Made by a program: the position numbers and the translations under genes | UHGV virus genome: UHGV-1371021 | DNA: 48,593 nucleotides | Reading direction: 5' to 3' (one strand) | Source of the DNA: a virus | Notes under the pieces: generated by a model | The model's database searches: none | Seen by the model: only the letters and a program-made list of their open reading frames with translations | What the model was told of the DNA's origin: nothing | In this document: positions 1-48,593 of the stretch, one piece after another | How the letters are laid out: the number at the start of each line of letters is the position of its first letter | Numbering within the stretch: position 1 is the stretch's first letter

Positions 1-1503
1 GGGTCGTTTTTAGTACCACATCCATCATCAAAAATACGGATGCCATGCTTATCGAAGCCGCAACGGATATAACTGAAAAACTCTTCGCATCGACCATCTG
101 GCGACAATGCATCTTTGCCAATGCAGCGGCGCGCATATGGGCTGTTCATTGTTCCGCACTTAGGACACGGAACTTGTTCGCCACTGCGTTTCGAACGTTG
201 CGCTTCAGCCTCTTCCAGAATTGGGTCTTCATATAGCTGACCAAGCTCAAACATCGTGCCAGAGAAATCAAGAACAAGATGGTCTTCTTTATGATACCCG
301 GCATCAATTTGCTCTTTCTTCAGCAAGCGCATTCCGCGACCAAGCAACTGCACAAGAAGAGTGAGTGACATTATTTTTCGCAATATGACGCTTGTATCCC
401 AGAGGGGGATATTGACGCCGGTCGTCAAGCAACCAATTTGAAAAACATATTTAATCTTGCCAGTGTATGCGTCTTTTAACGCCTTGCGTCTGGCTTTCAT
501 ACCCATATCTTCAGTGACGATCGCATAACTTCCTTCAGGTAAATATTTTGCCGCCTCCTGACAGTGCTTCTTGCCAGCGCATGTAATCAATACGCCATTT
601 CTGTTTTTTGTCAGCTCCATAACCTTGAGCATGATTTTCTGCGTCAATGTACCTTGCTCAAGGATTTCTTTTTGCATCTGCTTGAGCTGCTCGGAAGTAA
701 AATCCTGCGTGCCATCACTTCCTGACGCTTCAAATGCTGACAGGTCGTAATGCAAATCATCAATGTCATGCAGACCAAAAATCGTAGGCACAAGAAACCC
801 AATATCAACAAGATATTTGGTATCAATGTTTACTATTTCATGCTTCCAGTAAGCACCCTTAATCGAGTCGGTGCCACGAAACGGGCTACCTGTGTATCCA
901 ATAACAATGACGTTGTGACCGTATTTAGCCTTACATCTGCGGTTAAGTTCAGTCATGATGACGCCATATTGCGTTTCAGGACTTTCGCTTACCACGTCCT
1001 CCCAGTTCATCTGGTGGCATTCGTCAATAAGGATATAGCGAGGGCAAAAATCCGAAAGCGCACCTTTAGAAAGAATATTACCTGAGTCGTCATTCTTATC
1101 GAAAAGACCATTTATTATTGTTCCCTCCGTGCCAGCAATAAGCGGATATGCCGTTGACTTTCTGCCAAGAGACGCGCTAAATAGTGAGTTTTTAACACTC
1201 AGATTCCAAAGTTCTTCCGCATCCTGCTCAATAATTTCCCCTTGTCTGGCAATAACAAGACCTTCCCACCCCATATCCTGAAAGCGTCGCGCAATCATGG
1301 CAATCATAATGGTCTTTCCAGCACCTACCGATGCGGTAACGAAACTTGGCTTAGGGTCTTTTCCGAACTTGCGGATAACTTCAGCCGTCTTTTCATAAAC
1401 CAGCCATTGATAAGGTCTTGGCTCAATCTCACCCGTATGAACAACTGACCGCAATTTGTTTATATCCAGCTCCGCAATCATTGCGTCTATTTTATGCGTC
1501 ATA
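1..1503 (-). CDS. SF2 DEAD/DEAH-type helicase, N-terminal ~500 codons (ORF runs off the window start and continues at 48593..48143)
   Basis: Minus-strand ORF with no in-window stop, so absent from the ORF track. It has Walker A TASVGAGKT, a DECH box, motif VI QLLGRGMR and then CxxC zinc-ribbon repeats. ATG 1503 has an AAAGG RBS, but the long frame opens only after a TAA at 1461-1463. This implies a 1-nt frame change between 1461 and 1432, or an alternative TTG start at 1445. Confidence 0.8.
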
Positions 1504-1518
1504 GCAACTAACCTTTGT

Positions 1519-1547
1519 TGATGTTTCTACGTCAGTTAGCTTATACT
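1519..1547 (+). promoter_or_regulatory. sigma70-like promoter TTGATG-N17-TTATAC upstream of the primase gene
   Basis: Hexamers with 17-bp spacing about 30 nt upstream of ATG 1578. Overlaps a tctacgtca motif. Confidence 0.4.
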
Positions 1548-1577
1548 CAATCTACACCAACAATCAAGGGTCAATTT

Positions 1578-2531
1578 ATGAGATACGACTGGAAAGACAT
1601 TGAGCCAAAAATGATCGGAAACTGGCAGGCCGCCATCATGTCTATCGTCAATGTGGATAGCAGAGTTTTCAATGGCAAGCACCAGCCATGCCCGTCATGT
1701 CTTGGCAAAGACAGGTATCGCTTTGATGACAACTTCGAAACAAAAGGCGATGGCGGTGCAATCTGCAATCAGTGCGGTTCCGGCAGCGGAATGAACTGGC
1801 TGATGAAACTCTCCGGCATGAACTTTCCCGAAGCACTTGAGGCGCTAGGTGGATTCCTGAATATGCACCCACGCGAAAAGCTGGAGGCAATCAGGAAGGA
1901 GTTACCGAAGATAAATTACAACGATGACTTCATCACCGAACAGGAAGTCGCCGCAATCATGGCTAAAACAACGCGTGTCGCAATGAATGAGTGGACTTTG
2001 ATAAATGGTATTGGTTGCGACATTAACGTCGTCAGAGGTAAATCTGGGGAGCTTATTGCTGTTGAACTGATGCGTGCTGACACAATGAAGCCGTGCAACG
2101 TGGCATTCATTGGCATGGATGATTATTCATTCAGAACGTTTTTCCGTGCTGGATACGACAAAGACTCAGCTATCAACGGAAAGCTCACGCGCGGAGCGAT
2201 AAGCCCAATCGGAGAAGACAACGGAAAGTTCATTTACCTGGTATCTGATTATGCCGATGCGTGGAAGTGCCATTACTTCACTGGCGCTCATGTCTGGTGC
2301 TGCTGGTCGCCGGAAAATATGTGGGAAGTGGTGCGTTCTGTTAGCGATGAGACGAAAGCACGGTTACGCTGCATAGTTAATTATAAATTTGACGAACTTT
2401 GCGCTGCGGAAAACGCAGGACTACCGGTGATGCTGCCTGATGATGCTGACACAATCAGGATGGCAAAGAGAATCAGGAGAAAAATTTATGACGCTGGCGA
2501 GTTGATAGGTAAAATGTCAGTAAGCAGATAA
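1578..2531 (+). CDS. DNA primase (zinc-ribbon primase-helicase-type Zn-binding domain plus TOPRIM-like region)
   Basis: CPSC...CNQC zinc ribbon (KDRYRFDD...GDGGAICNQCG). AAGGG RBS 7 nt upstream of ATG 1578. Divergent from the helicase gene. The upstream in-frame ATG at 1515 lacks an RBS. Confidence 0.65.
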   Translation: MRYDWKDIEPKMIGNWQAAIMSIVNVDSRVFNGKHQPCPSCLGKDRYRFDDNFETKGDGGAICNQCGSGSGMNWLMKLSGMNFPEALEALGGFLNMHPREKLEAIRKELPKINYNDDFITEQEVAAIMAKTTRVAMNEWTLINGIGCDINVVRGKSGELIAVELMRADTMKPCNVAFIGMDDYSFRTFFRAGYDKDSAINGKLTRGAISPIGEDNGKFIYLVSDYADAWKCHYFTGAHVWCCWSPENMWEVVRSVSDETKARLRCIVNYKFDELCAAENAGLPVMLPDDADTIRMAKRIRRKIYDAGELIGKMSVSR

Positions 2532-2532
2532 C

Positions 2533-2562
2533 AAAAACCCTCCGATTGGAGGGTTTTTGTTA
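2533..2562. terminator. Rho-independent, probably bidirectional terminator (aaaccctccGATTggagggttttt)
   Basis: 9-bp GC-rich stem with a T-run. Lies between convergent genes. Confidence 0.8.
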
Positions 2563-2632
2563 TTCATTAAACTCTGGCGCTTCAGGCCAGAAGTGCTCAG
2601 GTAAGATTTTTAGTTCGTGTGCTCTGCTTATC

Positions 2633-2830
2633 TTAAACATCATCATAACACCAATATGCAACACGCATTATTTCAACCAAATCATTTGATGATAAAAACT
2701 TATTGCCATTATAAATTGCGTGGATTCTTTCACCATCAACAGTTAATGCCACAACATTTCGTCCTATTTGTGGTCTCCACAGATAGCAATCAAACCATTC
2801 AACATCATACCAATCATCTTCTGGAATCAT
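2633..2830 (-). CDS. hypothetical protein (65 aa)
   Basis: ATGA start/stop overlap with the upstream gene indicates translational coupling. No recognisable domain. Confidence 0.5.
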   Translation of the reverse strand: MIPEDDWYDVEWFDCYLWRPQIGRNVVALTVDGERIHAIYNGNKFLSSNDLVEIMRVAYWCYDDV

Positions 2831-4380
2831 TTCAACCTCGGATTAATGTGGACAGTATTACCAATAAAAACGCAGTAACCATCCTCTTCAAGTGATGGTA
2901 ATACACTTGATCTGAGTCGGTCATAAATTTTAGGTATACCTTTGAATGGTCGCACGTTTTTAAGTGAATCATAAAGCCACTTCACCGTTACGTTTGTTTT
3001 TCCTTTCTGAGCGGCAGAGCGTAGCTTTTCGGCAACAACATCAAATTCAGAACGCTCGCCAGCATATCCATTTGATTCCACGGCGTCGGTGAATGTTTTT
3101 GTCAGTGCGTCATAAACACTGATAGCTCGACTAATTTCATTCTCACCGATAATCTTTGAACGCTTTCCTCCATCGCACCAGTTTTCAGCAGCGTGAAATA
3201 TTGCTGCCAGACGGATTATTTGCTTATCAGCTTTACCCATCGCGCCACGAAGAAGAACGTGGTCCCACTTACCGCCGGGAAGGAAGTTTTTCTCCCACTG
3301 ATTTCGTAACAGGCCGATCATTCTTGCTGAGTCATTGTGAAGCGTCAGTTTTGTTTTTTCTGCTGACACAACATTATGTATAAATCTTGCATATTCCGAC
3401 CTCAAGCTGTCTGGCATTGGCTTGCTTACAGGGCAATCATTAACCATGTCCCAGTGTTCGCGATAGCCAAGCATTGATTGCTCGCGCAACATCAGGAAAC
3501 GCTCAGAAAGCCCGTTACCCCTGTCGCCAGCGGCAAGAATGGCATCAATACTTTCATCCTGCGCAATCACACTTATGTTTCCAAGAACATAACCAGATGA
3601 AACGCCACGACCAACACGAGCAGAACCAATAAATCCACCATCCCAGCCCTTCAGGATTACTTCGGCGTTTGCCTTTCCACCTTCTTTTCCGTAAGAAAGG
3701 CCAAGGCAGGTGTTAAGAACGCTTGCCTCGTCACTTATCAGATTAAAAAAACCACCTTCATGAATGGCCTGATGCTGGACAGCCTCCGGCGTTGCATCCG
3801 TCAGTGGATATGTAATCGTATAAAGCTCATCCAGCTTCTCCTTTTCGCGAGCAATATCGTCGCCGATTAGTGCCTTTGCATTCTGGTTGCTGGCCTCCTT
3901 GTATGCCTTCATCAACTCTTCAATGCGAAGATTTATTTTTATGATCTGCTTTTCCATATTTTTGGAAAGGTTGTCATATTCAATCTTCACCGGATTCATA
4001 TGCATTGAGTTGATAGCGGTTTTCCCTGCTGATGGAGGCTGAGAAGTAACCACGTAAAGAGAAACTGGAAGTTCTGAATGGTAATACTCAACGCTAAAGT
4101 TTCTCGTCATTGCGCTGGCAACGCACCCAAGTAAATGCATGAACGATGTATTTATTGGGAACTGAACGGCACGAGCTGCAGCGATTGCATAACGAGACAG
4201 CAAATCAGTACGGTGCTCACTGGTGAGTTCTGTTTCTGAGTACGTTACATCACGCTCCTTGCCTTCCTTGATGTCAAGCCACATGTTTGAGCTTGGTGTC
4301 ATGCCATGATGGAAGGCAACACGAGCCGGAGATACTTTTAACTCCCTTGCTTCATTGAAGATATCTTGCGCTGTGATCAT
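2827..4380 (-). CDS. replication-associated protein, DUF3987-like (primase/helicase-associated family, tentative)
   Basis: 517-aa ORF adjacent to the primase. P-loop-like PPSAGKT. Family assignment is from memory of DUF3987 architecture and is not verified. Confidence 0.6.
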   Translation of the reverse strand: MITAQDIFNEARELKVSPARVAFHHGMTPSSNMWLDIKEGKERDVTYSETELTSEHRTDLLSRYAIAAARAVQFPINTSFMHLLGCVASAMTRNFSVEYYHSELPVSLYVVTSQPPSAGKTAINSMHMNPVKIEYDNLSKNMEKQIIKINLRIEELMKAYKEASNQNAKALIGDDIAREKEKLDELYTITYPLTDATPEAVQHQAIHEGGFFNLISDEASVLNTCLGLSYGKEGGKANAEVILKGWDGGFIGSARVGRGVSSGYVLGNISVIAQDESIDAILAAGDRGNGLSERFLMLREQSMLGYREHWDMVNDCPVSKPMPDSLRSEYARFIHNVVSAEKTKLTLHNDSARMIGLLRNQWEKNFLPGGKWDHVLLRGAMGKADKQIIRLAAIFHAAENWCDGGKRSKIIGENEISRAISVYDALTKTFTDAVESNGYAGERSEFDVVAEKLRSAAQKGKTNVTVKWLYDSLKNVRPFKGIPKIYDRLRSSVLPSLEEDGYCVFIGNTVHINPRLK

Positions 4381-4653
4381 TTAAACCTCGTACTCTGTTT
4401 CAAATTTCTCATGAGGATTTTCTGATAACCATTCCTTGGCTCTCAAAACTGCAGCGTTTGCTTCCTCTGCCGTTTCAAACATACCAAGCTCATATCTTTT
4501 CTTGAGTACCATCACTCTCGCTCTGAATTTTTTTGATGCCTTGTGGTAATCAACACCGTAGTATCCAGTGGTTGATTTTGATGATGCAACCCACCCAGCA
4601 CCACGACCTTGCTTGTTTAATTTACGCTTTAACAATACGCCATGATTGCTCAT
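4381..4653 (-). CDS. stand-alone AP2-domain DNA-binding protein (90 aa)
   Basis: GYYGV.YHK..KKFRARV....K...LG.F.T.EEA..A pattern typical of AP2 domains found in HNH homing endonucleases. First gene of the leftward operon, immediately next to the palindromic repeats. Confidence 0.6.
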   Translation of the reverse strand: MSNHGVLLKRKLNKQGRGAGWVASSKSTTGYYGVDYHKASKKFRARVMVLKKRYELGMFETAEEANAAVLRAKEWLSENPHEKFETEYEV

Positions 4654-4749
4654 TTCCGCTCCAAAATCAATTATTTCCCCAAAAGACTACCACCAATTCC
4701 CCAGCATTGCAACACAACCAAAAGCGCCAAAAGGGGTAAATTGGGTTAA

Positions 4750-4774
4750 CGTGGGGCAACCAACCTGCCCCACG
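4750..4774. repeat. perfect 25-bp palindrome CGTGGGGCA-ACCAACC-TGCCCCACG (copy 1)
   Basis: Exact inverted repeat with 9-bp arms and a 7-nt centre. Identical copy at 4981..5005. Confidence 0.9.
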
Positions 4775-4775
4775 G

Positions 4776-4979
4776 AACTTTACTCTAAGTATATGTAATA
4801 TAATAAAATTATTATTATTTGGGTTAATGGGTAATATTATTATTCATATTATAGATAGTAATTAACATAATATTAACAAATGGATTATTTGAATATATTT
4901 ATAAGGGGATGGGTATGAAATCTGCCCCTTTTACCCACGAAAAATAAAAAACATTCAAATCAATGATTTACGATGAAAA
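4776..4979. other. AT-rich ~200-bp spacer between the palindromes, a candidate DNA unwinding element or origin core
   Basis: Very AT-rich, no ORF above 15 codons. Contains degenerate TGCCCC/ACCCACG half-sites at 4925..4941. Confidence 0.45.
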
Positions 4980-4980
4980 A

Positions 4981-5036
4981 CGTGGGGCAACCAACCTGCC
5001 CCACGACCTGCCCCACGGGCAAAAATTTACCCCACG
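4981..5036. repeat. palindrome copy 2 followed by direct repeats of the ACCTGCCCCACG half-site (iteron-like cluster)
   Basis: 4981..5005 is identical to 4750..4774. 5006..5017 repeats ACCTGCCCCACG. 5030..5036 is CCCCACG again. Confidence 0.85.
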
Positions 5037-5059
5037 AGCACGTTTTTAACGCGTTCATG

Positions 5060-5088
5060 TTGACGTAGAATCATCGTTGATGTAGATT
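5060..5088 (+). promoter_or_regulatory. early rightward promoter TTGACG-N17-TAGATT
   Basis: Near-consensus hexamers with 17-bp spacing, about 30 nt upstream of the first early gene at 5119. Confidence 0.55.
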
Positions 5089-5118
5089 GAACTCATCGAA
5101 ACAAACGAGGGTGAAGAG

Positions 5119-5334
5119 ATGAGTAATAAAAATCCGAGTTTCAGCGCATCGATGAAAAGCAAAAGTGGTGATGACATCATGATTTCAGCCAAGTTTAACC
5201 GTGTAGAGATGGAGGCTGAGAATGACTTCATGTTTATGACAACGGAACAGGCAATCGAACTTGCAGGAATTCTTGTATCAGCTGCCGAAGTAGCAAATGA
5301 GCAGTTAGGGTTAATGCAGCAACAGAAAAACTAA
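5119..5334 (+). CDS. hypothetical early protein (71 aa)
   Basis: ORF with a GAGGG RBS. First gene after the promoter. Confidence 0.55.
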   Translation: MSNKNPSFSASMKSKSGDDIMISAKFNRVEMEAENDFMFMTTEQAIELAGILVSAAEVANEQLGLMQQQKN

Positions 5335-5348
5335 ATGAGGAATCAGCG

Positions 5349-5495
5349 ATGAAAAGCAAAGACCGCGAAGAATTTGAAGATGCACAAGCCATGGCACGCA
5401 TTGCAGTTAACCGCGCAAACAACAGCATCCCAGCAGAAGCATTCTGGAACGCAGCAATGCAGGCTTTAATCTCAGCGTATGGGTTAAGCAAATGA
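5349..5495 (+). CDS. hypothetical small protein (48 aa)
   Basis: ATG with a GAGGA RBS. Below the track cutoff. Confidence 0.4.
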   Translation: MKSKDREEFEDAQAMARIAVNRANNSIPAEAFWNAAMQALISAYGLSK

Positions 5496-5587
5496 CAGGA
5501 GCAGCATTCGAGCTTATCGCCAGTCTGGTTATCGTGGCATTCATCATTATCGCAGTGGCAGTTTCTAAATCAGGTTATAAGGAGTAA
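5492..5587 (+). CDS. small hydrophobic peptide (31 aa, single TM)
   Basis: ATGA overlap with the upstream stop. LIASLVIVAFIIIAVAV. Confidence 0.3.
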   Translation: MTGAAFELIASLVIVAFIIIAVAVSKSGYKE

Positions 5588-5590
5588 TAA

Positions 5591-5773
5591 ATGGCAAAGA
5601 CTATCTATCGTCGCGAGAAGCTGGAACAAGAACTCGGTCACGTTGGCGCGCAAAACTTTATGAGTAAGCAGGCACGCAATGCAATGGAATCTATCCGCGT
5701 AAATCGCGTTGTGCGCGTGTTTAATGGTAAAGGTAAACGCAGAGTAATGGATGAGCTGATTATCGTATTCTGA
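5591..5773 (+). CDS. hypothetical basic protein (60 aa)
   Basis: ORF track entry. AAGGAG RBS. Confidence 0.5.
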   Translation: MAKTIYRREKLEQELGHVGAQNFMSKQARNAMESIRVNRVVRVFNGKGKRRVMDELIIVF

Positions 5774-5809
5774 CATCGATTCAGTGCTATTATTTTTAAT
5801 GGTGATGAT

Positions 5810-6043
5810 ATGGCAAAAGTAAAAACATACGAGTTCTGGTTTGCTCAGAACAAAATGTATGCGAGCAAGACAATCAAGCGAGCGCACTGGTGGAATAAGT
5901 GGTTAATCATGTCTGGCTGCATCGTGCTGGCAAAGTGCAAATTCAAAGCGATTGACATCACAGATGAGGATGCGCTCAAAATCGCAAAGATTGAGTTTGA
6001 AGAAGATGGCTATTACGAAGAAATTATGGGGGTTAGGGTATGA
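5810..6043 (+). CDS. hypothetical protein (77 aa)
   Basis: ORF track entry. Coupled to the next gene (ATGA). Confidence 0.5.
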   Translation: MAKVKTYEFWFAQNKMYASKTIKRAHWWNKWLIMSGCIVLAKCKFKAIDITDEDALKIAKIEFEEDGYYEEIMGVRV

Positions 6044-6570
6044 GTGAAGTTAAGCGTTATGACATGAGAGTTGCAACTGGTAGCGTTGAGTCTTACGACT
6101 CGGCAACTCTTGAATACGACTACCTAAATGACCAGATTGAATACTGGAAAAACAAAAGCATCAATATCACTGAGCAACGCAACGAGCTGGCTGTGGAGAA
6201 TGCGGGGCTGAATAAATTCATCACTCAGAGTTGCTACGTGTTTGATGGCGAGCAGCATGAAATATCAGATGCTTATATCTGCGCTACAGATGGCGGAATG
6301 CCAGAAACCCAAACAACAGACGCTTTTCTTAATGACGTACTGGTGAAGTCCCGCAAGGAAGGAGCTTACTTTGTAGCGAACAGAATGCTTGCTGCATGGG
6401 ATGCTGGTTTTATTGATGATACCGCGAAGAACGCCGCTGATATTGCCCGGATGATCCTTACCTCCACAGAGTTTATGGCTGCTGCGCCGGAAGGGGATTT
6501 TGACCGCTCGTTCGCTGATGGCGTACTTGAAGATATTGCCGCCCAGATTCGCAAAGGAGTGCAGTCATGA
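6040..6570 (+). CDS. hypothetical protein (176 aa)
   Basis: ORF track entry. No recognisable domain. Confidence 0.6.
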   Translation: MSEVKRYDMRVATGSVESYDSATLEYDYLNDQIEYWKNKSINITEQRNELAVENAGLNKFITQSCYVFDGEQHEISDAYICATDGGMPETQTTDAFLNDVLVKSRKEGAYFVANRMLAAWDAGFIDDTAKNAADIARMILTSTEFMAAAPEGDFDRSFADGVLEDIAAQIRKGVQS

Positions 6571-6728
6571 GCGATTATTTAAAGCCTGGTGAGATTCGCT
6601 GCTGGTCGTGCAAGCAGTGGATGTCGAATAACGAGTTTCAGAATGCTGATGGATATTGCGTTCATTGCGACGCGCCAATTGATGTTCTGGATGAGCCGTA
6701 TATTGATATTCAAGAGGCAGCCCAATGA
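6567..6728 (+). CDS. small zinc-ribbon protein (53 aa, CxxC...CxxC)
   Basis: ATGA-coupled ORF. CWSC...CVHC. Confidence 0.45.
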   Translation: MSDYLKPGEIRCWSCKQWMSNNEFQNADGYCVHCDAPIDVLDEPYIDIQEAAQ

Positions 6729-7348
6729 AAGCACTCAACAAACAGGTACACCAAACTGAAAACGAGCGCATGGCTCAGTCTCTGGCAGAAAGAAATGGCG
6801 AACCAGTTGAAGGTTTGCGCCAGCGCATTTCAGAGCTTGAAGAAATCGCCAATGACTACGGAATGAAGTTCCAGAAGGCTCAGGACGCTTTAAAGCATCA
6901 GGCTCTGCTGCATAAATCTCAGTTGGAAGCCGCAGAGAACAACCTCATTGATAGCGAATGTCATGTTGCTGAACTGGAGGAAGCTCTACGTGATAAACAG
7001 GCGTTACTTGAGGTGCTGGATAATTCCCTCTGCGAACTCCTGCCCGGAACTCAGTACATGGATCCTCCAGATGGTGGCAGCGTTACACCACTGGAACAAG
7101 TGCGACGGATGGTTGCTGACTACCGGAATCGGATTGCAGAACTGGAGGCGCGGACGTTCAAACCAGTTATGTTCATTGACGGCGATATTTCACCTGCTGA
7201 CGCCGACAAGCTGGCTTCTGTAATTCGAGGGTTCAACGAAGAAACAGAAACTCCAGCAGCAAGAATGGCGAGGATTATTCGCGAAAATCCACATCCAACA
7301 AACATGTGCGATATGCCAGCCGCTGGCATTGGCGTGAAGGGGGAGTGA
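6725..7348 (+). CDS. hypothetical coiled-coil protein (207 aa)
   Basis: ORF track entry. Heptad-rich E/L/Q sequence. Confidence 0.6.
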   Translation: MKALNKQVHQTENERMAQSLAERNGEPVEGLRQRISELEEIANDYGMKFQKAQDALKHQALLHKSQLEAAENNLIDSECHVAELEEALRDKQALLEVLDNSLCELLPGTQYMDPPDGGSVTPLEQVRRMVADYRNRIAELEARTFKPVMFIDGDISPADADKLASVIRGFNEETETPAARMARIIRENPHPTNMCDMPAAGIGVKGE

Positions 7349-7351
7349 GAT

Positions 7352-7507
7352 ATGTGGGTATTAATTATCTGGATGATTGGCAGCAGCCCATCAATCGCCA
7401 CTCAGGAATTTAACTCAGAATCATCATGCCGAGCCGCATTTGCTGAAGTAAAAAAGGTAAACGACGGTGGGGTATATCTTCGTGGCGCATGTACGCCAAA
7501 GGACTAA
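7352..7507 (+). CDS. hypothetical small protein (51 aa)
   Basis: GGGGGAG RBS. N-terminal hydrophobic segment. Confidence 0.35.
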   Translation: MWVLIIWMIGSSPSIATQEFNSESSCRAAFAEVKKVNDGGVYLRGACTPKD

Positions 7508-7509
7508 CC

Positions 7510-8445
7510 ATGACAACTAACAACCACCCGGCGCACGGTCCTGTATCACTCGATCGCCTGCACCAGATACGCGAAATACTCAGCAAAGCATCAGCACAAA
7601 GCGACGGCGGTAATCTCGGCTACGCAATGGCTGATGCTGTGAAGGCGATTGATGAAGTGCTGGTAGCGAGGAATGCGGAGCCGGTTTTTTTCATTGAGAT
7701 TGAGGGCGACGACTGGATTCAGGCTGGCAGGATTCCAGGCAGTACATTTGACTTTAATAACCTGCCAGACGGTATCAATAAGCTTTTCGCTACCCCGCCA
7801 GTGCCGGTAGTGCCGGATGAAAAGTGTGATGATGACGGTAACACCACGTCTGAGTTTGATTACGGCTGGAACGCCTGTCGCACCGCCATGCTTCAGGGTA
7901 AAGCTGAACCTGCAAGCGAGCCTTGCAAGTTGCGTGAGCAGGTACGCCGTGAACATGCAGCATGGTCACTGGCTACTTTCGGGGATGTCGGCCCAGTTGG
8001 TCCGCTGAAGCACCTTTCCAAAGAAGCGCTCGAGGCCGCTGCGGAACCAGGCGACCTTAGCGAATGGGCTGACATGCAATTCCTGTTATGGGATGCGCAA
8101 CGTCGTGCCGGTATCAGTGATGAGCAGATTACCCTGGCGATGGTAGAAAAGTTGGCGGTTAACAAACAGCGCGAATGGCCTGAGCCGAAAGATGGTGAGC
8201 CACGACTGCACATCAAGAAGGCTGGCAACTCTCCGGTAACTCTTGATACATGGATTCCGGTAAGCGAGCGGATGCCGGAAAAGGGACAGGAAGTGTTGTG
8301 CACAGACCAGTTTCATAACTACGAAACAGCACTGTACGACATAGGTTACATACCAGGACCACCATTTTTCGCGACAACAGCTGGGGAGTTTCATCCAACC
8401 CACTGGATGCCACTGCCAGCAGCACCGAGGCAGGAGGATTTATGA
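7510..8445 (+). CDS. hypothetical protein with a C-terminal DUF551-like domain
   Basis: AAGGA RBS before ATG 7510 (track start 7489 is in frame). C-terminus ...HPTHWMPLPAAP matches the DUF551 signature and resembles the ORF at 34373..34639. Confidence 0.6.
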   Translation: MTTNNHPAHGPVSLDRLHQIREILSKASAQSDGGNLGYAMADAVKAIDEVLVARNAEPVFFIEIEGDDWIQAGRIPGSTFDFNNLPDGINKLFATPPVPVVPDEKCDDDGNTTSEFDYGWNACRTAMLQGKAEPASEPCKLREQVRREHAAWSLATFGDVGPVGPLKHLSKEALEAAAEPGDLSEWADMQFLLWDAQRRAGISDEQITLAMVEKLAVNKQREWPEPKDGEPRLHIKKAGNSPVTLDTWIPVSERMPEKGQEVLCTDQFHNYETALYDIGYIPGPPFFATTAGEFHPTHWMPLPAAPRQEDL

Positions 8446-8543
8446 TTAACCGCAAGCGCTACTCAAAAGGCGCAAAAGTATTTCTTGCAATGTATGTGGT
8501 GACATTTATCGTAATTGTTGCTGCTATGGTGCATGTGCTATGA
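8442..8543 (+). CDS. small hydrophobic peptide (33 aa)
   Basis: ATGA-coupled. Single TM. Confidence 0.3.
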   Translation: MINRKRYSKGAKVFLAMYVVTFIVIVAAMVHVL

Positions 8544-8695
8544 AAACCACAAAGCAGAAAGTATGGCACAGTGCAAAGCAAAACGGCCTGGACGAATTTA
8601 TCACAAAGGTAGCAAAAGCATTTCCTGATGCGATTGAGGTCGTTGTTATCGAGACGCCAACTAAAACGGAGTGGGCATATGCAAAAGAGCAGTAA
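8540..8695 (+). CDS. hypothetical small protein (51 aa)
   Basis: ATGA-coupled ORF. Confidence 0.35.
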   Translation: MKTTKQKVWHSAKQNGLDEFITKVAKAFPDAIEVVVIETPTKTEWAYAKEQ

Positions 8696-8699
8696 TCGC

Positions 8700-8777
8700 A
8701 TGGCATGGTGTTTGTGCTTAGCATCAGCAGTAGTCACTTGCATCTGGATTTACATGCTTGCTCACTGGATGCTATAA
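8700..8777 (+). CDS. small hydrophobic peptide (25 aa)
   Basis: Last ORF of the early operon. Its stop lies inside a TGCTATAAT element. Confidence 0.25.
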   Translation: MAWCLCLASAVVTCIWIYMLAHWML

Positions 8778-8807
8778 TCAAGAAAACATCACCTCACATC
8801 ACCTTTT

Positions 8808-8834
8808 AACCCTCCTTGTGAGGGTTCTTTTTTA
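8808..8834. terminator. Rho-independent terminator ending the early rightward operon (aaccctcCTTGTgagggtt + T-run)
   Basis: Stem-loop plus a 6-T run. The hairpin is near-identical in sequence to the one at 12626..12652. Confidence 0.7.
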
Positions 8835-8889
8835 TCTACGCCAGTGTGTTAAAATCATGGTATGTGAATTACTCAAAGAACACATAGAC

Positions 8890-9333
8890 ATGGCAAATCC
8901 AAACCCAAAACACAAATTTTCATCTACAAATCAGCCGCCACCCAGAGGAAAAAGCTACAGAGCAGTTCTCCTTGAGGCATTACGTGCTGCAAACAGCCCG
9001 ATGAATGAAGTTGAATTCGTTACCTATTACATCAACCGCGCGATGACGTGCGATGACGCTCAGGCTACAGGGATGCTGCGTGAAATATTCCTGCGCCTCA
9101 ACCCGATTCCGAAACCTGTTGCTCCACCGATTGAATTCGACTTCCCGGCAGATGGAAATCCCGTCGAAAAGATGGACGCTATCATCAAAGGCGTATCAAC
9201 TGGCGCTGTTCCTGCTGATATCGGCAAGATGATGGCTGACATTATCAAGTCTGGGCTGGATATTCAGGAAGTCACTGAACTGGCGCAGCGCCTTGAGCGA
9301 CTGGAGAAATTACTGGAGCAGCAGAATGGATGA
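8890..9333 (+). CDS. putative terminase small subunit
   Basis: Basic N-terminus (MANPNPKHK...). Immediately upstream of the large terminase. Start chosen at ATG 8890. The track ORF begins at 8758 inside the terminator. Confidence 0.5.
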   Translation: MANPNPKHKFSSTNQPPPRGKSYRAVLLEALRAANSPMNEVEFVTYYINRAMTCDDAQATGMLREIFLRLNPIPKPVAPPIEFDFPADGNPVEKMDAIIKGVSTGAVPADIGKMMADIIKSGLDIQEVTELAQRLERLEKLLEQQNG

Positions 9334-9478
9334 TGAAGCAAATAAATATAAATCAAAATGTGATGAGGTGCTATTGCCACGCAACAGCAGTAGTCGCGGC
9401 GTTACATTTGATAAAGCAATGACGGATGAAGAGGTGATGGATGTTTTGCAGGGGTTAATCAATGGCTCGTAAACGCCT
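9326..9478 (+). CDS. hypothetical small protein (50 aa) between the terminase genes
   Basis: Overlaps both neighbouring genes. Acidic. Confidence 0.35.
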
Positions 9479-10883
9479 ATCAGCCCTGGCAATAGAAAAG
9501 CTGGAGGCGCAGGTTGATGATGTGCTGACTGAAGTTGCTGAGTCAGCCATTTTCGGCATCTGTGATATGCAGAAGAGCGTCGTTAAGCGCCTCAGAATGA
9601 CCGCTACAGGCGTGGAGGATGTTACCCATGCAACCACGCAGGCAGACCATTTAATCCCCGCAAAACTGGAGAGGCTGCTTTATCCGAAGCCATGGAAGGT
9701 TGTATATGGCGGCCGTGGTTCGGCAAAGACTCGCACGGTGTCGACAATCCTTACTGAGTCGGCAAGATTCAAATCTGAACGTATCGGGTGCTTCCGCGAG
9801 ATTCAGCAATCAATTGAAGACTCCAGCTATCAGGAACTGGTGGATGAAATTGATCGCAAAGGAGAATCAAAAGAATATCGTTGTATTGATGGCAAGATTA
9901 CCCACAAGAAGACTAAATCAAAGTTCCGTTTCCGTGGCCTTTATCGAAACGTGACTGGCGTTAAGGGTTTCGCTGGCATCACGAAGGCATGGATTGAGGA
10001 AGCTGAAAACGTCAGTCAGGCATCGTGGGATATCCTTGAACCTACCGTGCGCAACCCCGGTGCTGAGATATGGGTGACATTCAACCCCAACAAAGAAACC
10101 GATGCCACATGGACGCGATGGGTTGCCCCGTGGCACAACAAAATGGTCAACGGAATTTACGAGGATGATGAAATACTCATCATTGAGTGTAACTGGACCG
10201 ATAACCCATGGATGACAGAGGAGTTAATCCGCTCAAAAGATAAAATGAAGCGCGTCGACTTCGATCGCTATATGTGGATATGGGAAGGAAAATTTAACAA
10301 ACGTAGCGACGAGCAAGTTTTCGGCGGCAAATGGCGTATTGATAACTTCGAGGTCAAATCTGAATGGCATGGGCCATATTTCGGGATGGACTTCGGGTTT
10401 TCCACTGATCCCACCGCAATGGTTGAAGTTTACATCGAAGAATTACCAGGTGGACGGCGCAACATTTATATTAATCGCGAATATGGCAAGGTTGGGCTTG
10501 AGATTACTGATACGCCAGCCGCGATGGAGCAATCATTCCCGATGGCTAAGCGCGCGCGATGGTATGCAGACTGCGCTCGACCTGAAACTATCAGCCACAT
10601 CAAGCGTTCTGGATTCGATATTCACCCATGCACAAAATGGCCGGGAAGCGTTGAGGATGGCGTTACGTGGCTGCGTGGGTGCGATAGTATCATCATTCAC
10701 GAGCGGTGCAAGGAAATGCAGAATGAGGCGGCAATGTACAGCTACAAAGTCGATAAGCTGACAGGGAATGTGCTGACTGATATTGTTGATGCATATAACC
10801 ATTACTGGGATGCGGTTCGTTACGCACTTAATGACCACATCGTTCAGCGCGGTAGCGGTATGCTAATCCGACGCAGGCGATAA
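9462..10883 (+). CDS. terL: terminase large subunit
   Basis: Walker A VYGGRGSAKT. N-terminal ATPase followed by a C-terminal nuclease-like region. 473 aa. Confidence 0.9.
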   Translation: MARKRLSALAIEKLEAQVDDVLTEVAESAIFGICDMQKSVVKRLRMTATGVEDVTHATTQADHLIPAKLERLLYPKPWKVVYGGRGSAKTRTVSTILTESARFKSERIGCFREIQQSIEDSSYQELVDEIDRKGESKEYRCIDGKITHKKTKSKFRFRGLYRNVTGVKGFAGITKAWIEEAENVSQASWDILEPTVRNPGAEIWVTFNPNKETDATWTRWVAPWHNKMVNGIYEDDEILIIECNWTDNPWMTEELIRSKDKMKRVDFDRYMWIWEGKFNKRSDEQVFGGKWRIDNFEVKSEWHGPYFGMDFGFSTDPTAMVEVYIEELPGGRRNIYINREYGKVGLEITDTPAAMEQSFPMAKRARWYADCARPETISHIKRSGFDIHPCTKWPGSVEDGVTWLRGCDSIIIHERCKEMQNEAAMYSYKVDKLTGNVLTDIVDAYNHYWDAVRYALNDHIVQRGSGMLIRRRR

Positions 10884-10910
10884 AAATAAAGCCCGCGTTT
10901 GCGGGCTTAA
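10884..10910. terminator. bidirectional Rho-independent terminator (aagcccgcGTTTgcgggctt)
   Basis: GC stem flanked by A-run and T-run. Lies between convergent transcription units. Confidence 0.8.
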
Positions 10911-11119
10911 AGCTCATCTCTCAATCTGGATATATCACTCACAGCTGCATACATGTTTGATTTAATGCGTTCAGACTTTTCATCTCTGCATCTGTCTTTT
11001 ATTATCGAAATGGCAATATTGAAAGCCTCAATTTTTGCCTCTCTTATCGCTTGATTTCTTGGTTTCACTTTCGCCTTCGGCATCTCACGAAGGCATTTTG
11101 GCATGTAATTAGTAGGCAT
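10907..11119 (-). CDS. hypothetical basic protein (~70 aa)
   Basis: Lower part of track ORF 10907..11260. Start placed at ATG 11119, overlapping the stop of the upstream small ORF. Weak RBS. Confidence 0.35.
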   Translation of the reverse strand: MPTNYMPKCLREMPKAKVKPRNQAIREAKIEAFNIAISIIKDRCRDEKSERIKSNMYAAVSDISRLRDEL

Positions 11120-11264
11120 TTGATGGGTAGTAACCTTCTTTGATGCCAAGCATCTTTGCGATTGTTGGGCCAACTTTCTGGGCGGTAACGATGCCAAATT
11201 TAACGTAGTCAGCACCATAAGTTTCTGTAATGTACGCTTCGCACTCTTTTTTAGTCTCAAACAT
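11109..11264 (-). CDS. hypothetical small protein (51 aa, MFETKKECEAYITETYGADYVKF...)
   Basis: AAGGAA RBS. Protein-like composition. In a different frame from the track ORF. Confidence 0.4.
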   Translation of the reverse strand: MFETKKECEAYITETYGADYVKFGIVTAQKVGPTIAKMLGIKEGYYPSNAY

Positions 11265-11298
11265 TTCTCTTGTTCCTTAATCTCTTTTCGATAAGATG

Positions 11299-11327
11299 AT
11301 TCTACATCACCGGTATATCTACGTCAA
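11299..11327 (-). promoter_or_regulatory. leftward promoter TTGACG-N17-TAGAAT
   Basis: Hexamers with 17-bp spacing about 30 nt upstream of ATG 11264. Confidence 0.5.
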
Positions 11328-11365
11328 CATTTATTATTGTTGTTGATAAATACGCATCACCACAC

Positions 11366-11394
11366 TTGACCAATCTACACCGAGCGCATAGTAT
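11366..11394 (+). promoter_or_regulatory. rightward promoter TTGACC-N17-TAGTAT
   Basis: Hexamers with 17-bp spacing about 30 nt upstream of ATG 11425. Confidence 0.5.
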
Positions 11395-11424
11395 ATCTAC
11401 ATCAGGCTTACCGGAGATATCACT

Positions 11425-11631
11425 ATGCGCAGCTACGCAGGATTTACACAGGAGGAAAAAGAGCAGGTTTATTCGCTGGCGCGAGCTGGTGTGCCTGACG
11501 AGGTGATTTGTCGTCGGTATGACATCGACGAGGACTTCCTGCTTCGAGTCATTGATGATGTTTTTGTGAACCTGCAAGAGAAGCGCGGATATAAGGGTAT
11601 CTGCTGCAAGAATGATTTTTTGAGAGGGTGA
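11425..11631 (+). CDS. hypothetical protein (68 aa), possible HTH
   Basis: ORF track entry. First gene of the operon. Confidence 0.5.
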   Translation: MRSYAGFTQEEKEQVYSLARAGVPDEVICRRYDIDEDFLLRVIDDVFVNLQEKRGYKGICCKNDFLRG

Positions 11632-11635
11632 TGTG

Positions 11636-12136
11636 ATGACCACAATTGCATGGGACGGGATTACGATTGCGCATGATAGCCAGGCTACTGCTGGAAGCCT
11701 TGTTATGGCTAATCAGGTTAAATCATTTATCGTAAATGCCAGTGACGCATTGTTTATTCGTGGAGAGTTAGCAAAGCTGATTGTTTGCAGTGGAACGGCT
11801 GGTGATGAGCGATGGGGTGCGCACTTCATGCGCAATAGCTCAGTTGATGACATTCTTGAATTACCTGAAGAACTGACATTTAATTTGTGGGTGTTTACTG
11901 AGCGCGGTAACTGCTACGCAATTCATAAATACCAAGGGAATAAGCACCCATCAGTTTACGTGATAATCCCGCCATTCGCATCCGGTAGCGGCAAAGACAT
12001 AGCGATGACTGCAATGTATTTGGGGCAGACGGCTGAGAAGGCCATTATCACTGCGTCGGTACTTGATGCTTACACGGATTCAAATGTTAAATGCTATGAC
12101 TTTGTTCATGGCGCTACTGATAACGAACTTTGCTGA
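11636..12136 (+). CDS. HslV/proteasome beta-like Ntn-hydrolase peptidase (T1 family)
   Basis: Mature N-terminus M-TTIAWDG..AHDSQATAG..VKSF resembles HslV (TTIVSV..AGDGQAT.G). GSGKDIAMTAMYLG matches the HslV GSGG segment. GAGGG RBS 7 nt upstream of ATG 11636. Confidence 0.6.
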   Translation: MTTIAWDGITIAHDSQATAGSLVMANQVKSFIVNASDALFIRGELAKLIVCSGTAGDERWGAHFMRNSSVDDILELPEELTFNLWVFTERGNCYAIHKYQGNKHPSVYVIIPPFASGSGKDIAMTAMYLGQTAEKAIITASVLDAYTDSNVKCYDFVHGATDNELC

Positions 12137-12141
12137 GGTGA

Positions 12142-12354
12142 GTGATGATTATTGAAAGAGAAGATGGGTTTTTAGCAAAAGATAAAACAATTTCATACAT
12201 GAGTGGCGAGATTGACGTTGAATCCGCTGAAACGCTCGGTACTGAATTCATTTCGCTGTATCAATGTGGAGAGCAGGTTGCTATGACAAAAACGCAGGCC
12301 ACCCAACTCATCGCAGTGCTTCAGAAATGGGTTGATGGCGGGGAGGTGGAGTGA
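12142..12354 (+). CDS. hypothetical protein (70 aa)
   Basis: ORF track entry. GAGG RBS. Confidence 0.5.
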   Translation: MMIIEREDGFLAKDKTISYMSGEIDVESAETLGTEFISLYQCGEQVAMTKTQATQLIAVLQKWVDGGEVE

Positions 12355-12605
12355 TGGGGATGGATAGTAGAACAACCTTGGCACATCTGCTTAAAGAGAT
12401 TGATGGGTTCTCATGGCCTGAATTTTCTGGTAATGCAGTGTGCCAATATGACGGAGAAGTGAAATTCTCAAATGAATTATATGCACAGCATGGTGGGGCG
12501 TTTATCGTCATGCCATTTATTGAGGATACAGATGTGAAGGTTAATCCATTGAGGTTACTGCCATCACATCACTCATGCTCAAAGGAAGAATTTTACTCGC
12601 TATAG
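12351..12605 (+). CDS. hypothetical protein (84 aa)
   Basis: ATGA-coupled ORF. Confidence 0.5.
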   Translation: MMGMDSRTTLAHLLKEIDGFSWPEFSGNAVCQYDGEVKFSNELYAQHGGAFIVMPFIEDTDVKVNPLRLLPSHHSCSKEEFYSL

Positions 12606-12625
12606 ACACCACCGCACCATGCTAT

Positions 12626-12652
12626 AATCCCTCCATCGTGAGGGATTTTTTA
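12626..12652. terminator. Rho-independent terminator (atccctcCATCGTgagggat + TTTTTT) overlapping a TGCTATAAT element
   Basis: Stem-loop plus T-run 11 nt upstream of the portal ATG. The left arm overlaps the -10-like TGCTATAAT at 12620..12628. Confidence 0.65.
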
Positions 12653-12662
12653 TTGGTGACAT

Positions 12663-14075
12663 ATGTCCAAAATTGATGCTTTAAACGCCTATATACGCGA
12701 TCGCGTGGCGAACAATAATCGGGCGCTCCAGCAGCAGCGGCTTTGTGCTGGTGGGAAGAATCTTGACCAGAAGCACGACAGACTCTGGACGGAATGCGGC
12801 TACCCGCAGGAAATCACCGCCGAGATGTTCCGCTATGCCTACGAGCGACATCCAGCCGCCGCCGCTGGTATTAACCGCATTATTAATAAATGCTGGCAGA
12901 AATACCCAGAAGTGGTTGAAGATGGCGAGGATGACAAGAACTCAACGCAGTGGGAATTGTCCATCAATGACATGATGAAGCGCGCCTATCCGTTCATCAA
13001 GGAGGCTGACAAGCGCAACGCCATCAACCGTTATTCCGCTATTATCCTTCAAATCCGCGACGGTAAGCAGTGGAGTGAGCCAGTAGACATCACCAAAACC
13101 CGCCGCATTAAAGATAAATCCATAGTTCGCTTTATTCCAGTATGGGAAGAGCAGCTCCGCGTCAGTGCATTGAATAATGATGAAGCCAGCGAAGATTACG
13201 GAATGCCTGAGATGTACGAATATCAGGAAAGCGCCGTGGAGGACTTCGACAGTGATGGCAAACCCGAGCGTTCAGTGCAGATTCATCCTGATCGCATTAT
13301 CATTCTGGCTGAGGGCAGCTTTGATGGCAGCATGTTCAGCGGCATCCCGATGTTGCGTGCTGGTTACAACAGCCTTATCGACATGGCTAAAGTTTCCGGT
13401 AGTTCTGCGGAAGGTTTCCTGAAGAATGCAAGCCGCCAACTGGCTGTTAACTACACGAAGGACAACGTAACGCCAGCAAGCCTTGCTCAGTCGATGGGTG
13501 TCGATATTGAAGAACTCACCGACATCATGAATGAGAACATCGAAGCTCTGAACTCAGGCATCGACGCGGCTATGTTCACAATGGGCGCGGATGCGAAGGT
13601 TCTAGCTGTGACGCCAGCCGACCCGAAACCGACATGGGAAGTGGCTGCCAACCAGTTTGCTGCATCAATGGCGCTTCCGTTCACCGTCATTTTTGGTCAG
13701 CAAACTGGACGCCTTGCAAGCGACGAAGACAAGATGCAGGAGGCGATGACCGCCAAGCAGCGCCGAGAAACATGGGTTGATCATGTCATCTCAATGTTTG
13801 TTGAGCGCATGATTCAGTTCGGCATTGTCGATAAAGCACCGGCAAATGGTTATAAGGTTAAGTGGGATGACCTGCTTGCCCCGTCCGAACTGGATAAAGC
13901 TGAGTTGCTGGCTAAGCTCGCCACTGCGAACAAGTCGTTCTTTGATGCTGGTCAGTCTGCGTTGCTGACAGTCGATGAAGCTCGCGGCATGGTTGGTATG
14001 GAGCCAATTAAGCTTGACGAAAGCTATCGCGAAGACACACCGCCGGAAGATGAAAATGAAGATATTCCGGTTTAA
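12663..14075 (+). CDS. portal protein
   Basis: 470-aa ORF directly after the terminase module, acidic C-terminus. Assigned by position and size. Confidence 0.8.
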
Positions 14076-15006
14076 CGCCAGACTCCCACAACCGCGCATA
14101 TCGCAAAGCCTGACAGACCCGTTAGGCGCTGCGTCTCGCCTGTCTAAGATGGATAAGGTGATAACGCGCAAATACAAACAACTCAGAACTCGTGCGCTTG
14201 AGTTGTTTCGCACCATTCCTAGCAGTCAGGCCAACACAGAATCAAGCGGTCTGTATTTCTATGATTTCAGTAGTGCACGCGCTGCGACATTTATGGATGA
14301 GTTGCAGGCGCTGATTGACGAGATTCTGCTTGAAGGTGACGATTTCGGACACGGCAGGATGTGGGCCAATGTATTCATCGGTGATGCGTATCAAGCAGGC
14401 ACGCAGAAGGCTAACTCAGAACTGTCAAGCCTGTCTCCGGTTTATGCTGAACAGCGACCGATTGCTGCAATACTCTACAGTGAGCCTTATATGAATAGGC
14501 TGCGGTTGGCGTACACAGCCGGATACTCAGACTGGCGCGGATTGAGCGATTATTCCCGTCAGCAGCTGGCATCAGTCATTATGGAAGGTATTGCCCGTGG
14601 CGCTAATCCCCGCGATGTTGAAGCTGATATCGTTAAGCGCGTGGATGTGTCTCACAGCTACGCGAAACAGATTGCGCAGACAGAAATCACCGGAACACTA
14701 CGGCAGGCAAACAGGCGAGAAGTCATTGAGGCGCGCGAAGAATTGGGCATTGAGACGGTGATGCTGTGGCAATCGGCATTGATGCGCACGACTCGCCAGA
14801 CCCACGCGGCGCGACACGGACGTTTTTACACGCCAGAAGAGATTGACACGTTTTATAGCGAGAATGGCAATAGATATAATTGCCACTGCGCTCAAACTCC
14901 AGCATTGTTAATGGACGGTAAGCCTGTAATTCTTGAATCGTCGCAGGAAAGGCTTGATAAGCAGCGCGAGGCATGGCAATCGGCAAACAAAAAGCCCTCT
15001 AAGTGA
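14050..15006 (+). CDS. head morphogenesis protein (Mu gpF / SPP1 gp7 family)
   Basis: AQTEITGT....W.....[12 protein letters not shown] matches the Phage_Mu_F conserved block. Start uncertain, track ORF opens at 13975. Overlaps the portal 3' end. Confidence 0.8.
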
Positions 15007-15020
15007 GGGCTTTGATTTAT
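14991..15020. terminator. Rho-independent terminator (gccctcTAAGTgagggc + T-rich tail)
   Basis: Stem-loop containing the stop codon of the preceding gene. Confidence 0.7.
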
Positions 15021-15089
15021 CTTATCAGCATACACAGAACAAATATTATTATCGCATAGCACAATATCTCTACGACGCTGAATATTGTT

Positions 15090-15713
15090 TTAATCATCCA
15101 GTTTCACGCCGGGAATTTTGCCCGCTGCGATGGCGTCGTAAATGAATGTGGCATCATTAATTCTCGGGTCGTCACCATAATCAAACATTAACAATTCTTT
15201 TATCTTCTCCACTGCTGCTTCTCGCTTCCTTTCTGCTTCTGTACGGATGGGTCTGAATTTTAGTGAATCGCCACATGATGAAAAGTGGATATACTGCACA
15301 CCTTCAAATGTGTCACAAAGCATAACAACACCCTGAGTGCCAACAATATAATCAATCTTGCACTTCCACCATGTCCCACCTCCATTAAGAGAGTATTCAC
15401 ACTCACACCCAACTGGCGGCAGACCTTCGCCGTTCCATGCTGAATTTTTCGATGCTGCGAGCGCTGCTTTGTATTGCCAATAGGTTACTATCGACTCCTT
15501 ATGGTCGGAAGATAATGGAATAGCCACTTCTCCGCACCAGAAATACATAAGGATATTCCCAGTGTGATGTTTCCATGAGAACCCATCGTAGTGTGGGTCA
15601 TTCGTGTCCCATACGCACAGTGAACCGTCATTATCTTGAGTAATTGACAGCGCGTTTTGAGGCCACCCACCACGCTTAGGTAATTCTTGAACTAACAGGT
15701 CGATAAGTTTCAT
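15090..15713 (-). CDS. hypothetical protein (207 aa, Cys/Trp-rich)
   Basis: ORF track entry. Last gene of a leftward 5-gene operon. No recognisable domain. Confidence 0.6.
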   Translation of the reverse strand: MKLIDLLVQELPKRGGWPQNALSITQDNDGSLCVWDTNDPHYDGFSWKHHTGNILMYFWCGEVAIPLSSDHKESIVTYWQYKAALAASKNSAWNGEGLPPVGCECEYSLNGGGTWWKCKIDYIVGTQGVVMLCDTFEGVQYIHFSSCGDSLKFRPIRTEAERKREAAVEKIKELLMFDYGDDPRINDATFIYDAIAAGKIPGVKLDD

Positions 15714-15982
15714 TTTGTTTCTCCCAATGCCTTATTAACCGCCGAACGCGCATTATCCAGAGCGCGACGCTTGCTTGATGTTGTCCAGACTTTGCCGGAG
15801 TGGTCATCGTAGATTTCCAGTAGTTGTTGGAGTGCCGATAGCATAGCCTTGTTATTGTCGTGGCAATAACCAACAGAAAAGCCATGCCATAACTTATCCT
15901 TTTCGCTATCTGTCATATCGTTGAATCCAACTGAATCAAACCACTCACTAAATAATTGGTACACTTCGCGCTGCGTCATCAT
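15710..15982 (-). CDS. hypothetical protein (~90 aa)
   Basis: Track ORF 15710..16012 trimmed to the ATG at 15982/15979 that has a GAGG RBS. Confidence 0.5.
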   Translation of the reverse strand: MMTQREVYQLFSEWFDSVGFNDMTDSEKDKLWHGFSVGYCHDNNKAMLSALQQLLEIYDDHSGKVWTTSSKRRALDNARSAVNKALGETK

Positions 15983-15987
15983 CAACC

Positions 15988-16122
15988 TCACATAAGCCAT
16001 TGACCGTGGCAATCAATCCATGAAATCCATCGAGATACAGTCCATGCGCTTGTGTCGCCGCATGGAGTTGTGCAGGTAAACTTCCCTTCTTTAAATAAAA
16101 TGCGCTTTACATTCATTTCCAT
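15988..16122 (-). CDS. hypothetical small Cys-containing protein (44 aa)
   Basis: GAGG RBS. TCTTPCGD...CHG motif. Confidence 0.35.
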   Translation of the reverse strand: MEMNVKRILFKEGKFTCTTPCGDTSAWTVSRWISWIDCHGQWLM

Positions 16123-16130
16123 CACCAACC

Positions 16131-16274
16131 TCACTTAATATATTCAACAATCTCAACTTCACGCATCTGCACAAGGCCAAATGGTGCAACCACCTTGCCG
16201 CACGGACGGATTTTGATTTGCTCAATGCTGAACACTCCGCAGCGTCCGTTTTCTTTGAATTTGACCATTACCAT
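16131..16274 (-). CDS. hypothetical small protein (47 aa)
   Basis: AAGGTG RBS. Confidence 0.35.
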   Translation of the reverse strand: MVMVKFKENGRCGVFSIEQIKIRPCGKVVAPFGLVQMREVEIVEYIK

Positions 16275-16284
16275 AATCACACCT

Positions 16285-16506
16285 TTATCTGGCAAGAATC
16301 CACACATGCTTCAGTGCGGAGATAAACCTGCCAACCCTTGTTTTCCCTTTCAAATTGACCAGGTACATATTTGAAACTGAAGATTTCGCTCCATCACATA
16401 TCATTGTTATTGCGGTTTTATTTCCATCTTTGAGCCTTGTGAATACCATCTCGCCCTGCCCGGTAAGACTTAGCGTATTACTTTTTTTGTTAAGTTTTAT
16501 CTCCAT
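16285..16506 (-). CDS. hypothetical protein (73 aa), first gene of the leftward operon
   Basis: Track ORF starts at 16527. I place the start at ATG 16506, 6 nt after GAGGTG within the conserved leader GAGGTGATGAAGATG. Confidence 0.5.
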   Translation of the reverse strand: MEIKLNKKSNTLSLTGQGEMVFTRLKDGNKTAITMICDGAKSSVSNMYLVNLKGKTRVGRFISALKHVWILAR

Positions 16507-16611
16507 CTTCATCACCTCATTCGTCATTTGATGTAGATACTATGCACCACCTCTCAATCTACGTCAATAGCCATTGTGATAGAATTAATCATTATTTGAA
16601 CAGGAGGCAGA

Positions 16612-16890
16612 ATGAAACTATCGCAACGCGGCGCGGAGGCTCTCGGAATCACCGATGCCGTGGATATATCGCCTTACATCACCACTAAGACAACGCAGAA
16701 TCAGTTTGATGCACTGACAAGTCTTGCTGCCGACATCGGCATTGACTCGTTCCGCAAATCAACGCTTCTGAAGAAACACAATCTCCGCTGCTTCTCATGT
16801 GTCGTCGCGCACTTCATCGTGTGGGGCGAGAAGACTGGCGACAAAGCAAAACGCAAAGCTGAAAAAGAGGTTTACTGGTATGGCTATTAG
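16612..16890 (+). CDS. hypothetical protein (92 aa, no TM segment) preceding the endolysin
   Basis: AGGAGG RBS. Not a holin because it lacks a hydrophobic helix. Overlaps the endolysin start. Confidence 0.45.
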   Translation: MKLSQRGAEALGITDAVDISPYITTKTTQNQFDALTSLAADIGIDSFRKSTLLKKHNLRCFSCVVAHFIVWGEKTGDKAKRKAEKEVYWYGY

Positions 16891-17344
16891 CAAAAACATG
16901 AAGGCGTTTCTGGATATGCTGGCGTACAGCGAGGGCACGGATAACGGGCGACAGAAAACCAATAATCATGGTTATGATGTGATTGTCGGCGGTTCACTGT
17001 TTGCCGACTATTCCGATCACCCACGCAAGCTGATTAGCCTGCCTAAGCTGGGCATAAAATCCACTGCCGCAGGGCGCTATCAGGTGCTGGCTAAGTTTTA
17101 TGACGCGTACAAAAAGCAATTGCGTTTACCGGACTTCTCCCCCGCATCTCAGGACGCCATCGCAATGCAGCTAATACGTGAATGCAAAGCCACCGCTGAT
17201 ATTGAGGCTGGTCGCATTGCTGACGCTATCCATAAATGCCGCTCCCGCTGGGCTTCACTGCCTGGCGCTGGATATGGTCAGCATGAGCAGAAATTGGATA
17301 GGCTGATTCAGGTATACAAAGAGGCTGGCGGAGCTGTGGCATGA
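16880..17344 (+). CDS. R: endolysin, lambda R-type lytic transglycosylase
   Basis: KAFLDMLAYSEGTDNGRQKT.NHGYDVIVGG.LF.DYSDHPRKL...AGRYQ...DAY.KQL...DFSP.SQDA is near-identical to lambda R. ...WASLPGAGYGQ also matches. Confidence 0.9.
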   Translation: MAISKNMKAFLDMLAYSEGTDNGRQKTNNHGYDVIVGGSLFADYSDHPRKLISLPKLGIKSTAAGRYQVLAKFYDAYKKQLRLPDFSPASQDAIAMQLIRECKATADIEAGRIADAIHKCRSRWASLPGAGYGQHEQKLDRLIQVYKEAGGAVA

Positions 17345-17580
17345 AAAAGCTAAGCAACTGGCTGCTCGGTGCGTGGATTTCATTCTGCTCACTATTGCAG
17401 CTATGGCCTGACGCAATGATGCATGTGTGGGTAATGATGCCGGACGACCTGAAAGCGGCGCTACCGCCAATCGTGGTTAAAGGTGTGAGCTACTCCATCA
17501 TGCTGGTTGGCATCCTCGGCAAGATGAACGGCATGAGGAAGGAAAACCGGAGGCTGCGCAATGATGTCGATTCTCGCTAA
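17341..17580 (+). CDS. putative holin (79 aa, two hydrophobic segments, charged C-terminus)
   Basis: TM-like WLLGAWISFCSLLQLW and VSYSIMLVGILG, basic tail KENRRLRND. Sits between the endolysin and Rz and overlaps both. Confidence 0.5.
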   Translation: MKKLSNWLLGAWISFCSLLQLWPDAMMHVWVMMPDDLKAALPPIVVKGVSYSIMLVGILGKMNGMRKENRRLRNDVDSR

Positions 17581-18055
17581 ATACTGGCGACCGCTGGCAA
17601 TTATTATAATTGTTGCCGCTGGCGCGTTGTGGGCGACAAATAAAGTATCCAGTTATGGCGAGCAGCAATACAATGCCGGATACGCAAAGGCCGTCGCAGA
17701 GCAGAAGGCGGCAGACAAACAAGAGGAGCAACGACGCAATGCAGAACTGCAAAAGATTCAAGCCGATGCACAGCAAAGGATTGATGCTGCGAGTAATGAT
17801 GCTGTCAATGCTGCTGCTAAGTCTGGCAGGTTGCAGCAACAACTCACCAGCATCCGCAAGCAGCTCGTCGGATATTCCACCGCTGAGTCCATTGGCAATC
17901 CAGCCTCCAGTACCGGAATTTTGCTTGCCGACGTGCTCAGCAAATCTGTCGAAAGAAATCGACAACTGGCAGATTATGCTGACATGGCAAGAGAAGCAGG
18001 ATTAGCGTGTGAGGTGCAGTATAATTCGCTGCGTAACAAAAAACCCCTCAATTGA
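17561..18055 (+). CDS. Rz-like i-spanin
   Basis: N-terminal TM (LAIIIIVAAGALW) followed by a long coiled-coil. Lies after the lysis genes. Confidence 0.8.
   Translation: MMSILAKYWRPLAIIIIVAAGALWATNKVSSYGEQQYNAGYAKAVAEQKAADKQEEQRRNAELQKIQADAQQRIDAASNDAVNAAAKSGRLQQQLTSIRKQLVGYSTAESIGNPASSTGILLADVLSKSVERNRQLADYADMAREAGLACEVQYNSLRNKKPLN
17784..18005 (+). CDS. Rz1-like o-spanin lipoprotein embedded in the +1 frame of Rz
   Basis: Signal peptide with lipobox LLLSLAGC, then a Pro-rich mature part. Entirely inside the Rz gene, the classic embedded arrangement. Confidence 0.75.
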   Translation: MLRVMMLSMLLLSLAGCSNNSPASASSSSDIPPLSPLAIQPPVPEFCLPTCSANLSKEIDNWQIMLTWQEKQD

Positions 18056-18066
18056 GGGGTTTTTCT
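18038..18066. terminator. bidirectional Rho-independent terminator (cccctcaaTTgagggg flanked by A-run and T-run)
   Basis: Perfect 16-bp palindrome containing the Rz stop codon. Confidence 0.8.
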
Positions 18067-18067
18067 T

Positions 18068-18193
18068 ATGAATCAGCGAGTGCGAATCGCCGACTGCTGC
18101 CAGAAAACATGTACCGAAGTTCACGTTGTCGTTACTTTTAAACAAGGTAATAGTAGCAACAGCCTTTTCCTGCGTCAACCCCACGAGCAATAA
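18068..18193 (+). other. 126-bp element bounded by two terminators, a candidate small RNA or 41-codon Cys-rich ORF
   Basis: ATG 18068 to TAA 18191..18193 fills the interval exactly. The only SD-like GAGGGG is the right arm of the upstream terminator. Confidence 0.25.
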
Positions 18194-18220
18194 AAAAGCC
18201 CCGTGAAGGGGCTTGTGTTT
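18192..18220. terminator. bidirectional Rho-independent terminator (aagccccGTGAAggggctt)
   Basis: GC stem with an A-run upstream and a T-rich region downstream. Ends the leftward 18346..19870 operon. Confidence 0.75.
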
Positions 18221-18345
18221 AATTGGTTTGCTCTGAGTTTTCTCGCTGCTTCCACATCTGCTTCAGCTGGAAATAAATATACGCCTCATCACCATCCTTC
18301 GCATTGCGTTCCATTTTCTCACACCATGCTGATGGTTTTTGTGGC

Positions 18346-18654
18346 TCACTCTGCTGGCAATACTGTTGGTTCATCAGCAGATTCCTCAACCGCAGCTTCA
18401 ACGATGCGCACCAGTGAACACTCAAGGTTCGGTGCGTTGTAATTACCCGCCAGAAACAGAACACTACCAGTACTAATCAGCACCTGTTTCGCGTTTGCCT
18501 GCGACAGGTTCTGCACGATGAATTGCGCTGTTTCGGTGCCGATTTTCAGTACTGCGCTTCCGTCGCTGTTCAGTGACACCAGTTGCGCGGAAGTGTCAGC
18601 AATGTTGGTGTAGTTCGCGTTTCGTTGCGCGATTGTGATGTCGCAGAATGACAT
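18346..18654 (-). CDS. hypothetical protein (102 aa)
   Basis: Track ORF trimmed to ATG 18654, which has an AGGAG RBS and sits just after the upstream stop. Confidence 0.5.
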   Translation of the reverse strand: MSFCDITIAQRNANYTNIADTSAQLVSLNSDGSAVLKIGTETAQFIVQNLSQANAKQVLISTGSVLFLAGNYNAPNLECSLVRIVEAAVEESADEPTVLPAE

Positions 18655-18655
18655 T

Positions 18656-18865
18656 TTATGCTCCTGTGGTGATGTGAATTTTGCCATTTTCGCCATATGT
18701 TGCCGATTCTATTGTTGCGGTGATTATAGATACCCCATCAAAAGATGCGTCGAGACTGAAGCTAACTACGCCAGCAACCTTGCGTCCTTCCTGATCAACA
18801 ATCATGCTTCTGCCATTAACTTGCTCAATATGGAGATACACTGGCTCGTCATTAGGTAGCGGCAT
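18656..18865 (-). CDS. hypothetical small protein (69 aa), paralogue of 18865..19065
   Basis: Shares the Y.HIE...G....IVDQEGRK pattern with its neighbour. Confidence 0.5.
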   Translation of the reverse strand: MPLPNDEPVYLHIEQVNGRSMIVDQEGRKVAGVVSFSLDASFDGVSIITATIESATYGENGKIHITTGA

Positions 18866-19065
18866 TATTTAATCTCCATTTCAGTAACTTTGATTTTATC
18901 AATAATAAATGCATCAATGGGAATCTCTACCAGGACGCCATTAGCCTTGATTCGCAATGATGGGGTAAGAAACTCTTTGTGACCATCTTTATCGACGATA
19001 AAACATTGCCTCTCACCATCATCAAACTCAATATCGATATAGCATGAGCTATGCGTTGCTTTCAT
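18865..19065 (-). CDS. hypothetical small protein (66 aa), paralogue of 18656..18865
   Basis: YIDIEFDDGERQCFIVDKDGHK matches YLHIEQVNGRSMIVDQEGRK in the neighbour. Confidence 0.5.
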   Translation of the reverse strand: MKATHSSCYIDIEFDDGERQCFIVDKDGHKEFLTPSLRIKANGVLVEIPIDAFIIDKIKVTEMEIK

Positions 19066-19661
19066 CGCTTACTCTCCAGTTCTTTTGCGCGAATTGCGCT
19101 GTCAATGATGTCTTGTAAATCCTGCTCGCGTGATTTGTGCCCGCGCTCGCCAGCTTGCAGCGCCTTCTTGATTAAGTGCTGCAATGCAGGGTTGGTGACA
19201 TTCCATGCCATGAGCACATCGTACACGTCAACAAATACACCAGGCTTAATTTCGTGCAGGTATTTGTTTCCAAGTTGCGCCTCATGTCGTTTCCCGTCGA
19301 TGTGAATCTCGCCAACTTTGGCTGGCTTGCATCGGCAATTAGTGTGACCAAAAATCGGATATCCTTCAGGCAGGAAGCCGCCAACAAATGTGGTGCTGGG
19401 AATAAAGCCACCTCGATTCAAATCTGCTTCCGGCGCGCCAATGCAATCGTTGAGATCTTGCTCGTCGGTAATTGACTCGCGGTATGCAATAACAATATCC
19501 CCTAAGGCTTCAATCTCACTAATGCGACCAGCATAATAGCGACCTAGACAGTAAGTTTCACCGGTATGGCCTGACTTAACCACAAGAACCGCTGAGTTAT
19601 GACCATCAAAATCCTTCTCACAACCCTTCCGATATTTCCACTTCTTCATTTCTCTCTCCAC
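19062..19661 (-). CDS. DUF3310-like protein (199 aa)
   Basis: C-terminal VYDVLMAWNV..P.LQHLIKKALQAGERGHK....DLQDII.SAIRAKEL matches the DUF3310 pattern I recall. Not verified. Confidence 0.5.
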   Translation of the reverse strand: MEREMKKWKYRKGCEKDFDGHNSAVLVVKSGHTGETYCLGRYYAGRISEIEALGDIVIAYRESITDEQDLNDCIGAPEADLNRGGFIPSTTFVGGFLPEGYPIFGHTNCRCKPAKVGEIHIDGKRHEAQLGNKYLHEIKPGVFVDVYDVLMAWNVTNPALQHLIKKALQAGERGHKSREQDLQDIIDSAIRAKELESKR

Positions 19662-19675
19662 TTAATCATCTCGCG

Positions 19676-19870
19676 TCACGGCATAGTAACGCGGTTGTAT
19701 TCATCAACATCAAAATTTGCACGAATTAAATCATACACATCATTTTTAGACATATCAGCCAGTGCCACATAGCAACGGGCAAAGTAGCGAACATCACGGA
19801 GTGTCAGCGGCTGCCGCTTCTCCACAATGCTGGTGATAATGTCCATCGGCTCTCGTCGTGGTCTTGGCAT
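19676..19870 (-). CDS. hypothetical protein (64 aa), first gene of the leftward operon
   Basis: AAGGAG RBS upstream of ATG 19870. Confidence 0.5.
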   Translation of the reverse strand: MPRPRREPMDIITSIVEKRQPLTLRDVRYFARCYVALADMSKNDVYDLIRANFDVDEYNRVTMP

Positions 19871-19967
19871 ATTTATTACTCCTTTTCGAAATTTATTATT
19901 GACGAATCTACGTCACTTGGTCAATACTGTTGGTGTAGAATGATTCTACCACAACGAAAGGGGTGAT

Positions 19968-20171
19968 GTGGAAATGCAATACAAAGAAATAGCAGCGAGA
20001 TACCAGAAGGAGGTTCGCGAGGTTATGGAAATTCTTAACGTTCGCGAGGATACCATTAAGTTTGTGGAAACTGCCATGTGTTCATTGGCGCTTGAGGCGG
20101 AGGTTGCAGGTCGTGAAAAGGCTGACGAACTTATATCTGCGTTGGTTTATAGTTCAACCAGTAACGGTTGA
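19968..20171 (+). CDS. hypothetical protein (67 aa), GTG start
   Basis: AAAGGGG RBS 5 nt before GTG 19968. Confidence 0.5.
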   Translation: MEMQYKEIAARYQKEVREVMEILNVREDTIKFVETAMCSLALEAEVAGREKADELISALVYSSTSNG

Positions 20172-20231
20172 AGATGAAGGTTATCTGTGCGTTGAGCACG
20201 TTGTTATTAAATTCTACGGGAGAAATTATAA

Positions 20232-20426
20232 ATGGCGCATGACGAGCTGTACGAAGAATCGTTAATCCAGCGACTGAATGAAGTTGAACGCACTCGTGAA
20301 TGGCTAGAATGCGAACTGCGAGAGGTGCGAAACCGCATGCAACGCAAGCGTAGTCAACAGAAAGATGTTATCGATTGGTCTGGCGATGCACCTAAATTTA
20401 ACAATCTTGGGGAGTGGATAAAATGA
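20232..20426 (+). CDS. hypothetical protein (64 aa)
   Basis: GGGAGA RBS. Confidence 0.5.
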   Translation: MAHDELYEESLIQRLNEVERTREWLECELREVRNRMQRKRSQQKDVIDWSGDAPKFNNLGEWIK

Positions 20427-20671
20427 GCGCACCATATATGCCAATGATGAATGATGAAGGAATTTTAGAGTGCCCATTATGTCAATCGACAATAGCTCAT
20501 GCGGATAGTGTTGATAGCGAGTGGATTGTCGAGTGCTACGAGTGCGGATGCAAAACTGGTGCTTACATGACTGATAAGGGGGCAATTGAGTCATGGAATA
20601 CCCGCAACGGACACCTCTACACCGCTGACGACTTCAATCAGGCAGCAGAGGAGCGTGATCATGGATTATAA
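20414..20671 (+). CDS. lar: Lar-family restriction alleviation protein
   Basis: LECPLCQ.....(x)WIVECYECGCKTG........AIESWNTRN matches the Lar zinc-ribbon pattern (PCPFCG...V.C..CG....EAI.AWNRR). Confidence 0.6.
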   Translation: MDKMSAPYMPMMNDEGILECPLCQSTIAHADSVDSEWIVECYECGCKTGAYMTDKGAIESWNTRNGHLYTADDFNQAAEERDHGL

Positions 20672-21149
20672 GTCACAAATCATGCGCGTGATTATCAATC
20701 ATCCAGGAGCAACGCGTGCATACATTGAGAAGCATTGCGGCGGTAAGCATTCAAGCACCACAACGCATCGTCTGCATGAGATGCTTGCGCTTGGCTTCAT
20801 TCGCCGCGAGAAGTCGGTGATTCGTGGTGGAAAATGGCAGTATAAATATTTCATCTCTGACGATGCAGCTGGCATTGATGATGCGATTAAGTGCCATTTG
20901 CTTGATAACGAAGGCGCGGAAGTGAAAGAAATCAGCTCCGCCACTGGCATTGATTATCGCATCGTGAAAATCCGCATCCGCATTATGTTTCATAACGGTG
21001 ATGTAACGCGAAGCTATGACCACCACAAGAAGCTGTGGCGTTATTCATGGCGTGAGCAGGAGGTTAACGTCAGCAATCTGTTCAATTCACTGCTTCGCAA
21101 CGTAAGAGGTCAACATGGGGAAAGCAAAACGCAAGAAGCAAGAGTATGA
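20661..21149 (+). CDS. putative DNA-binding protein with two winged-helix-like repeats
   Basis: ATGA-coupled start at 20661 (track ORF opens at 20586). Two similar ~70-aa repeats rich in R/K. No named family. Confidence 0.5.
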   Translation: MDYKSQIMRVIINHPGATRAYIEKHCGGKHSSTTTHRLHEMLALGFIRREKSVIRGGKWQYKYFISDDAAGIDDAIKCHLLDNEGAEVKEISSATGIDYRIVKIRIRIMFHNGDVTRSYDHHKKLWRYSWREQEVNVSNLFNSLLRNVRGQHGESKTQEARV

Positions 21150-21291
21150 GCCACTGCCGCCATGCGAAATGTCAGGAATGCCGCAGCAGGAGGATGTATT
21201 TCTCACCGAAGCCGAATGGCGCAAAGTGGCGAGGGTGCAAATCATGTTCCGCAAACTTGCTGAGGATGTACTAAATGAGATGGGCTATTAA
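21115..21291 (+). CDS. hypothetical small basic protein (58 aa)
   Basis: AAGAGG RBS 5 nt before ATG. Overlaps both neighbours. Confidence 0.4.
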   Translation: MGKAKRKKQEYEPLPPCEMSGMPQQEDVFLTEAEWRKVARVQIMFRKLAEDVLNEMGY

Positions 21292-21628
21292 GCATAAATC
21301 TGGCAGAACTCTGTTTGTGACATCAGATGAGTTTGTTGCCAATAACCGTAGAAAGATGGGTTGGATAGTGGAGGAAGTGAAGATGTCGAGTAGAGAGCAG
21401 TTTGAACAGAAAATTCAGCACGCATATGGCGAGGATTATCTGGCAGTTAATGATGATGGTGATTACGTTAACTGGATAACAGCTGACTTATGGGAATTTT
21501 GGGTTGCATCGCGAGCTGAGATTGAGATTGAATTGCCAGAGGAAGAAAGTTTGGGATGCCACGCCATTTACTATGCAGAAGATGTTATTGAGGTAATTGA
21601 ACAAGCAGGTTTAAAGGTGAAAAAATGA
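21275..21628 (+). CDS. hypothetical protein (117 aa, alternative start at 21383 with GGAGG RBS)
   Basis: ORF track entry. Confidence 0.5.
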   Translation: MRWAIKHKSGRTLFVTSDEFVANNRRKMGWIVEEVKMSSREQFEQKIQHAYGEDYLAVNDDGDYVNWITADLWEFWVASRAEIEIELPEEESLGCHAIYYAEDVIEVIEQAGLKVKK

Positions 21629-21951
21629 TTATCCAACTAAACGACATCATGAAAGCAGACATCATTCAGCTTGAAGATTATGATGTGCAACTGGCGTTTG
21701 AAATAGAAACTGTTGAGCGTCAACTGCAATATGCAGATAAGAAGAACGACTGCGTCTGGCATGAGAAAGCACTTAAGGCTCGCGACCACATGAAGCGCAC
21801 GCGAGCACTTATTAAAACTCGTCTGGATAAGCTGTATTACGGCGAGGAAAGGATGATTCAAGGGGCAATACTGGCGCAAATTCGCAAGGAAATGTCGATT
21901 GGCAAGTTCATGTCATACGTCCACCGAGCGAAGCGGGAGGCAGGGTTATGA
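21625..21951 (+). CDS. hypothetical protein (108 aa)
   Basis: ATGA-coupled ORF. Confidence 0.5.
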   Translation: MIIQLNDIMKADIIQLEDYDVQLAFEIETVERQLQYADKKNDCVWHEKALKARDHMKRTRALIKTRLDKLYYGEERMIQGAILAQIRKEMSIGKFMSYVHRAKREAGL

Positions 21952-22094
21952 TTCCATTACTGTGGATATTATCCGCCTACGCATTCGCGAGAGTATTTGA
22001 GGCTGACACTCTATACCAGATGATTTGCTATGGCGCACTGTTTTGCTTATCTGGAGCCGCTATCGCATTTATGGATGATGTGATTTCAGAATAA
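21948..22094 (+). CDS. small membrane peptide (48 aa)
   Basis: ATGA-coupled. Two hydrophobic stretches. Confidence 0.4.
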   Translation: MIPLLWILSAYAFARVFEADTLYQMICYGALFCLSGAAIAFMDDVISE

Positions 22095-22288
22095 CTCCGT
22101 ATATCTTTTGTTCATCATGGGCTGCTATCCTTTAATCAGGAGGTGGCCCATGAACATAATCCATATCACTTACTTTCTCACGCTATACGTACTCACCGAT
22201 TCGCCATTGTTTGCACTTGCTACCGCCTCATGGTGCTATATCTCCCTGTGTTATAATTCGACCACAAACTAACCGTGGAGAGTTAACC

Positions 22289-24168
<1,880 letters not shown>

Positions 24169-24170
24169 TA

Positions 24171-25241
24171 ATGGAAAAGATTATTTTTACCAAAGATTTG
24201 GTAGCCAACTCCGCAGTAGTGGCTGACCAGTGGAAACATCTCACCATCGACCGTAAAGTGTTCTGCAACGCAGAAGCTGAACTGGCGAAAACTTACGGTG
24301 TTAACGCCACCGCACTGGTAACAAAAGATTACTGGCGCGACGTGGATAATGTTACCACCCGTGTTTTCCGCAACGAAGCTGGTCAGGATATGATGGCTGA
24401 CCTGATGGGTATCGCGGCAAACATCAATATCGGTAAGACTGTGGCAATCAGCCGCATTGCTTCCGATGCTGGTAAGGTCGTCCGCACTCTGTCTGGTCAG
24501 GAGCCGGAAGATTTGGATAAAACTCGCTACGATTACACTGGCGATGTGATTCCAATCTTCAAAACTGGCTACAGCCGCGAATGGCGCGAACTGCTGGGCA
24601 TGCAGTCTGAAGGCTTCGACCCACTGCTGGACGATCAGGCCAACGTCACCTTTAACCTGCGTTCTGACATGGCGCAGTATCTGCTGACCGGCGACCAGAC
24701 TCTGAACGTGAACGGCGTTTACACTGGTTACGGTATCACCAACCACCCGAACACCATTCAGGTTAACCTGAATGCTTCCGGCGGCCTGAATATCGACCTG
24801 CAAACCGCAACGCCAGATGAAATCGTGACCTTCTTCAATCAGGATTTCCAGGCTATTCTGGATGCGCAGAACGTATTTGAGCAGGTGACTCTATGGGTTT
24901 CCCCGGCAGTGCGTCGTAGCTTCATGCGTCCGTATTCTGATGCAGCAGGTTTCAAAGGTGGCACTGTTGAACAGTACATCACGCAGTTTGGCAATGGTCG
25001 CATCGGCAAGATTGGCACCAACTTCCTGCTGACTGGCAACCATTTCGTTGGCTACGTTCGCAACGACATGTACATCCGTCCGCGTGTTGCTCAGCCTGTT
25101 TCCACCTATGCGGCAGCCCGTGACAACCCGCACGATAACTTTAACTTTATGGTGTGGTCAGCTTTCGGTTTGCAAATCCGTAAGGATTTCACTGGTAAGT
25201 CCAAAGTGTTCAACGGCTACGGAACGCAAACTCCGCTGTAA
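24171..25241 (+). CDS. major capsid protein
   Basis: 356-aa ORF after the scaffold and decoration genes, followed by a strong terminator. Protein-like composition. Confidence 0.7.
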   Translation: MEKIIFTKDLVANSAVVADQWKHLTIDRKVFCNAEAELAKTYGVNATALVTKDYWRDVDNVTTRVFRNEAGQDMMADLMGIAANINIGKTVAISRIASDAGKVVRTLSGQEPEDLDKTRYDYTGDVIPIFKTGYSREWRELLGMQSEGFDPLLDDQANVTFNLRSDMAQYLLTGDQTLNVNGVYTGYGITNHPNTIQVNLNASGGLNIDLQTATPDEIVTFFNQDFQAILDAQNVFEQVTLWVSPAVRRSFMRPYSDAAGFKGGTVEQYITQFGNGRIGKIGTNFLLTGNHFVGYVRNDMYIRPRVAQPVSTYAAARDNPHDNFNFMVWSAFGLQIRKDFTGKSKVFNGYGTQTPL

Positions 25242-25243
25242 TA

Positions 25244-25268
25244 AAAAAGGGGCGAAAGCCCCTTTGTA
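25244..25268. terminator. Rho-independent terminator (aggggcGAAAgcccct)
   Basis: GC hairpin immediately after the capsid stop. Confidence 0.75.
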
Positions 25269-25284
25269 ACCATTAGAGGTCACC

Positions 25285-25674
25285 ATGGGTAATAAAGGCA
25301 TTGAGCAAGAGATTCAGGACAAAGGCAGTGAAGCGTCACGAGTAACCAGAAAACACATTGAAGACGTCATTGTCAGCGAGCACTACTTTACGGGTTATGA
25401 TGGACGTAATGGCGCCATTTCCAGCAACGAATATTGTGGCAGGGAAAAACCAGAAGAAGGCGATCGTAATTTATCGCCATTGAAGTTGCTCACTTTCTGC
25501 GTCTTGGTGTTGAAAAACGGATTCACCGTGACCGGAGAAAGCGCCTGCGCCAGTCCAGAGAATTTCGATGCTGAAATTGGTCGCAAGATTGCCAGAGAGA
25601 ATGCGGTAAATAAAATCTGGATGCTTGAGGGTTATCTCCTTAAGCAGAGTCTTTCGGAGGTAAAAAATGGCTAA
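25285..25674 (+). CDS. hypothetical protein (129 aa), possibly the gp49/gene-66 phage family
   Basis: GESACASPENFDAEIGRKIARENA...W.LEGY. Family recall is tentative. Confidence 0.5.
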   Translation: MGNKGIEQEIQDKGSEASRVTRKHIEDVIVSEHYFTGYDGRNGAISSNEYCGREKPEEGDRNLSPLKLLTFCVLVLKNGFTVTGESACASPENFDAEIGRKIARENAVNKIWMLEGYLLKQSLSEVKNG

Positions 25675-25864
25675 ATACGAAGTCATCGCACGCGGAATAT
25701 TTGTTAAAGAGAAAGGCAAGATTCGTGAATTGCAGCTTGGCGAGGTTATCACAGAGCCTGCTGAGCATCTGATGTCAAAGCTGCGCGTTATGCCGGAACT
25801 GGAAAAGTCTTTCGAAGTAGCAACCCCACAAGAAAAGACGACAAAGAAAAAGAAAGCAGAGTAA
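25667..25864 (+). CDS. hypothetical protein (65 aa)
   Basis: ORF track entry. Overlaps the upstream stop. Confidence 0.45.
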   Translation: MAKYEVIARGIFVKEKGKIRELQLGEVITEPAEHLMSKLRVMPELEKSFEVATPQEKTTKKKKAE

Positions 25865-25867
25865 ACT

Positions 25868-25894
25868 AAACCCGCATCATGCGGGTTTTTTATT
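25868..25894. terminator. Rho-independent terminator (aaacccgcATCATgcgggttttttatt)
   Basis: Stem-loop plus a 6-T run. Confidence 0.8.
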
Positions 25895-25905
25895 GGGGGG
25901 TTTCT

Positions 25906-26754
25906 ATGGCTGTAAGATACGACATATTCACCACGCGGGATGACGGTGAGGTGATGCTTGATGAGTTGATGTCCGCTGACTGGACTGCGCTACAGGTTAA
26001 CGTGATGCCGCTTAATTCATCTGGCGCATACACGCCACTGGTTAGCGGAACCGTGTCCGTGAAGGTGTCGCCATTTGAATCTGGCAACTACTGGATTGAC
26101 GTCAACAATAATAATTATTACGGCGTGGCATTGCGCCTGAAGATAATCAAAACTGAATTGCCAGCAGCGGTAAGTTCGCTGCGCGTTTCTGTCTGGCGCG
26201 CTGGTGTCTCTCCGCAATCGGTAGTAAACCTTCAACCTGACGTGGCGCTAAGCGACATCACCACGCAGTCATATATTGAGCGCGCCAACAAGCAAGGCAA
26301 GCTGTTCACTGCGTCGCGTAGAGTAACTGATGTTGCTGGCGGCTCAAACCTTGATAGCATATTTATCACCGGAGCAAAACAGGTGATATTTAACCAGCGC
26401 ATCATTGGTTACACAGGGAAGGGTGTTATTGCATCAATCTATCGCGGCGCGGTTGCCGCTGGCGGTGCGGCTGCAGAGATTAACAACCCAAACGACATAA
26501 CGCCGCAGGCAGCTACGGCGCAGTTACTTACTGGCGCTACCGTGACAAACATCGGGCAGATGACGGTAGCGGCAACATACAGTGAGGGCAACGCATCGAA
26601 TCAGGGGCAGGGTAACTCGCAGGCGAAACTCGGCGAGCAGATTATCATGGCACCAAATACGACGTATTTGCTTCGCATAACATCACTGGATACTGCGGCG
26701 CAGAATATCAATGCGTATGTGTCATGGTTTGAGGATGATACTTATCTGGCATGA
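25906..26754 (+). CDS. putative virion structural protein (282 aa, Ala/Gly/Thr/Ser-rich)
   Basis: Start at ATG 25906 with a GGGGGG RBS. The track start at 25879 lies inside the terminator. Composition is typical of fibre or decoration proteins. Confidence 0.5.
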   Translation: MAVRYDIFTTRDDGEVMLDELMSADWTALQVNVMPLNSSGAYTPLVSGTVSVKVSPFESGNYWIDVNNNNYYGVALRLKIIKTELPAAVSSLRVSVWRAGVSPQSVVNLQPDVALSDITTQSYIERANKQGKLFTASRRVTDVAGGSNLDSIFITGAKQVIFNQRIIGYTGKGVIASIYRGAVAAGGAAAEINNPNDITPQAATAQLLTGATVTNIGQMTVAATYSEGNASNQGQGNSQAKLGEQIIMAPNTTYLLRITSLDTAAQNINAYVSWFEDDTYLA

Positions 26755-26755
26755 T

Positions 26756-26790
26756 AAAAGAAAAGCCCCGCGAGGGGCTTTGTTTATTGT
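26756..26790. terminator. bidirectional Rho-independent terminator (aaagccccGCGAggggcttt)
   Basis: GC stem with an A-run and a T-run. Lies between convergent operons. Confidence 0.8.
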
Positions 26791-26969
26791 TTATCCGGGT
26801 CGGCGTAGAAATTCAGTAGCTTTATGAAATCTCTTTTCCCTGAATGATTAAGATAAAATCCAGCAATTTCACTAAACGCTTCGTTTGCCGCTCTTACACT
26901 GCAACCCATATTTAAAGCATCACGCGCTGCAATGGCTGCACTTTTTGTTTTTTCTTTAATGCTCATCAC
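26784..26969 (-). CDS. hypothetical protein (61 aa)
   Basis: Last gene of the leftward 8-gene operon. Its stop is inside the terminator. Confidence 0.45.
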   Translation of the reverse strand: MMSIKEKTKSAAIAARDALNMGCSVRAANEAFSEIAGFYLNHSGKRDFIKLLNFYADPDKQ

Positions 26970-27505
26970 TAAATCCTCATTGGCATAACAATAACTTTTG
27001 CTGTCTCGCCAGTTGGAGCGCTGACACTGGCAACGGCGGCGTTAGTATTGCCATTCAGGTCAAAGCGCACGCCTTCCCATTTCGGATTAAACAATTTCGC
27101 CAGCTTTTCAGCATCTGCCAGGTATTTTGCATTGAAGCCGATTTTCTCGGCTGGCGCAGTCTGTTTTGGAATGACGCGATCAATATCCGGGAATCTCCCG
27201 TCAATAACTTCGCAGATACCAGCACCGACCATTACATCAAGTTCATCGTGATAAGTGACCATTTTTGTTTTAGTGTCCAGCACTGCATATGAGTAGCGCT
27301 TTAACGGTGACTTGCTGACTGACACAATCACGTTATCAGTGAGTTTATTTTCATGCTTACTGGCAATGAATGCGCGATGACCGTCAGTAGCTGCAACGCG
27401 ACCATCCGGCATAAAACAGATGCCATTGAGGTAGTAACGCACATCATTCTTGGCCTGAAACATCAATGAGCCTTCGAGTAATAACTTGCTGATTTTTAAT
27501 TTCAT
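26969..27505 (-). CDS. truncated DnaN-like DNA polymerase III beta sliding-clamp homologue (domains II-III only, 178 aa)
   Basis: [9 protein letters not shown]..F...G..[11 protein letters not shown] matches E. coli DnaN [47 protein letters not shown] matches [27 protein letters not shown] matches EIGFNVSYVLDV. C-terminal VIVMPMRI matches VVMPMRL. It lacks clamp domain I. Start at ATG 27505 (TGATG overlap with the upstream stop). The track start at 27547 is in frame but overlaps the 57-aa ORF. Confidence 0.7.
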   Translation of the reverse strand: [178 protein letters not shown]

Positions 27506-27678
27506 CACTTTACCTTTATCATGTGTTGTTTTGCGACTTTCAGGCACTCATCAAAAATACTACCTTTCTTCGCGCTCTGATGACGCCTGTAATGCTCAAT
27601 CGCTGCATCAATTGCGCGCTGGTCGATATCTGGTAGCTTGGCGCTGAGTTGTTTTTCTATGAATTGTTCTGGGGTCAT
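27505..27678 (-). CDS. hypothetical protein (57 aa)
   Basis: ATGA- and TGATG-coupled between its neighbours. Below the track cutoff. Confidence 0.4.
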   Translation of the reverse strand: MTPEQFIEKQLSAKLPDIDQRAIDAAIEHYRRHQSAKKGSIFDECLKVAKQHMIKVK

Positions 27679-27899
27679 TTGTAGTTATCCTTCAGTTCAG
27701 CAATCATGTCATCTATGCACCTATCAGATTCAACATAATCACCACTTGCATTTTCAATGCAGGAAATCATTTCTTCAACACTAAAGTCAGATATGAGCAT
27801 AAATTCAATAATGCAATACATAGCAATTCTGAACTCATCATCTGAGTTGCATTGATTAAGTATATCTTTGATTGCGCACGTTACTTGTTGTTGATTCAT
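27675..27899 (-). CDS. small highly acidic protein (74 aa), possible DNA mimic
   Basis: D/E-rich sequence (SDDEF..EEMISCIENASGDYVESDRCIDDMIAELKD). ATGA-coupled. Confidence 0.5.
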   Translation of the reverse strand: MNQQQVTCAIKDILNQCNSDDEFRIAMYCIIEFMLISDFSVEEMISCIENASGDYVESDRCIDDMIAELKDNYK

Positions 27900-28708
27900 T
27901 TCATCTGCTCCAAAATCGCCATAACTTCCTGAATATCCTTCGCCTGAATCTGGATGAACTCTTCATCTTCTGGCATCACAAAGCCAGCCATGAATCGCAC
28001 ATGGTCAGCATCTTTCAGCAACTCAACCAGACGGTCAACTGGCTTAACCTTTTTCGCTTTGAGCACTTTAGCGGTAACTTTATCCTTGCCTTGCGCCTTT
28101 GCCTCAGTAACAGCTTCGTCGATAACCTTGACGGCATCATCACCATGCTCGCGGGTCACGGCAACAGCATTGGCATAGCTAATCTGCCCTAAGTTAATGC
28201 GCTCCTTGATTTCTGGTGGCACATCACCCAATGACAGATGCATTTGCACATCGGAAACTGAGCGACCAACTTTCTTAGCGATTTCCTCGTTAGTCCAGCC
28301 AAACCCTTTCAGACGCACATATGCTTTTGCACGTTCAAATGGGTCAAGCTGTTTACCCTGGCTTGATGACACCATGAATGCGATTTTGTCAGCTTCGTCG
28401 CCAGTGAAATCTTTGCACTCAATACGCGCGATAGGTGCGCCGCGTTCAATGGCCTTCAATGCGCCAAGATAGCGATGCTGACCATCAAGAATGCGGATTC
28501 CCTTCTCGTCCGGAATAACTGTTAATGCTGGCAGTGGCTGACCTGACTCCCAGCACTGTGCGAAATACTCCACATGCTGCTCATCTGCTTCACGGATGTT
28601 ATATCCCGGCTCCAGATAGATTTGCTCAACTGGCACGAGATAGGTTTTGTTAACAGCGATGCCGTTACGCGTTTCTTTGTCTGAATATATTTTGCTGAGT
28701 GTTTTCAT
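27896..28708 (-). CDS. ParB-like nuclease-domain protein with HTH (270 aa)
   Basis: ParB N-terminal motif IRILDGQHRYLGALKA, plus an HTH segment (GWTNEEIAKKVGRSVSDVQ). Confidence 0.75.
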   Translation of the reverse strand: MKTLSKIYSDKETRNGIAVNKTYLVPVEQIYLEPGYNIREADEQHVEYFAQCWESGQPLPALTVIPDEKGIRILDGQHRYLGALKAIERGAPIARIECKDFTGDEADKIAFMVSSSQGKQLDPFERAKAYVRLKGFGWTNEEIAKKVGRSVSDVQMHLSLGDVPPEIKERINLGQISYANAVAVTREHGDDAVKVIDEAVTEAKAQGKDKVTAKVLKAKKVKPVDRLVELLKDADHVRFMAGFVMPEDEEFIQIQAKDIQEVMAILEQMK

Positions 28709-29076
28709 TTTTTCTTTCCTAATGCTTTCTTGATCGCTTTGTTAGCCAGATTTAACGGATGGTCATCATGACAGTCATCGGAAGATACAGCGCAAACATC
28801 ATCAACGTAATCGCGAAGCTGGCGAAGTGCTTCGAGTAATTCTGGCGCTGCGGCTACTAACTTTGCATTCGACAAATGCTCAATGCGTGATACATCCCTA
28901 TGAGCGCCTTCATCGCTCCAGTGTTCAAACCCAGCCTTCTCCCAACCGGGGATAATTGCTATAGAATTAATCACCCTAATAATCCCAAAACCATTATCAT
29001 CAACTACATCAGTATAAACTTCATGGCGCTTAACGCACTCCCACTCACCTTTCGTACCCTTGAATTCATCTTTCAT
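28705..29076 (-). CDS. hypothetical protein (~123 aa), paralogue of 47350..47688
   Basis: Shares M.(D/N)EFKGTKG(E/P)W, AAAPELL.A...L and C-terminal AIKKALGK with the other copy. Confidence 0.55.
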   Translation of the reverse strand: MKDEFKGTKGEWECVKRHEVYTDVVDDNGFGIIRVINSIAIIPGWEKAGFEHWSDEGAHRDVSRIEHLSNAKLVAAAPELLEALRQLRDYVDDVCAVSSDDCHDDHPLNLANKAIKKALGKKK

Positions 29077-29275
29077 TTGATTCACCACTTTCTTCTAATA
29101 AAAGTTCATAGTTTGCAATGTATGCATTGGCCAGATGATACATTTGCTCTGCGGCGCAGCATTCTGGGCCGCTGAAGTCATCAATAGAGCCAGCATTGCT
29201 GAGTGCATCAACACAATTACGAAAATCAATCACGGTATTGCGGAACATACAGTAGTACATGTTTGCCATGATCAC
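29066..29275 (-). CDS. hypothetical protein (69 aa, Cys-rich)
   Basis: ORF track entry. Coupled to its neighbours. Confidence 0.45.
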   Translation of the reverse strand: MIMANMYYCMFRNTVIDFRNCVDALSNAGSIDDFSGPECCAAEQMYHLANAYIANYELLLEESGESNER

Positions 29276-29895
29276 TCCTCATCACCAGAATTAGCAATAT
29301 CGTAAAACTGACCGTAGGTTATCTGCTTAAAATCGTCAGGTATTGTTACCTGCCCATGACCTTCATCTTTTGTATTTGGCACGGCAAAAATCAGGCAATC
29401 ATCCTTTTGCGGGTGTTTGCCGCCATAAGTAGACAGCATTGCAAAACAAAGTCCGCGACCTGATTGCTCACAAATGCCCGTGCGCGCAATTCCATAATGA
29501 TTAACTATGTAGTCTTTCCATTCTGGCAATAACTTTAATTGCTCATTTGCTTCTCGCATCACTGCGTCCAGCTTTTTGTTGTATTCACGACCATCCTTTG
29601 TGTTTCCTTTCCCACGAGCCACAATTACACGCTGACCTTCCCAGAAGTCTTCGCGCTTTATTGTCACAGGGCACGGAAATTCAAACTGCTTACTCCACAC
29701 AAAGCTCTCAAGTAAGCCACCACCGACTGCTCCCCAGCTACGTGTCGTGGTGAAAGCGATAGCGCCAACCTTTTTCATTGCATCACCGAGAATTTCATTG
29801 CGGCGCTTTTGGATGTCATCATATGAGTCAATAACTTTCTTAACATCAGCACCTTCAACCATGTAATAATCATAATGTTTTGCGTTGCTGCTCAT
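29272..29895 (-). CDS. hypothetical protein (~207 aa), first gene of the leftward operon
   Basis: Track ORF starts at 29913. I place the start at ATG 29895, 6 nt after GAGGTG in the conserved leader GAGGTGATGAAGATG. Confidence 0.55.
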   Translation of the reverse strand: MSSNAKHYDYYMVEGADVKKVIDSYDDIQKRRNEILGDAMKKVGAIAFTTTRSWGAVGGGLLESFVWSKQFEFPCPVTIKREDFWEGQRVIVARGKGNTKDGREYNKKLDAVMREANEQLKLLPEWKDYIVNHYGIARTGICEQSGRGLCFAMLSTYGGKHPQKDDCLIFAVPNTKDEGHGQVTIPDDFKQITYGQFYDIANSGDEE

Positions 29896-29935
29896 CTTCA
29901 TCACCTCTAGCATTTATTGTTGTTTCTACGTCATT

Positions 29936-29964
29936 ACTATAAACACCCCATCAATCTACGTCAA
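29936..29964 (-). promoter_or_regulatory. leftward promoter TTGACG-N17-TATAGT driving the 29895..26784 operon
   Basis: Near-consensus hexamers with 17-bp spacing about 35 nt upstream of ATG 29895. Embedded in ATCTACGTCA motifs. Confidence 0.5.
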
Positions 29965-30011
29965 CAGGAATATGCTAAAATCATGCTAATCAAACAACAG
30001 GAGATTTAAAC

Positions 30012-30131
30012 ATGGGTTCAACAAACGGTCCGTCTCGTTCACGCGCTACTGGCAACACAAAAACTGGCGGCAAAACTGGCGCAGTTAAGCCAAACGGCTC
30101 TACCCGCTCACCATCGCGCGGTAAAAAATAA
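30012..30131 (+). CDS. small basic protein (39 aa, Gly/Ser/Thr/Lys-rich)
   Basis: AGGAG RBS 8 nt before ATG. TAATG-coupled to the next gene. Confidence 0.4.
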   Translation: MGSTNGPSRSRATGNTKTGGKTGAVKPNGSTRSPSRGKK

Positions 30132-30571
30132 TGTTCGGCGCAGACGTTGCCATCATGATCATGTATGTGCTGGGTTTTGCCTGCACGGGCATGGTAGCGT
30201 TTCTGGTGTTCATTCCGGCAATGGTGATGTCTGTGTATCTTGGATGGGTGCTTGTTGATTCTTTTCCCGCCGAATATCTGTATTACCTTGCGCAGTCTAT
30301 GGTCTGGTTGTTTCCAGCTATTGCACTGCGCAAAAGTACAAAGATGGCGCTCTGCGTGCTGACGATGAGCCTTTACGAATGGCTGGTTGCGATAGAGTCA
30401 TTCGTATGGGAATTTATCACGCCTGTAGAAACGCCGCTTCATGCGCAGTACGCATTTATTATTATCGGCATCCATCTGTTCATCCTTTCCATCACTTTTA
30501 AATGGGGCGGCGAAATTGGACATTATTCTTGGCGTGGTTGCCATCGTTTTTTCGCTGATTCAAATCTATAA
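30131..30571 (+). CDS. integral membrane protein (146 aa, ~4 TM)
   Basis: Four long hydrophobic segments. Confidence 0.6.
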   Translation: MFGADVAIMIMYVLGFACTGMVAFLVFIPAMVMSVYLGWVLVDSFPAEYLYYLAQSMVWLFPAIALRKSTKMALCVLTMSLYEWLVAIESFVWEFITPVETPLHAQYAFIIIGIHLFILSITFKWGGEIGHYSWRGCHRFFADSNL

Positions 30572-30603
30572 GTGCTGGAAACATATCATCAGCGAGACTC
30601 GCA

Positions 30604-30888
30604 ATGAACGAAACACTAAGGCAGGCCGCGGAGCAAGTTATAAGCGGAACGACAGGACAGGTGATTGATAAGGCTGGGTATGCCTCTATTGGTACTGGTA
30701 TCGGCCTGAAAGTTGCAGAACAAACACCTGTCACGCAGTCTTATTTTGAGGCCATGATTCCACAATCATTAACTGAATGGGCGGCAGTAGCGTCAATCCT
30801 TGGTGCGCTGTCACTGGTAATAAAAAACCTGTTTGAGATGTGGTGGAAAGTACGGGAGTCAAAGAGAAATGACAGCACCAACACCTGA
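30604..30888 (+). CDS. hypothetical protein with a C-terminal TM segment (94 aa)
   Basis: WAAVASILGALSLVIKNLF followed by a basic tail. Confidence 0.5.
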   Translation: MNETLRQAAEQVISGTTGQVIDKAGYASIGTGIGLKVAEQTPVTQSYFEAMIPQSLTEWAAVASILGALSLVIKNLFEMWWKVRESKRNDSTNT

Positions 30889-31261
30889 AGAGCTGGTCAG
30901 CCAGATGGCGAATCGCGGCATGACCATCACCACAACGGATGCGTCTGGCATTCTGTGCCTTGTGGCGTCAATCAGTGAATGCCTTGAGCTGAACTATCCC
31001 AATGATGAATGCCGACAAAATGCGATCATGCTGTGGGCTTCCATCCTGATTAGCGCAAATACCGCAGGGCGTTACGTTACCAGCCAGAGTGCACCGTCTG
31101 GCGCATCACAATCATTCGCTTATGGCAGCAAGCCGTGGGTGGCTCTGTACAATCAGATGAAGCTACTGGATACAGCTGGATGTACTGGCGATTTGGTGGA
31201 AGACCCTGATGGAAGCGGTAAACCGTGGTTTGCGGTTGTACGTGGGAGTAAGTGTAAATGA
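30869..31261 (+). CDS. putative head-tail connector/adaptor protein (130 aa)
   Basis: Assigned by position before the neck genes. Start uncertain (track ORF opens at 30833). Confidence 0.45.
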   Translation: MTAPTPEELVSQMANRGMTITTTDASGILCLVASISECLELNYPNDECRQNAIMLWASILISANTAGRYVTSQSAPSGASQSFAYGSKPWVALYNQMKLLDTAGCTGDLVEDPDGSGKPWFAVVRGSKCK

Positions 31262-31599
31262 CTTCGCTGGCTAACTGGAGCTACACGCAACCATGCACCA
31301 TCTGGCACAAAAGCGGCACGGACAAGTACGGCAAGCCAACTTTTGACGCGCCAGTGAGCATCATGTGCGATTATGGCTTTAACGATGATGTATCGACCGA
31401 TGCGAAAGGCAATGAGATTGTGCAGAAGAATACTTTCTGGACAGAATATACCGGTGCGAAGGTTGGTGATTACATCATGATTGGAACGGTGACAGAAGCT
31501 GACCCGCTGGCGGCTGGCGCAAACCAGATTCTGAATATTATTAATTACGGCTCAACGTTTAATCGCGCTGAACCACCTGATTTTGCACTGGTGACATAA
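31258..31599 (+). CDS. putative head-tail joining protein (113 aa)
   Basis: ATGA-coupled. Assigned by position. Confidence 0.5.
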   Translation: MTSLANWSYTQPCTIWHKSGTDKYGKPTFDAPVSIMCDYGFNDDVSTDAKGNEIVQKNTFWTEYTGAKVGDYIMIGTVTEADPLAAGANQILNIINYGSTFNRAEPPDFALVT

Positions 31600-31997
31600 T
31601 GCCAGCGAAATTAAGGGGCGTCAGGCAGGCCGTAGAAAGAACATCGCAAATTGTGGACGAGATAATCGCCACGAAAGCTGTTCGTGCTCTGAAATCGGCG
31701 ACATATATCATCCGCACCGAATCAGCCACGCTAACACCAATTGATACATCGACACTGATTAACAGTCAGTTTGATACCGTGGAAGTTAGCGGGACTCGAA
31801 TCACTGGCAAGGTTGGTTATTCTGCGAAATATGCGCTGTACGTCCACAATGCCAGCGGTAAACTTTCAGGTAAACCACGGAGCAACGGCAACGGCACGTA
31901 TTGGTCGCCGGGTGCTGAACCGCAATTCCTGACCAAATCGGCGCAGCGCACAAAAGACCTTGTTGATAGCGTGATTAAGAAGGAGATGACACTCTAA
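31599..31997 (+). CDS. putative tail-component / neck protein (HK97 gp10-like, 132 aa)
   Basis: Assigned by position and size. Family assignment is weak. Confidence 0.5.
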   Translation: MPAKLRGVRQAVERTSQIVDEIIATKAVRALKSATYIIRTESATLTPIDTSTLINSQFDTVEVSGTRITGKVGYSAKYALYVHNASGKLSGKPRSNGNGTYWSPGAEPQFLTKSAQRTKDLVDSVIKKEMTL

Positions 31998-32374
31998 TGA
32001 ATATGCTTGAACGAGTTTTTAATTATTTAAACGATGCAGGACTGCTGGATGGGTGGACTGCACAACTTCAATTATGGAATGATACTGGAGTGGGCGAGGA
32101 TCGCTTCCTTGTCCTGAAAACAAGTGGCGGAACAGGTATCCGCCAAGGGTTATCAAATGACTTTTATTTCAAGCTTTTTGTTGTTGGTCAGCAAGGGCAA
32201 TATGATGCCGAAGTTGTTGATAATAAAGCTAACGAAATAATTGAATACATAAAAGAAAACCCGATTGATAGCTGCCTGAACTACATACAGATGCAATCTC
32301 CGCTTGGTGATATGATGTTAACAGAAGAGAAGAGGCTTGTTCACGAATTGTTATTAAGGGTAGTTTACGGGTAA
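31997..32374 (+). CDS. putative tail completion protein (125 aa)
   Basis: TAATG-coupled. Assigned by position. Confidence 0.5.
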   Translation: MNMLERVFNYLNDAGLLDGWTAQLQLWNDTGVGEDRFLVLKTSGGTGIRQGLSNDFYFKLFVVGQQGQYDAEVVDNKANEIIEYIKENPIDSCLNYIQMQSPLGDMMLTEEKRLVHELLLRVVYG

Positions 32375-32853
32375 TTATTTGCCGTGATTGCTATGAAATT
32401 CGGGGCTTATCTCAGCAGACTTTCTGGCACATACAGCCTCGAAGAAATCATCAAAATAACCAAGCACGACCCTGCTCTTATTTTTTTGGATATACGACAC
32501 CCATAAACACTTAACCTTGTGCCAACTTACACCACACACTCCTGATGAATTGTTTTTGTATTTACTCTTATTTTGCATATTTATTAACTTGCTAACGATC
32601 CTTAAATTCTCGATCCTATTATCAATCTTGTCGTGGTTTATGTGGTCAATTTCCATTCCGTCGGTATTGCGCCGTTATGCATTTCCCATATGATGCGGTG
32701 CGCTAAATGCTTAGACTTACCAATCTTAACCCTAATGTATCCATTGTCATCAACTGTTCCAGCTTTTGTCATGGCCTTAATTCTGTTATTCCCGGCTGGT
32801 GCAGACCAGTACAGCTCACCATTTATGTACGTGAATAATGAATTTAAATTCAT
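32375..32853 (-). pseudogene. HNH_3 + AP2 homing endonuclease split into 71-aa and 93-aa ORFs by a frameshift near 32640..32656
   Basis: N-terminal ORF has GYIRV.IGKSKHLAHRIIWEMHNGAIP (HNH_3). The second ORF continues EIDHINHDKIDNRIENLRIV plus AP2-like SGVCGVSW......VVLGYFDDFFEAV. Intact homologues have these in one frame. Confidence 0.55.
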
Positions 32854-32938
32854 GAGATTACCTTTATATTGCTTGATTTCTATGTGAAATTTTTACTGCG
32901 AATTGCTTATGGATTGATTTGTGGTTTTTTAGTTTAGA

Positions 32939-33014
32939 TGGCACACCATGCAGGACTCGAACCTGCAACCAATAGCTTAGAAGGCTACTGCTCTATCCGT
33001 TGAGCTAATGGTGT
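32939..33014 (-). tRNA. tRNA-Arg (anticodon TCT)
   Basis: 76-nt cloverleaf on the minus strand. 7-bp acceptor stem ACACCAT/ATGGTGT, T-arm GCAGG-TTCGAGT-CCTGC, anticodon loop CTTCTAA, 3' GCCA. Confidence 0.8.
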
Positions 33015-33020
33015 TTAATG

Positions 33021-33108
33021 TGGCGGATAGTACAGGATTCGAACCTGTGAACCGTTTCCGGTTTATCGGTTAGCAACCGACTGCTTTCTGCCTCTCAGCC
33101 AACTATCC
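33021..33108 (-). tRNA. tRNA-Ser (anticodon GCT) with a long variable arm
   Basis: 88 nt. Acceptor stem GGATAGT/ACTATCC, anticodon loop TTGCTAA, long variable arm, T-arm CAGG-TTCGAAT-CCTG, 3' GCCA. Confidence 0.8.
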
Positions 33109-33546
33109 GTTGATTTAGTGCTGGTTTAAGCATTGCCAGCGTGCTTTCTTAACATCCAGCCCCGTAACCCATACATACCCCTACATATGATTGCGATAAT
33201 GCTGGATATTAAGTGTTGTGGCTCTGGTGCCTCCAGATTGCTGGTCGGTAAATCCAGCAGGTAATCTCAAAACCGAAGTAGTGTTTTTTTACCTTGCCGC
33301 GTGCGCATAGCCGCATTACCACAACGGAAAGGGCACTGATGCGCTCACTTGGGACTCCTTAGCCATAACCCACGGGCTTCTGGTACACCAATGCTCTTAC
33401 CTGTTGTGTGCCGGTTACGCGTCAGGCGTCTCTCGACCGCTAATTATTTTGACTTCTTCAAATTGAGATTTCATTCATTTTGGTCACCTTCCTTTCAGAA
33501 AGCTGAAAACTCACGCATAAATCAATTCATATCTTAAGTAGACTTT
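33109..33546 (-). other. 430-nt ORF-free leader of the leftward tRNA/HNH transcript, a candidate structured or regulatory RNA
   Basis: No ORF of 60 codons or more on the transcribed strand. Several hairpins. Mini-ORFs of 6, 10 and 16 codons with strong SDs (AAGGAAGGTGA, TAAGGAG). Directly downstream of a consensus promoter. Confidence 0.3.
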
Positions 33547-33575
33547 AATCTACACCACAAAATAATCACTGTCAA
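33547..33575 (-). promoter_or_regulatory. leftward consensus promoter TTGACA-N17-TAGATT
   Basis: Perfect -35 and near-perfect -10 with 17-bp spacing, pointing toward the leader and the tRNAs. Confidence 0.6.
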
Positions 33576-33626
33576 CACCTGTGATATAATCACCACGTTA
33601 GCAGCTAACACAATTCGGAGATCGAA

Positions 33627-34343
33627 ATGGCTATTTGTGCAAATGATAAAGGCGTTCTGGTCGGTCGCATGACCCGCCTATTCCTTGCTGAAGGATGCGG
33701 TGACGCAGTTCCGGATGCAGAAGACTGGAAATATCTAGGCTCAACCACCAGTAAAGGCGTTGACTACTCGCCGCAGACTACTACATCGGAAGCGGATACC
33801 ACTGGCGGTTTTGTGTCAACCCTCGTTACCAGCTCTGATATGACCATCAGTGCAGAGGTGGAAATCCGCAAGAATGACCCAAGCGATGAGTTTGGCTTCC
33901 ATCGTCTGGTTGAGATTTACACCACTGAACTAAAAGCGCGTCGCCAGCCCTCCCTGTGGGTGCGTGAAGTGACAGGCGCGACTATCGTTACCGCGTACTG
34001 CAACATCACCAGCATCAGTTACGAAGGTGGTACGAACGACATCGTTACTGGCAGCCTTGAGTTCAAGGTTTACGATTCTGACAGCGTTACCGTTGAAAGC
34101 CTTGAGCCTTTGAAGTTCACTACCGACCTGTCATCAACTGGCAGTGCTGGCAGTCCGTTAACTGTTGCTGTTGAAGGTGGCGTCTCTCCTTACACCTACG
34201 TGTGGCGCAAAGATGGCGTGGTTGTCGGCAGCGAATCAGGCGCAACACTGGCAAGCCCTACCGCTGGTGTGTATACCGTAACTGTCACAGACTCGTCCAC
34301 TGACCCGGAAATTATTATCAGCACGGCTTGCACTGTATCATGA
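33627..34343 (+). CDS. major tail protein with a C-terminal Ig-like (Big_2-type) domain
   Basis: 238 aa. C-terminus PLTVAVEGGVSPYTYVWRKDGVVVGSESGATL...YTVTVTD is Ig-like. Upstream promoter is an extended -10 TGATATAAT. Followed by a strong terminator. Confidence 0.7.
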   Translation: MAICANDKGVLVGRMTRLFLAEGCGDAVPDAEDWKYLGSTTSKGVDYSPQTTTSEADTTGGFVSTLVTSSDMTISAEVEIRKNDPSDEFGFHRLVEIYTTELKARRQPSLWVREVTGATIVTAYCNITSISYEGGTNDIVTGSLEFKVYDSDSVTVESLEPLKFTTDLSSTGSAGSPLTVAVEGGVSPYTYVWRKDGVVVGSESGATLASPTAGVYTVTVTDSSTDPEIIISTACTVS

Positions 34344-34347
34344 TAAA

Positions 34348-34374
34348 GAAAAGCCCCGGAAGGGGCTTTGTTTT
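34348..34374. terminator. bidirectional Rho-independent terminator (aaagccccGGAAggggcttt)
   Basis: GC stem with an A-run and a T-run. Contains the stop of the minus-strand ORF. Confidence 0.8.
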
Positions 34375-34639
34375 ATTCTTGTGGTGGCTCTGGCAGTGGC
34401 ATCCAGTGGGTGGCATCACTAATCAAGCCATATTCATTAGTTTGATGGTGATTACCGCGCCCATCTCCGTATTTAAAACTCTCCATAAAGCCATAATGTT
34501 TATCACCATTAATGTTCACAAAACCGTAATAAGCAGGAATAACGCCGATCTCACAAGCAACCAGTAAGGGAAAACTAGTTCTCCAGTTTAGCTCGCCAAT
34601 TACAGGAATCCGCTCACTGCACTTAATCCACTGGATCAT
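34373..34639 (-). CDS. DUF551-domain protein (88 aa)
   Basis: C-terminal ...ATHWMPLPEPPQE signature. Similar to the C-terminus of the 7510..8445 protein. Confidence 0.55.
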   Translation of the reverse strand: MIQWIKCSERIPVIGELNWRTSFPLLVACEIGVIPAYYGFVNINGDKHYGFMESFKYGDGRGNHHQTNEYGLISDATHWMPLPEPPQE

Positions 34640-34986
34640 AACTTATCCTCATTCATTTTCAGGAAGACGATCATGGCGGCGCGTAGTGGGTTTTTATCTT
34701 GAGTAAAGTGGTATGGCGTATCATCATTGCCAACCTTTCTGTGAGTAGCTTTCCACAAGCCATTATCTGGTGCTGGAATAGTACCAATTCTGTTTTCAAT
34801 AATAATAGGCTCAGCATCCTCTGGATTATTGCATGGGTCAAATTCAATCTCGTTAAAGTCGGCGTAAGAACCAGTATCACACTCGACAAATCTAACAGGC
34901 ACGCCATCATCATTAAATGTCACACCAGCAATAAGCGCTACCGCCTTATTAATCTCAAAATCACTCATTTCTTCATAATTTTTCAT
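34636..34986 (-). CDS. NinX/DUF2591-like protein (116 aa)
   Basis: MSDFEINKAVA...PCNNPEDAEPII pattern. Recall-level assignment. Confidence 0.45.
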   Translation of the reverse strand: MKNYEEMSDFEINKAVALIAGVTFNDDGVPVRFVECDTGSYADFNEIEFDPCNNPEDAEPIIIENRIGTIPAPDNGLWKATHRKVGNDDTPYHFTQDKNPLRAAMIVFLKMNEDKL

Positions 34987-35122
34987 ATCACCTTATCCTC
35001 ATCAAAAATCACACCAATAACACGAAGCAAATCTTTCGCCATTCTCTATGCTTCTTCGTAGTCATAACCTGCATCAACATACAGTTCAGTGTAGAAAATC
35101 AGGTCAGATTTTGTTTGTTCGT

Positions 35123-35332
35123 TCATTTCTTGTCATCGCTCTTAACTAATGCCCAAACAAGCGCTGCAACCCAGCCAATAAAACTCCATCCAACGAGAAT
35201 ATTCAGTACACAGATTGCAGTCGTATTTGTGTGCTTTCTTTGCAATGCCACAAATGATGGGAGAAGATAAGCAAATATAACCAATCCAGCGAAAAGCAAC
35301 AAAATAACAACATCCATAACTACCTCATTCAT
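35123..35332 (-). CDS. superinfection-immunity-like small membrane protein (69 aa, 2 TM)
   Basis: YLLPSFVAL.RKH.N..AI.VLNILVGWSFIGWVAALVWAL resembles the Imm_superinfect family motif (LGWT.IGW..ALVWA). First gene of the leftward operon. A 26-codon ORF (35049..35126) is coupled downstream. Confidence 0.5.
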   Translation of the reverse strand: MNEVVMDVVILLLFAGLVIFAYLLPSFVALQRKHTNTTAICVLNILVGWSFIGWVAALVWALVKSDDKK

Positions 35333-35351
35333 ATCTCGTTTCGATGATTTG

Positions 35352-35380
35352 AATCTACATCACCACCTAGCAGGTGTCAA
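35352..35380 (-). promoter_or_regulatory. leftward consensus promoter TTGACA-N17-TAGATT
   Basis: Perfect -35 and TAGATT -10 with 17-bp spacing. Overlaps the rightward extended -10 promoter (TGATATAAT at 35392..35400). Confidence 0.55.
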
Positions 35381-35420
35381 CACCACTGAGATGATATAAT
35401 CAACATCAGTCAAATTCAGG

Positions 35421-36137
35421 ATGCAAAACATGATCAATCGCACGCCACTAACAGAAATCGGAGAGATGCGCATCTCGCTTTCTGACAGGAGTTTTTTCTT
35501 TAAGCCATCATTCCGCGCTATGAATGAAATCGGCACACCAAAAGAAATCGTCGAGGTGTACGCCAGGCTCAATGGCATTGATTATGTTGCGCCATTGCAG
35601 CACGTCGAATACCTGCCATTTGGCGCGCAGATGCAGGTCATGAAGACCATCAGCAAGCCTGTGTATGGTCGACATGTGCTGAGCGCAGCATATATCGTAA
35701 TGCAGTCATGCTGTGAGGATGATATTTCTGTGCTGATTGGTGGATGGAAACCAACACCACGCGGTGTGCGATACGTTCCAGGAATTATGCCAGTGAGCGA
35801 CATTATTATTATTGCGCGCAATCTGATGCAGCACGGCATCATTGGCAAGTCACCACTCAAAGTCCCTGAACGTCTGGAAGAGCAGGGCAAGAAAACAACA
35901 AACGAATTTCATGCGTCGCAATACATCATCTCAGCACGCACGCATTTCGACATGACGCGCGATGAGGCCGAAAGCCTGTCTATGACAGAGTTTCAGATGA
36001 TGATTAAGAATAAATATCCAGAGCCGAAAGGGTTAACGAAAGAAGAACGCGCGGCAGAGTACGATCAGGCTAAAGCAGACCGCGAGCGCATGAAGGCACT
36101 GGCTGAACGCAAAGCGAAAAAAGCGAGGAATACATAA
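35421..36137 (+). CDS. putative tail assembly chaperone (238 aa)
   Basis: Position immediately upstream of the tape measure, TAATG-coupled. No separate frameshift partner is evident. Confidence 0.5.
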   Translation: MQNMINRTPLTEIGEMRISLSDRSFFFKPSFRAMNEIGTPKEIVEVYARLNGIDYVAPLQHVEYLPFGAQMQVMKTISKPVYGRHVLSAAYIVMQSCCEDDISVLIGGWKPTPRGVRYVPGIMPVSDIIIIARNLMQHGIIGKSPLKVPERLEEQGKKTTNEFHASQYIISARTHFDMTRDEAESLSMTEFQMMIKNKYPEPKGLTKEERAAEYDQAKADRERMKALAERKAKKARNT

Positions 36138-38478
36138 TGACTGAAGAAGTCGGCGGAATTGTCTATGAAGTCGGGATGGATGTTGAGGGGCTAAAAAAAG
36201 GCACGCAACGCGCGAGAGATGAATTTGGACGATTCGTTAAATCAGGAACGTCAGCAACAGATACACTTAATGGCGTTGATAACGCAGCAAAGAAAACTGG
36301 CAAAACATTTGGCGGGCTGTCTGGCTCTGTTTCTGGTTTAAAAACGCAGATGACAGCTCTTGCTGGCGCAATATCCGTGTCACTGATTATCGAATGGGGC
36401 AAGCGATTCCTTGAGGTTGCTGATAACATGACGCAGCTTCAGGCAAGGATTGCTCGACTGTCAACTGACGCGAAAACCGCTAACGAAACATTCAGTACAC
36501 TGGCAAACATTGCCTCAACCACTGGCGCAAGCCTCAGCGACACCACGAAGCTATGGGAAACATTGACGTCTTCACTGAAAGATGCTGGCGCGACAAATGC
36601 GCAGGTTCTGAACCTTACCGATACCCTGCAAAAAATAGGTCGAATCGGAGGGTCATCAACCGAAGAAATGGCGAACGCATTACGTCAGTTCGGTCAGTCA
36701 ATCGCATCTGGCACAATCCGTGCGGAAGAGTTCAACTCCATCCTTGAGCAGATGCCTGAACTTGCTCGCCAGATAGCGGCAGGTCTTGGCATTTCAATGG
36801 GTGAACTTCGCGCCAGAATGCTTGACGGAAAACTGACGGCAGAAGATGCCCTGAACGCTATTCAGGACAGAACAAGCGTCGTCAATGCTGAGTTTGAAAA
36901 ACTTCCTCGCACAATGGATCAGGCCGTTGGCTCTCTTGAAGTTTCATTCTCCAAACTTGTGGTTGCCGTTAACGATGCCACTGGTGCATCAAAAACAGCA
37001 GTAGAGATTATCGACCAACTGGCAAAATACATTGATTTCCTCGGTGACAAATCAACCAGCACAAGCGACAAGATTTTGTCTCTCGCCACGGTTATCTCGA
37101 AGTTAAATCCAGGTGCATGGGCGCAGATGGGAGTCGATGCGCTTTTTGGTGATGATGATATTGAAAAGCAAAAGCAATATAACGATCAGGTTGAGCGATT
37201 CGTTAAGGCTTCAAAAGAAGGTTACGAGCAGACAAAAAAACAGGCTGAAGCAACAAAACACCTGAAAATTGCACAAGCACCAACCAAGGACAAAAAAGGC
37301 AAAGGAAAGGGCAAAAGCGCCGAAGAACGACAAGCTGAATCGGTAGCTGAAAAGCTGGAGAAATTACGCCAGCAAACCATGCTCAATGCCACATCCACCA
37401 GTGAACTCTCCCGCGAGCAAGCCATCCTCAACGCGCAGCAATCGCTTGGCAAGGCTGCCACTCAGGAGCAAATAAAACTGGCTGGCGAGTACGCTGCGAA
37501 GATTTGGGACCAGAAAAACGCACTGAAGGAACAGGCAGCTGCGGAGAAGAAAAGAATAGATGCCGTAAAAGGGTACAGCGCACTAAAATCGCAAGCATCA
37601 CCAATGTTTGCTGTAGAAACATCTTATCAGAAGGATATGGCTGATTTGGATGCTTATGCCAAGGCGTACCCGCAAAAAATGGCAGAGATACAGCAAACCA
37701 GAGCCACCATTGAAGAACAATACAGACAAAAACGACTTGATGCCATGTGGCAGGAGTGGAGTCAGCAAAACGCAGCCACACAAGCGGCGGCGGCGGCGTT
37801 TGATGCTTTCGGGCAGGCCGCTGGAAACGCGTTAACCGGCATTCTCACTGGCTCAATGTCTGTATCAGAGGCGTTGCGATCAATTGGTTCAAATATTCTG
37901 TCCAGTGTTATCAATGCTTTTGTGCAAATGGGTATAGACTGGGCCAAGTCAGCCATCATTGGTGCAGCAGGAATGAGCGCAGCTTCTGCGGCGACAATAG
38001 CTCAGGCGGCAGCGATATCGGCGGCGATGGCTCCAGCAGCAGCAATGACATCTCTTGCAACTGCTGGCACAAACTCCGCGCCCGCTATGGCTGGCATATC
38101 TGCAACAGTTGGTCTTGCAAAAACGCTATCCATTGCTGGCGCGCTGAAAAATGGCGGACCAGCTCAGGAAGGCTCAATGTACAGGGTTGGCGAGAATAAC
38201 CTCCCTGAGATATTCCAGGCATCAAACGGTCATCAGTACATGATACCGGGCGATAGCGGTCGTGTTATCAGCAATAAAGACCTTACCGGAAGTAGCGGTG
38301 GTGTCGTGGTTTATAATAGCATCATCAATAACAGCTCAGCGCAGGTTAGCAGCAGCGCCAGAGATAATGGTGACGGCAGCGTGACGATTGAGACTATCGT
38401 TAGTGACATAGAAAACAACGGCCCCATTGGGCAAAGCATTAGCCGCAACTACTCAGCAAACCGGAGAGCAACCGAATA

Positions 38479-38479
<1 letters not shown>
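36137..38479 (+). CDS. tail tape measure protein
   Basis: 780 aa, Ala/Gln/Lys-rich with a long alpha-helical region. Position after the chaperone. Confidence 0.85.
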
Positions 38480-42280
<3,801 letters not shown>

Positions 42281-42319
42281 TACAATATACATCAAATTCA
42301 CAAAGGAGCATTTATTATA

Positions 42320-44464
42320 ATGGCTACCACACCAACCAATAAACCAATTCCGTCAGAAGACCCGCGAGACCTGAGGTTTAATGCCGGTAAGATTGATGAG
42401 GTTGTAACATCTGACGCTCACTACTACACAGATCGTTTCGGTGTGCGCCGATGGACGATTGCTGGATTTCAGTATACGGCAGAAGAAGCTATCCGGAACT
42501 ATGGGTATATCACTTTAAAGAGCTTCCAGCTTGGCGCACCACTTCCTAACAATGAATTAACTATTCCAAATCAGGTTTTGCAGGATGAAACCAATGGAGA
42601 GTATTACCGATGGGATGGACCATTTCCTAAAGCCGTTCCTGCTGGCTCAACCCCCGGAACTTCTGGTGGCATTGGTTTAGGAGCGTGGGTTAGTGTTGGT
42701 GACGCTTCATTAAGGAGCAACCTAATTGATTCATCGCAAGGAAATGGTTCGTCACTTATAACATTCAATTCAGGAATTGGGTCAAGATTGTTATCTGACA
42801 AGCTAGGTGACATTTATACCGCAAAAGACGCTGGTATTACTGGTGATGGCTCCGATGAAACCAGTAAACTTCTAAACTTAATTAACAACAGAGAAGGTAG
42901 AACTATTGATTTACAGGGACTGACTATATCTTTCACTGGCATATCTCTGACACTTACAGAAAATCTTCATGTAAAAAATGGGGTACTTAACTACATTGGT
43001 ACAGATACTGCATTTGCATTGAAAATAAACACGTCTGCTAAGGTTGCGCTGGAGTCGATAAAACTCGATGGTGCAAGCGTTGCAGCAAAGGGTTTATTCA
43101 TGAATGCTACAGCAACAACCGCAAGCCTGTATGTAAGTGGGTATTCTGGTTTCAATTTTAGGGAAACAACAACTGGTTTGGCTGCAGGTTTGTATGCTAC
43201 CGCAGATGCATCAATGTATTGGGATGAAATAATCTTAGATAACATCCGTATCCAGGACGTAACAAACGCGGGAACCGGTACTAACGTAGGGCGCGGTGTC
43301 ATGGTACAAAACTTTAAATACTGTATCGCCACTCGTCTCGACGTCAGGCGTGTCGCGCCTTATCAGGATGCAGATGGTATTTATGCCTCATCGCCCAACT
43401 ATCCTGAGGCGGTATTCATATGTGGTGGTTCATACTTTGAAGACTGCCAGAAACGTGGTGTTAAATCACAAATAATGAACTCACGTGTTTTTGATATAGT
43501 GGAACGAAGAACGCAAGCGTTTGCCGTGGGGGCTGGGCAGTCCGCAGTAGACTTACAAGCTGGTGGATCACTTGATGGGTTGACGTGTTTTTATGCAGAC
43601 GGTGCAGCTCCTCAGTCAATTGTGTCTGGTGGACTTATCTCAGGGGTTACCACCTTTAAAGGAATAAGCCTACGCAATGTTGATATAAACTGCGAAGACC
43701 CCACTGATGTAATACCTCGTTTAGTATCTTTTTTTAATAATTCATCTTCAACCTACGACGGGTATGTGGCCGAGAATATTAAATGTAATTGCCTTATAGA
43801 GAACTTGGGTTACTTATACAGCAACACTGGTAACTCATCTCCTTCCGCATATATATTTAAGGAGGTTATTTTCCGAAATATACAAGCATCTGGCATGGCT
43901 TCAACCTCAGCTACCGCAGTAGTGCAGATCAGTCGCGGCACATCCCAGTATGTAAAGGCCATTGTACGGGTGCAAAATTGTAATTTAGGCGACGGGACCA
44001 CGGAACCTGTATACTATCTGGACCCAGCTCCTGGGACCACTTCACTACTTGAGGTGCTATTCAGACAGATTGACAACTGTAGAGGGTTCAACACAAAGGA
44101 AATCTCCAATACGGATACATCAGCCAGAATATATGTAAAAACACTTGACATAGCTGAAAACTCATCAGGACAAATTACTATTCCGGTAACAACGGAGGTT
44201 GGTCGCACTTCCTTAAAAATATTGGCCATGTATAACAGCAGTCGAGATTCTTCAACAGCAAAACTATTTACAGAGGGGGTGTTTATGCAAGGAAACACAA
44301 CTTCATATTATATTGAGTCAGCGGCGGGGGTTAAGTCAAATACCAATACAGGAGATATATCAATAACAGCCTCAAACTCAAGCATCACTGTTTCAAAAAC
44401 AGCTGGAACAACAAGTGCAGGGGGGAGGTTAACGGTAATAATAACTCACTTGAGTTCAATTTAA
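42320..44464 (+). CDS. tail fiber / tailspike with a beta-helix C-terminal domain (714 aa)
   Basis: Conserved fibre N-terminal ~140 aa. C-terminal part is rich in N/S/T/G/I repeats, typical of parallel beta-helix depolymerase-type spikes. AAAGGAG RBS. Confidence 0.7.
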   Translation: MATTPTNKPIPSEDPRDLRFNAGKIDEVVTSDAHYYTDRFGVRRWTIAGFQYTAEEAIRNYGYITLKSFQLGAPLPNNELTIPNQVLQDETNGEYYRWDGPFPKAVPAGSTPGTSGGIGLGAWVSVGDASLRSNLIDSSQGNGSSLITFNSGIGSRLLSDKLGDIYTAKDAGITGDGSDETSKLLNLINNREGRTIDLQGLTISFTGISLTLTENLHVKNGVLNYIGTDTAFALKINTSAKVALESIKLDGASVAAKGLFMNATATTASLYVSGYSGFNFRETTTGLAAGLYATADASMYWDEIILDNIRIQDVTNAGTGTNVGRGVMVQNFKYCIATRLDVRRVAPYQDADGIYASSPNYPEAVFICGGSYFEDCQKRGVKSQIMNSRVFDIVERRTQAFAVGAGQSAVDLQAGGSLDGLTCFYADGAAPQSIVSGGLISGVTTFKGISLRNVDINCEDPTDVIPRLVSFFNNSSSTYDGYVAENIKCNCLIENLGYLYSNTGNSSPSAYIFKEVIFRNIQASGMASTSATAVVQISRGTSQYVKAIVRVQNCNLGDGTTEPVYYLDPAPGTTSLLEVLFRQIDNCRGFNTKEISNTDTSARIYVKTLDIAENSSGQITIPVTTEVGRTSLKILAMYNSSRDSSTAKLFTEGVFMQGNTTSYYIESAAGVKSNTNTGDISITASNSSITVSKTAGTTSAGGRLTVIITHLSSI

Positions 44465-44479
44465 TTTACATAACAAACA

Positions 44480-44523
44480 CACCATGCAAAATAAACATTT
44501 TGCATGGTGATAACAAATGTTAT
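44480..44523. repeat. two adjacent perfect palindromes (13-bp-arm hairpin CACCATGCAAAAT-aaac-ATTTTGCATGGTG, then ATAACA-aa-TGTTAT)
   Basis: Exact inverted repeats between the convergent tail fibre and SSB genes. Possible bidirectional terminator or protein-binding site. Confidence 0.5.
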
Positions 44524-44575
44524 TGGTTCACACGATGCCCTATGAGCGCTTGCGGAATTTTAAATAAATCACCAT

Positions 44576-45058
44576 TTAGAACGGAATATCGTCATCAAAA
44601 TCCATCGGAGGCTCATTTCCTCCTTGTGGGCTTTGTTGTGTTGGTGGCTGTTGTTGTCGTTGCGTTTGTTTCCCTGATTGCTGGCGTTGTTGCTTACCAG
44701 AATCTTCGCGTTTACCTCCAAGCATCTGCATAACACCGCCCATCTGCGGAATGACAATCTCCGTTGTATATCGGTCTACGCCGTTGCTGTCAGTCCATTT
44801 ACGAGTGCGAAGCTGACCTTCGATATAAACCTGAGAACCTTTTCGAAGGTATTCTCCTGCAACTTCTGCAAGTTTCCCGAAGATGACTACGCGATGCCAT
44901 TCAGTCTGCTCTTTCTTTTCTCCTGTTTGTTTGTCTTTCCACTGCTCAGATGTTGCAACGGAAAGGTTGGCAATCGCAGAGCCTGATGCAGAATATTTAA
45001 CTTCCGGGTCGTTACCGAGAGTTCCGACAATAATTACTTTATTTACGCCGCGTGCCAT
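44576..45058 (-). CDS. ssb: single-stranded DNA-binding protein
   Basis: OB-fold N-terminus [19 protein letters not shown]..., Gln/Gly-rich linker, acidic C-terminal tail DFDDDIPF. Confidence 0.9.
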
Positions 45059-45061
45059 TTA

Positions 45062-46102
45062 TTAAAATCCTTCAATTGGAGTTGGTTTATGTTCGGTTTT
45101 TGCTTCTTCCTGCTGTTCTGGCTGATGATGTTTAGGTTTAGCCAGTTTTGCAGGGTCGAAATTATCCTGCGGAGTTATTACCACAGGAGATAATTGCTCA
45201 TCGTTTATGAAAGACTCAATGCGATCGTATTCAGCAGCCGAAGCAGCCAGAGAAGGCCAGATTGCGCGAATCTTATCTTTCAGGTTGTCAGGTATTGATT
45301 TTGCTTCTTCCTTCAAGCCTTCCATGCCTTTTGCGGCGGAAAGCTGAAGTCGTGATCGCCATGACTCAAACTCTTCATCAACTTTGACGCCAGAATCTAC
45401 CCATTTAATTAAACCTCGTCCATGTGCTTCACCGATATATCCGTGGTGCTGGCTATCACGACCTGATTCGAAAAAGATAGGGCGCAATTCTTCTGGCAGT
45501 TTCGTGAAGTCCTGAACCTTACCGTTATCATACATCATCATGCTAACCGTCATTTCGAACATGAAATCTTTTTCGCATACCGGATGCAGCCCAAGCGGCA
45601 TTGGGTCTTTCGGGTTACTGAAGTCAGTTTTGTTTCGCGCGCGCAGACAGACAATTATATGCATGTTGCTCTGCAATAGCGCACTCATGAACTTTTTGTG
45701 CTCGGCTTTGGCGCGCTTCCAGTCTGCCATCTTCTTGCCATTAAGTAGAGGCTGGTCAGCGATATCTGAACAACCGCCTTCGCCTTCCCATTCATGAGAG
45801 CCAGAGTCTATTACCAGCACCTTAACTCCAGCCTTCTGAAACTCTTCGATAGCCTGACGATAGCGAGCAGGGCTGAATGGCGCATACAGGTCTGCATGCA
45901 GGAAATTACCATCAAGGATATTTGAATACAGTCGACCACGCCCATTTTCAGTGTCGAGAAATCCAATCTCTGATGGAGAGTCAACCATTCCACGCGCCAG
46001 TTTAAGTGCGCTATATGTTTTCCCGCTACCAGACTGACCGGAGATACCAATTACCACACGAGAACCTGAGCGCTCTGCGGGTTTGATGTTAAGGATGCTC
46101 AT
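45062..46102 (-). CDS. RecA-fold P-loop ATPase, Sak4-like recombination protein (346 aa)
   Basis: Walker A GISGQSGSGKT. Located between the exonuclease and SSB genes. Confidence 0.55.
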   Translation of the reverse strand: MSILNIKPAERSGSRVVIGISGQSGSGKTYSALKLARGMVDSPSEIGFLDTENGRGRLYSNILDGNFLHADLYAPFSPARYRQAIEEFQKAGVKVLVIDSGSHEWEGEGGCSDIADQPLLNGKKMADWKRAKAEHKKFMSALLQSNMHIIVCLRARNKTDFSNPKDPMPLGLHPVCEKDFMFEMTVSMMMYDNGKVQDFTKLPEELRPIFFESGRDSQHHGYIGEAHGRGLIKWVDSGVKVDEEFESWRSRLQLSAAKGMEGLKEEAKSIPDNLKDKIRAIWPSLAASAAEYDRIESFINDEQLSPVVITPQDNFDPAKLAKPKHHQPEQQEEAKTEHKPTPIEGF

Positions 46103-46374
46103 TTTTTATTCCTCTCAGATAACATAGCGTCAGCATACTCATAATTCATCAACGCCCAGGTACCATAAAAAACCTTACGCGTTAAATCGTCAGCCATATC
46201 AGGATTGTCATCACCATAAACCTTTTTAACCTGTTCGAAGGTGATTGGTGATTTTGATGCAAAAAAATCACGTAATGACATACCTTCCTGCCCTAATTTT
46301 TCAAATCCTTTGTCATACCCATTGGCCTGATAATCTTCTCTTGGGAATGCTGGCCCACCTGTTTCTTTGCTCAT
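46099..46374 (-). CDS. hypothetical protein (91 aa)
   Basis: ATGA-coupled ORF. Confidence 0.5.
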   Translation of the reverse strand: MSKETGGPAFPREDYQANGYDKGFEKLGQEGMSLRDFFASKSPITFEQVKKVYGDDNPDMADDLTRKVFYGTWALMNYEYADAMLSERNKK

Positions 46375-46390
46375 TTCATCACCTCATTTA

Positions 46391-47347
46391 CTATAAATTA
46401 AACTGCTTCTTGAACCATTCCGGCGTTTCCATTTCGATTACCGGATTACCCATTGAGTAGCCAGGCCATGAATTGGCTTTTTTGCACGCCTTATAGATTT
46501 CCATTGCGCTGCGCAACTGAATTCGGCCAATGTGTAATTGCTCATCAGTCAGGCGAACCAGAGCCGGTATAAACGGTGCTTTCTTCTCCTGAATCAGCAG
46601 GTTTACCGAACGTGGCGGCTTCCCATATGCGGCTACAAACATGTCGTGCTGCATTGCCATTTTCATGAAGTAACCGAGTCTCGCAGCATGGCGAAAAAAT
46701 TCATCAGGTTTTGCGCTGACAGTTGTTTTGTAGTCGATGATATCACCGCCTTTTGTCAGGCAGTCAAATCGAACCTTGGATGATTCTCCATTCAACTCAC
46801 CGAGAATTGATACCTCAGCATGAGCGCCAGCAAGAAGGCTGCTGTAATAGCTGTTTGCGTGGATTACAGCGCGCATTTGCTGAATGGCATCATAATCATT
46901 ACCTTCCAGCATCTGTTTACCAGTCGCTGCTTTTTCAGCTTCCTCACGGATAACATCATAAATCTTTACTTGCTCGCCAGTTGCCTGGATTATTTTAATC
47001 ACCTCATCTTTAGTCTTTCCTGACAGCCCTTTGATGCCGCGCTCTTTCGCCCATGAGTTCATGTCTGAAGTCGTTACCAGCACAGTGCGATTACCATCCT
47101 TGTCTTTTGGAAAATCGTCCACAACTGGCATGCGCGCATATTCAGCTTCGAATCTCTCAGGCTCAAGCAGAGCTGTATGGCTTCCGGTTCCGAATACAAG
47201 AGCCTTTGATTGCTCATCTTCTTCGTCTTTGTAGCGCCAGGCTGCTGGGCATCTGTCGTAAATGTTCCACAGACCAGAGCCGTTGATGTGCTCAGTGTCT
47301 GCGTGGTACTGGTCATTACTGAGTTCGTTGTTTAGGTAGACTTTCAT
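46391..47347 (-). CDS. PD-(D/E)XK exonuclease (lambda Exo/RecE/YqaJ-type)
   Basis: RFDCLTKGGDIIDYKTT is a D...(D/E)xK nuclease motif. Recombination gene neighbourhood. Confidence 0.6.
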   Translation of the reverse strand: MKVYLNNELSNDQYHADTEHINGSGLWNIYDRCPAAWRYKDEEDEQSKALVFGTGSHTALLEPERFEAEYARMPVVDDFPKDKDGNRTVLVTTSDMNSWAKERGIKGLSGKTKDEVIKIIQATGEQVKIYDVIREEAEKAATGKQMLEGNDYDAIQQMRAVIHANSYYSSLLAGAHAEVSILGELNGESSKVRFDCLTKGGDIIDYKTTVSAKPDEFFRHAARLGYFMKMAMQHDMFVAAYGKPPRSVNLLIQEKKAPFIPALVRLTDEQLHIGRIQLRSAMEIYKACKKANSWPGYSMGNPVIEMETPEWFKKQFNL

Positions 47348-47349
47348 TG

Positions 47350-47688
47350 TTATTTTCCTAATGCTTTTTTGATTGCCGACTCTGCTTTTTCTTTTCCGAT
47401 TTCAACATCCATCAATGTTCCATCACGCAGTGCCATTAACAACCACTGGCAAGCATCAAGTAATTCAGGTGCTGCTGCCATTAAATTAAAGTCATGCTCA
47501 ACGCTACAATCCATAGCCCAATAAGTGCCATTAAATTTTGCGTTTTTATTTGAGTATGCAATGTTTCTATCATCATCAAAGTGACAACCAGGAGTTTCAT
47601 CGCACCTGCATTTTGGGTAAATTGCCGCACAACCGCCACGAATATCAGCAAACCACGGTCCTTTTGTACCTTTAAATTCATTTTCCAT
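47350..47688 (-). CDS. hypothetical Cys-rich protein (112 aa), paralogue of 28705..29076
   Basis: MENEFKGTKGPW...AAAPELLDA...AIKKALGK. Start at ATG 47688, 6 nt after GAGGTG in the conserved leader. The track start at 47697 is in frame. Confidence 0.55.
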   Translation of the reverse strand: MENEFKGTKGPWFADIRGGCAAIYPKCRCDETPGCHFDDDRNIAYSNKNAKFNGTYWAMDCSVEHDFNLMAAAPELLDACQWLLMALRDGTLMDVEIGKEKAESAIKKALGK

Positions 47689-47718
47689 CTTCATCACCTC
47701 ACTATTTATCGTTAAATG

Positions 47719-47747
47719 AATCTACATCAATCTACATCATTCATCAA
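47719..47747 (-). promoter_or_regulatory. leftward promoter TTGATG-N17-TAGATT driving the recombination operon
   Basis: Tandem GATGTAGATT copies. 17-bp spacing. About 25 nt upstream of ATG 47688. Confidence 0.55.
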
Positions 47748-48168
47748 GTCCAAAGTAGAATAAAGTCGCTTTTTTTATTTGCTCAAGCCCTCCAGCAACC
47801 GCAGCAAATGCGCCGGATTCCGCGCTTCTATTGAGAAATGGTATCTGCCCAGGTTGCCACTCGCTAAGGTTTGTATCATGCCGCTTCAGCTCAATAGTGG
47901 CCTTGTGCCAGTTAATTCCTGGTGTAAGTATCACCACGTCAGACACGCCAGAAAGGACTCCCTTCCTTCGTCTGCTTTCAAGGTATTGCGGAGTTGGCTT
48001 CCTTGTCTCGTTTGGTGTGTGAAACCAAAGAACATCCGGTAACTTATGATTCATCCACATCCAGTAACCTATCAGATCAGTATCCTCATGTGGACAATCT
48101 CCGTGATACTCATCATCAAAGATAAATACCGCATCACTCAATTCATGCTGCTTGAATTTTTTCTTCAT
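47737..48168 (-). CDS. VRR-NUC domain nuclease (143 aa)
   Basis: KGVLSGVSDVVILTPG..WHKATIELKRHD...S..Q fits the VRR-NUC (PD-(D/E)XK) pattern. Confidence 0.7.
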   Translation of the reverse strand: MKKKFKQHELSDAVFIFDDEYHGDCPHEDTDLIGYWMWMNHKLPDVLWFHTPNETRKPTPQYLESRRRKGVLSGVSDVVILTPGINWHKATIELKRHDTNLSEWQPGQIPFLNRSAESGAFAAVAGGLEQIKKATLFYFGLDE

Positions 48169-48593
48169 TCACTTCACCCAAAAAATCCTTCCTGTGAATA
48201 ATGTCACGGCCTTTATCATTAATTCGATGCGTGATACGTTTTGGCGCACGAATCAACGCAGCGTACATCATGAACGTTTTCGCGTTTTGGCAATCCATCA
48301 TCTTTTTCATCATGGATTTATCTGCCAGGTGCGGAAGTAGCGCTTTCATTTTAAACATATCCCGCAGATGCTTTGGCTTTCCACCAAACGGATAGAACAC
48401 TTCATTGGCCCATCCCTTTTTGCCATTGGATTTCATGCAGAAATAGCGATAAAGAATGCCATCGCTATCTTTGGTTAATTCAACCTTGAAATCTTCAACA
48501 TCAGTCCATTCATTGTCGGTATATGCTCGCTCATTGAGTGCTGCGTTTGGGTCACGCAGAACATGATCGCAATGACGACAATAACGAGCTGTC
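48143..48593 (-). CDS. C-terminal 150 codons of the SF2 helicase, continuous in frame with 1..1503 across the window junction
   Basis: Reverse strand is open from 48593 down to the stop at 48143..48145. The codon ccg is formed by positions 2, 1 and 48593. Additional CxxC/CxHC zinc-ribbon motifs (RYCRHCDH). Same frame as the track ORF at 48143..48436. Confidence 0.75.
   Translation of the reverse strand, partial: TARYCRHCDHVLRDPNAALNERAYTDNEWTDVEDFKVELTKDSDGILYRYFCMKSNGKKGWANEVFYPFGGKPKHLRDMFKMKALLPHLADKSMMKKMMDCQNAKTFMMYAALIRAPKRITHRINDKGRDIIHRKDFLGEVNEEKIQAA

Follow-up and report, generated by a model that had tools for sequence, protein, structure and literature searches.

A repeated 15-nucleotide candidate translation-start module bordering hypervariable accessory gene slots on their 5' side in a Jersey-like siphovirus genome

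What does it mean that one phage genome carries the same 15 nucleotides at the start of three genes? In the window analyzed here (the whole 48,593-nucleotide stretch of DNA, UHGV-1371021), the plus-strand 15-mer CATCTTCATCACCTC was present exactly three times, against an expectation of 0.07, and 0/100 dinucleotide shuffles gave three copies. This exact-match count agrees with an earlier note on this DNA, which had described the 15-mer as being used three times. Nor is the string frequent elsewhere: the window held no further copies at up to two mismatches, and a three-mismatch search added just three matches, all unrelated in appearance. The minus-strand form is GAGGTGATGAAGATG, and its final three bases are the ATG of an ORF at all three sites.

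16504..16518, minus strand: 15-mer copy 1, which starts gene 16506..16285 (73 aa, without a family match)
29893..29907, minus strand: 15-mer copy 2, which starts gene 29895..29272 (207 aa, phrog_2260)
47686..47700, minus strand: 15-mer copy 3, which starts gene 47688..47350 (112 aa, phrog_1273/PF27050)

The STGO-35-1 homologue of gene 29895..29272 is annotated as "EaC protein." On the coding strand, the 15-mer reads as an extended Shine-Dalgarno (SD) sequence, GAGGTGAT, followed by a 4-nt spacer (GAAG) and the start ATG. GAGGTGAT is complementary, over 8 nt, to AUCACCUC in the 3'-terminal part of E. coli 16S rRNA. This complementarity, the 4-nt distance to the ATG, and homologues starting at the same residue together indicate a probable SD sequence. 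In natural variants, the first ATG frequently falls out of frame; thus, the second ATG is taken as the start. The arrangement proposed in the earlier note, an SD and then the start ATG on the minus strand, was upheld, with an ORF opening at each second ATG.

The leaders are predicted to be unstructured, with folding energies of 0 to −5.4 kcal/mol. When whole modules at the three sites were compared with shuffles, the z scores were −0.37, +0.24, and −0.03, and the sites had no hairpin in common. An Rfam scan retrieved two tRNAs only and nothing at the 15-mer leaders. With neither significant folding nor an Rfam match, an RNA structure or riboswitch in the leaders was rejected.

The genome is complete and circularly permuted and represents a Deseoctovirus/Jersey-like siphovirus of Enterobacterales. 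At ∼88 to 92% identity over 60 to 70% of the sequence, it is most closely related to Escherichia phage C1, Shigella phage DS8 (Deseoctovirus), swi2, STGO-35-1, and IME207; gene-by-gene comparison was confined to the four complete relatives C1, STGO-35-1, DS8, and IME207. Leftward clusters begin at sites 1 and 2; each is flanked by rightward late operons and closes with a bidirectional terminator-like hairpin. On the minus strand, an ORF for a DEAD-box helicase begins at 1502, exits the left end, and re-enters in frame from the right end. Because the window is complete and circularly permuted, with this ORF spanning its ends, site 3 is a putative internal promoter of a long leftward arm, in which the order is helicase, VRR-NUC-like gene, site 3, PF27050 gene, PD-(D/E)XK exonuclease, small gene, AAA_24, and SSB. 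The view that each copy heads a leftward operon thus stands for sites 1 and 2 but not for site 3, which is internal to the helicase-to-SSB arm.

14991..15013, both strands: bidirectional terminator-like hairpin at the end of cluster 1
26762..26781, both strands: bidirectional terminator-like hairpin at the end of cluster 2
44480..44509, minus strand: terminator-like hairpin of 13 pairs after SSB, at the end of the recombination arm

The gene contents named in the earlier note were recovered, comprising a ParB/KorB HTH, a weak beta-clamp-like match, a PD-(D/E)XK exonuclease, AAA_24, and SSB. The ParB/KorB-like protein is encoded at 27896-28708, and a MarR-like protein is encoded at 20586-21149. 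Its description of the operons as inserted or mobile was not borne out, as cluster positions, promoters, and core genes (ParB, exonuclease, and SSB) are kept in all relatives. The occurrence of clusters 1 to 3 in the same places in 4/4 complete relatives points to an ancestral architecture rather than to insertions. Only the first one to three small genes per cluster are exchanged among relatives.

Each 15-mer is accompanied by a promoter-like site.

16539..16567, minus strand: promoter-like site 1, TTGACG-N17-CATAGT, 20 nt from the 15-mer, conserved in L001-L004
29936..29964, minus strand: promoter-like site 2, TTGACG-N17-TATAGT, 28 nt from the 15-mer
47719..47747, minus strand: promoter-like site 3, TTGATG-N17-TAGATT, 18 nt from the 15-mer

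A sigma-70-like −35/N17/−10 consensus was matched at all three sites, which are thus putative promoters by consensus only; the site 3 promoter was read by eye (8/12 match, under the scan threshold). The shared promoter type claimed earlier was retained, with the correction that a TAGATT −10 element occurs at site 3 only and C/TATAGT occurs at sites 1 and 2. The distance from promoter to 15-mer, given previously as 20 to 35 nt, was measured as 18 to 28 nt.

The TCTACGTCA/TCTACATCA motifs that had been noticed in these promoters proved to be real. TGAYGTAGA occurs in 14 copies versus 0.74 expected, a number equaled in 0/100 shuffles, and all copies are intergenic. At site 1, TGACGTAGA (16558-16566) overlaps the −35 element, and an inverted copy (16529-16537) lies just past the −10 element. 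Site 2 has copies at 29955-29963 (at the −35 element) and 29925-29933 (about +1), and site 3 has tandem copies at 47731-47739 and 47721-47729, 10 bp apart. An inverted motif pair was seen at site 1 only. Together with the looser form KGRYGTAGAWW, TGAYGTAGA marks ∼10 promoter-like sites. Nearly all putative promoters of this class direct into leftward clusters or into the rightward early region at 5061, and most are without the 15-mer. In two of them (5060-5088 and 11299-11327), motif pairs 17 bp apart supply both the −35 TTGACG and the −10 TAGATT/TAGAAT.

5060..5088, plus strand: same-class promoter, TTGACG-N17-TAGATT, motif copies at 5061 and 5078, RBS GAGGGTGAAGAGATG
11299..11327, minus strand: same-class promoter, TTGACG-N17-TAGAAT, motif copies at 11318 and 11301
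35352..35380, minus strand: same-class promoter, TTGACA-N17-TAGATT, motif copy at 35354, heading the leftward cluster 35332..34373
1526..1559, minus strand: motif copies before the helicase gene (start 1502), with TGACGTAGA at 1526-1534 and GGTGTAGATTGA upstream

More motif copies are located at 11396 and 11374, near promoter 11299..11327. The motif is kept at equivalent places in C1, STGO-35-1, DS8, and IME207, with 10 to 13 copies each. A literature search returned no description of these promoters or of TGAYGTAGA; for this group of phages, it returned one Kagunavirus transcriptome paper, which contains no promoter or 5' end data.

The number of exact 15-mer copies in C1, STGO-35-1, DS8, and IME207 was 0, 0, 1, and 1, respectively; the single DS8 copy lies at the recombination site and the single IME207 copy at the ParB site. 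The pattern GTAGA-N10-40-15-mer matched 76 IMG/VR stretches, ∼55 of which are Jersey-like contigs; many loci in the analysis were chosen for containing the 15-mer or a leader, and the sample thus carries an ascertainment bias. The Jersey-like matches fall into four leader contexts.

Leader type A: ParB cluster
Leader type B: recombination arm
Leader type C: divergent from the lysis operon
Leader type D: probably the 19.9-kb divergent region

In type A, the leader stays constant through TTAGAGGTGATG, and 2 to 4 variable nt then precede the ATG. Upstream, across 59 distinct type A promoters of relatives, TTGACGTAGATTG shows conservation of at least 97% next to a varying spacer, which suggests constraint beyond the sigma-70 hexamers in these putative promoters. 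The general form of the junction, GAGGTGATG-N2-4-ATG, was found at four slot types, with the 15-mer as its commonest allele (∼30 to 50%). In leader scans performed regardless of 15-mer presence, the exact 15-mer was found in ∼21/71 cases at A, ∼7/25 at C, and about half at B. One gene, beginning with MSSNAKHYDYYM, was found with six different spacers, and ∼15 unrelated first-gene families stand behind the exact 15-mer across the four leader types. Nine contigs bear the 15-mer at two slots. Independent assortment of the slots predicts the A+B+C combination in a few percent of genomes; thus, the triple identity in the window needs no special event. Because the 15-mer is absent in 2/4 close relatives and polymorphic at every slot, it is not a required regulatory site. 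It is, moreover, linked to certain downstream genes. At site A, the 15-mer accompanies PF27050 in 17/30 cases versus 5/27 for other genes (p = 0.006), and at site B, it accompanies MDIEIP-type genes in 9/9 cases versus 0/9 for exonuclease-first arrangements. This linkage indicates that the 15-mer partly moves together with its cargo rather than belonging permanently to the leader.

These observations bear on the idea, put forward in the earlier note, of a reused promoter-leader-start unit. An alignment of the three regions shares the promoter motif and the 15-mer only, and the intervening leader differs. Co-regulation through such a unit is likewise not favored; any co-regulation would stem from the promoter motif common to ∼10 promoters. 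Sites 2 and 3 both carry ATAAAT-N3-4 ahead of the 15-mer. Ungapped leader-type similarity upstream of the 15-mer was not above a shifted-register null, which is itself imperfect, as leaders A and B seem to align once small indels are allowed. Given the lack of significant ungapped similarity in this region, common descent of whole modules is weakly supported, and whole-module duplication was rejected.

In blastn comparisons with all fetched relatives, alignments covering the leader stop between −9 and +11 from the ATG (24/26 at site 1, 66/75 at site 2, and 25/25 at site 3). Homology returns at about +200 (gene 2) at site 1, at +1150 to +1190 (ParB start) or +600 at site 2, and at +300 to +340 (exonuclease start) at site 3. 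The 136-nt site 2 module is present in 206 GenBank phage records, and nearly all of these alignments halt at the start codon. Related phages thus carry different cargo behind the same boundary sequence. The recombination boundary proposed in the earlier note fits these homology ends near the ATG, along with gene bodies that moved between slots (see below). Breakpoints at gene starts are equally expected from selection after random illegitimate recombination. In several relatives, slot A cargo is annotated as an anti-restriction protein; at the level of annotation, this fits early anti-defense or accessory roles.

Ribosome-binding sites (RBSs) related to the 15-mer were found at further genes of the window.

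46372..46385, minus strand: near-copy GAGGTGATGAAATG, one base shorter, heading gene 46374..46099 (91 aa, phrog_2201)
16114..16126, minus strand: related RBS GGTGATGGAAATG, heading the DUF5484 gene 16116..15988 in a hypervariable slot (relative coverage, 0.0)
29267..29286, minus strand: related RBS GGTGATGAGGAGTGATCATG, heading gene 29269..29066 (67 aa, phrog_8760)
29071..29085, minus strand: diverged RBS copy GTGGTGAATCAAATG, heading the PF27050 paralog 29073..28705
19960..19976, plus strand: variant GGGGTGATGTGGAAATG, behind the divergent promoter region 19895-19942

The slot of gene 46374..46099 is hypervariable and lies within the recombination operon, without a promoter of its own. The GGGGTGATGTGGAAATG site is likely the counterpart of the type D slot, which bears the exact 15-mer in other contigs. 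The phrog_8760 gene is the first gene behind a type A leader in another contig. GGTGATG-type SDs were found as six exact copies at variable cluster genes, plus the diverged one at the cluster 2 PF27050 paralog, and none of the core and late genes examined carries one. The string GGTGATG itself occurs 42 times in the genome versus 9.7 expected, with many of the copies being Gly-Asp codons. Genome-wide, the link between a GGTGAT-SD and gene variability was suggestive (Mann-Whitney p = 0.009; Fisher p = 0.06) in a test that used four relatives and included two start-call artifacts among nine cases.

One gene family recurs at these positions. By PHROGs, phrog_1273 includes the site 3 first gene, cluster 2 gene 3, and the C-terminal half of cluster 1 gene 4, and homologues of the family bear the precomputed Pfam label PF27050. 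Each paralog adjoins, on the upstream side, the core gene of its own cluster, and the conserved 3' end of the paralog (..A.SAIKKALGK) supplies the RBS of that next core gene.

28705..29073, minus strand: cluster 2 PF27050/phrog_1273 paralog, beginning with MKDEFKGTKGEW, directly upstream of ParB, with its 3' end (..AIKKALGKKK) forming the ParB RBS
15710..15997, minus strand: cluster 1 gene 4, of which the C-terminal half alone is PF27050-like (..AVNKALGETK), adjoining core gene 15713..15090

Family members have conserved ends, an N terminus reading MxEFKGTPGPW and a helical C-terminal half, around a variable body. As to function, sequence searches of a local Pfam-A copy and of the PDB with PF27050 gave no matches, and a confident AF2 model (pLDDT 88) had no Foldseek PDB match better than E = 0.86.

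Comparison of family members across loci revealed both insertion at the 15-mer and transfer between slots. In locus L067, an MKDEFKG gene follows straight after leader A and the 15-mer. At that point, between the 15-mer and the PF27050 gene, the window contains 819 bp that L067 lacks; this insert comprises two genes, and GTGGTGAATCAAATG lies at its far end. Among 37 family members from fetched loci, the bodies cluster across slots and the C-terminal tails cluster by slot. The "...PGPW-ADIRGGCAA..." type, for example, occurs in three kinds of place: after leader A in L096, after leader B in the window and in L078, and within cluster 1 in L141. L096 and L141 share 90 to 100% identity over gene nt 0 to 210, with 33 to 47% upstream and 37 to 53% downstream (random level), a pattern indicating that a segment of ∼215 bp moved between nonorthologous slots. 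The left breakpoint of this segment is the start codon, and the right breakpoint is the HDFNLMAAAPELL region.

Taken together, we favor (with a probability of roughly 0.65) the reading that the 15-mer is a putatively strong translation-start module that edges hypervariable accessory slots on their 5' side and is shared via descent and recombination. The module would consist of a sigma-70-type promoter for the host RNA polymerase with TGAYGTAGA repeats, a short unstructured leader, GAGGTGAT, the 4-nt spacer, and the ATG. Such modules would precede short hypervariable accessory slots, which themselves lie ahead of fixed core genes such as those for the ParB-like protein and the exonuclease. In the phage population, the exact 15-mer would be the commonest SD-to-ATG junction allele, and the three copies would be identical because the slots are evolutionarily related, with one paralogous family, PF27050/phrog_1273, as the usual occupant. 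Recombination would repeatedly exchange DNA at and between slots, with the left crossover at the RBS/start and the right crossover in the conserved 3' part of PF27050 or at the next core gene. Any small gene landing behind the module should, judging from its sequence, gain immediate strong expression. Promoter activity, "early" timing, and translation strength are predictions here, and we infer the recombination mechanism, in which the 15-mer may promote crossover or may survive selection.

If selection for efficient initiation were sufficient, a near-optimal initiation region could have arisen independently at several early genes, without recombination. The 8-nt anti-SD complementarity and optimal spacing are consistent with such pure convergence, as are the presence of the same 15-mer exactly where genes begin in IMG/VR contigs that are unrelated (L005/L070/L071 and L014/L016/L039) and the lack of significant ungapped leader similarity upstream of it. 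Convergence, however, should fix the SD and not the 4-nt GAAG spacer, the highly expressed late genes are without the 15-mer, and the same gene often occurs with natural spacer variants, so that strong selection for the exact string is not apparent. The insertions and inter-slot transfer that begin at the 15-mer are direct evidence of recombination. Owing to the shared spacer and this direct evidence, we consider convergence alone unlikely. Repetition by chance with no common cause is scarcely credible: the small copy number is all that favors it, whereas 0.07 copies are expected, 0/100 shuffles reach three, and the string takes the same functional position in 3/3 cases and recurs at the same positions in dozens of related contigs.

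Two operator readings account for the identity of the copies differently. In one, the 15-mer is an RNA site at which a phage repressor or sRNA silences the early accessory genes jointly. An identical sequence over the SD and AUG of three unrelated genes would suit such a site, positions 9 to 12 (GAAG) are unexplained by 16S pairing, SAS elements provide a precedent (PMC3203893), and relatives encode an ASCH-domain protein whose DS8 counterpart is labeled only "RNA-binding protein." Yet it is the non-SD half that is polymorphic at every slot (GAA, AG, AA, AGG, AAT, and others), two close relatives have no copy at all, the leaders show no shared RNA structure and no Rfam match, and no repressor candidate was identified, a proteome-wide RegA search not having been part of the analysis. 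In the other, TGATGAAGAT within the 15-mer is a degenerate copy of TGATGTAGAT, such that one factor would bind three DNA sites per promoter. TGATGAAGAT differs from the motif by one mismatch, the site 2 copies are exactly 30 bp apart (29955, 29925, and 29895), and the conservation (at least 97%) of TAGATTG beside the −35 element, next to a varying spacer, suggests a bound factor. The mismatch, however, falls on the T of GTAGA, which is invariant in 14/14 genuine copies; natural variants (GGAAA and GAGAT) depart further from the motif; and the spacing is inconsistent at site 1 (52 bp) and site 3 (10 and 33 bp). With its 3' half polymorphic and its mismatch on an invariant base, TGATGAAGAT was rejected as a third TGAYGTAGA copy. 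Because the non-SD half is polymorphic, close relatives lack the 15-mer, and no structure is shared, the RNA operator is improbable and the DNA operator very improbable.

The translation-start module edging exchangeable slots could also be part of something more specific. On this rather doubtful extension, the three or four promoter-RBS slots would act with the conserved PF27050 gene ends (5' and 3') as a system dedicated to cassette diversification. The phage exonuclease, annealase, and SSB may drive gene conversion between the paralogous slots, with the 15-mer and first 11 codons as a possible left arm and HDxNL-AAAPELL...KALGK as a possible right arm. If true, the system would keep shuffling the N-terminal domain that varies within an early protein family, capture new accessory and possibly anti-defense genes, and constitute a virulent-phage analogue of antigenic-variation or integron-like systems.

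The slots provide a map of exchangeable-gene sites in therapeutic-candidate enterobacterial phages (Jersey-like, Deseoctovirus, and related genera), with at least four slots, each behind a defined putative promoter and a predicted strong ribosome site. For annotation, the map is of use in correcting start codons and in spotting accessory or anti-defense candidates; for phage engineering, the slots may serve as natural "landing pads" with predicted strong early expression. The analysis also brings out the promoter-associated TGAYGTAGA motif (∼14 copies per genome) and offers insight into the structure of mosaicism beyond the T4 and mycobacteriophage models. A literature search returned no description of such a cassette in the Jersey-like phage lineage.

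Among known systems, lambdoid mosaics and "morons," as treated in the modular theory of Hendrix and colleagues, have novel joints at gene boundaries. Clusters 1 and 2 resemble morons in having their own putative promoter and terminator and in lying antisense between late operons. Unlike morons, the clusters are fixed in position across 4/4 complete relatives, with only the leading genes varying, and their joints carry a specific, repeated RBS sequence. Membership in the moron class was rejected, as all four relatives have the three clusters in the same places, promoters and core genes included. Neither does the 15-mer behave as a T4 RegA-type operator, since relatives either vary in the operator-like part or lack it.

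A closer parallel is found in the SAS elements of Cluster K mycobacteriophages, short asymmetric repeats with an SD core located 3 to 7 bp from the ATG, with 11 to 19 per genome and with strong conservation of bases unable to pair with 16S rRNA (Pope et al. 2011, PMC3203893). Like SAS, the 15-mer is asymmetric, has an SD core, is used in one orientation at unrelated nonstructural genes, and is absent from structural genes. In contrast to SAS, which lie a few bases away, the 15-mer includes the ATG; three exact copies (∼10 with the GGTGATG core) are present rather than 11 to 19; and the non-16S-pairing bases between GAGGTGATG and the ATG vary freely among relatives. Sequence and host also differ, and ESAS-like inverted repeats are absent here.

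The promoter-early stem-loops (PeSLs) of T4-type phages are mobile regulatory cassettes (PMC2839356; Comeau et al. 2014, PMC4122927), in which a promoter, a stem-loop, and an SD with start codon lie upstream of ORFans and mediate shuffling (Arbiol et al. 2010, PMC2839356). The module differs in several respects. A stem-loop or terminator is absent (fold z scores of −0.37, +0.24, and −0.03), and membership in the PeSL class was rejected for this reason. The genome has ∼10 promoters rather than the ∼50 of PeSL, a TGAYGTAGA repeat lies within the promoter, the phage is a small siphovirus and not a T4-type myovirus, and the pieces shared between slots are mostly the RBS/start and the ends of one family rather than a whole cassette. 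The likenesses are a repeated sigma-70-like early promoter (here by consensus only), a 3' end made up of the SD and start codon, and a position upstream of ORFans in plastic regions. In both, genes may be shuffled by recombination between copies; the counterpart of PeSL shuffling here would be the insertion at the RBS and the inter-slot transfer seen in sequence comparisons. The boundary cassette is a variation on known phage mosaic-boundary cassettes of the T4 PeSL-like and SAS-like kinds.

The motif TGAYGTAGA(TT), which marks sigma-70-type promoter-like sites including those before the three 15-mer gene starts, occurs 14 times in the window against 0.74 expected; it is genome-wide and promoter-associated, and the relatives also keep it. 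The copies start at the following positions.

1526, 5061, 5078, 11301, 11318, 11396, 16529, 16558, 19907, 29925, 29955, 35354, 47721 and 47731: TGAYGTAGA(TT)
1551, 11374, 19934 and 33549: looser copies

Adjoining the -35, the TAGATTG portion of the motif shows at least 97% conservation, in contrast to the variable spacer beside it. The motif looks like a candidate factor-binding site or else an unusual promoter element; we found no published description of it in the literature. Downstream of the terminase gene, one TGATGTAGA copy lies within an 8-bp inverted repeat (CGCATAGT...ACTATGCG) and is followed by GGTGTAGATTGG. These form a conserved element of ∼85 nt, which the relatives retain even without the adjoining promoter and gene.

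11340-11425, minus strand: conserved ∼85-nt element
L001 ∼33160-33260, L003 ∼28740-28840 and L004 ∼2450-2550: counterparts in relatives

Rightward operons are preceded by extended -10 promoter candidates.

16577-16585, plus strand: TGATAGAAT, before the lysis operon
29973-29981, plus strand: TGCTAAAAT, before the head-tail operon
35392-35400, plus strand: TGATATAAT, before the tail operon

Because the candidates at 16577 and 29973 start 9 to 10 nt past the inverted motif TCTACGTCA, they are back-to-back with the leftward promoters; thus, at these two pairs, one putative bound factor could influence transcription in both directions. Bidirectional terminator-like hairpins of the AAAGCCCC...GGGGCTTT type are placed exactly at the points at which a leftward unit converges on a rightward one.

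14991-15013, 18196-18214, 25868-25888, 26762-26781 and 34350-34369: terminator-like hairpins

In unrelated IMG/VR phage contigs (L005/L070/L071 and L014/L016/L039), the same 15-mer lies exactly at a gene start, within a translationally coupled junction, which shows it to be an initiation region of generic usability. Separately, the "Salmonella phage seszw" records in GenBank (MZ3752xx/MZ3753xx/OL9647xx) form a series of decreasing length, from 45.9 to 37.7 kb; all keep the site-2 module, the promoter-leader stretch of the second 15-mer copy, at 96.7% identity.

All three leftward clusters contain a PF27050/phrog_1273 member, each time immediately upstream of the cluster's core gene.

47350-47688, 28705-29073 and 15710-15997, minus strand: PF27050/phrog_1273 genes

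In the window and in other loci (L096, L141, L078 and L067 among them), the ends of these genes are conserved and the body is hypervariable. In an AF2 model (pLDDT 88), the predicted fold is a small beta-sheet and, after it, a hairpin of two helices; it has no match in the PDB.

A DEAD-box helicase open reading frame (ORF) is split across the window ends (1-1502 and 48146-48593, minus strand); the window therefore represents an entire genome in circularly permuted form.

The TGAYGTAGA class also includes a promoter-like site ∼440 nt upstream of a tRNA pair.

33547-33575, minus strand: promoter-like TTGACA-N17-TAGATT
32939-33014 and 33021-33108, minus strand: tRNA-Arg(TCT) and tRNA-Ser(GCT)

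The stretch between promoter and tRNAs holds no convincing ORF. In the relative STGO-35-1, the equivalent position is occupied by tRNA-Met.

Follow-up and report, generated by a model that had tools for sequence, protein, structure and literature searches.

The 48.6-kb window, the whole stretch of DNA analysed here, is the complete genome of a Skatevirus-like siphovirus. The cassette under study lies amid its head and tail genes, where a preliminary description had placed it, with head genes on one side (major capsid, 24171-25241) and head-tail joining and tail genes on the other. The GC content of this slot is below that of its flanks. Eight tightly packed minus-strand ORFs run from 29895 to 26784, and the following features were assigned, gene coordinates being the most likely starts for each ORF:

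29936-29964, minus strand: cassette promoter TTGACG-17-TATAGT, sigma-70-type, matching 10/12 consensus positions
29955-29963, minus strand: first copy of the motif TGAYGTAGA, overlapped by the promoter -35 element
29925-29933, minus strand: second copy, TGACGTAGA, just downstream of the -10 element; putative operator common to about seven other operons
29272-29895, minus strand: g1, 207 aa, EaC/DUF5420-like accessory protein
29066-29269, minus strand: g2, 67 aa, acidic (pI 4.1), 4 Cys, phrog_8760
28705-29076, minus strand: g3, 123 aa, phrog_1273
27896-28708, minus strand: g4, 270 aa, ParB-like DNA-binding protein
27675-27899, minus strand: g5, 74 aa, very acidic, phrog_14587 match
27505-27678, minus strand: g6, 57 aa, basic, phrog_4439
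26969-27505, minus strand: g7, 178 aa, mini beta-clamp
26784-26966, minus strand: g8, 60 aa, rare
26762-26781, either strand: bidirectional intrinsic-terminator hairpin AAAGCCCCGCGAGGGGCTTT, T-runs on both strands, also serving the convergent 291-aa head-module gene

ATGA overlaps join g3/g4, g4/g5 and g5/g6, and GTGATG joins g6/g7; g2 and g3 overlap by 11 nt, and spacers of 2 nt lie at g1/g2 and g7/g8. The leftward eight-gene operon with ATGA-type coupling reported previously is therefore present, as are the lengths then given for g1, g3, g5 and g6, but g2 and g8 had each been counted too long (69 and 61 aa). Identical protein sequences are found in public collections (MAG Caudoviricetes DAU67815-20), and the same starts have therefore been picked by independent gene callers.

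The consensus promoter and bidirectional terminator said to bound the operon were both recovered. The full promoter layout is kept in 61/64 related loci, with a variable spacer sequence, two motif copies lie at the promoter in 59/64 and the terminator hairpin is present in 43/64. TGAYGTAGA occurs 14 times in this genome against 0.74 expected, a count reached by 0/100 shuffles, and its sites lie 30-60 nt upstream of operon-heading genes. An identical leader is found in three operons, and the shared leader GAGGTGATGAAGATG sets the start of g1. The motif is non-palindromic and no link to g4 was seen. The promoter class it marks is phage-wide, and the cassette is therefore one of about eight co-regulated operons; judged by promoter type alone, it is probably an early one.

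Across 64 related loci the slot ranges from 1.6 to 4.8 kb and holds at least 67 protein clusters. The only recurrent genes are the ParB-like gene (64 loci), the 57-aa g6 (51) and the clamp-like g7 (49), with g6 usually directly upstream of the mini-clamp when the latter is present; the g3 family is found in 36/64 cassettes. In a second count, of 80 loci each with a relative of the ParB-like gene, g6 (71) and g7 (54) are frequent partners and g1 (11), g2 (15), g3 (21), g5 (9) and g8 (4) are sporadic. Further cargo in the slots of relatives comprises DNA methyltransferases, with a C5 methylase matched at 80.7 bits and an N6/N4 methylase matched weakly, and homing endonucleases, with HNH and Endo VII proteins among the hits. 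The conserved co-occurrence and order expected of a single multi-gene system are thus lacking among the 80 loci, and the proposal that the eight genes form one module is not supported. The cassette is instead a shuffled accessory operon of about 200 related phages, not one machine, in which g1, g2, g3, g5 and g8 are interchangeable cargo genes. The ParB-like g4, found at 60% identity or more in 192 phage records compared with 203 for the capsid protein, is a near-core gene of the phage group. A recent insertion of the cassette was rejected because the slot is occupied in every relative examined.

Among the cargo, g1 is named EaC/DUF5420 in public records and gave no PDB, Pfam or PADLOC match. 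The "Cys-rich" g2 does contain 4 Cys, but these form zero CxxC pairs and the description is a weak one. The paralogue of g3 noted at 47350 is real (47350-47697; 34% identity, E 9e-7) and heads the recombination operon. The very acidic character ascribed to g5 is likewise genuine (pI 4.05, net charge -11.5); this protein gave no Pfam, NCBIfam or PDB match.

From its N-terminus onwards g4 is built of a ParB/Srx domain containing DGQHRY, an HTH of the ParB type and a C-terminal region. It scores 42 bits against Pfam PF17762 HTH_ParB (cut-off 22.6), 24.5 bits against PF08535 KorB (cut-off 22.3) and 34.8 bits, below the cut-off of 58.45, against TIGR00180, and matches Thermus thermophilus Spo0J (1vz0) with an E value of 1e-13. 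Of the earlier label "ParB-type nuclease/HTH", the HTH is upheld by the HTH_ParB match, but nothing supports a nuclease. The ParB/Srx-like N-domain followed by a ParB-type HTH is shared with the ParB/Spo0J/Noc/KorB family. However, g4 has DGQHRY for GERRxRA and SSSQG for ENLQR, has no ParA or KorA-like partner and is the gene of a lytic phage. When aligned with Spo0J, GERRYRAA falls opposite DGQHRYLGA and ENLQRE opposite SSSQGK. DG.HRY.GAL and SSQG are at least 95% conserved among 70 g4 homologues, and the canonical CTPase motifs GERRxRA/ENLQR were found neither in that alignment nor in these homologues. A ParA-type Walker A motif (KGGxGK[ST]) is absent from every frame of the whole window and the annotation of phage C1 lists no ParA, in line with the earlier argument that, without ParA, this is no standard partition system. 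Searching for the Bacillus subtilis parS site with up to 3 mismatches gave no match, though the true site of g4 may differ, and we found no repeated palindromes above shuffle expectation and no KorB-like (OB) or NBS-like site for g4.

That g7 is a truncated DnaN homologue, as first described, is well founded. In sequence comparison it matches Escherichia coli beta over beta residues 136-292 (E 1e-13), with E values ranging from 1e-13 to 2e-14 for 2POL/1MMI, and its C-terminus VIVMPMRI aligns with VVMPMRL of beta; against TIGR00663 it scores 39.9 bits (cut-off 137.65), and Pfam cut-offs are not reached either. The AF2 model (pLDDT 96.7, pTM 0.91) has beta clamps only as its top PDB fold matches. 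Comparison of the third structural unit of the family profile with the two halves of domain III gave 34.7 bits for the C-terminal and 10.7 bits for the N-terminal half, and one channel helix of beta has no predicted counterpart in the stretch of g7 from strand 59-63 to strand 73-77. Model and profile alike indicate that g7 corresponds to domain II of DnaN followed by the C-terminal half of domain III, that is, "1.5 domains". It shares the fold of these parts with the beta clamp, but it is 178 aa long against 366 aa, has one channel helix fewer and does not have three clamp domains per protomer. Of the ring-interface elements (beta residues taken from PMC11139829), both domain I (I78/F106) and the half of domain III with I272/L273 are missing. 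Since domain I, this half and one channel helix all appear to be lost, g7 is predicted to be unable to form a closed head-to-tail ring. No clamp loader gene is annotated in a close relative, and no DNA polymerase was found in the window or in close relatives. The label RusA Holliday-junction resolvase, carried by PHROG 3007 and by RefSeq homologues of g7, was rejected as a misannotation; g7 has no RusA Pfam or NCBIfam match, and its fold and sequence match beta clamps only.

Using clamp-binding-motif pocket residues taken from PMC3716654, conservation at pocket positions of g7 is 0.75, compared with 0.37 elsewhere in the protein (p 1e-8). Conservation is highest at 11 positions, equivalent to beta D150, R152, Y154, L155, T172, G174, H175, P242, Y323, M362 and P363, and g7 R23, G42, H43, P106, M174 and P175 are at least 93% conserved and the same residues as in E. 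coli beta. The pocket residues R152, G174, H175, P242, R246, V247, M362, P363 and R365 are identical or conservatively replaced. By residue conservation, the hydrophobic pocket for clamp-binding motifs between domains II and III is retained. Full-length DnaN, too, is most conserved at these pocket residues, and inherited fold constraint could give part of the signal; in the g7 family the signal persists though mean column identity is only 20%. No terminal clamp-binding motif is present in any phage ORF, and a candidate motif in g6 is not conserved. The mini-clamp occurs in 303 phage records, with many BFVD models of the same fold, and about 140 of the best 150 representatives at 50% identity are of the short form (170-220 aa).

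On the established anatomy, mosaicism and promoter class of the cassette, and on the established fold and pocket conservation of g7, we build a joint reading of a variable accessory operon with a ParB-like regulator and with g7 as a soluble pocket module, to which we assign a probability of roughly 0.55. Host RNA polymerase would transcribe the cassette leftward, its promoter being one of some eight similar ones in the phage; the slot is fixed and its contents change. We infer that g4, in the style of KorB/Noc, binds specific sites on phage DNA or has a regulatory role there. The mini-clamp g7 would act in soluble form as a clamp pocket for host proteins with clamp-binding motifs, and it may compete with or re-route such proteins during infection; the pocket it keeps is the dock for Pol III alpha, delta, Hda, MutS/L and translesion polymerases. 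More specifically, the mini-clamp may copy the beta pocket and serve in soluble form as a decoy or adaptor, one that titrates or re-routes motif proteins or soaks up pocket-targeting toxins and that has spread as a one-gene module through hundreds of unrelated phages; we offer this tentatively and at less than even odds. A purely inhibitory role for g7 is awkward for a phage that depends on host Pol III and should leave at least part of it active. Homologues inside the replication modules of several phages fit a positive role in the replisome.

Such homologues also bear on the best-surviving rival, that the mini-clamp confers processivity or tethering without a loader, as UL42 does, with its basic surface on DNA and its pocket gripping either host Pol III alpha or a polymerase of the phage, favouring replication of phage DNA. 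A homologue sits between helicase and phage DNA polymerase genes in PhiXhv-5 and between cII and an initiator gene in Hafnia yong1, another adjoins Phage_rep_O, and that of C130_2 is near primase and helicase. Moreover, the pocket is conserved, as are K134, K137 and K142 on the surviving helix, and direct DNA binding has been proposed for high-pI loader-less clamp homologues by Kazlauskas and Venclovas (PMC3201878). The g7 family is indeed basic (median pI 8.5, 63% above 8), but this does not discriminate, the equivalent fragment of E. coli beta having a pI of 9.2, and one channel helix has gone. In Dhillonvirus and Shewanella phage 1/41, however, the mini-clamp gene stands alone in antisense within structural modules, and the polymerase gene is 25 kb away. 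Furthermore, because the gene is missing from 28% of related, otherwise similar genomes, its function is a dispensable accessory one and not a core part of the replisome. We therefore consider a tethering factor unlikely.

The joint reading must also be weighed against the view that the whole slot is an anti-defence island, in which every gene, g4 and g7 among them, would act against a host immune system, and the mini-clamp a decoy for pocket-targeting toxins or effectors. Counter-defence hotspots are typically hypervariable. The slot is hypervariable too, its GC lies below that of the flanks, and in relatives it harbours orphan methylases of the C5 and N6/N4 types. Moreover, g5 is strongly acidic, as in DNA mimics, and matches phrog_14587 (E 1.2e-9), whose PHROG label "anti-restriction protein" is a putative one. 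The near universality of the ParB-like gene in the group is unlike a typical counter-defence gene, there were zero matches in PADLOC or to known anti-defence structures, and Skatevirus isolates of the BASEL collection reportedly show marked sensitivity to both restriction-modification and Old systems (PMC11990801). An anti-defence island is thus improbable.

One integrated host nucleoid or replication takeover module, with the ParB-like protein and the mini-clamp working jointly, would account for the tight translational coupling in one operon, for the co-occurrence of the two genes in 54/80 loci and for their presence 3 kb apart in one early operon of the unrelated Burkholderia phage AH2, but we give it almost no credence, since five of the eight genes are sporadic, seven genes separate the AH2 pair, unrelated inserts (methylases, HNH) are taken up between the two genes, and each is found without the other in several phage groups. 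The ParB-like gene lacks a mini-clamp in Xanthomonas phage FoX1 and in 26/80 loci, and a mini-clamp without any ParB is seen in Dhillonvirus, Shewanella phage 1/41, Hungariovirus and a temperate Hafnia phage; ParB is therefore not its obligate partner. It is also very improbable that the two proteins cooperate to give host polymerase a landing site on phage DNA that needs no loader. Host-replication interference or anti-defence, as first suggested, remains a reasonable guess for individual genes, given the g7 pocket, the methylases of relatives and the g5 label, but fails as a property of the whole cassette.

A literature search found no paper that analyses the cassette, which bears out the earlier remark that no described system matches this combination. 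Clamp-binding polypeptides of Staphylococcus aureus phages are motif carriers that bind the host clamp. MuC of phage Mu (PMC12867686), like the proposed g7, exploits the hub of beta clamp and clamp-binding motifs during infection, but MuC carries the motif and binds the host clamp, whereas g7 would offer a copy of the pocket instead. The herpesvirus proteins UL42/UL44 share with g7 a clamp fold that is non-ring and loader-free (PMC3201878), but they belong to the PCNA lineage, have two full domains and bind DNA demonstrably, which for g7 is only possible. The P22 ea region, a moron region, resembles the cassette in its small, variable, non-essential-looking genes with their own promoter and terminator, and in the name EaC/DUF5420 given to g1; here, in contrast, the slot is placed between the modules for head and tail, with the conserved ParB-like gene and g6-g7 as its anchors.

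Short phage polIII-beta homologues were noted in 2011 by Kazlauskas and Venclovas (PMC3201878) and have never been characterised since, and the role of a stand-alone PolIII-beta in phages without a polymerase and clamp loader was posed as a question in 2016 (PMC4889955). In these papers five cases were given as "second and third domains" and their function was left open. Like them, g7 is shorter than a normal beta and occurs in a phage with neither clamp loader nor DNA polymerase of its own; the difference is that the architecture is here refined to a predicted 1.5 domains. New with respect to both papers are the large size of the family (303 phage records) and the selective conservation of the pocket.

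Taken together, these data turn the 2016 question (PMC4889955) into a concrete hypothesis open to testing, in which the short form appears to have lost the DNA-encircling parts of the clamp and kept the partner-binding ones. The label "RusA-like Holliday junction resolvase" is wrong in hundreds of RefSeq and PHROG entries. Moreover, the TGAYGTAGA motif gives a handle on gene regulation in common, little-studied phages of Salmonella, E. coli and Klebsiella that are used in biocontrol. If our reading of g7 is true, phages manipulate a central replication and repair hub by copying its docking site, and the mini-clamp would lend itself as a natural probe of a pocket that is a validated antibiotic target. 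Should the decoy or adaptor proposal be true, the mini-clamps would represent a previously unrecognised class of phage effector.

The window represents a complete, circularly permuted phage genome, since a DEAD/DEAH helicase gene (~650 aa, minus strand) is split across its ends and wraps over them (1-1524 + 48147-48593). It is closest to Deseoctovirus C1/DS8 and to the other siphoviruses, grouped as "Skatevirus and relatives", that infect Salmonella, E. coli and Klebsiella. Primase, helicases, SSB, exonuclease VIII and an annealing protein are encoded in the window and its close relatives, and no DNA polymerase gene was found in either. A megablast search with the cassette region returned 170 phage records sharing parts of it, none of which cover 80% of the region.

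The cassette comprises eight minus-strand ORFs running from 29895 to 26784, here g1-g8 in transcription order, with head genes on one side and head-tail joining and tail genes on the other. Thus the leftward operon of the preliminary description, its position and all eight of its genes stand, whilst two protein lengths needed small corrections. Public databases contain proteins with exactly the chosen starts (MAG Caudoviricetes, DAU67815-20), which shows that other gene callers made the same choice independently. The tight coupling of the genes is also apparent, with ATGA overlaps at g3/g4, g4/g5 and g5/g6 and GTGATG at g6/g7; the other junctions are an 11-nt overlap (g2/g3) and 2-nt spacers (g1/g2 and g7/g8). 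The promoter and bidirectional terminator said to bound the operon were both found:

29964-29936, minus strand, cassette promoter TTGACG-17-TATAGT
26762-26781, hairpin with T-runs on both strands

The small proteins gave little by homology. g1 is annotated as EaC and DUF5420, and searches of PDB, PADLOC and NCBIfam gave no matches for g1, g2, g3, g5, g6 or g8. g5 is very acidic, as described (pI 4.05), and the reported paralogue of g3 is real (47350-47697, 34% identity, E 9e-7). This paralogue is the first gene of a recombination operon (44576-47697, minus strand), followed by exonuclease VIII, a 91-aa ORF, a Sak4-like ATPase and SSB, which suggests that the g3 family is tied to DNA metabolism and is not random cargo.

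The ParB-like protein, g4 (270 aa), matches Pfam HTH_ParB and KorB, both above cut-offs, as well as PHROG 1033, and aligns with T. thermophilus Spo0J at E 1e-13. In that alignment DGQHRYLGA lies opposite the canonical GERRYRAA and SSSQGK opposite ENLQRE, and both replacement motifs are at least 95% conserved across 70 homologues (43% to 94% identity). NCBIfam partition models scored below their cut-offs and there are no ParA-type Walker A motifs anywhere in the window, in keeping with the earlier remark that a ParA partner is absent. Neither parS, KorB OB, Noc NBS or P1 box sites nor repeated palindromes occur above chance as potential g4 targets. In unrelated phages, distant homologues lie within early regions or within regions for replication and recombination. 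From these comparisons we conclude that g4 is a DNA-binding protein with a ParB fold that does not belong to a ParABS partition system; its role may be KorB/Noc-like, either regulatory or DNA-organising.

The mini-clamp, g7 (178 aa), had been described as a truncated homologue of DnaN, the β sliding clamp. This was borne out by phmmer against PDB sequences, which recovered E. coli and Enterobacter β (E 1e-13 to 2e-14) over β 136-292 plus the C-terminus (VIVMPMRI vs VVMPMRL), and by structure. An AF2 model built from 95 diverse homologues reached pLDDT 96.7 and pTM 0.91, compared with pLDDT 44 for a shallow alignment of only 21 close homologues; its top Foldseek matches in PDB were bacterial β clamps without exception, and the alignment to them has a large gap inside. 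Many viral models of 163-266 aa in BFVD share the fold (TMq up to 0.89). Moreover, when 1.84 billion representative proteins were searched, ~140 of the best 150 matches were 170-220 aa long and aligned end to end, the first full-length DnaN appearing at E 2.5e-13. The short form is a large family. Many RefSeq phage records and PHROG 3007 name it a "RusA-like Holliday junction resolvase"; we found no RusA similarity, so this name is a misannotation that has been propagated.

In β, the ring interface is formed by domain I on one side and, on the other, by the half of domain III that carries I272/L273 (PMC11139829). The family profile of the third structural unit of g7 scored 34.7 bits to the C-terminal half of domain III and 10.7 to the N-terminal half, and therefore both domain I and the I272/L273 half-domain are missing. 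A single-sequence alignment had suggested that g7 keeps the I272/L273 interface and could thereby cap host β monomers, an idea we rejected because the profile of the family points to the opposite half of the domain. The model is also without a helix at the position of the second channel helix of β domain II. When the β residues contacting clamp-binding motifs (PMC3716654) were mapped onto the family, conservation was 0.75 at pocket positions vs 0.37 for the rest (p 1e-8); with mean column identity in the family at only 20%, conservation peaks at these contact residues.

We therefore propose, with a probability of about 0.45-0.55, that g7 would act as a soluble, non-ring copy of the β docking site and bind host proteins carrying clamp-binding motifs. 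Such binding may compete with these host proteins or re-route them. Within the phage, g6 was considered as a motif carrier ("KQLSAKL", cf. Hda QLSLPL) and rejected, given that Q is replaced by N in many homologues. The sole terminal clamp-binding motif among the phage ORFs falls in an implausible antisense ORF.

The main rival, which we consider unlikely, takes g7 for a tether of the UL42 type, which needs no loader and additionally binds DNA. The elevated pI, considered as a sign of direct DNA binding, cannot separate the two readings because the equivalent fragment of E. coli β is equally basic. The tether is favoured by the replication-module contexts of some mini-clamp homologues. Phages of many host genera carry the family, which is present in 303 records:

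Dhillonvirus TheodorHerzl: single antisense gene within the head module, 25 kb from the phage's own Pol I
Shewanella phage 1/41: lone antisense gene at the head / tail-sheath gene boundary
Hungariovirus C130_2: amid methylases, close to primase and helicase
Hafnia phage yong1 (temperate): flanked by cII and the replication initiator
Metagenomic contig: adjoining Phage_rep_O
Xanthomonas PhiXhv-5: flanked by helicase and DNA polymerase
Burkholderia AH2 (L093): mini-clamp gp20, 5294-5923, and ParB-like gp28, 8896-9870, 3 kb apart in one early operon

AH2 is an unrelated Casjensviridae phage in which seven small genes separate gp20 and gp28, and its record notes BcepNazgul homologues for both. The co-occurrence of ParB-like and mini-clamp genes raised in the preliminary description was seen in 54/80 related loci and in AH2, yet the contexts elsewhere show that ParB is not an obligate partner. 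The mini-clamp also occurs irrespective of whether the phage encodes a polymerase; restriction to polymerase-less phages was ruled out by Dhillonvirus and PhiXhv-5, which encode polymerases.

Among twelve phage polIIIβ homologues, Kazlauskas & Venclovas (2011) noted five that are shorter (PMC3201878), and a 2016 survey posed stand-alone PolIIIβ homologues as an open question (PMC4889955). Our literature search turned up neither functional nor structural work on short or stand-alone phage PolIIIβ homologues, and no analysis of the g1-g8 cassette. Short phage β homologues were already on record, and what is new here is a proposed mechanism for the mini-clamp that is specific and testable.

The -35 region of the cassette promoter is part of a 9-mer, TGAYGTAGA, present in 14 copies in the window vs 0.74 expected (0/100 shuffles reached 14). 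The copies are clustered, often paired, at ~8 sites 30-60 nt upstream of the first genes of operons:

1526
5061/5078
11301/11318/11396
16529/16558
19907
29925/29955
35354
47721/47731

In a pair, copy 1 overlaps the TTGACG -35 element and copy 2 lies near -10/+1. An identical leader/start region, GAGGTGATGAAGATG, is common to three operons, among them the cassette and the recombination operon that begins with the g3 paralogue; it fixes the start of g1 at 29895 and that of the g3 paralogue at MENEFKGTKG:

~16490-16510, minus strand, leader copy
29895-29912, minus strand, leader copy
~47688-47705, minus strand, leader copy

Upstream of the cassette in related loci, TGAYGTAGA was present in 64/64, two copies in 59/64 and the full layout in 61/64 despite variable spacers. 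These sites look like a phage-wide promoter/operator class. Given this class and its conserved layout in relatives, the cassette is part of a regulon that extends across the phage genome and relies on host RNA polymerase for transcription, and we infer that the cassette is expressed early.

A set of 80 IMG/VR loci encoding a relative of the ParB-like g4 was fetched and all eight proteins were scored in each:

g6, 71/80 loci
g7, 54/80 loci
g3, 21/80 loci
g2, 15/80 loci
g1, 11/80 loci
g5, 9/80 loci
g8, 4/80 loci

Across the 64 loci having both flanking genes, the site between head and tail modules (the slot) spans 1.6-4.8 kb. Its proteins fall into at least 67 clusters, of which ParB (64/64), g6 (51/64), g7 (49/64) and the g3 family (36/64) recur. 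In relatives, the interval from ParB to g6 can carry cargo such as a C5 cytosine methylase, an HNH endonuclease, an Endo VII-containing protein and, by a weak match, an N6/N4 methylase. The Endo VII domain (84 bits) is C-terminal in a 449-aa ORF (L036:3756-5105; also L052 and L077). The C5 methylase occupies the same position in other loci, so this ORF may be what is left of a methylase after fusion with, or invasion by, a homing endonuclease. The variable zone reaches past the leftward operon, as a 291-aa gene converging on its terminator (25879-26754, plus strand) was detected in only 34/80 loci. Immediately rightward of the cassette promoter (30012-30888, plus strand) lie a 39-aa basic ORF and genes for a 146-aa multi-pass membrane protein or lipoprotein and a 94-aa membrane protein. 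None of them is structural either, which makes the entire gap between head and tail genes a divergently transcribed accessory region.

An anti-defence island, one function suggested in the preliminary description, seems improbable, and a single integrated system of eight genes very improbable, given that g1, g2, g3, g5 and g8 occur in only 4-21 of the 80 loci. Phage-collection records number 203 for the capsid protein (>=60% identity), 192 for the ParB-like protein and 146 for the mini-clamp. Therefore, the ParB-like gene is essentially core in the Skatevirus-like group, the mini-clamp is accessory but common, and the remaining genes are morons. Taken together, the cassette is a slot with changing contents, not a system, and is ordinary for its phage group.

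Follow-up and report, generated by a model that had tools for sequence, protein, structure and literature searches.

A half-size DnaN homologue in a siphovirus-like genome that appears to keep the protein-binding pocket of the β clamp

The stretch of DNA analyzed here (UHGV virus genome UHGV-1371021; 48,593 nucleotides; hereafter the window) resembles the full genome of a siphovirus. The phages closest to it are Shuimuvirus IME207, Citrobacter phage K1M, Sf11, swi2 and C1, which are ~83–87% identical over parts of the region. A blastn search of 5,426 complete E. coli genomes returned no match, so close relatives of this phage are not resident E. coli prophages. The window encodes a primase, a helicase, an SSB, a Sak4-like ATPase and exonuclease VIII, and IME207 similarly has a primase, a helicase, an SSB and recombinases, with no DNA polymerase annotated. 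No DNA polymerase was found in the window either: no suitably sized ORF was left unassigned, and a Dhillonvirus polymerase used as the query gave no tblastn match. Since it has no polymerase of its own, the phage must depend on the host Pol III. No clamp loader is encoded in the window.

An antisense operon lies between the head and tail modules (Table 1). In order of transcription, its genes encode proteins of 213, 69 and 127 aa, a ParB-like HTH protein of 270 aa, proteins of 74 and 57 aa, the DnaN homologue that is the subject of this report, referred to below as the mini-clamp, and a protein of 61 aa. None of the seven operon proteins that were tested matched a PADLOC defense-system model. 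The mini-clamp ORF runs from an ATG at position 27505 to a TAG at 26971–26969. The ATG is preceded at ~9 nt by a Shine–Dalgarno-like AAGG and shares an ATGA with the stop codon of the 57-aa gene, which is present in 48 of 49 close relatives and lies directly 5′ of the mini-clamp in most of them. Translation could also begin at a GTG at 27547, for a protein of 192 aa; the position of M1 is, however, the start in most family members. That the ORF is on the minus strand had been missing from an earlier note on this sequence.

Table 1. Features of the mini-clamp locus. Coordinates refer to the window; residue numbers (aa) are those of the mini-clamp.
Feature	Position	Strand	Details or basis
Half-size DnaN (β-clamp) homologue (mini-clamp)	26969..27505	-	178 aa + stop codon
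Eight-gene antisense operon between head and tail modules	26784..29913	-	ORFs; PHROG/Pfam; IME207 synteny
57-aa gene, PHROG 4439 (function unknown), translationally coupled by ATGA	27505..27678	-	ORF; PHROG
σ70-like promoter TTGACG-17-TATAGT, 10/12 matches, 5′ of first operon gene	29936..29964	-	Consensus match only
Bidirectional intrinsic-terminator-like hairpin AAAGCCCCGCGAGGGGCTTT	26762..26781	.	Consensus match only; ends antisense and upstream head operons
Domain II equivalent, aa 1–114 (DnaN ~130–250)	27164..27505	-	PF02767; alignment to DnaN 136–250; AF2 DSSP
7-residue linker and one β-α-β-β-β unit, aa 115–178 (DnaN ~314–366)	26972..27163	-	Profile, PF02768
DVRYYLNG, aa 21–28 (DnaN D150–G157); R23 and L26 in subsite I	27422..27445	-	Family alignment; list in PMC11139829
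ATDGHR, aa 39–44 (DnaN A171–R176); pocket residues T40, G42, H43, R44	27374..27391	-	Residue mapping
Third motif, aa 102–114 (DnaN D238–K250, interdomain connector); pocket residues P106, R110, V111	27164..27202	-	Residue mapping
IGFNAKY, aa 122–128 (DnaN I317–Y323); N125 and Y128 in subsite II	27122..27142	-	Alignment to DnaN 315–323
VIVMPMRI, aa 171–178 (DnaN V359–L366), C-terminal strand, pocket wall	26972..26995	-	Alignment to DnaN

The mini-clamp matched the E. coli clamp (1mmi) with E = 1.4e-13 in a phmmer search of PDB sequences, with query residues 7–157 aligned to DnaN 136–292 and residues 120–178 to DnaN 315–366. A profile of the mini-clamp family matched E. coli DnaN with E = 1e-34. 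The matches to curated clamp models were weaker. PF02767 scored 21.7 bits on residues 18–107, below its gathering threshold of 27, and PF02768 scored 15.6 bits, also against a cut-off of 27, on residues 118–177, covering profile positions 69–121 only. The dnaN equivalog of NCBIfam, TIGR00663, scored 39.9 bits against a cut-off of 137.65, and the N-terminal domain, PF00712, was not detected by Pfam at E ≤ 10. The earlier note had proposed a structure prediction of the monomer. AlphaFold2 (AF2), given a family alignment of 135 sequences (the query and 134 cluster representatives of 160–225 aa that are 28–50% identical to it), produced a clamp fold with a mean pLDDT of 97.3 and a pTM of 0.91. DSSP divides this model into three units, of which the first is β-α-β-β-β, the second β-(loop)-β-β-β, and the third (barely paired strand)-α-β-β-β, corresponding to the repeated β-α-β-β-β units of the DNA-clamp fold. 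The E-values and the predicted fold place the similarity to DnaN far beyond chance and bear out the homology claimed in the earlier note. All four landmark motifs on which that claim had been based are present, although the spacing given for the third was slightly off. The alignment begins at DnaN residue ~130–136, which, together with the absence of PF00712, agrees with the previous proposal that the protein starts near residue 130 and lacks domain I.

The mini-clamp thus comprises 178 aa, compared to 366 aa in DnaN (E. coli P0A988; PDB 1mmi, 2pol), and differs from it by the absence of domain I, of residues 251–316 with the I272/L273 interface, and of helix α2′, in addition to scoring below the curated cut-offs of TIGR00663, PF02767 and PF02768. 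Helix α2′ is the second helix of domain II (DnaN ~197–208); a short loop takes its place, and DSSP finds no helix between strands 59–63 and 73–77 of the AF2 model. This loss had previously been overlooked. At the other end of domain II, the connector RVIPK corresponds to RVLPK in DnaN (246–250) and is followed by a 7-residue linker, and then by IGFNAKY (DnaN 317–323). The 66 residues of DnaN 251–316 are therefore replaced by seven, a net loss of ~59 residues, and the ~45-aa deletion in domain III that had been estimated before is too small. What is lost is the entire first β-α-β-β-β half of domain III. When the last 64 residues were turned into a profile from the family alignment, this matched DnaN 310–366 end to end with 34.7 bits, compared to only 7.6 bits for DnaN 248–313. 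By this sequence measure, the C-terminal unit is the second half of DnaN domain III (III-b) and not the first (III-a).

In clamps, the C-terminal three-stranded meander of each domain continues the sheet of the preceding domain. It follows from this topology that the retained unit would pack on domain II and build the partner pocket, whereas the deleted unit would have met domain I of the other subunit. Alanine substitution of I272 and L273 yields a monomeric E. coli β (PMC11139829). Because these residues are within the missing segment, and because the C-terminal unit matches III-b rather than III-a, the earlier suggestion that the domain III dimer interface might be retained is not supported. 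The head-to-tail interface, in which domain I meets domain III with I272 and L273, is absent from the mini-clamp. On the other hand, the earlier note was right that no homodimeric ring could close, as a canonical head-to-tail ring would not form without domain I. With DnaN 251–316 and helix α2′ both missing, either a canonical ring or a heterodimer with the host β is unlikely.

The residues that line the protein-binding pocket of E. coli β have been listed as R152, L155, T172, G174, H175, R176, L177, P242, R246, V247, V360 and M362 for subsite I, and H175, N320, Y323, V344, M362, P363, M364 and R365 for subsite II (PMC11139829). Of the 17 that could be mapped onto the mini-clamp, 15 are identical, the exceptions being L177, which is Ala, and V360, which is Ile. 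Twelve columns of the 135-member alignment are conserved in at least 90% of sequences: D21, R23, Y25, L26 and G28 (93–97%), T40 (91%), G42 (98%), H43 (92%), P106 (98%), Y128 (92%), M174 (95%) and P175 (92%). Nine of these twelve are pocket residues (Fisher p = 1.2e-8). R177 (81%) and N125 (70%) are conserved to a lesser degree, and the pocket positions that vary within the family are those of R176, L177 and M364. Mean conservation in the same alignment is 0.77 for the pocket positions and 0.36 for the others. The cleft that the earlier note had thought might survive thus appears to have been kept, and comprises the best-conserved positions of the family. Judged by these patterns, the clamp-binding-motif (CBM) pocket is what selection preserves in the mini-clamp family. 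Sequence conservation and the statistics of rigid-body superposition are the basis on which we consider the pocket to be intact. Part of the conservation could result from folding constraints on the II–III sheet, since it is likewise in the pocket that full-length DnaN is most conserved.

Codon comparisons by the Nei–Gojobori method gave a median dN/dS of 0.10 and a maximum of 0.24 for 207 pairs from 22 close homologues; dS was near saturation, so that these values are qualitative. They nevertheless point to strong purifying selection on the mini-clamp. We considered the possibility that the gene is a pseudogene or remnant, and rejected it because of the dN/dS of ~0.1 and the highly confident predicted fold. 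The mini-clamp is basic, with a pI of 9.15 (family median, 8.3), whereas E. coli DnaN is acidic, with a pI of 5.25.

The earlier note had also suggested a search of phage databases for DnaN fragments of similar length, and such fragments form a large family. An exhaustive HMMER scan of 1.84 billion cluster representatives found 2,764 proteins at E ≤ 1e-3, of which 225 had E ≤ 1e-10, with the first full-length DnaN at E of about 1e-13. Nearly all of the best 150 of the 2,764 matches are 165–225 aa long. By tblastn, the gene was found in 286 phage records, with hosts that include Salmonella, Escherichia, Vibrio, Klebsiella, Burkholderia, Proteus and Acinetobacter, among others. Viral models of 180–210 aa in BFVD matched with TM scores of 0.8–0.9, and weaker BFVD matches were from phages of Rhodococcus, Gordonia, Bacillus and Xanthomonas. 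PHROG 3007 matched the mini-clamp with E = 9e-58 over query residues 1–178 and profile positions 1–186 of 190.

Short phage homologues of polIII-β were already noted by Kazlauskas & Venclovas in 2011, and clamp homologues that had probably been gained by horizontal transfer were regarded as presumably dispensable for replication (PMC3201878). Like these short homologues and PHROG 3007, the mini-clamp is phage-encoded, has about half the length of DnaN (~170–220 aa in this class) and consists of DnaN domains II–III only. It is thus a member of an already known phage family. What is new relative to that work is that only half of domain III is present, that the pocket appears to be conserved, that the family is very large, and that it occurs in two characteristic genomic contexts. 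Full-text literature searches found no functional study of short phage DnaN homologues. The Dhillonvirus papers on KpAvs2/Ksap1 and anti-Tmn deal with other genes, and a Dhillonvirus proteomics paper does not include the mini-clamp.

One of these contexts, seen in lytic siphoviruses, is a unit antisense to structural genes with its own σ70-like promoter and terminator, as in the window. Three other lytic lineages were examined. In Guernseyvirinae SE1, the mini-clamp is a solitary gene with TTGACA-17-TATTGT ~30 nt upstream, and in Proteus Gorganvirus RS10pmA it is again solitary, with TTGACA-17-TAGAGT in front and a strong terminator after it. Terminators as well as σ70-like promoters flank the gene or its operon in the window, SE1 and RS10pmA. 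In Dhillonvirus ‘rolling’, the mini-clamp is also antisense to structural genes, flanked by two identical hairpins and with a weaker promoter match (9/12), and is paired with an Nmad5 gene (PF18757). A ParB neighbor had been considered for Dhillonvirus, and was rejected when the adjoining gene turned out to be Nmad5. ‘Rolling’ encodes its own putative DNA polymerase, gp14, which is of the family-A type. The mini-clamp family is therefore tied neither to the presence nor to the absence of a phage polymerase.

The other context was found in IMG/VR, where a scan with the DVRYYLNG motif gave 369 loci. Neighboring genes were clustered for those 32 of the retrieved loci that are most distant (36–51% identity). 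These loci have a lambdoid early-right arrangement, with an S24 repressor on the opposite strand followed by CII, the mini-clamp, replication protein O, a DnaB-type helicase and NinB/NinX. About 30 lambdoid contigs have cI on one side and, on the other, cro, cII, the mini-clamp, a replication initiator and a helicase or loader. Hafnia phage yong1 has the corresponding order of rexB-rexA-cI on one side and cro-cII-miniclamp-Phage_rep_org_N-DNA replication protein on the other, followed further on by NinB-NinG-NinH. The order of cII, mini-clamp and initiator implies that the mini-clamp heads the replication module in temperate phages. A Klebsiella phage-plasmid has the gene in its early part, close to genes for a Rha regulator and a helicase; a search of plasmids gave only such phage-plasmid-like contexts and the chromosomal dnaN itself. 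In the neighborhoods that were compared, no partner gene was conserved across the mini-clamp lineages.

We also looked for ligands of the putative pocket among the phage proteins. In 72 candidate ORFs of the window, the pattern Q[LMIVA]x[LMI]F, a hexamer pattern and looser patterns detected no canonical CBM, only loose matches. The primase has one of these, QAAIM, while the helicase, exonuclease, SSB and Sak4-like protein have not even a loose match. QLSAKL, a sequence of the coupled 57-aa protein, is not maintained, many relatives having KNLREKL in its place. As there is neither a canonical phage CBM nor a conserved phage partner, the ligand of the mini-clamp is, from these sequence comparisons, probably a host protein that normally docks on β.

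We propose that the mini-clamp is a stand-alone clamp-pocket module, not a ring, derived from a gammaproteobacterial DnaN. The module retains the last β-α-β-β-β of domain III and domain II minus the second helix, which are the parts that build the CBM pocket in DnaN. The ring parts are gone, namely domain I, III-a with I272/L273, and one channel-lining helix, and the charge has changed from acidic to basic. A σ70 promoter of the host type appears to drive its transcription, separately from the surrounding late structural genes. Through its pocket, the mini-clamp would bind one or more of the host's replisome or repair proteins by the CBM with which they normally dock on β; candidates are Pol III α or ε, δ, Hda, Pol I/II/IV/V, MutS/L and ligase. 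These clients may be re-routed during phage DNA replication by the mini-clamp as a loader-independent adaptor or competitor. We have middling confidence in this reading, in which the mini-clamp, as such an adaptor or competitor, binds CBM-bearing host replisome or repair proteins and serves phage DNA replication. That the pocket binds CBM peptides, which clients it has, and whether these are recruited or sequestered, we infer. Of the ideas in the earlier note, that of a decoy or adaptor for clamp-binding-motif proteins is the best supported by these comparisons. Sequestration of Pol III or δ would, however, be self-defeating in a phage without a polymerase. The family also spans phages that have a family-A-type polymerase of their own (gp14 of ‘rolling’) and phages that have none, so that no one simple role, e.g., the sequestration of Pol III, suits all of its carriers. 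More tentatively, half-clamps as a class might be a widespread phage factor for host takeover, shared by lambdoid and several lytic siphovirus groups, in which a loader-independent mimic of the docking site captures clients (e.g., the Pol III core, δ or Hda) for the phage origin or forks. A lambda sRNA has been reported to raise translation of host dnaN and thereby affect phage DNA replication, to the benefit of lambda (bioRxiv 10.1101/2024.10.31.621285).

Other functions can be envisaged for a protein of this kind. It might act like UL42, as a basic monomer or head-to-head dimer that binds duplex DNA directly but does not form a ring around it. In this way, a polymerase, either Pol III or Pol I of the host or, in relatives, that of the phage, would be kept on phage DNA with no need for a clamp loader. 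The basic charge of the mini-clamp leaves room for this, but the channel-lining helix α2′ is missing, and family-A phage polymerases are not known to use β, so that we consider such a role rather unlikely. It overlaps with the client-binding module proposed above, from which it differs only in that the protein would have to bind DNA and stimulate synthesis. Compared to the mini-clamp, UL42 (HSV-1) and UL44 (HCMV) have two full clamp domains and another polymerase-binding site, and have no detectable sequence similarity to it; their DNA binding has been shown by experiment, whereas that of the mini-clamp is suggested only by its pI. A processivity factor for a phage enzyme, another role put forward in the earlier note, is unlikely in this phage, which encodes no DNA polymerase. 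Processivity could also come from a true ring of more subunits, for instance four subunits of 1.5 domains each, equal to six domain equivalents. In the AF2 model, however, there are just two helices for three units, and the sheet for the ‘tail’ side of the head-to-tail interface is deleted; furthermore, the window encodes no clamp loader, and the mini-clamp is basic overall, which ring clamps are not. We regard such a ring as extremely improbable.

The earlier note had raised the possibility of a poison subunit that heterodimerizes with the host β, and a related idea is that of a clamp capper. By pairing with β at the dimer interface, or at an opened interface, the mini-clamp would block ring closure or loading and stop host replication. 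A DnaN homologue might do this through β-sheet edges that are presumably left exposed at the sites where domain I and III-a would otherwise pack, and β is targeted by other phages, for example through Twort Gp168 (PDB 7evp). However, the mini-clamp has neither half of the canonical interface (domain I on one side, DnaN 251–316 with I272/L273 on the other), selection is strongest on the pocket residues rather than on the edge strands, and a phage without a polymerase needs the host Pol III and its clamp. The loss of the I272/L273 segment in particular weakens the earlier proposal, and we now think it very unlikely that the mini-clamp works in this way. The same low probability applies to a function as an accessory of a DNA-modification or ParB-like system, in which the mini-clamp would keep a ParB-type or base-modifying protein attached to DNA as it replicates. 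This would account for the ParB-like protein encoded in the mini-clamp operon, both in this phage and in IME207, and for the adjoining Nmad5 gene (PF18757) in Dhillonvirus ‘rolling’, and the β clamp of mycobacteriophage Corndog is likewise encoded in one leftward region with a ParB-like gene (PMC4351075). The mini-clamp is solitary in Guernseyvirinae SE1 and Proteus phage RS10pmA, however, and its neighbors are cII and O in lambdoid phages; the ParB-like protein itself has no canonical CBM, its sole match being a loose QMHLSL inside the HTH region.

Phages repeatedly target or make use of the clamp and its pocket. Gp168 of phage Twort binds the S. aureus clamp (PDB 7evp), MuC of phage Mu uses a clamp-binding motif to enlist β for late transcription (PMC12867686), and T4 gp45 serves late transcription (PMC7892883). 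The mini-clamp is unrelated to this group in sequence and fold. Gp168 and MuC have the host clamp as their binding partner, whereas the mini-clamp appears to copy the binding site of the clamp, and would consequently act on the clients. In bacteria, the β-clamp pocket is a hub through which polymerases, repair enzymes and replication regulators gain access to DNA, and it is a target for antibiotics. The presence of a minimal, strongly conserved copy of the pocket in hundreds of phage lineages suggests an unexplored manipulation of the host replisome. The pocket-only anatomy, the size of the family and its position between cII and the initiator together lead to a specific and easily testable hypothesis of replisome hijacking. 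Moreover, a 20-kDa, well-folded and probably monomeric module could be used as a soluble trap for proteins with a clamp-binding motif or as a scaffold in screens for pocket inhibitors.

The annotation of the family is divided. GenBank submitters mostly name the gene ‘DNA polymerase III beta subunit’, whereas PHROG 3007 is labeled ‘RusA-like Holliday junction resolvase’, a label that RefSeq has propagated. The case for a resolvase consists of this label and the RefSeq product names, and we give it practically no credence. Fold and family searches found neither the RusA signature nor the RusA fold in the mini-clamp, which refutes the identity and makes the label an error. The RusA-like name thus appears to be incorrect, even as more and more phage annotations take it up.

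The window (1-48593) codes for a primase, a helicase, an SSB, a Sak4-like ATPase and exonuclease VIII, and no DNA polymerase gene was found anywhere in it. The phage must therefore rely on the host replicase.

The DnaN-like family to which the mini-clamp belongs carries the name "RusA-like Holliday junction resolvase" in PHROG 3007 and in many RefSeq phage records (NC_031924, NC_054636, NC_054649 and others). We considered this identity and rejected it, since neither a RusA signature nor a RusA fold was found in the mini-clamp (window 26969-27505); the label thus appears to be an annotation error that is propagating.

The features surrounding the mini-clamp genes are listed in the table below. 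In the window, the start codon of the mini-clamp gene is overlapped (ATGA) by a 57-aa gene, which is present in 48 of the 49 close relatives and lies directly upstream of the mini-clamp in most of them; its product is therefore a possible lineage-specific partner. The 74-aa acidic protein encoded in the same antisense operon matched PHROG 14587 ("anti-restriction protein") with E=1e-9, a sequence match that suggests that the operon is a host-interaction cassette. The operon is also shared by the mini-clamp and a ParB-like HTH protein. Mycobacteriophage Corndog, too, has been reported to have a ParB-like gene and a beta clamp gene, the two lying in a single leftward region (PMC4351075).

Features near the mini-clamp genes and elsewhere in the window (L005, Escherichia phage rolling; L078, lambdoid locus)
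Feature	Location	Strand	Match or remark
ParB-like HTH protein	window 27896-28708	minus	PF17762, PHROG 1033
74-aa acidic protein	window 27675-27899	minus	PHROG 14587
57-aa gene	window 27505-27678	minus	PHROG 4439, function unknown
90-aa ORF, HNH endonuclease-related	window 4381-4653	minus	HNH-associated part of several PHROGs
93-aa ORF, HNH endonuclease-related	window 32375-32656	minus	N-terminus MEIDHINHDKIDNR
Two identical GC-rich hairpins	L005 4946-4962 and 5522-5538		GGGGCCATCACGGCCCC; one each side of mini-clamp gene
gp40 (Nmad5)	L005 4174-4938		PF18757, E=7e-56
Replication protein O homologue	L078 6657-7823		O domain, then extra T5orf172 (GIY-YIG-like) domain
DnaB-type helicase, 797 aa	L078 7820-10213		downstream of mini-clamp

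In the Dhillonvirus rolling, the mini-clamp gene sits between its hairpins as if it were a bracketed cassette, and is adjoined by the Nmad5 gene, which has been reported to trigger Tmn defence in Dhillonvirus. In the lambdoid locus, the N- and C-terminal helicase domains of the DnaB-type protein are separated by a stretch that weakly matches LAGLIDADG (at 21.7 bits, slightly short of the cut-off), a placement that suggests an intein. The two HNH-related ORFs of the window are probably remnants of homing endonucleases.
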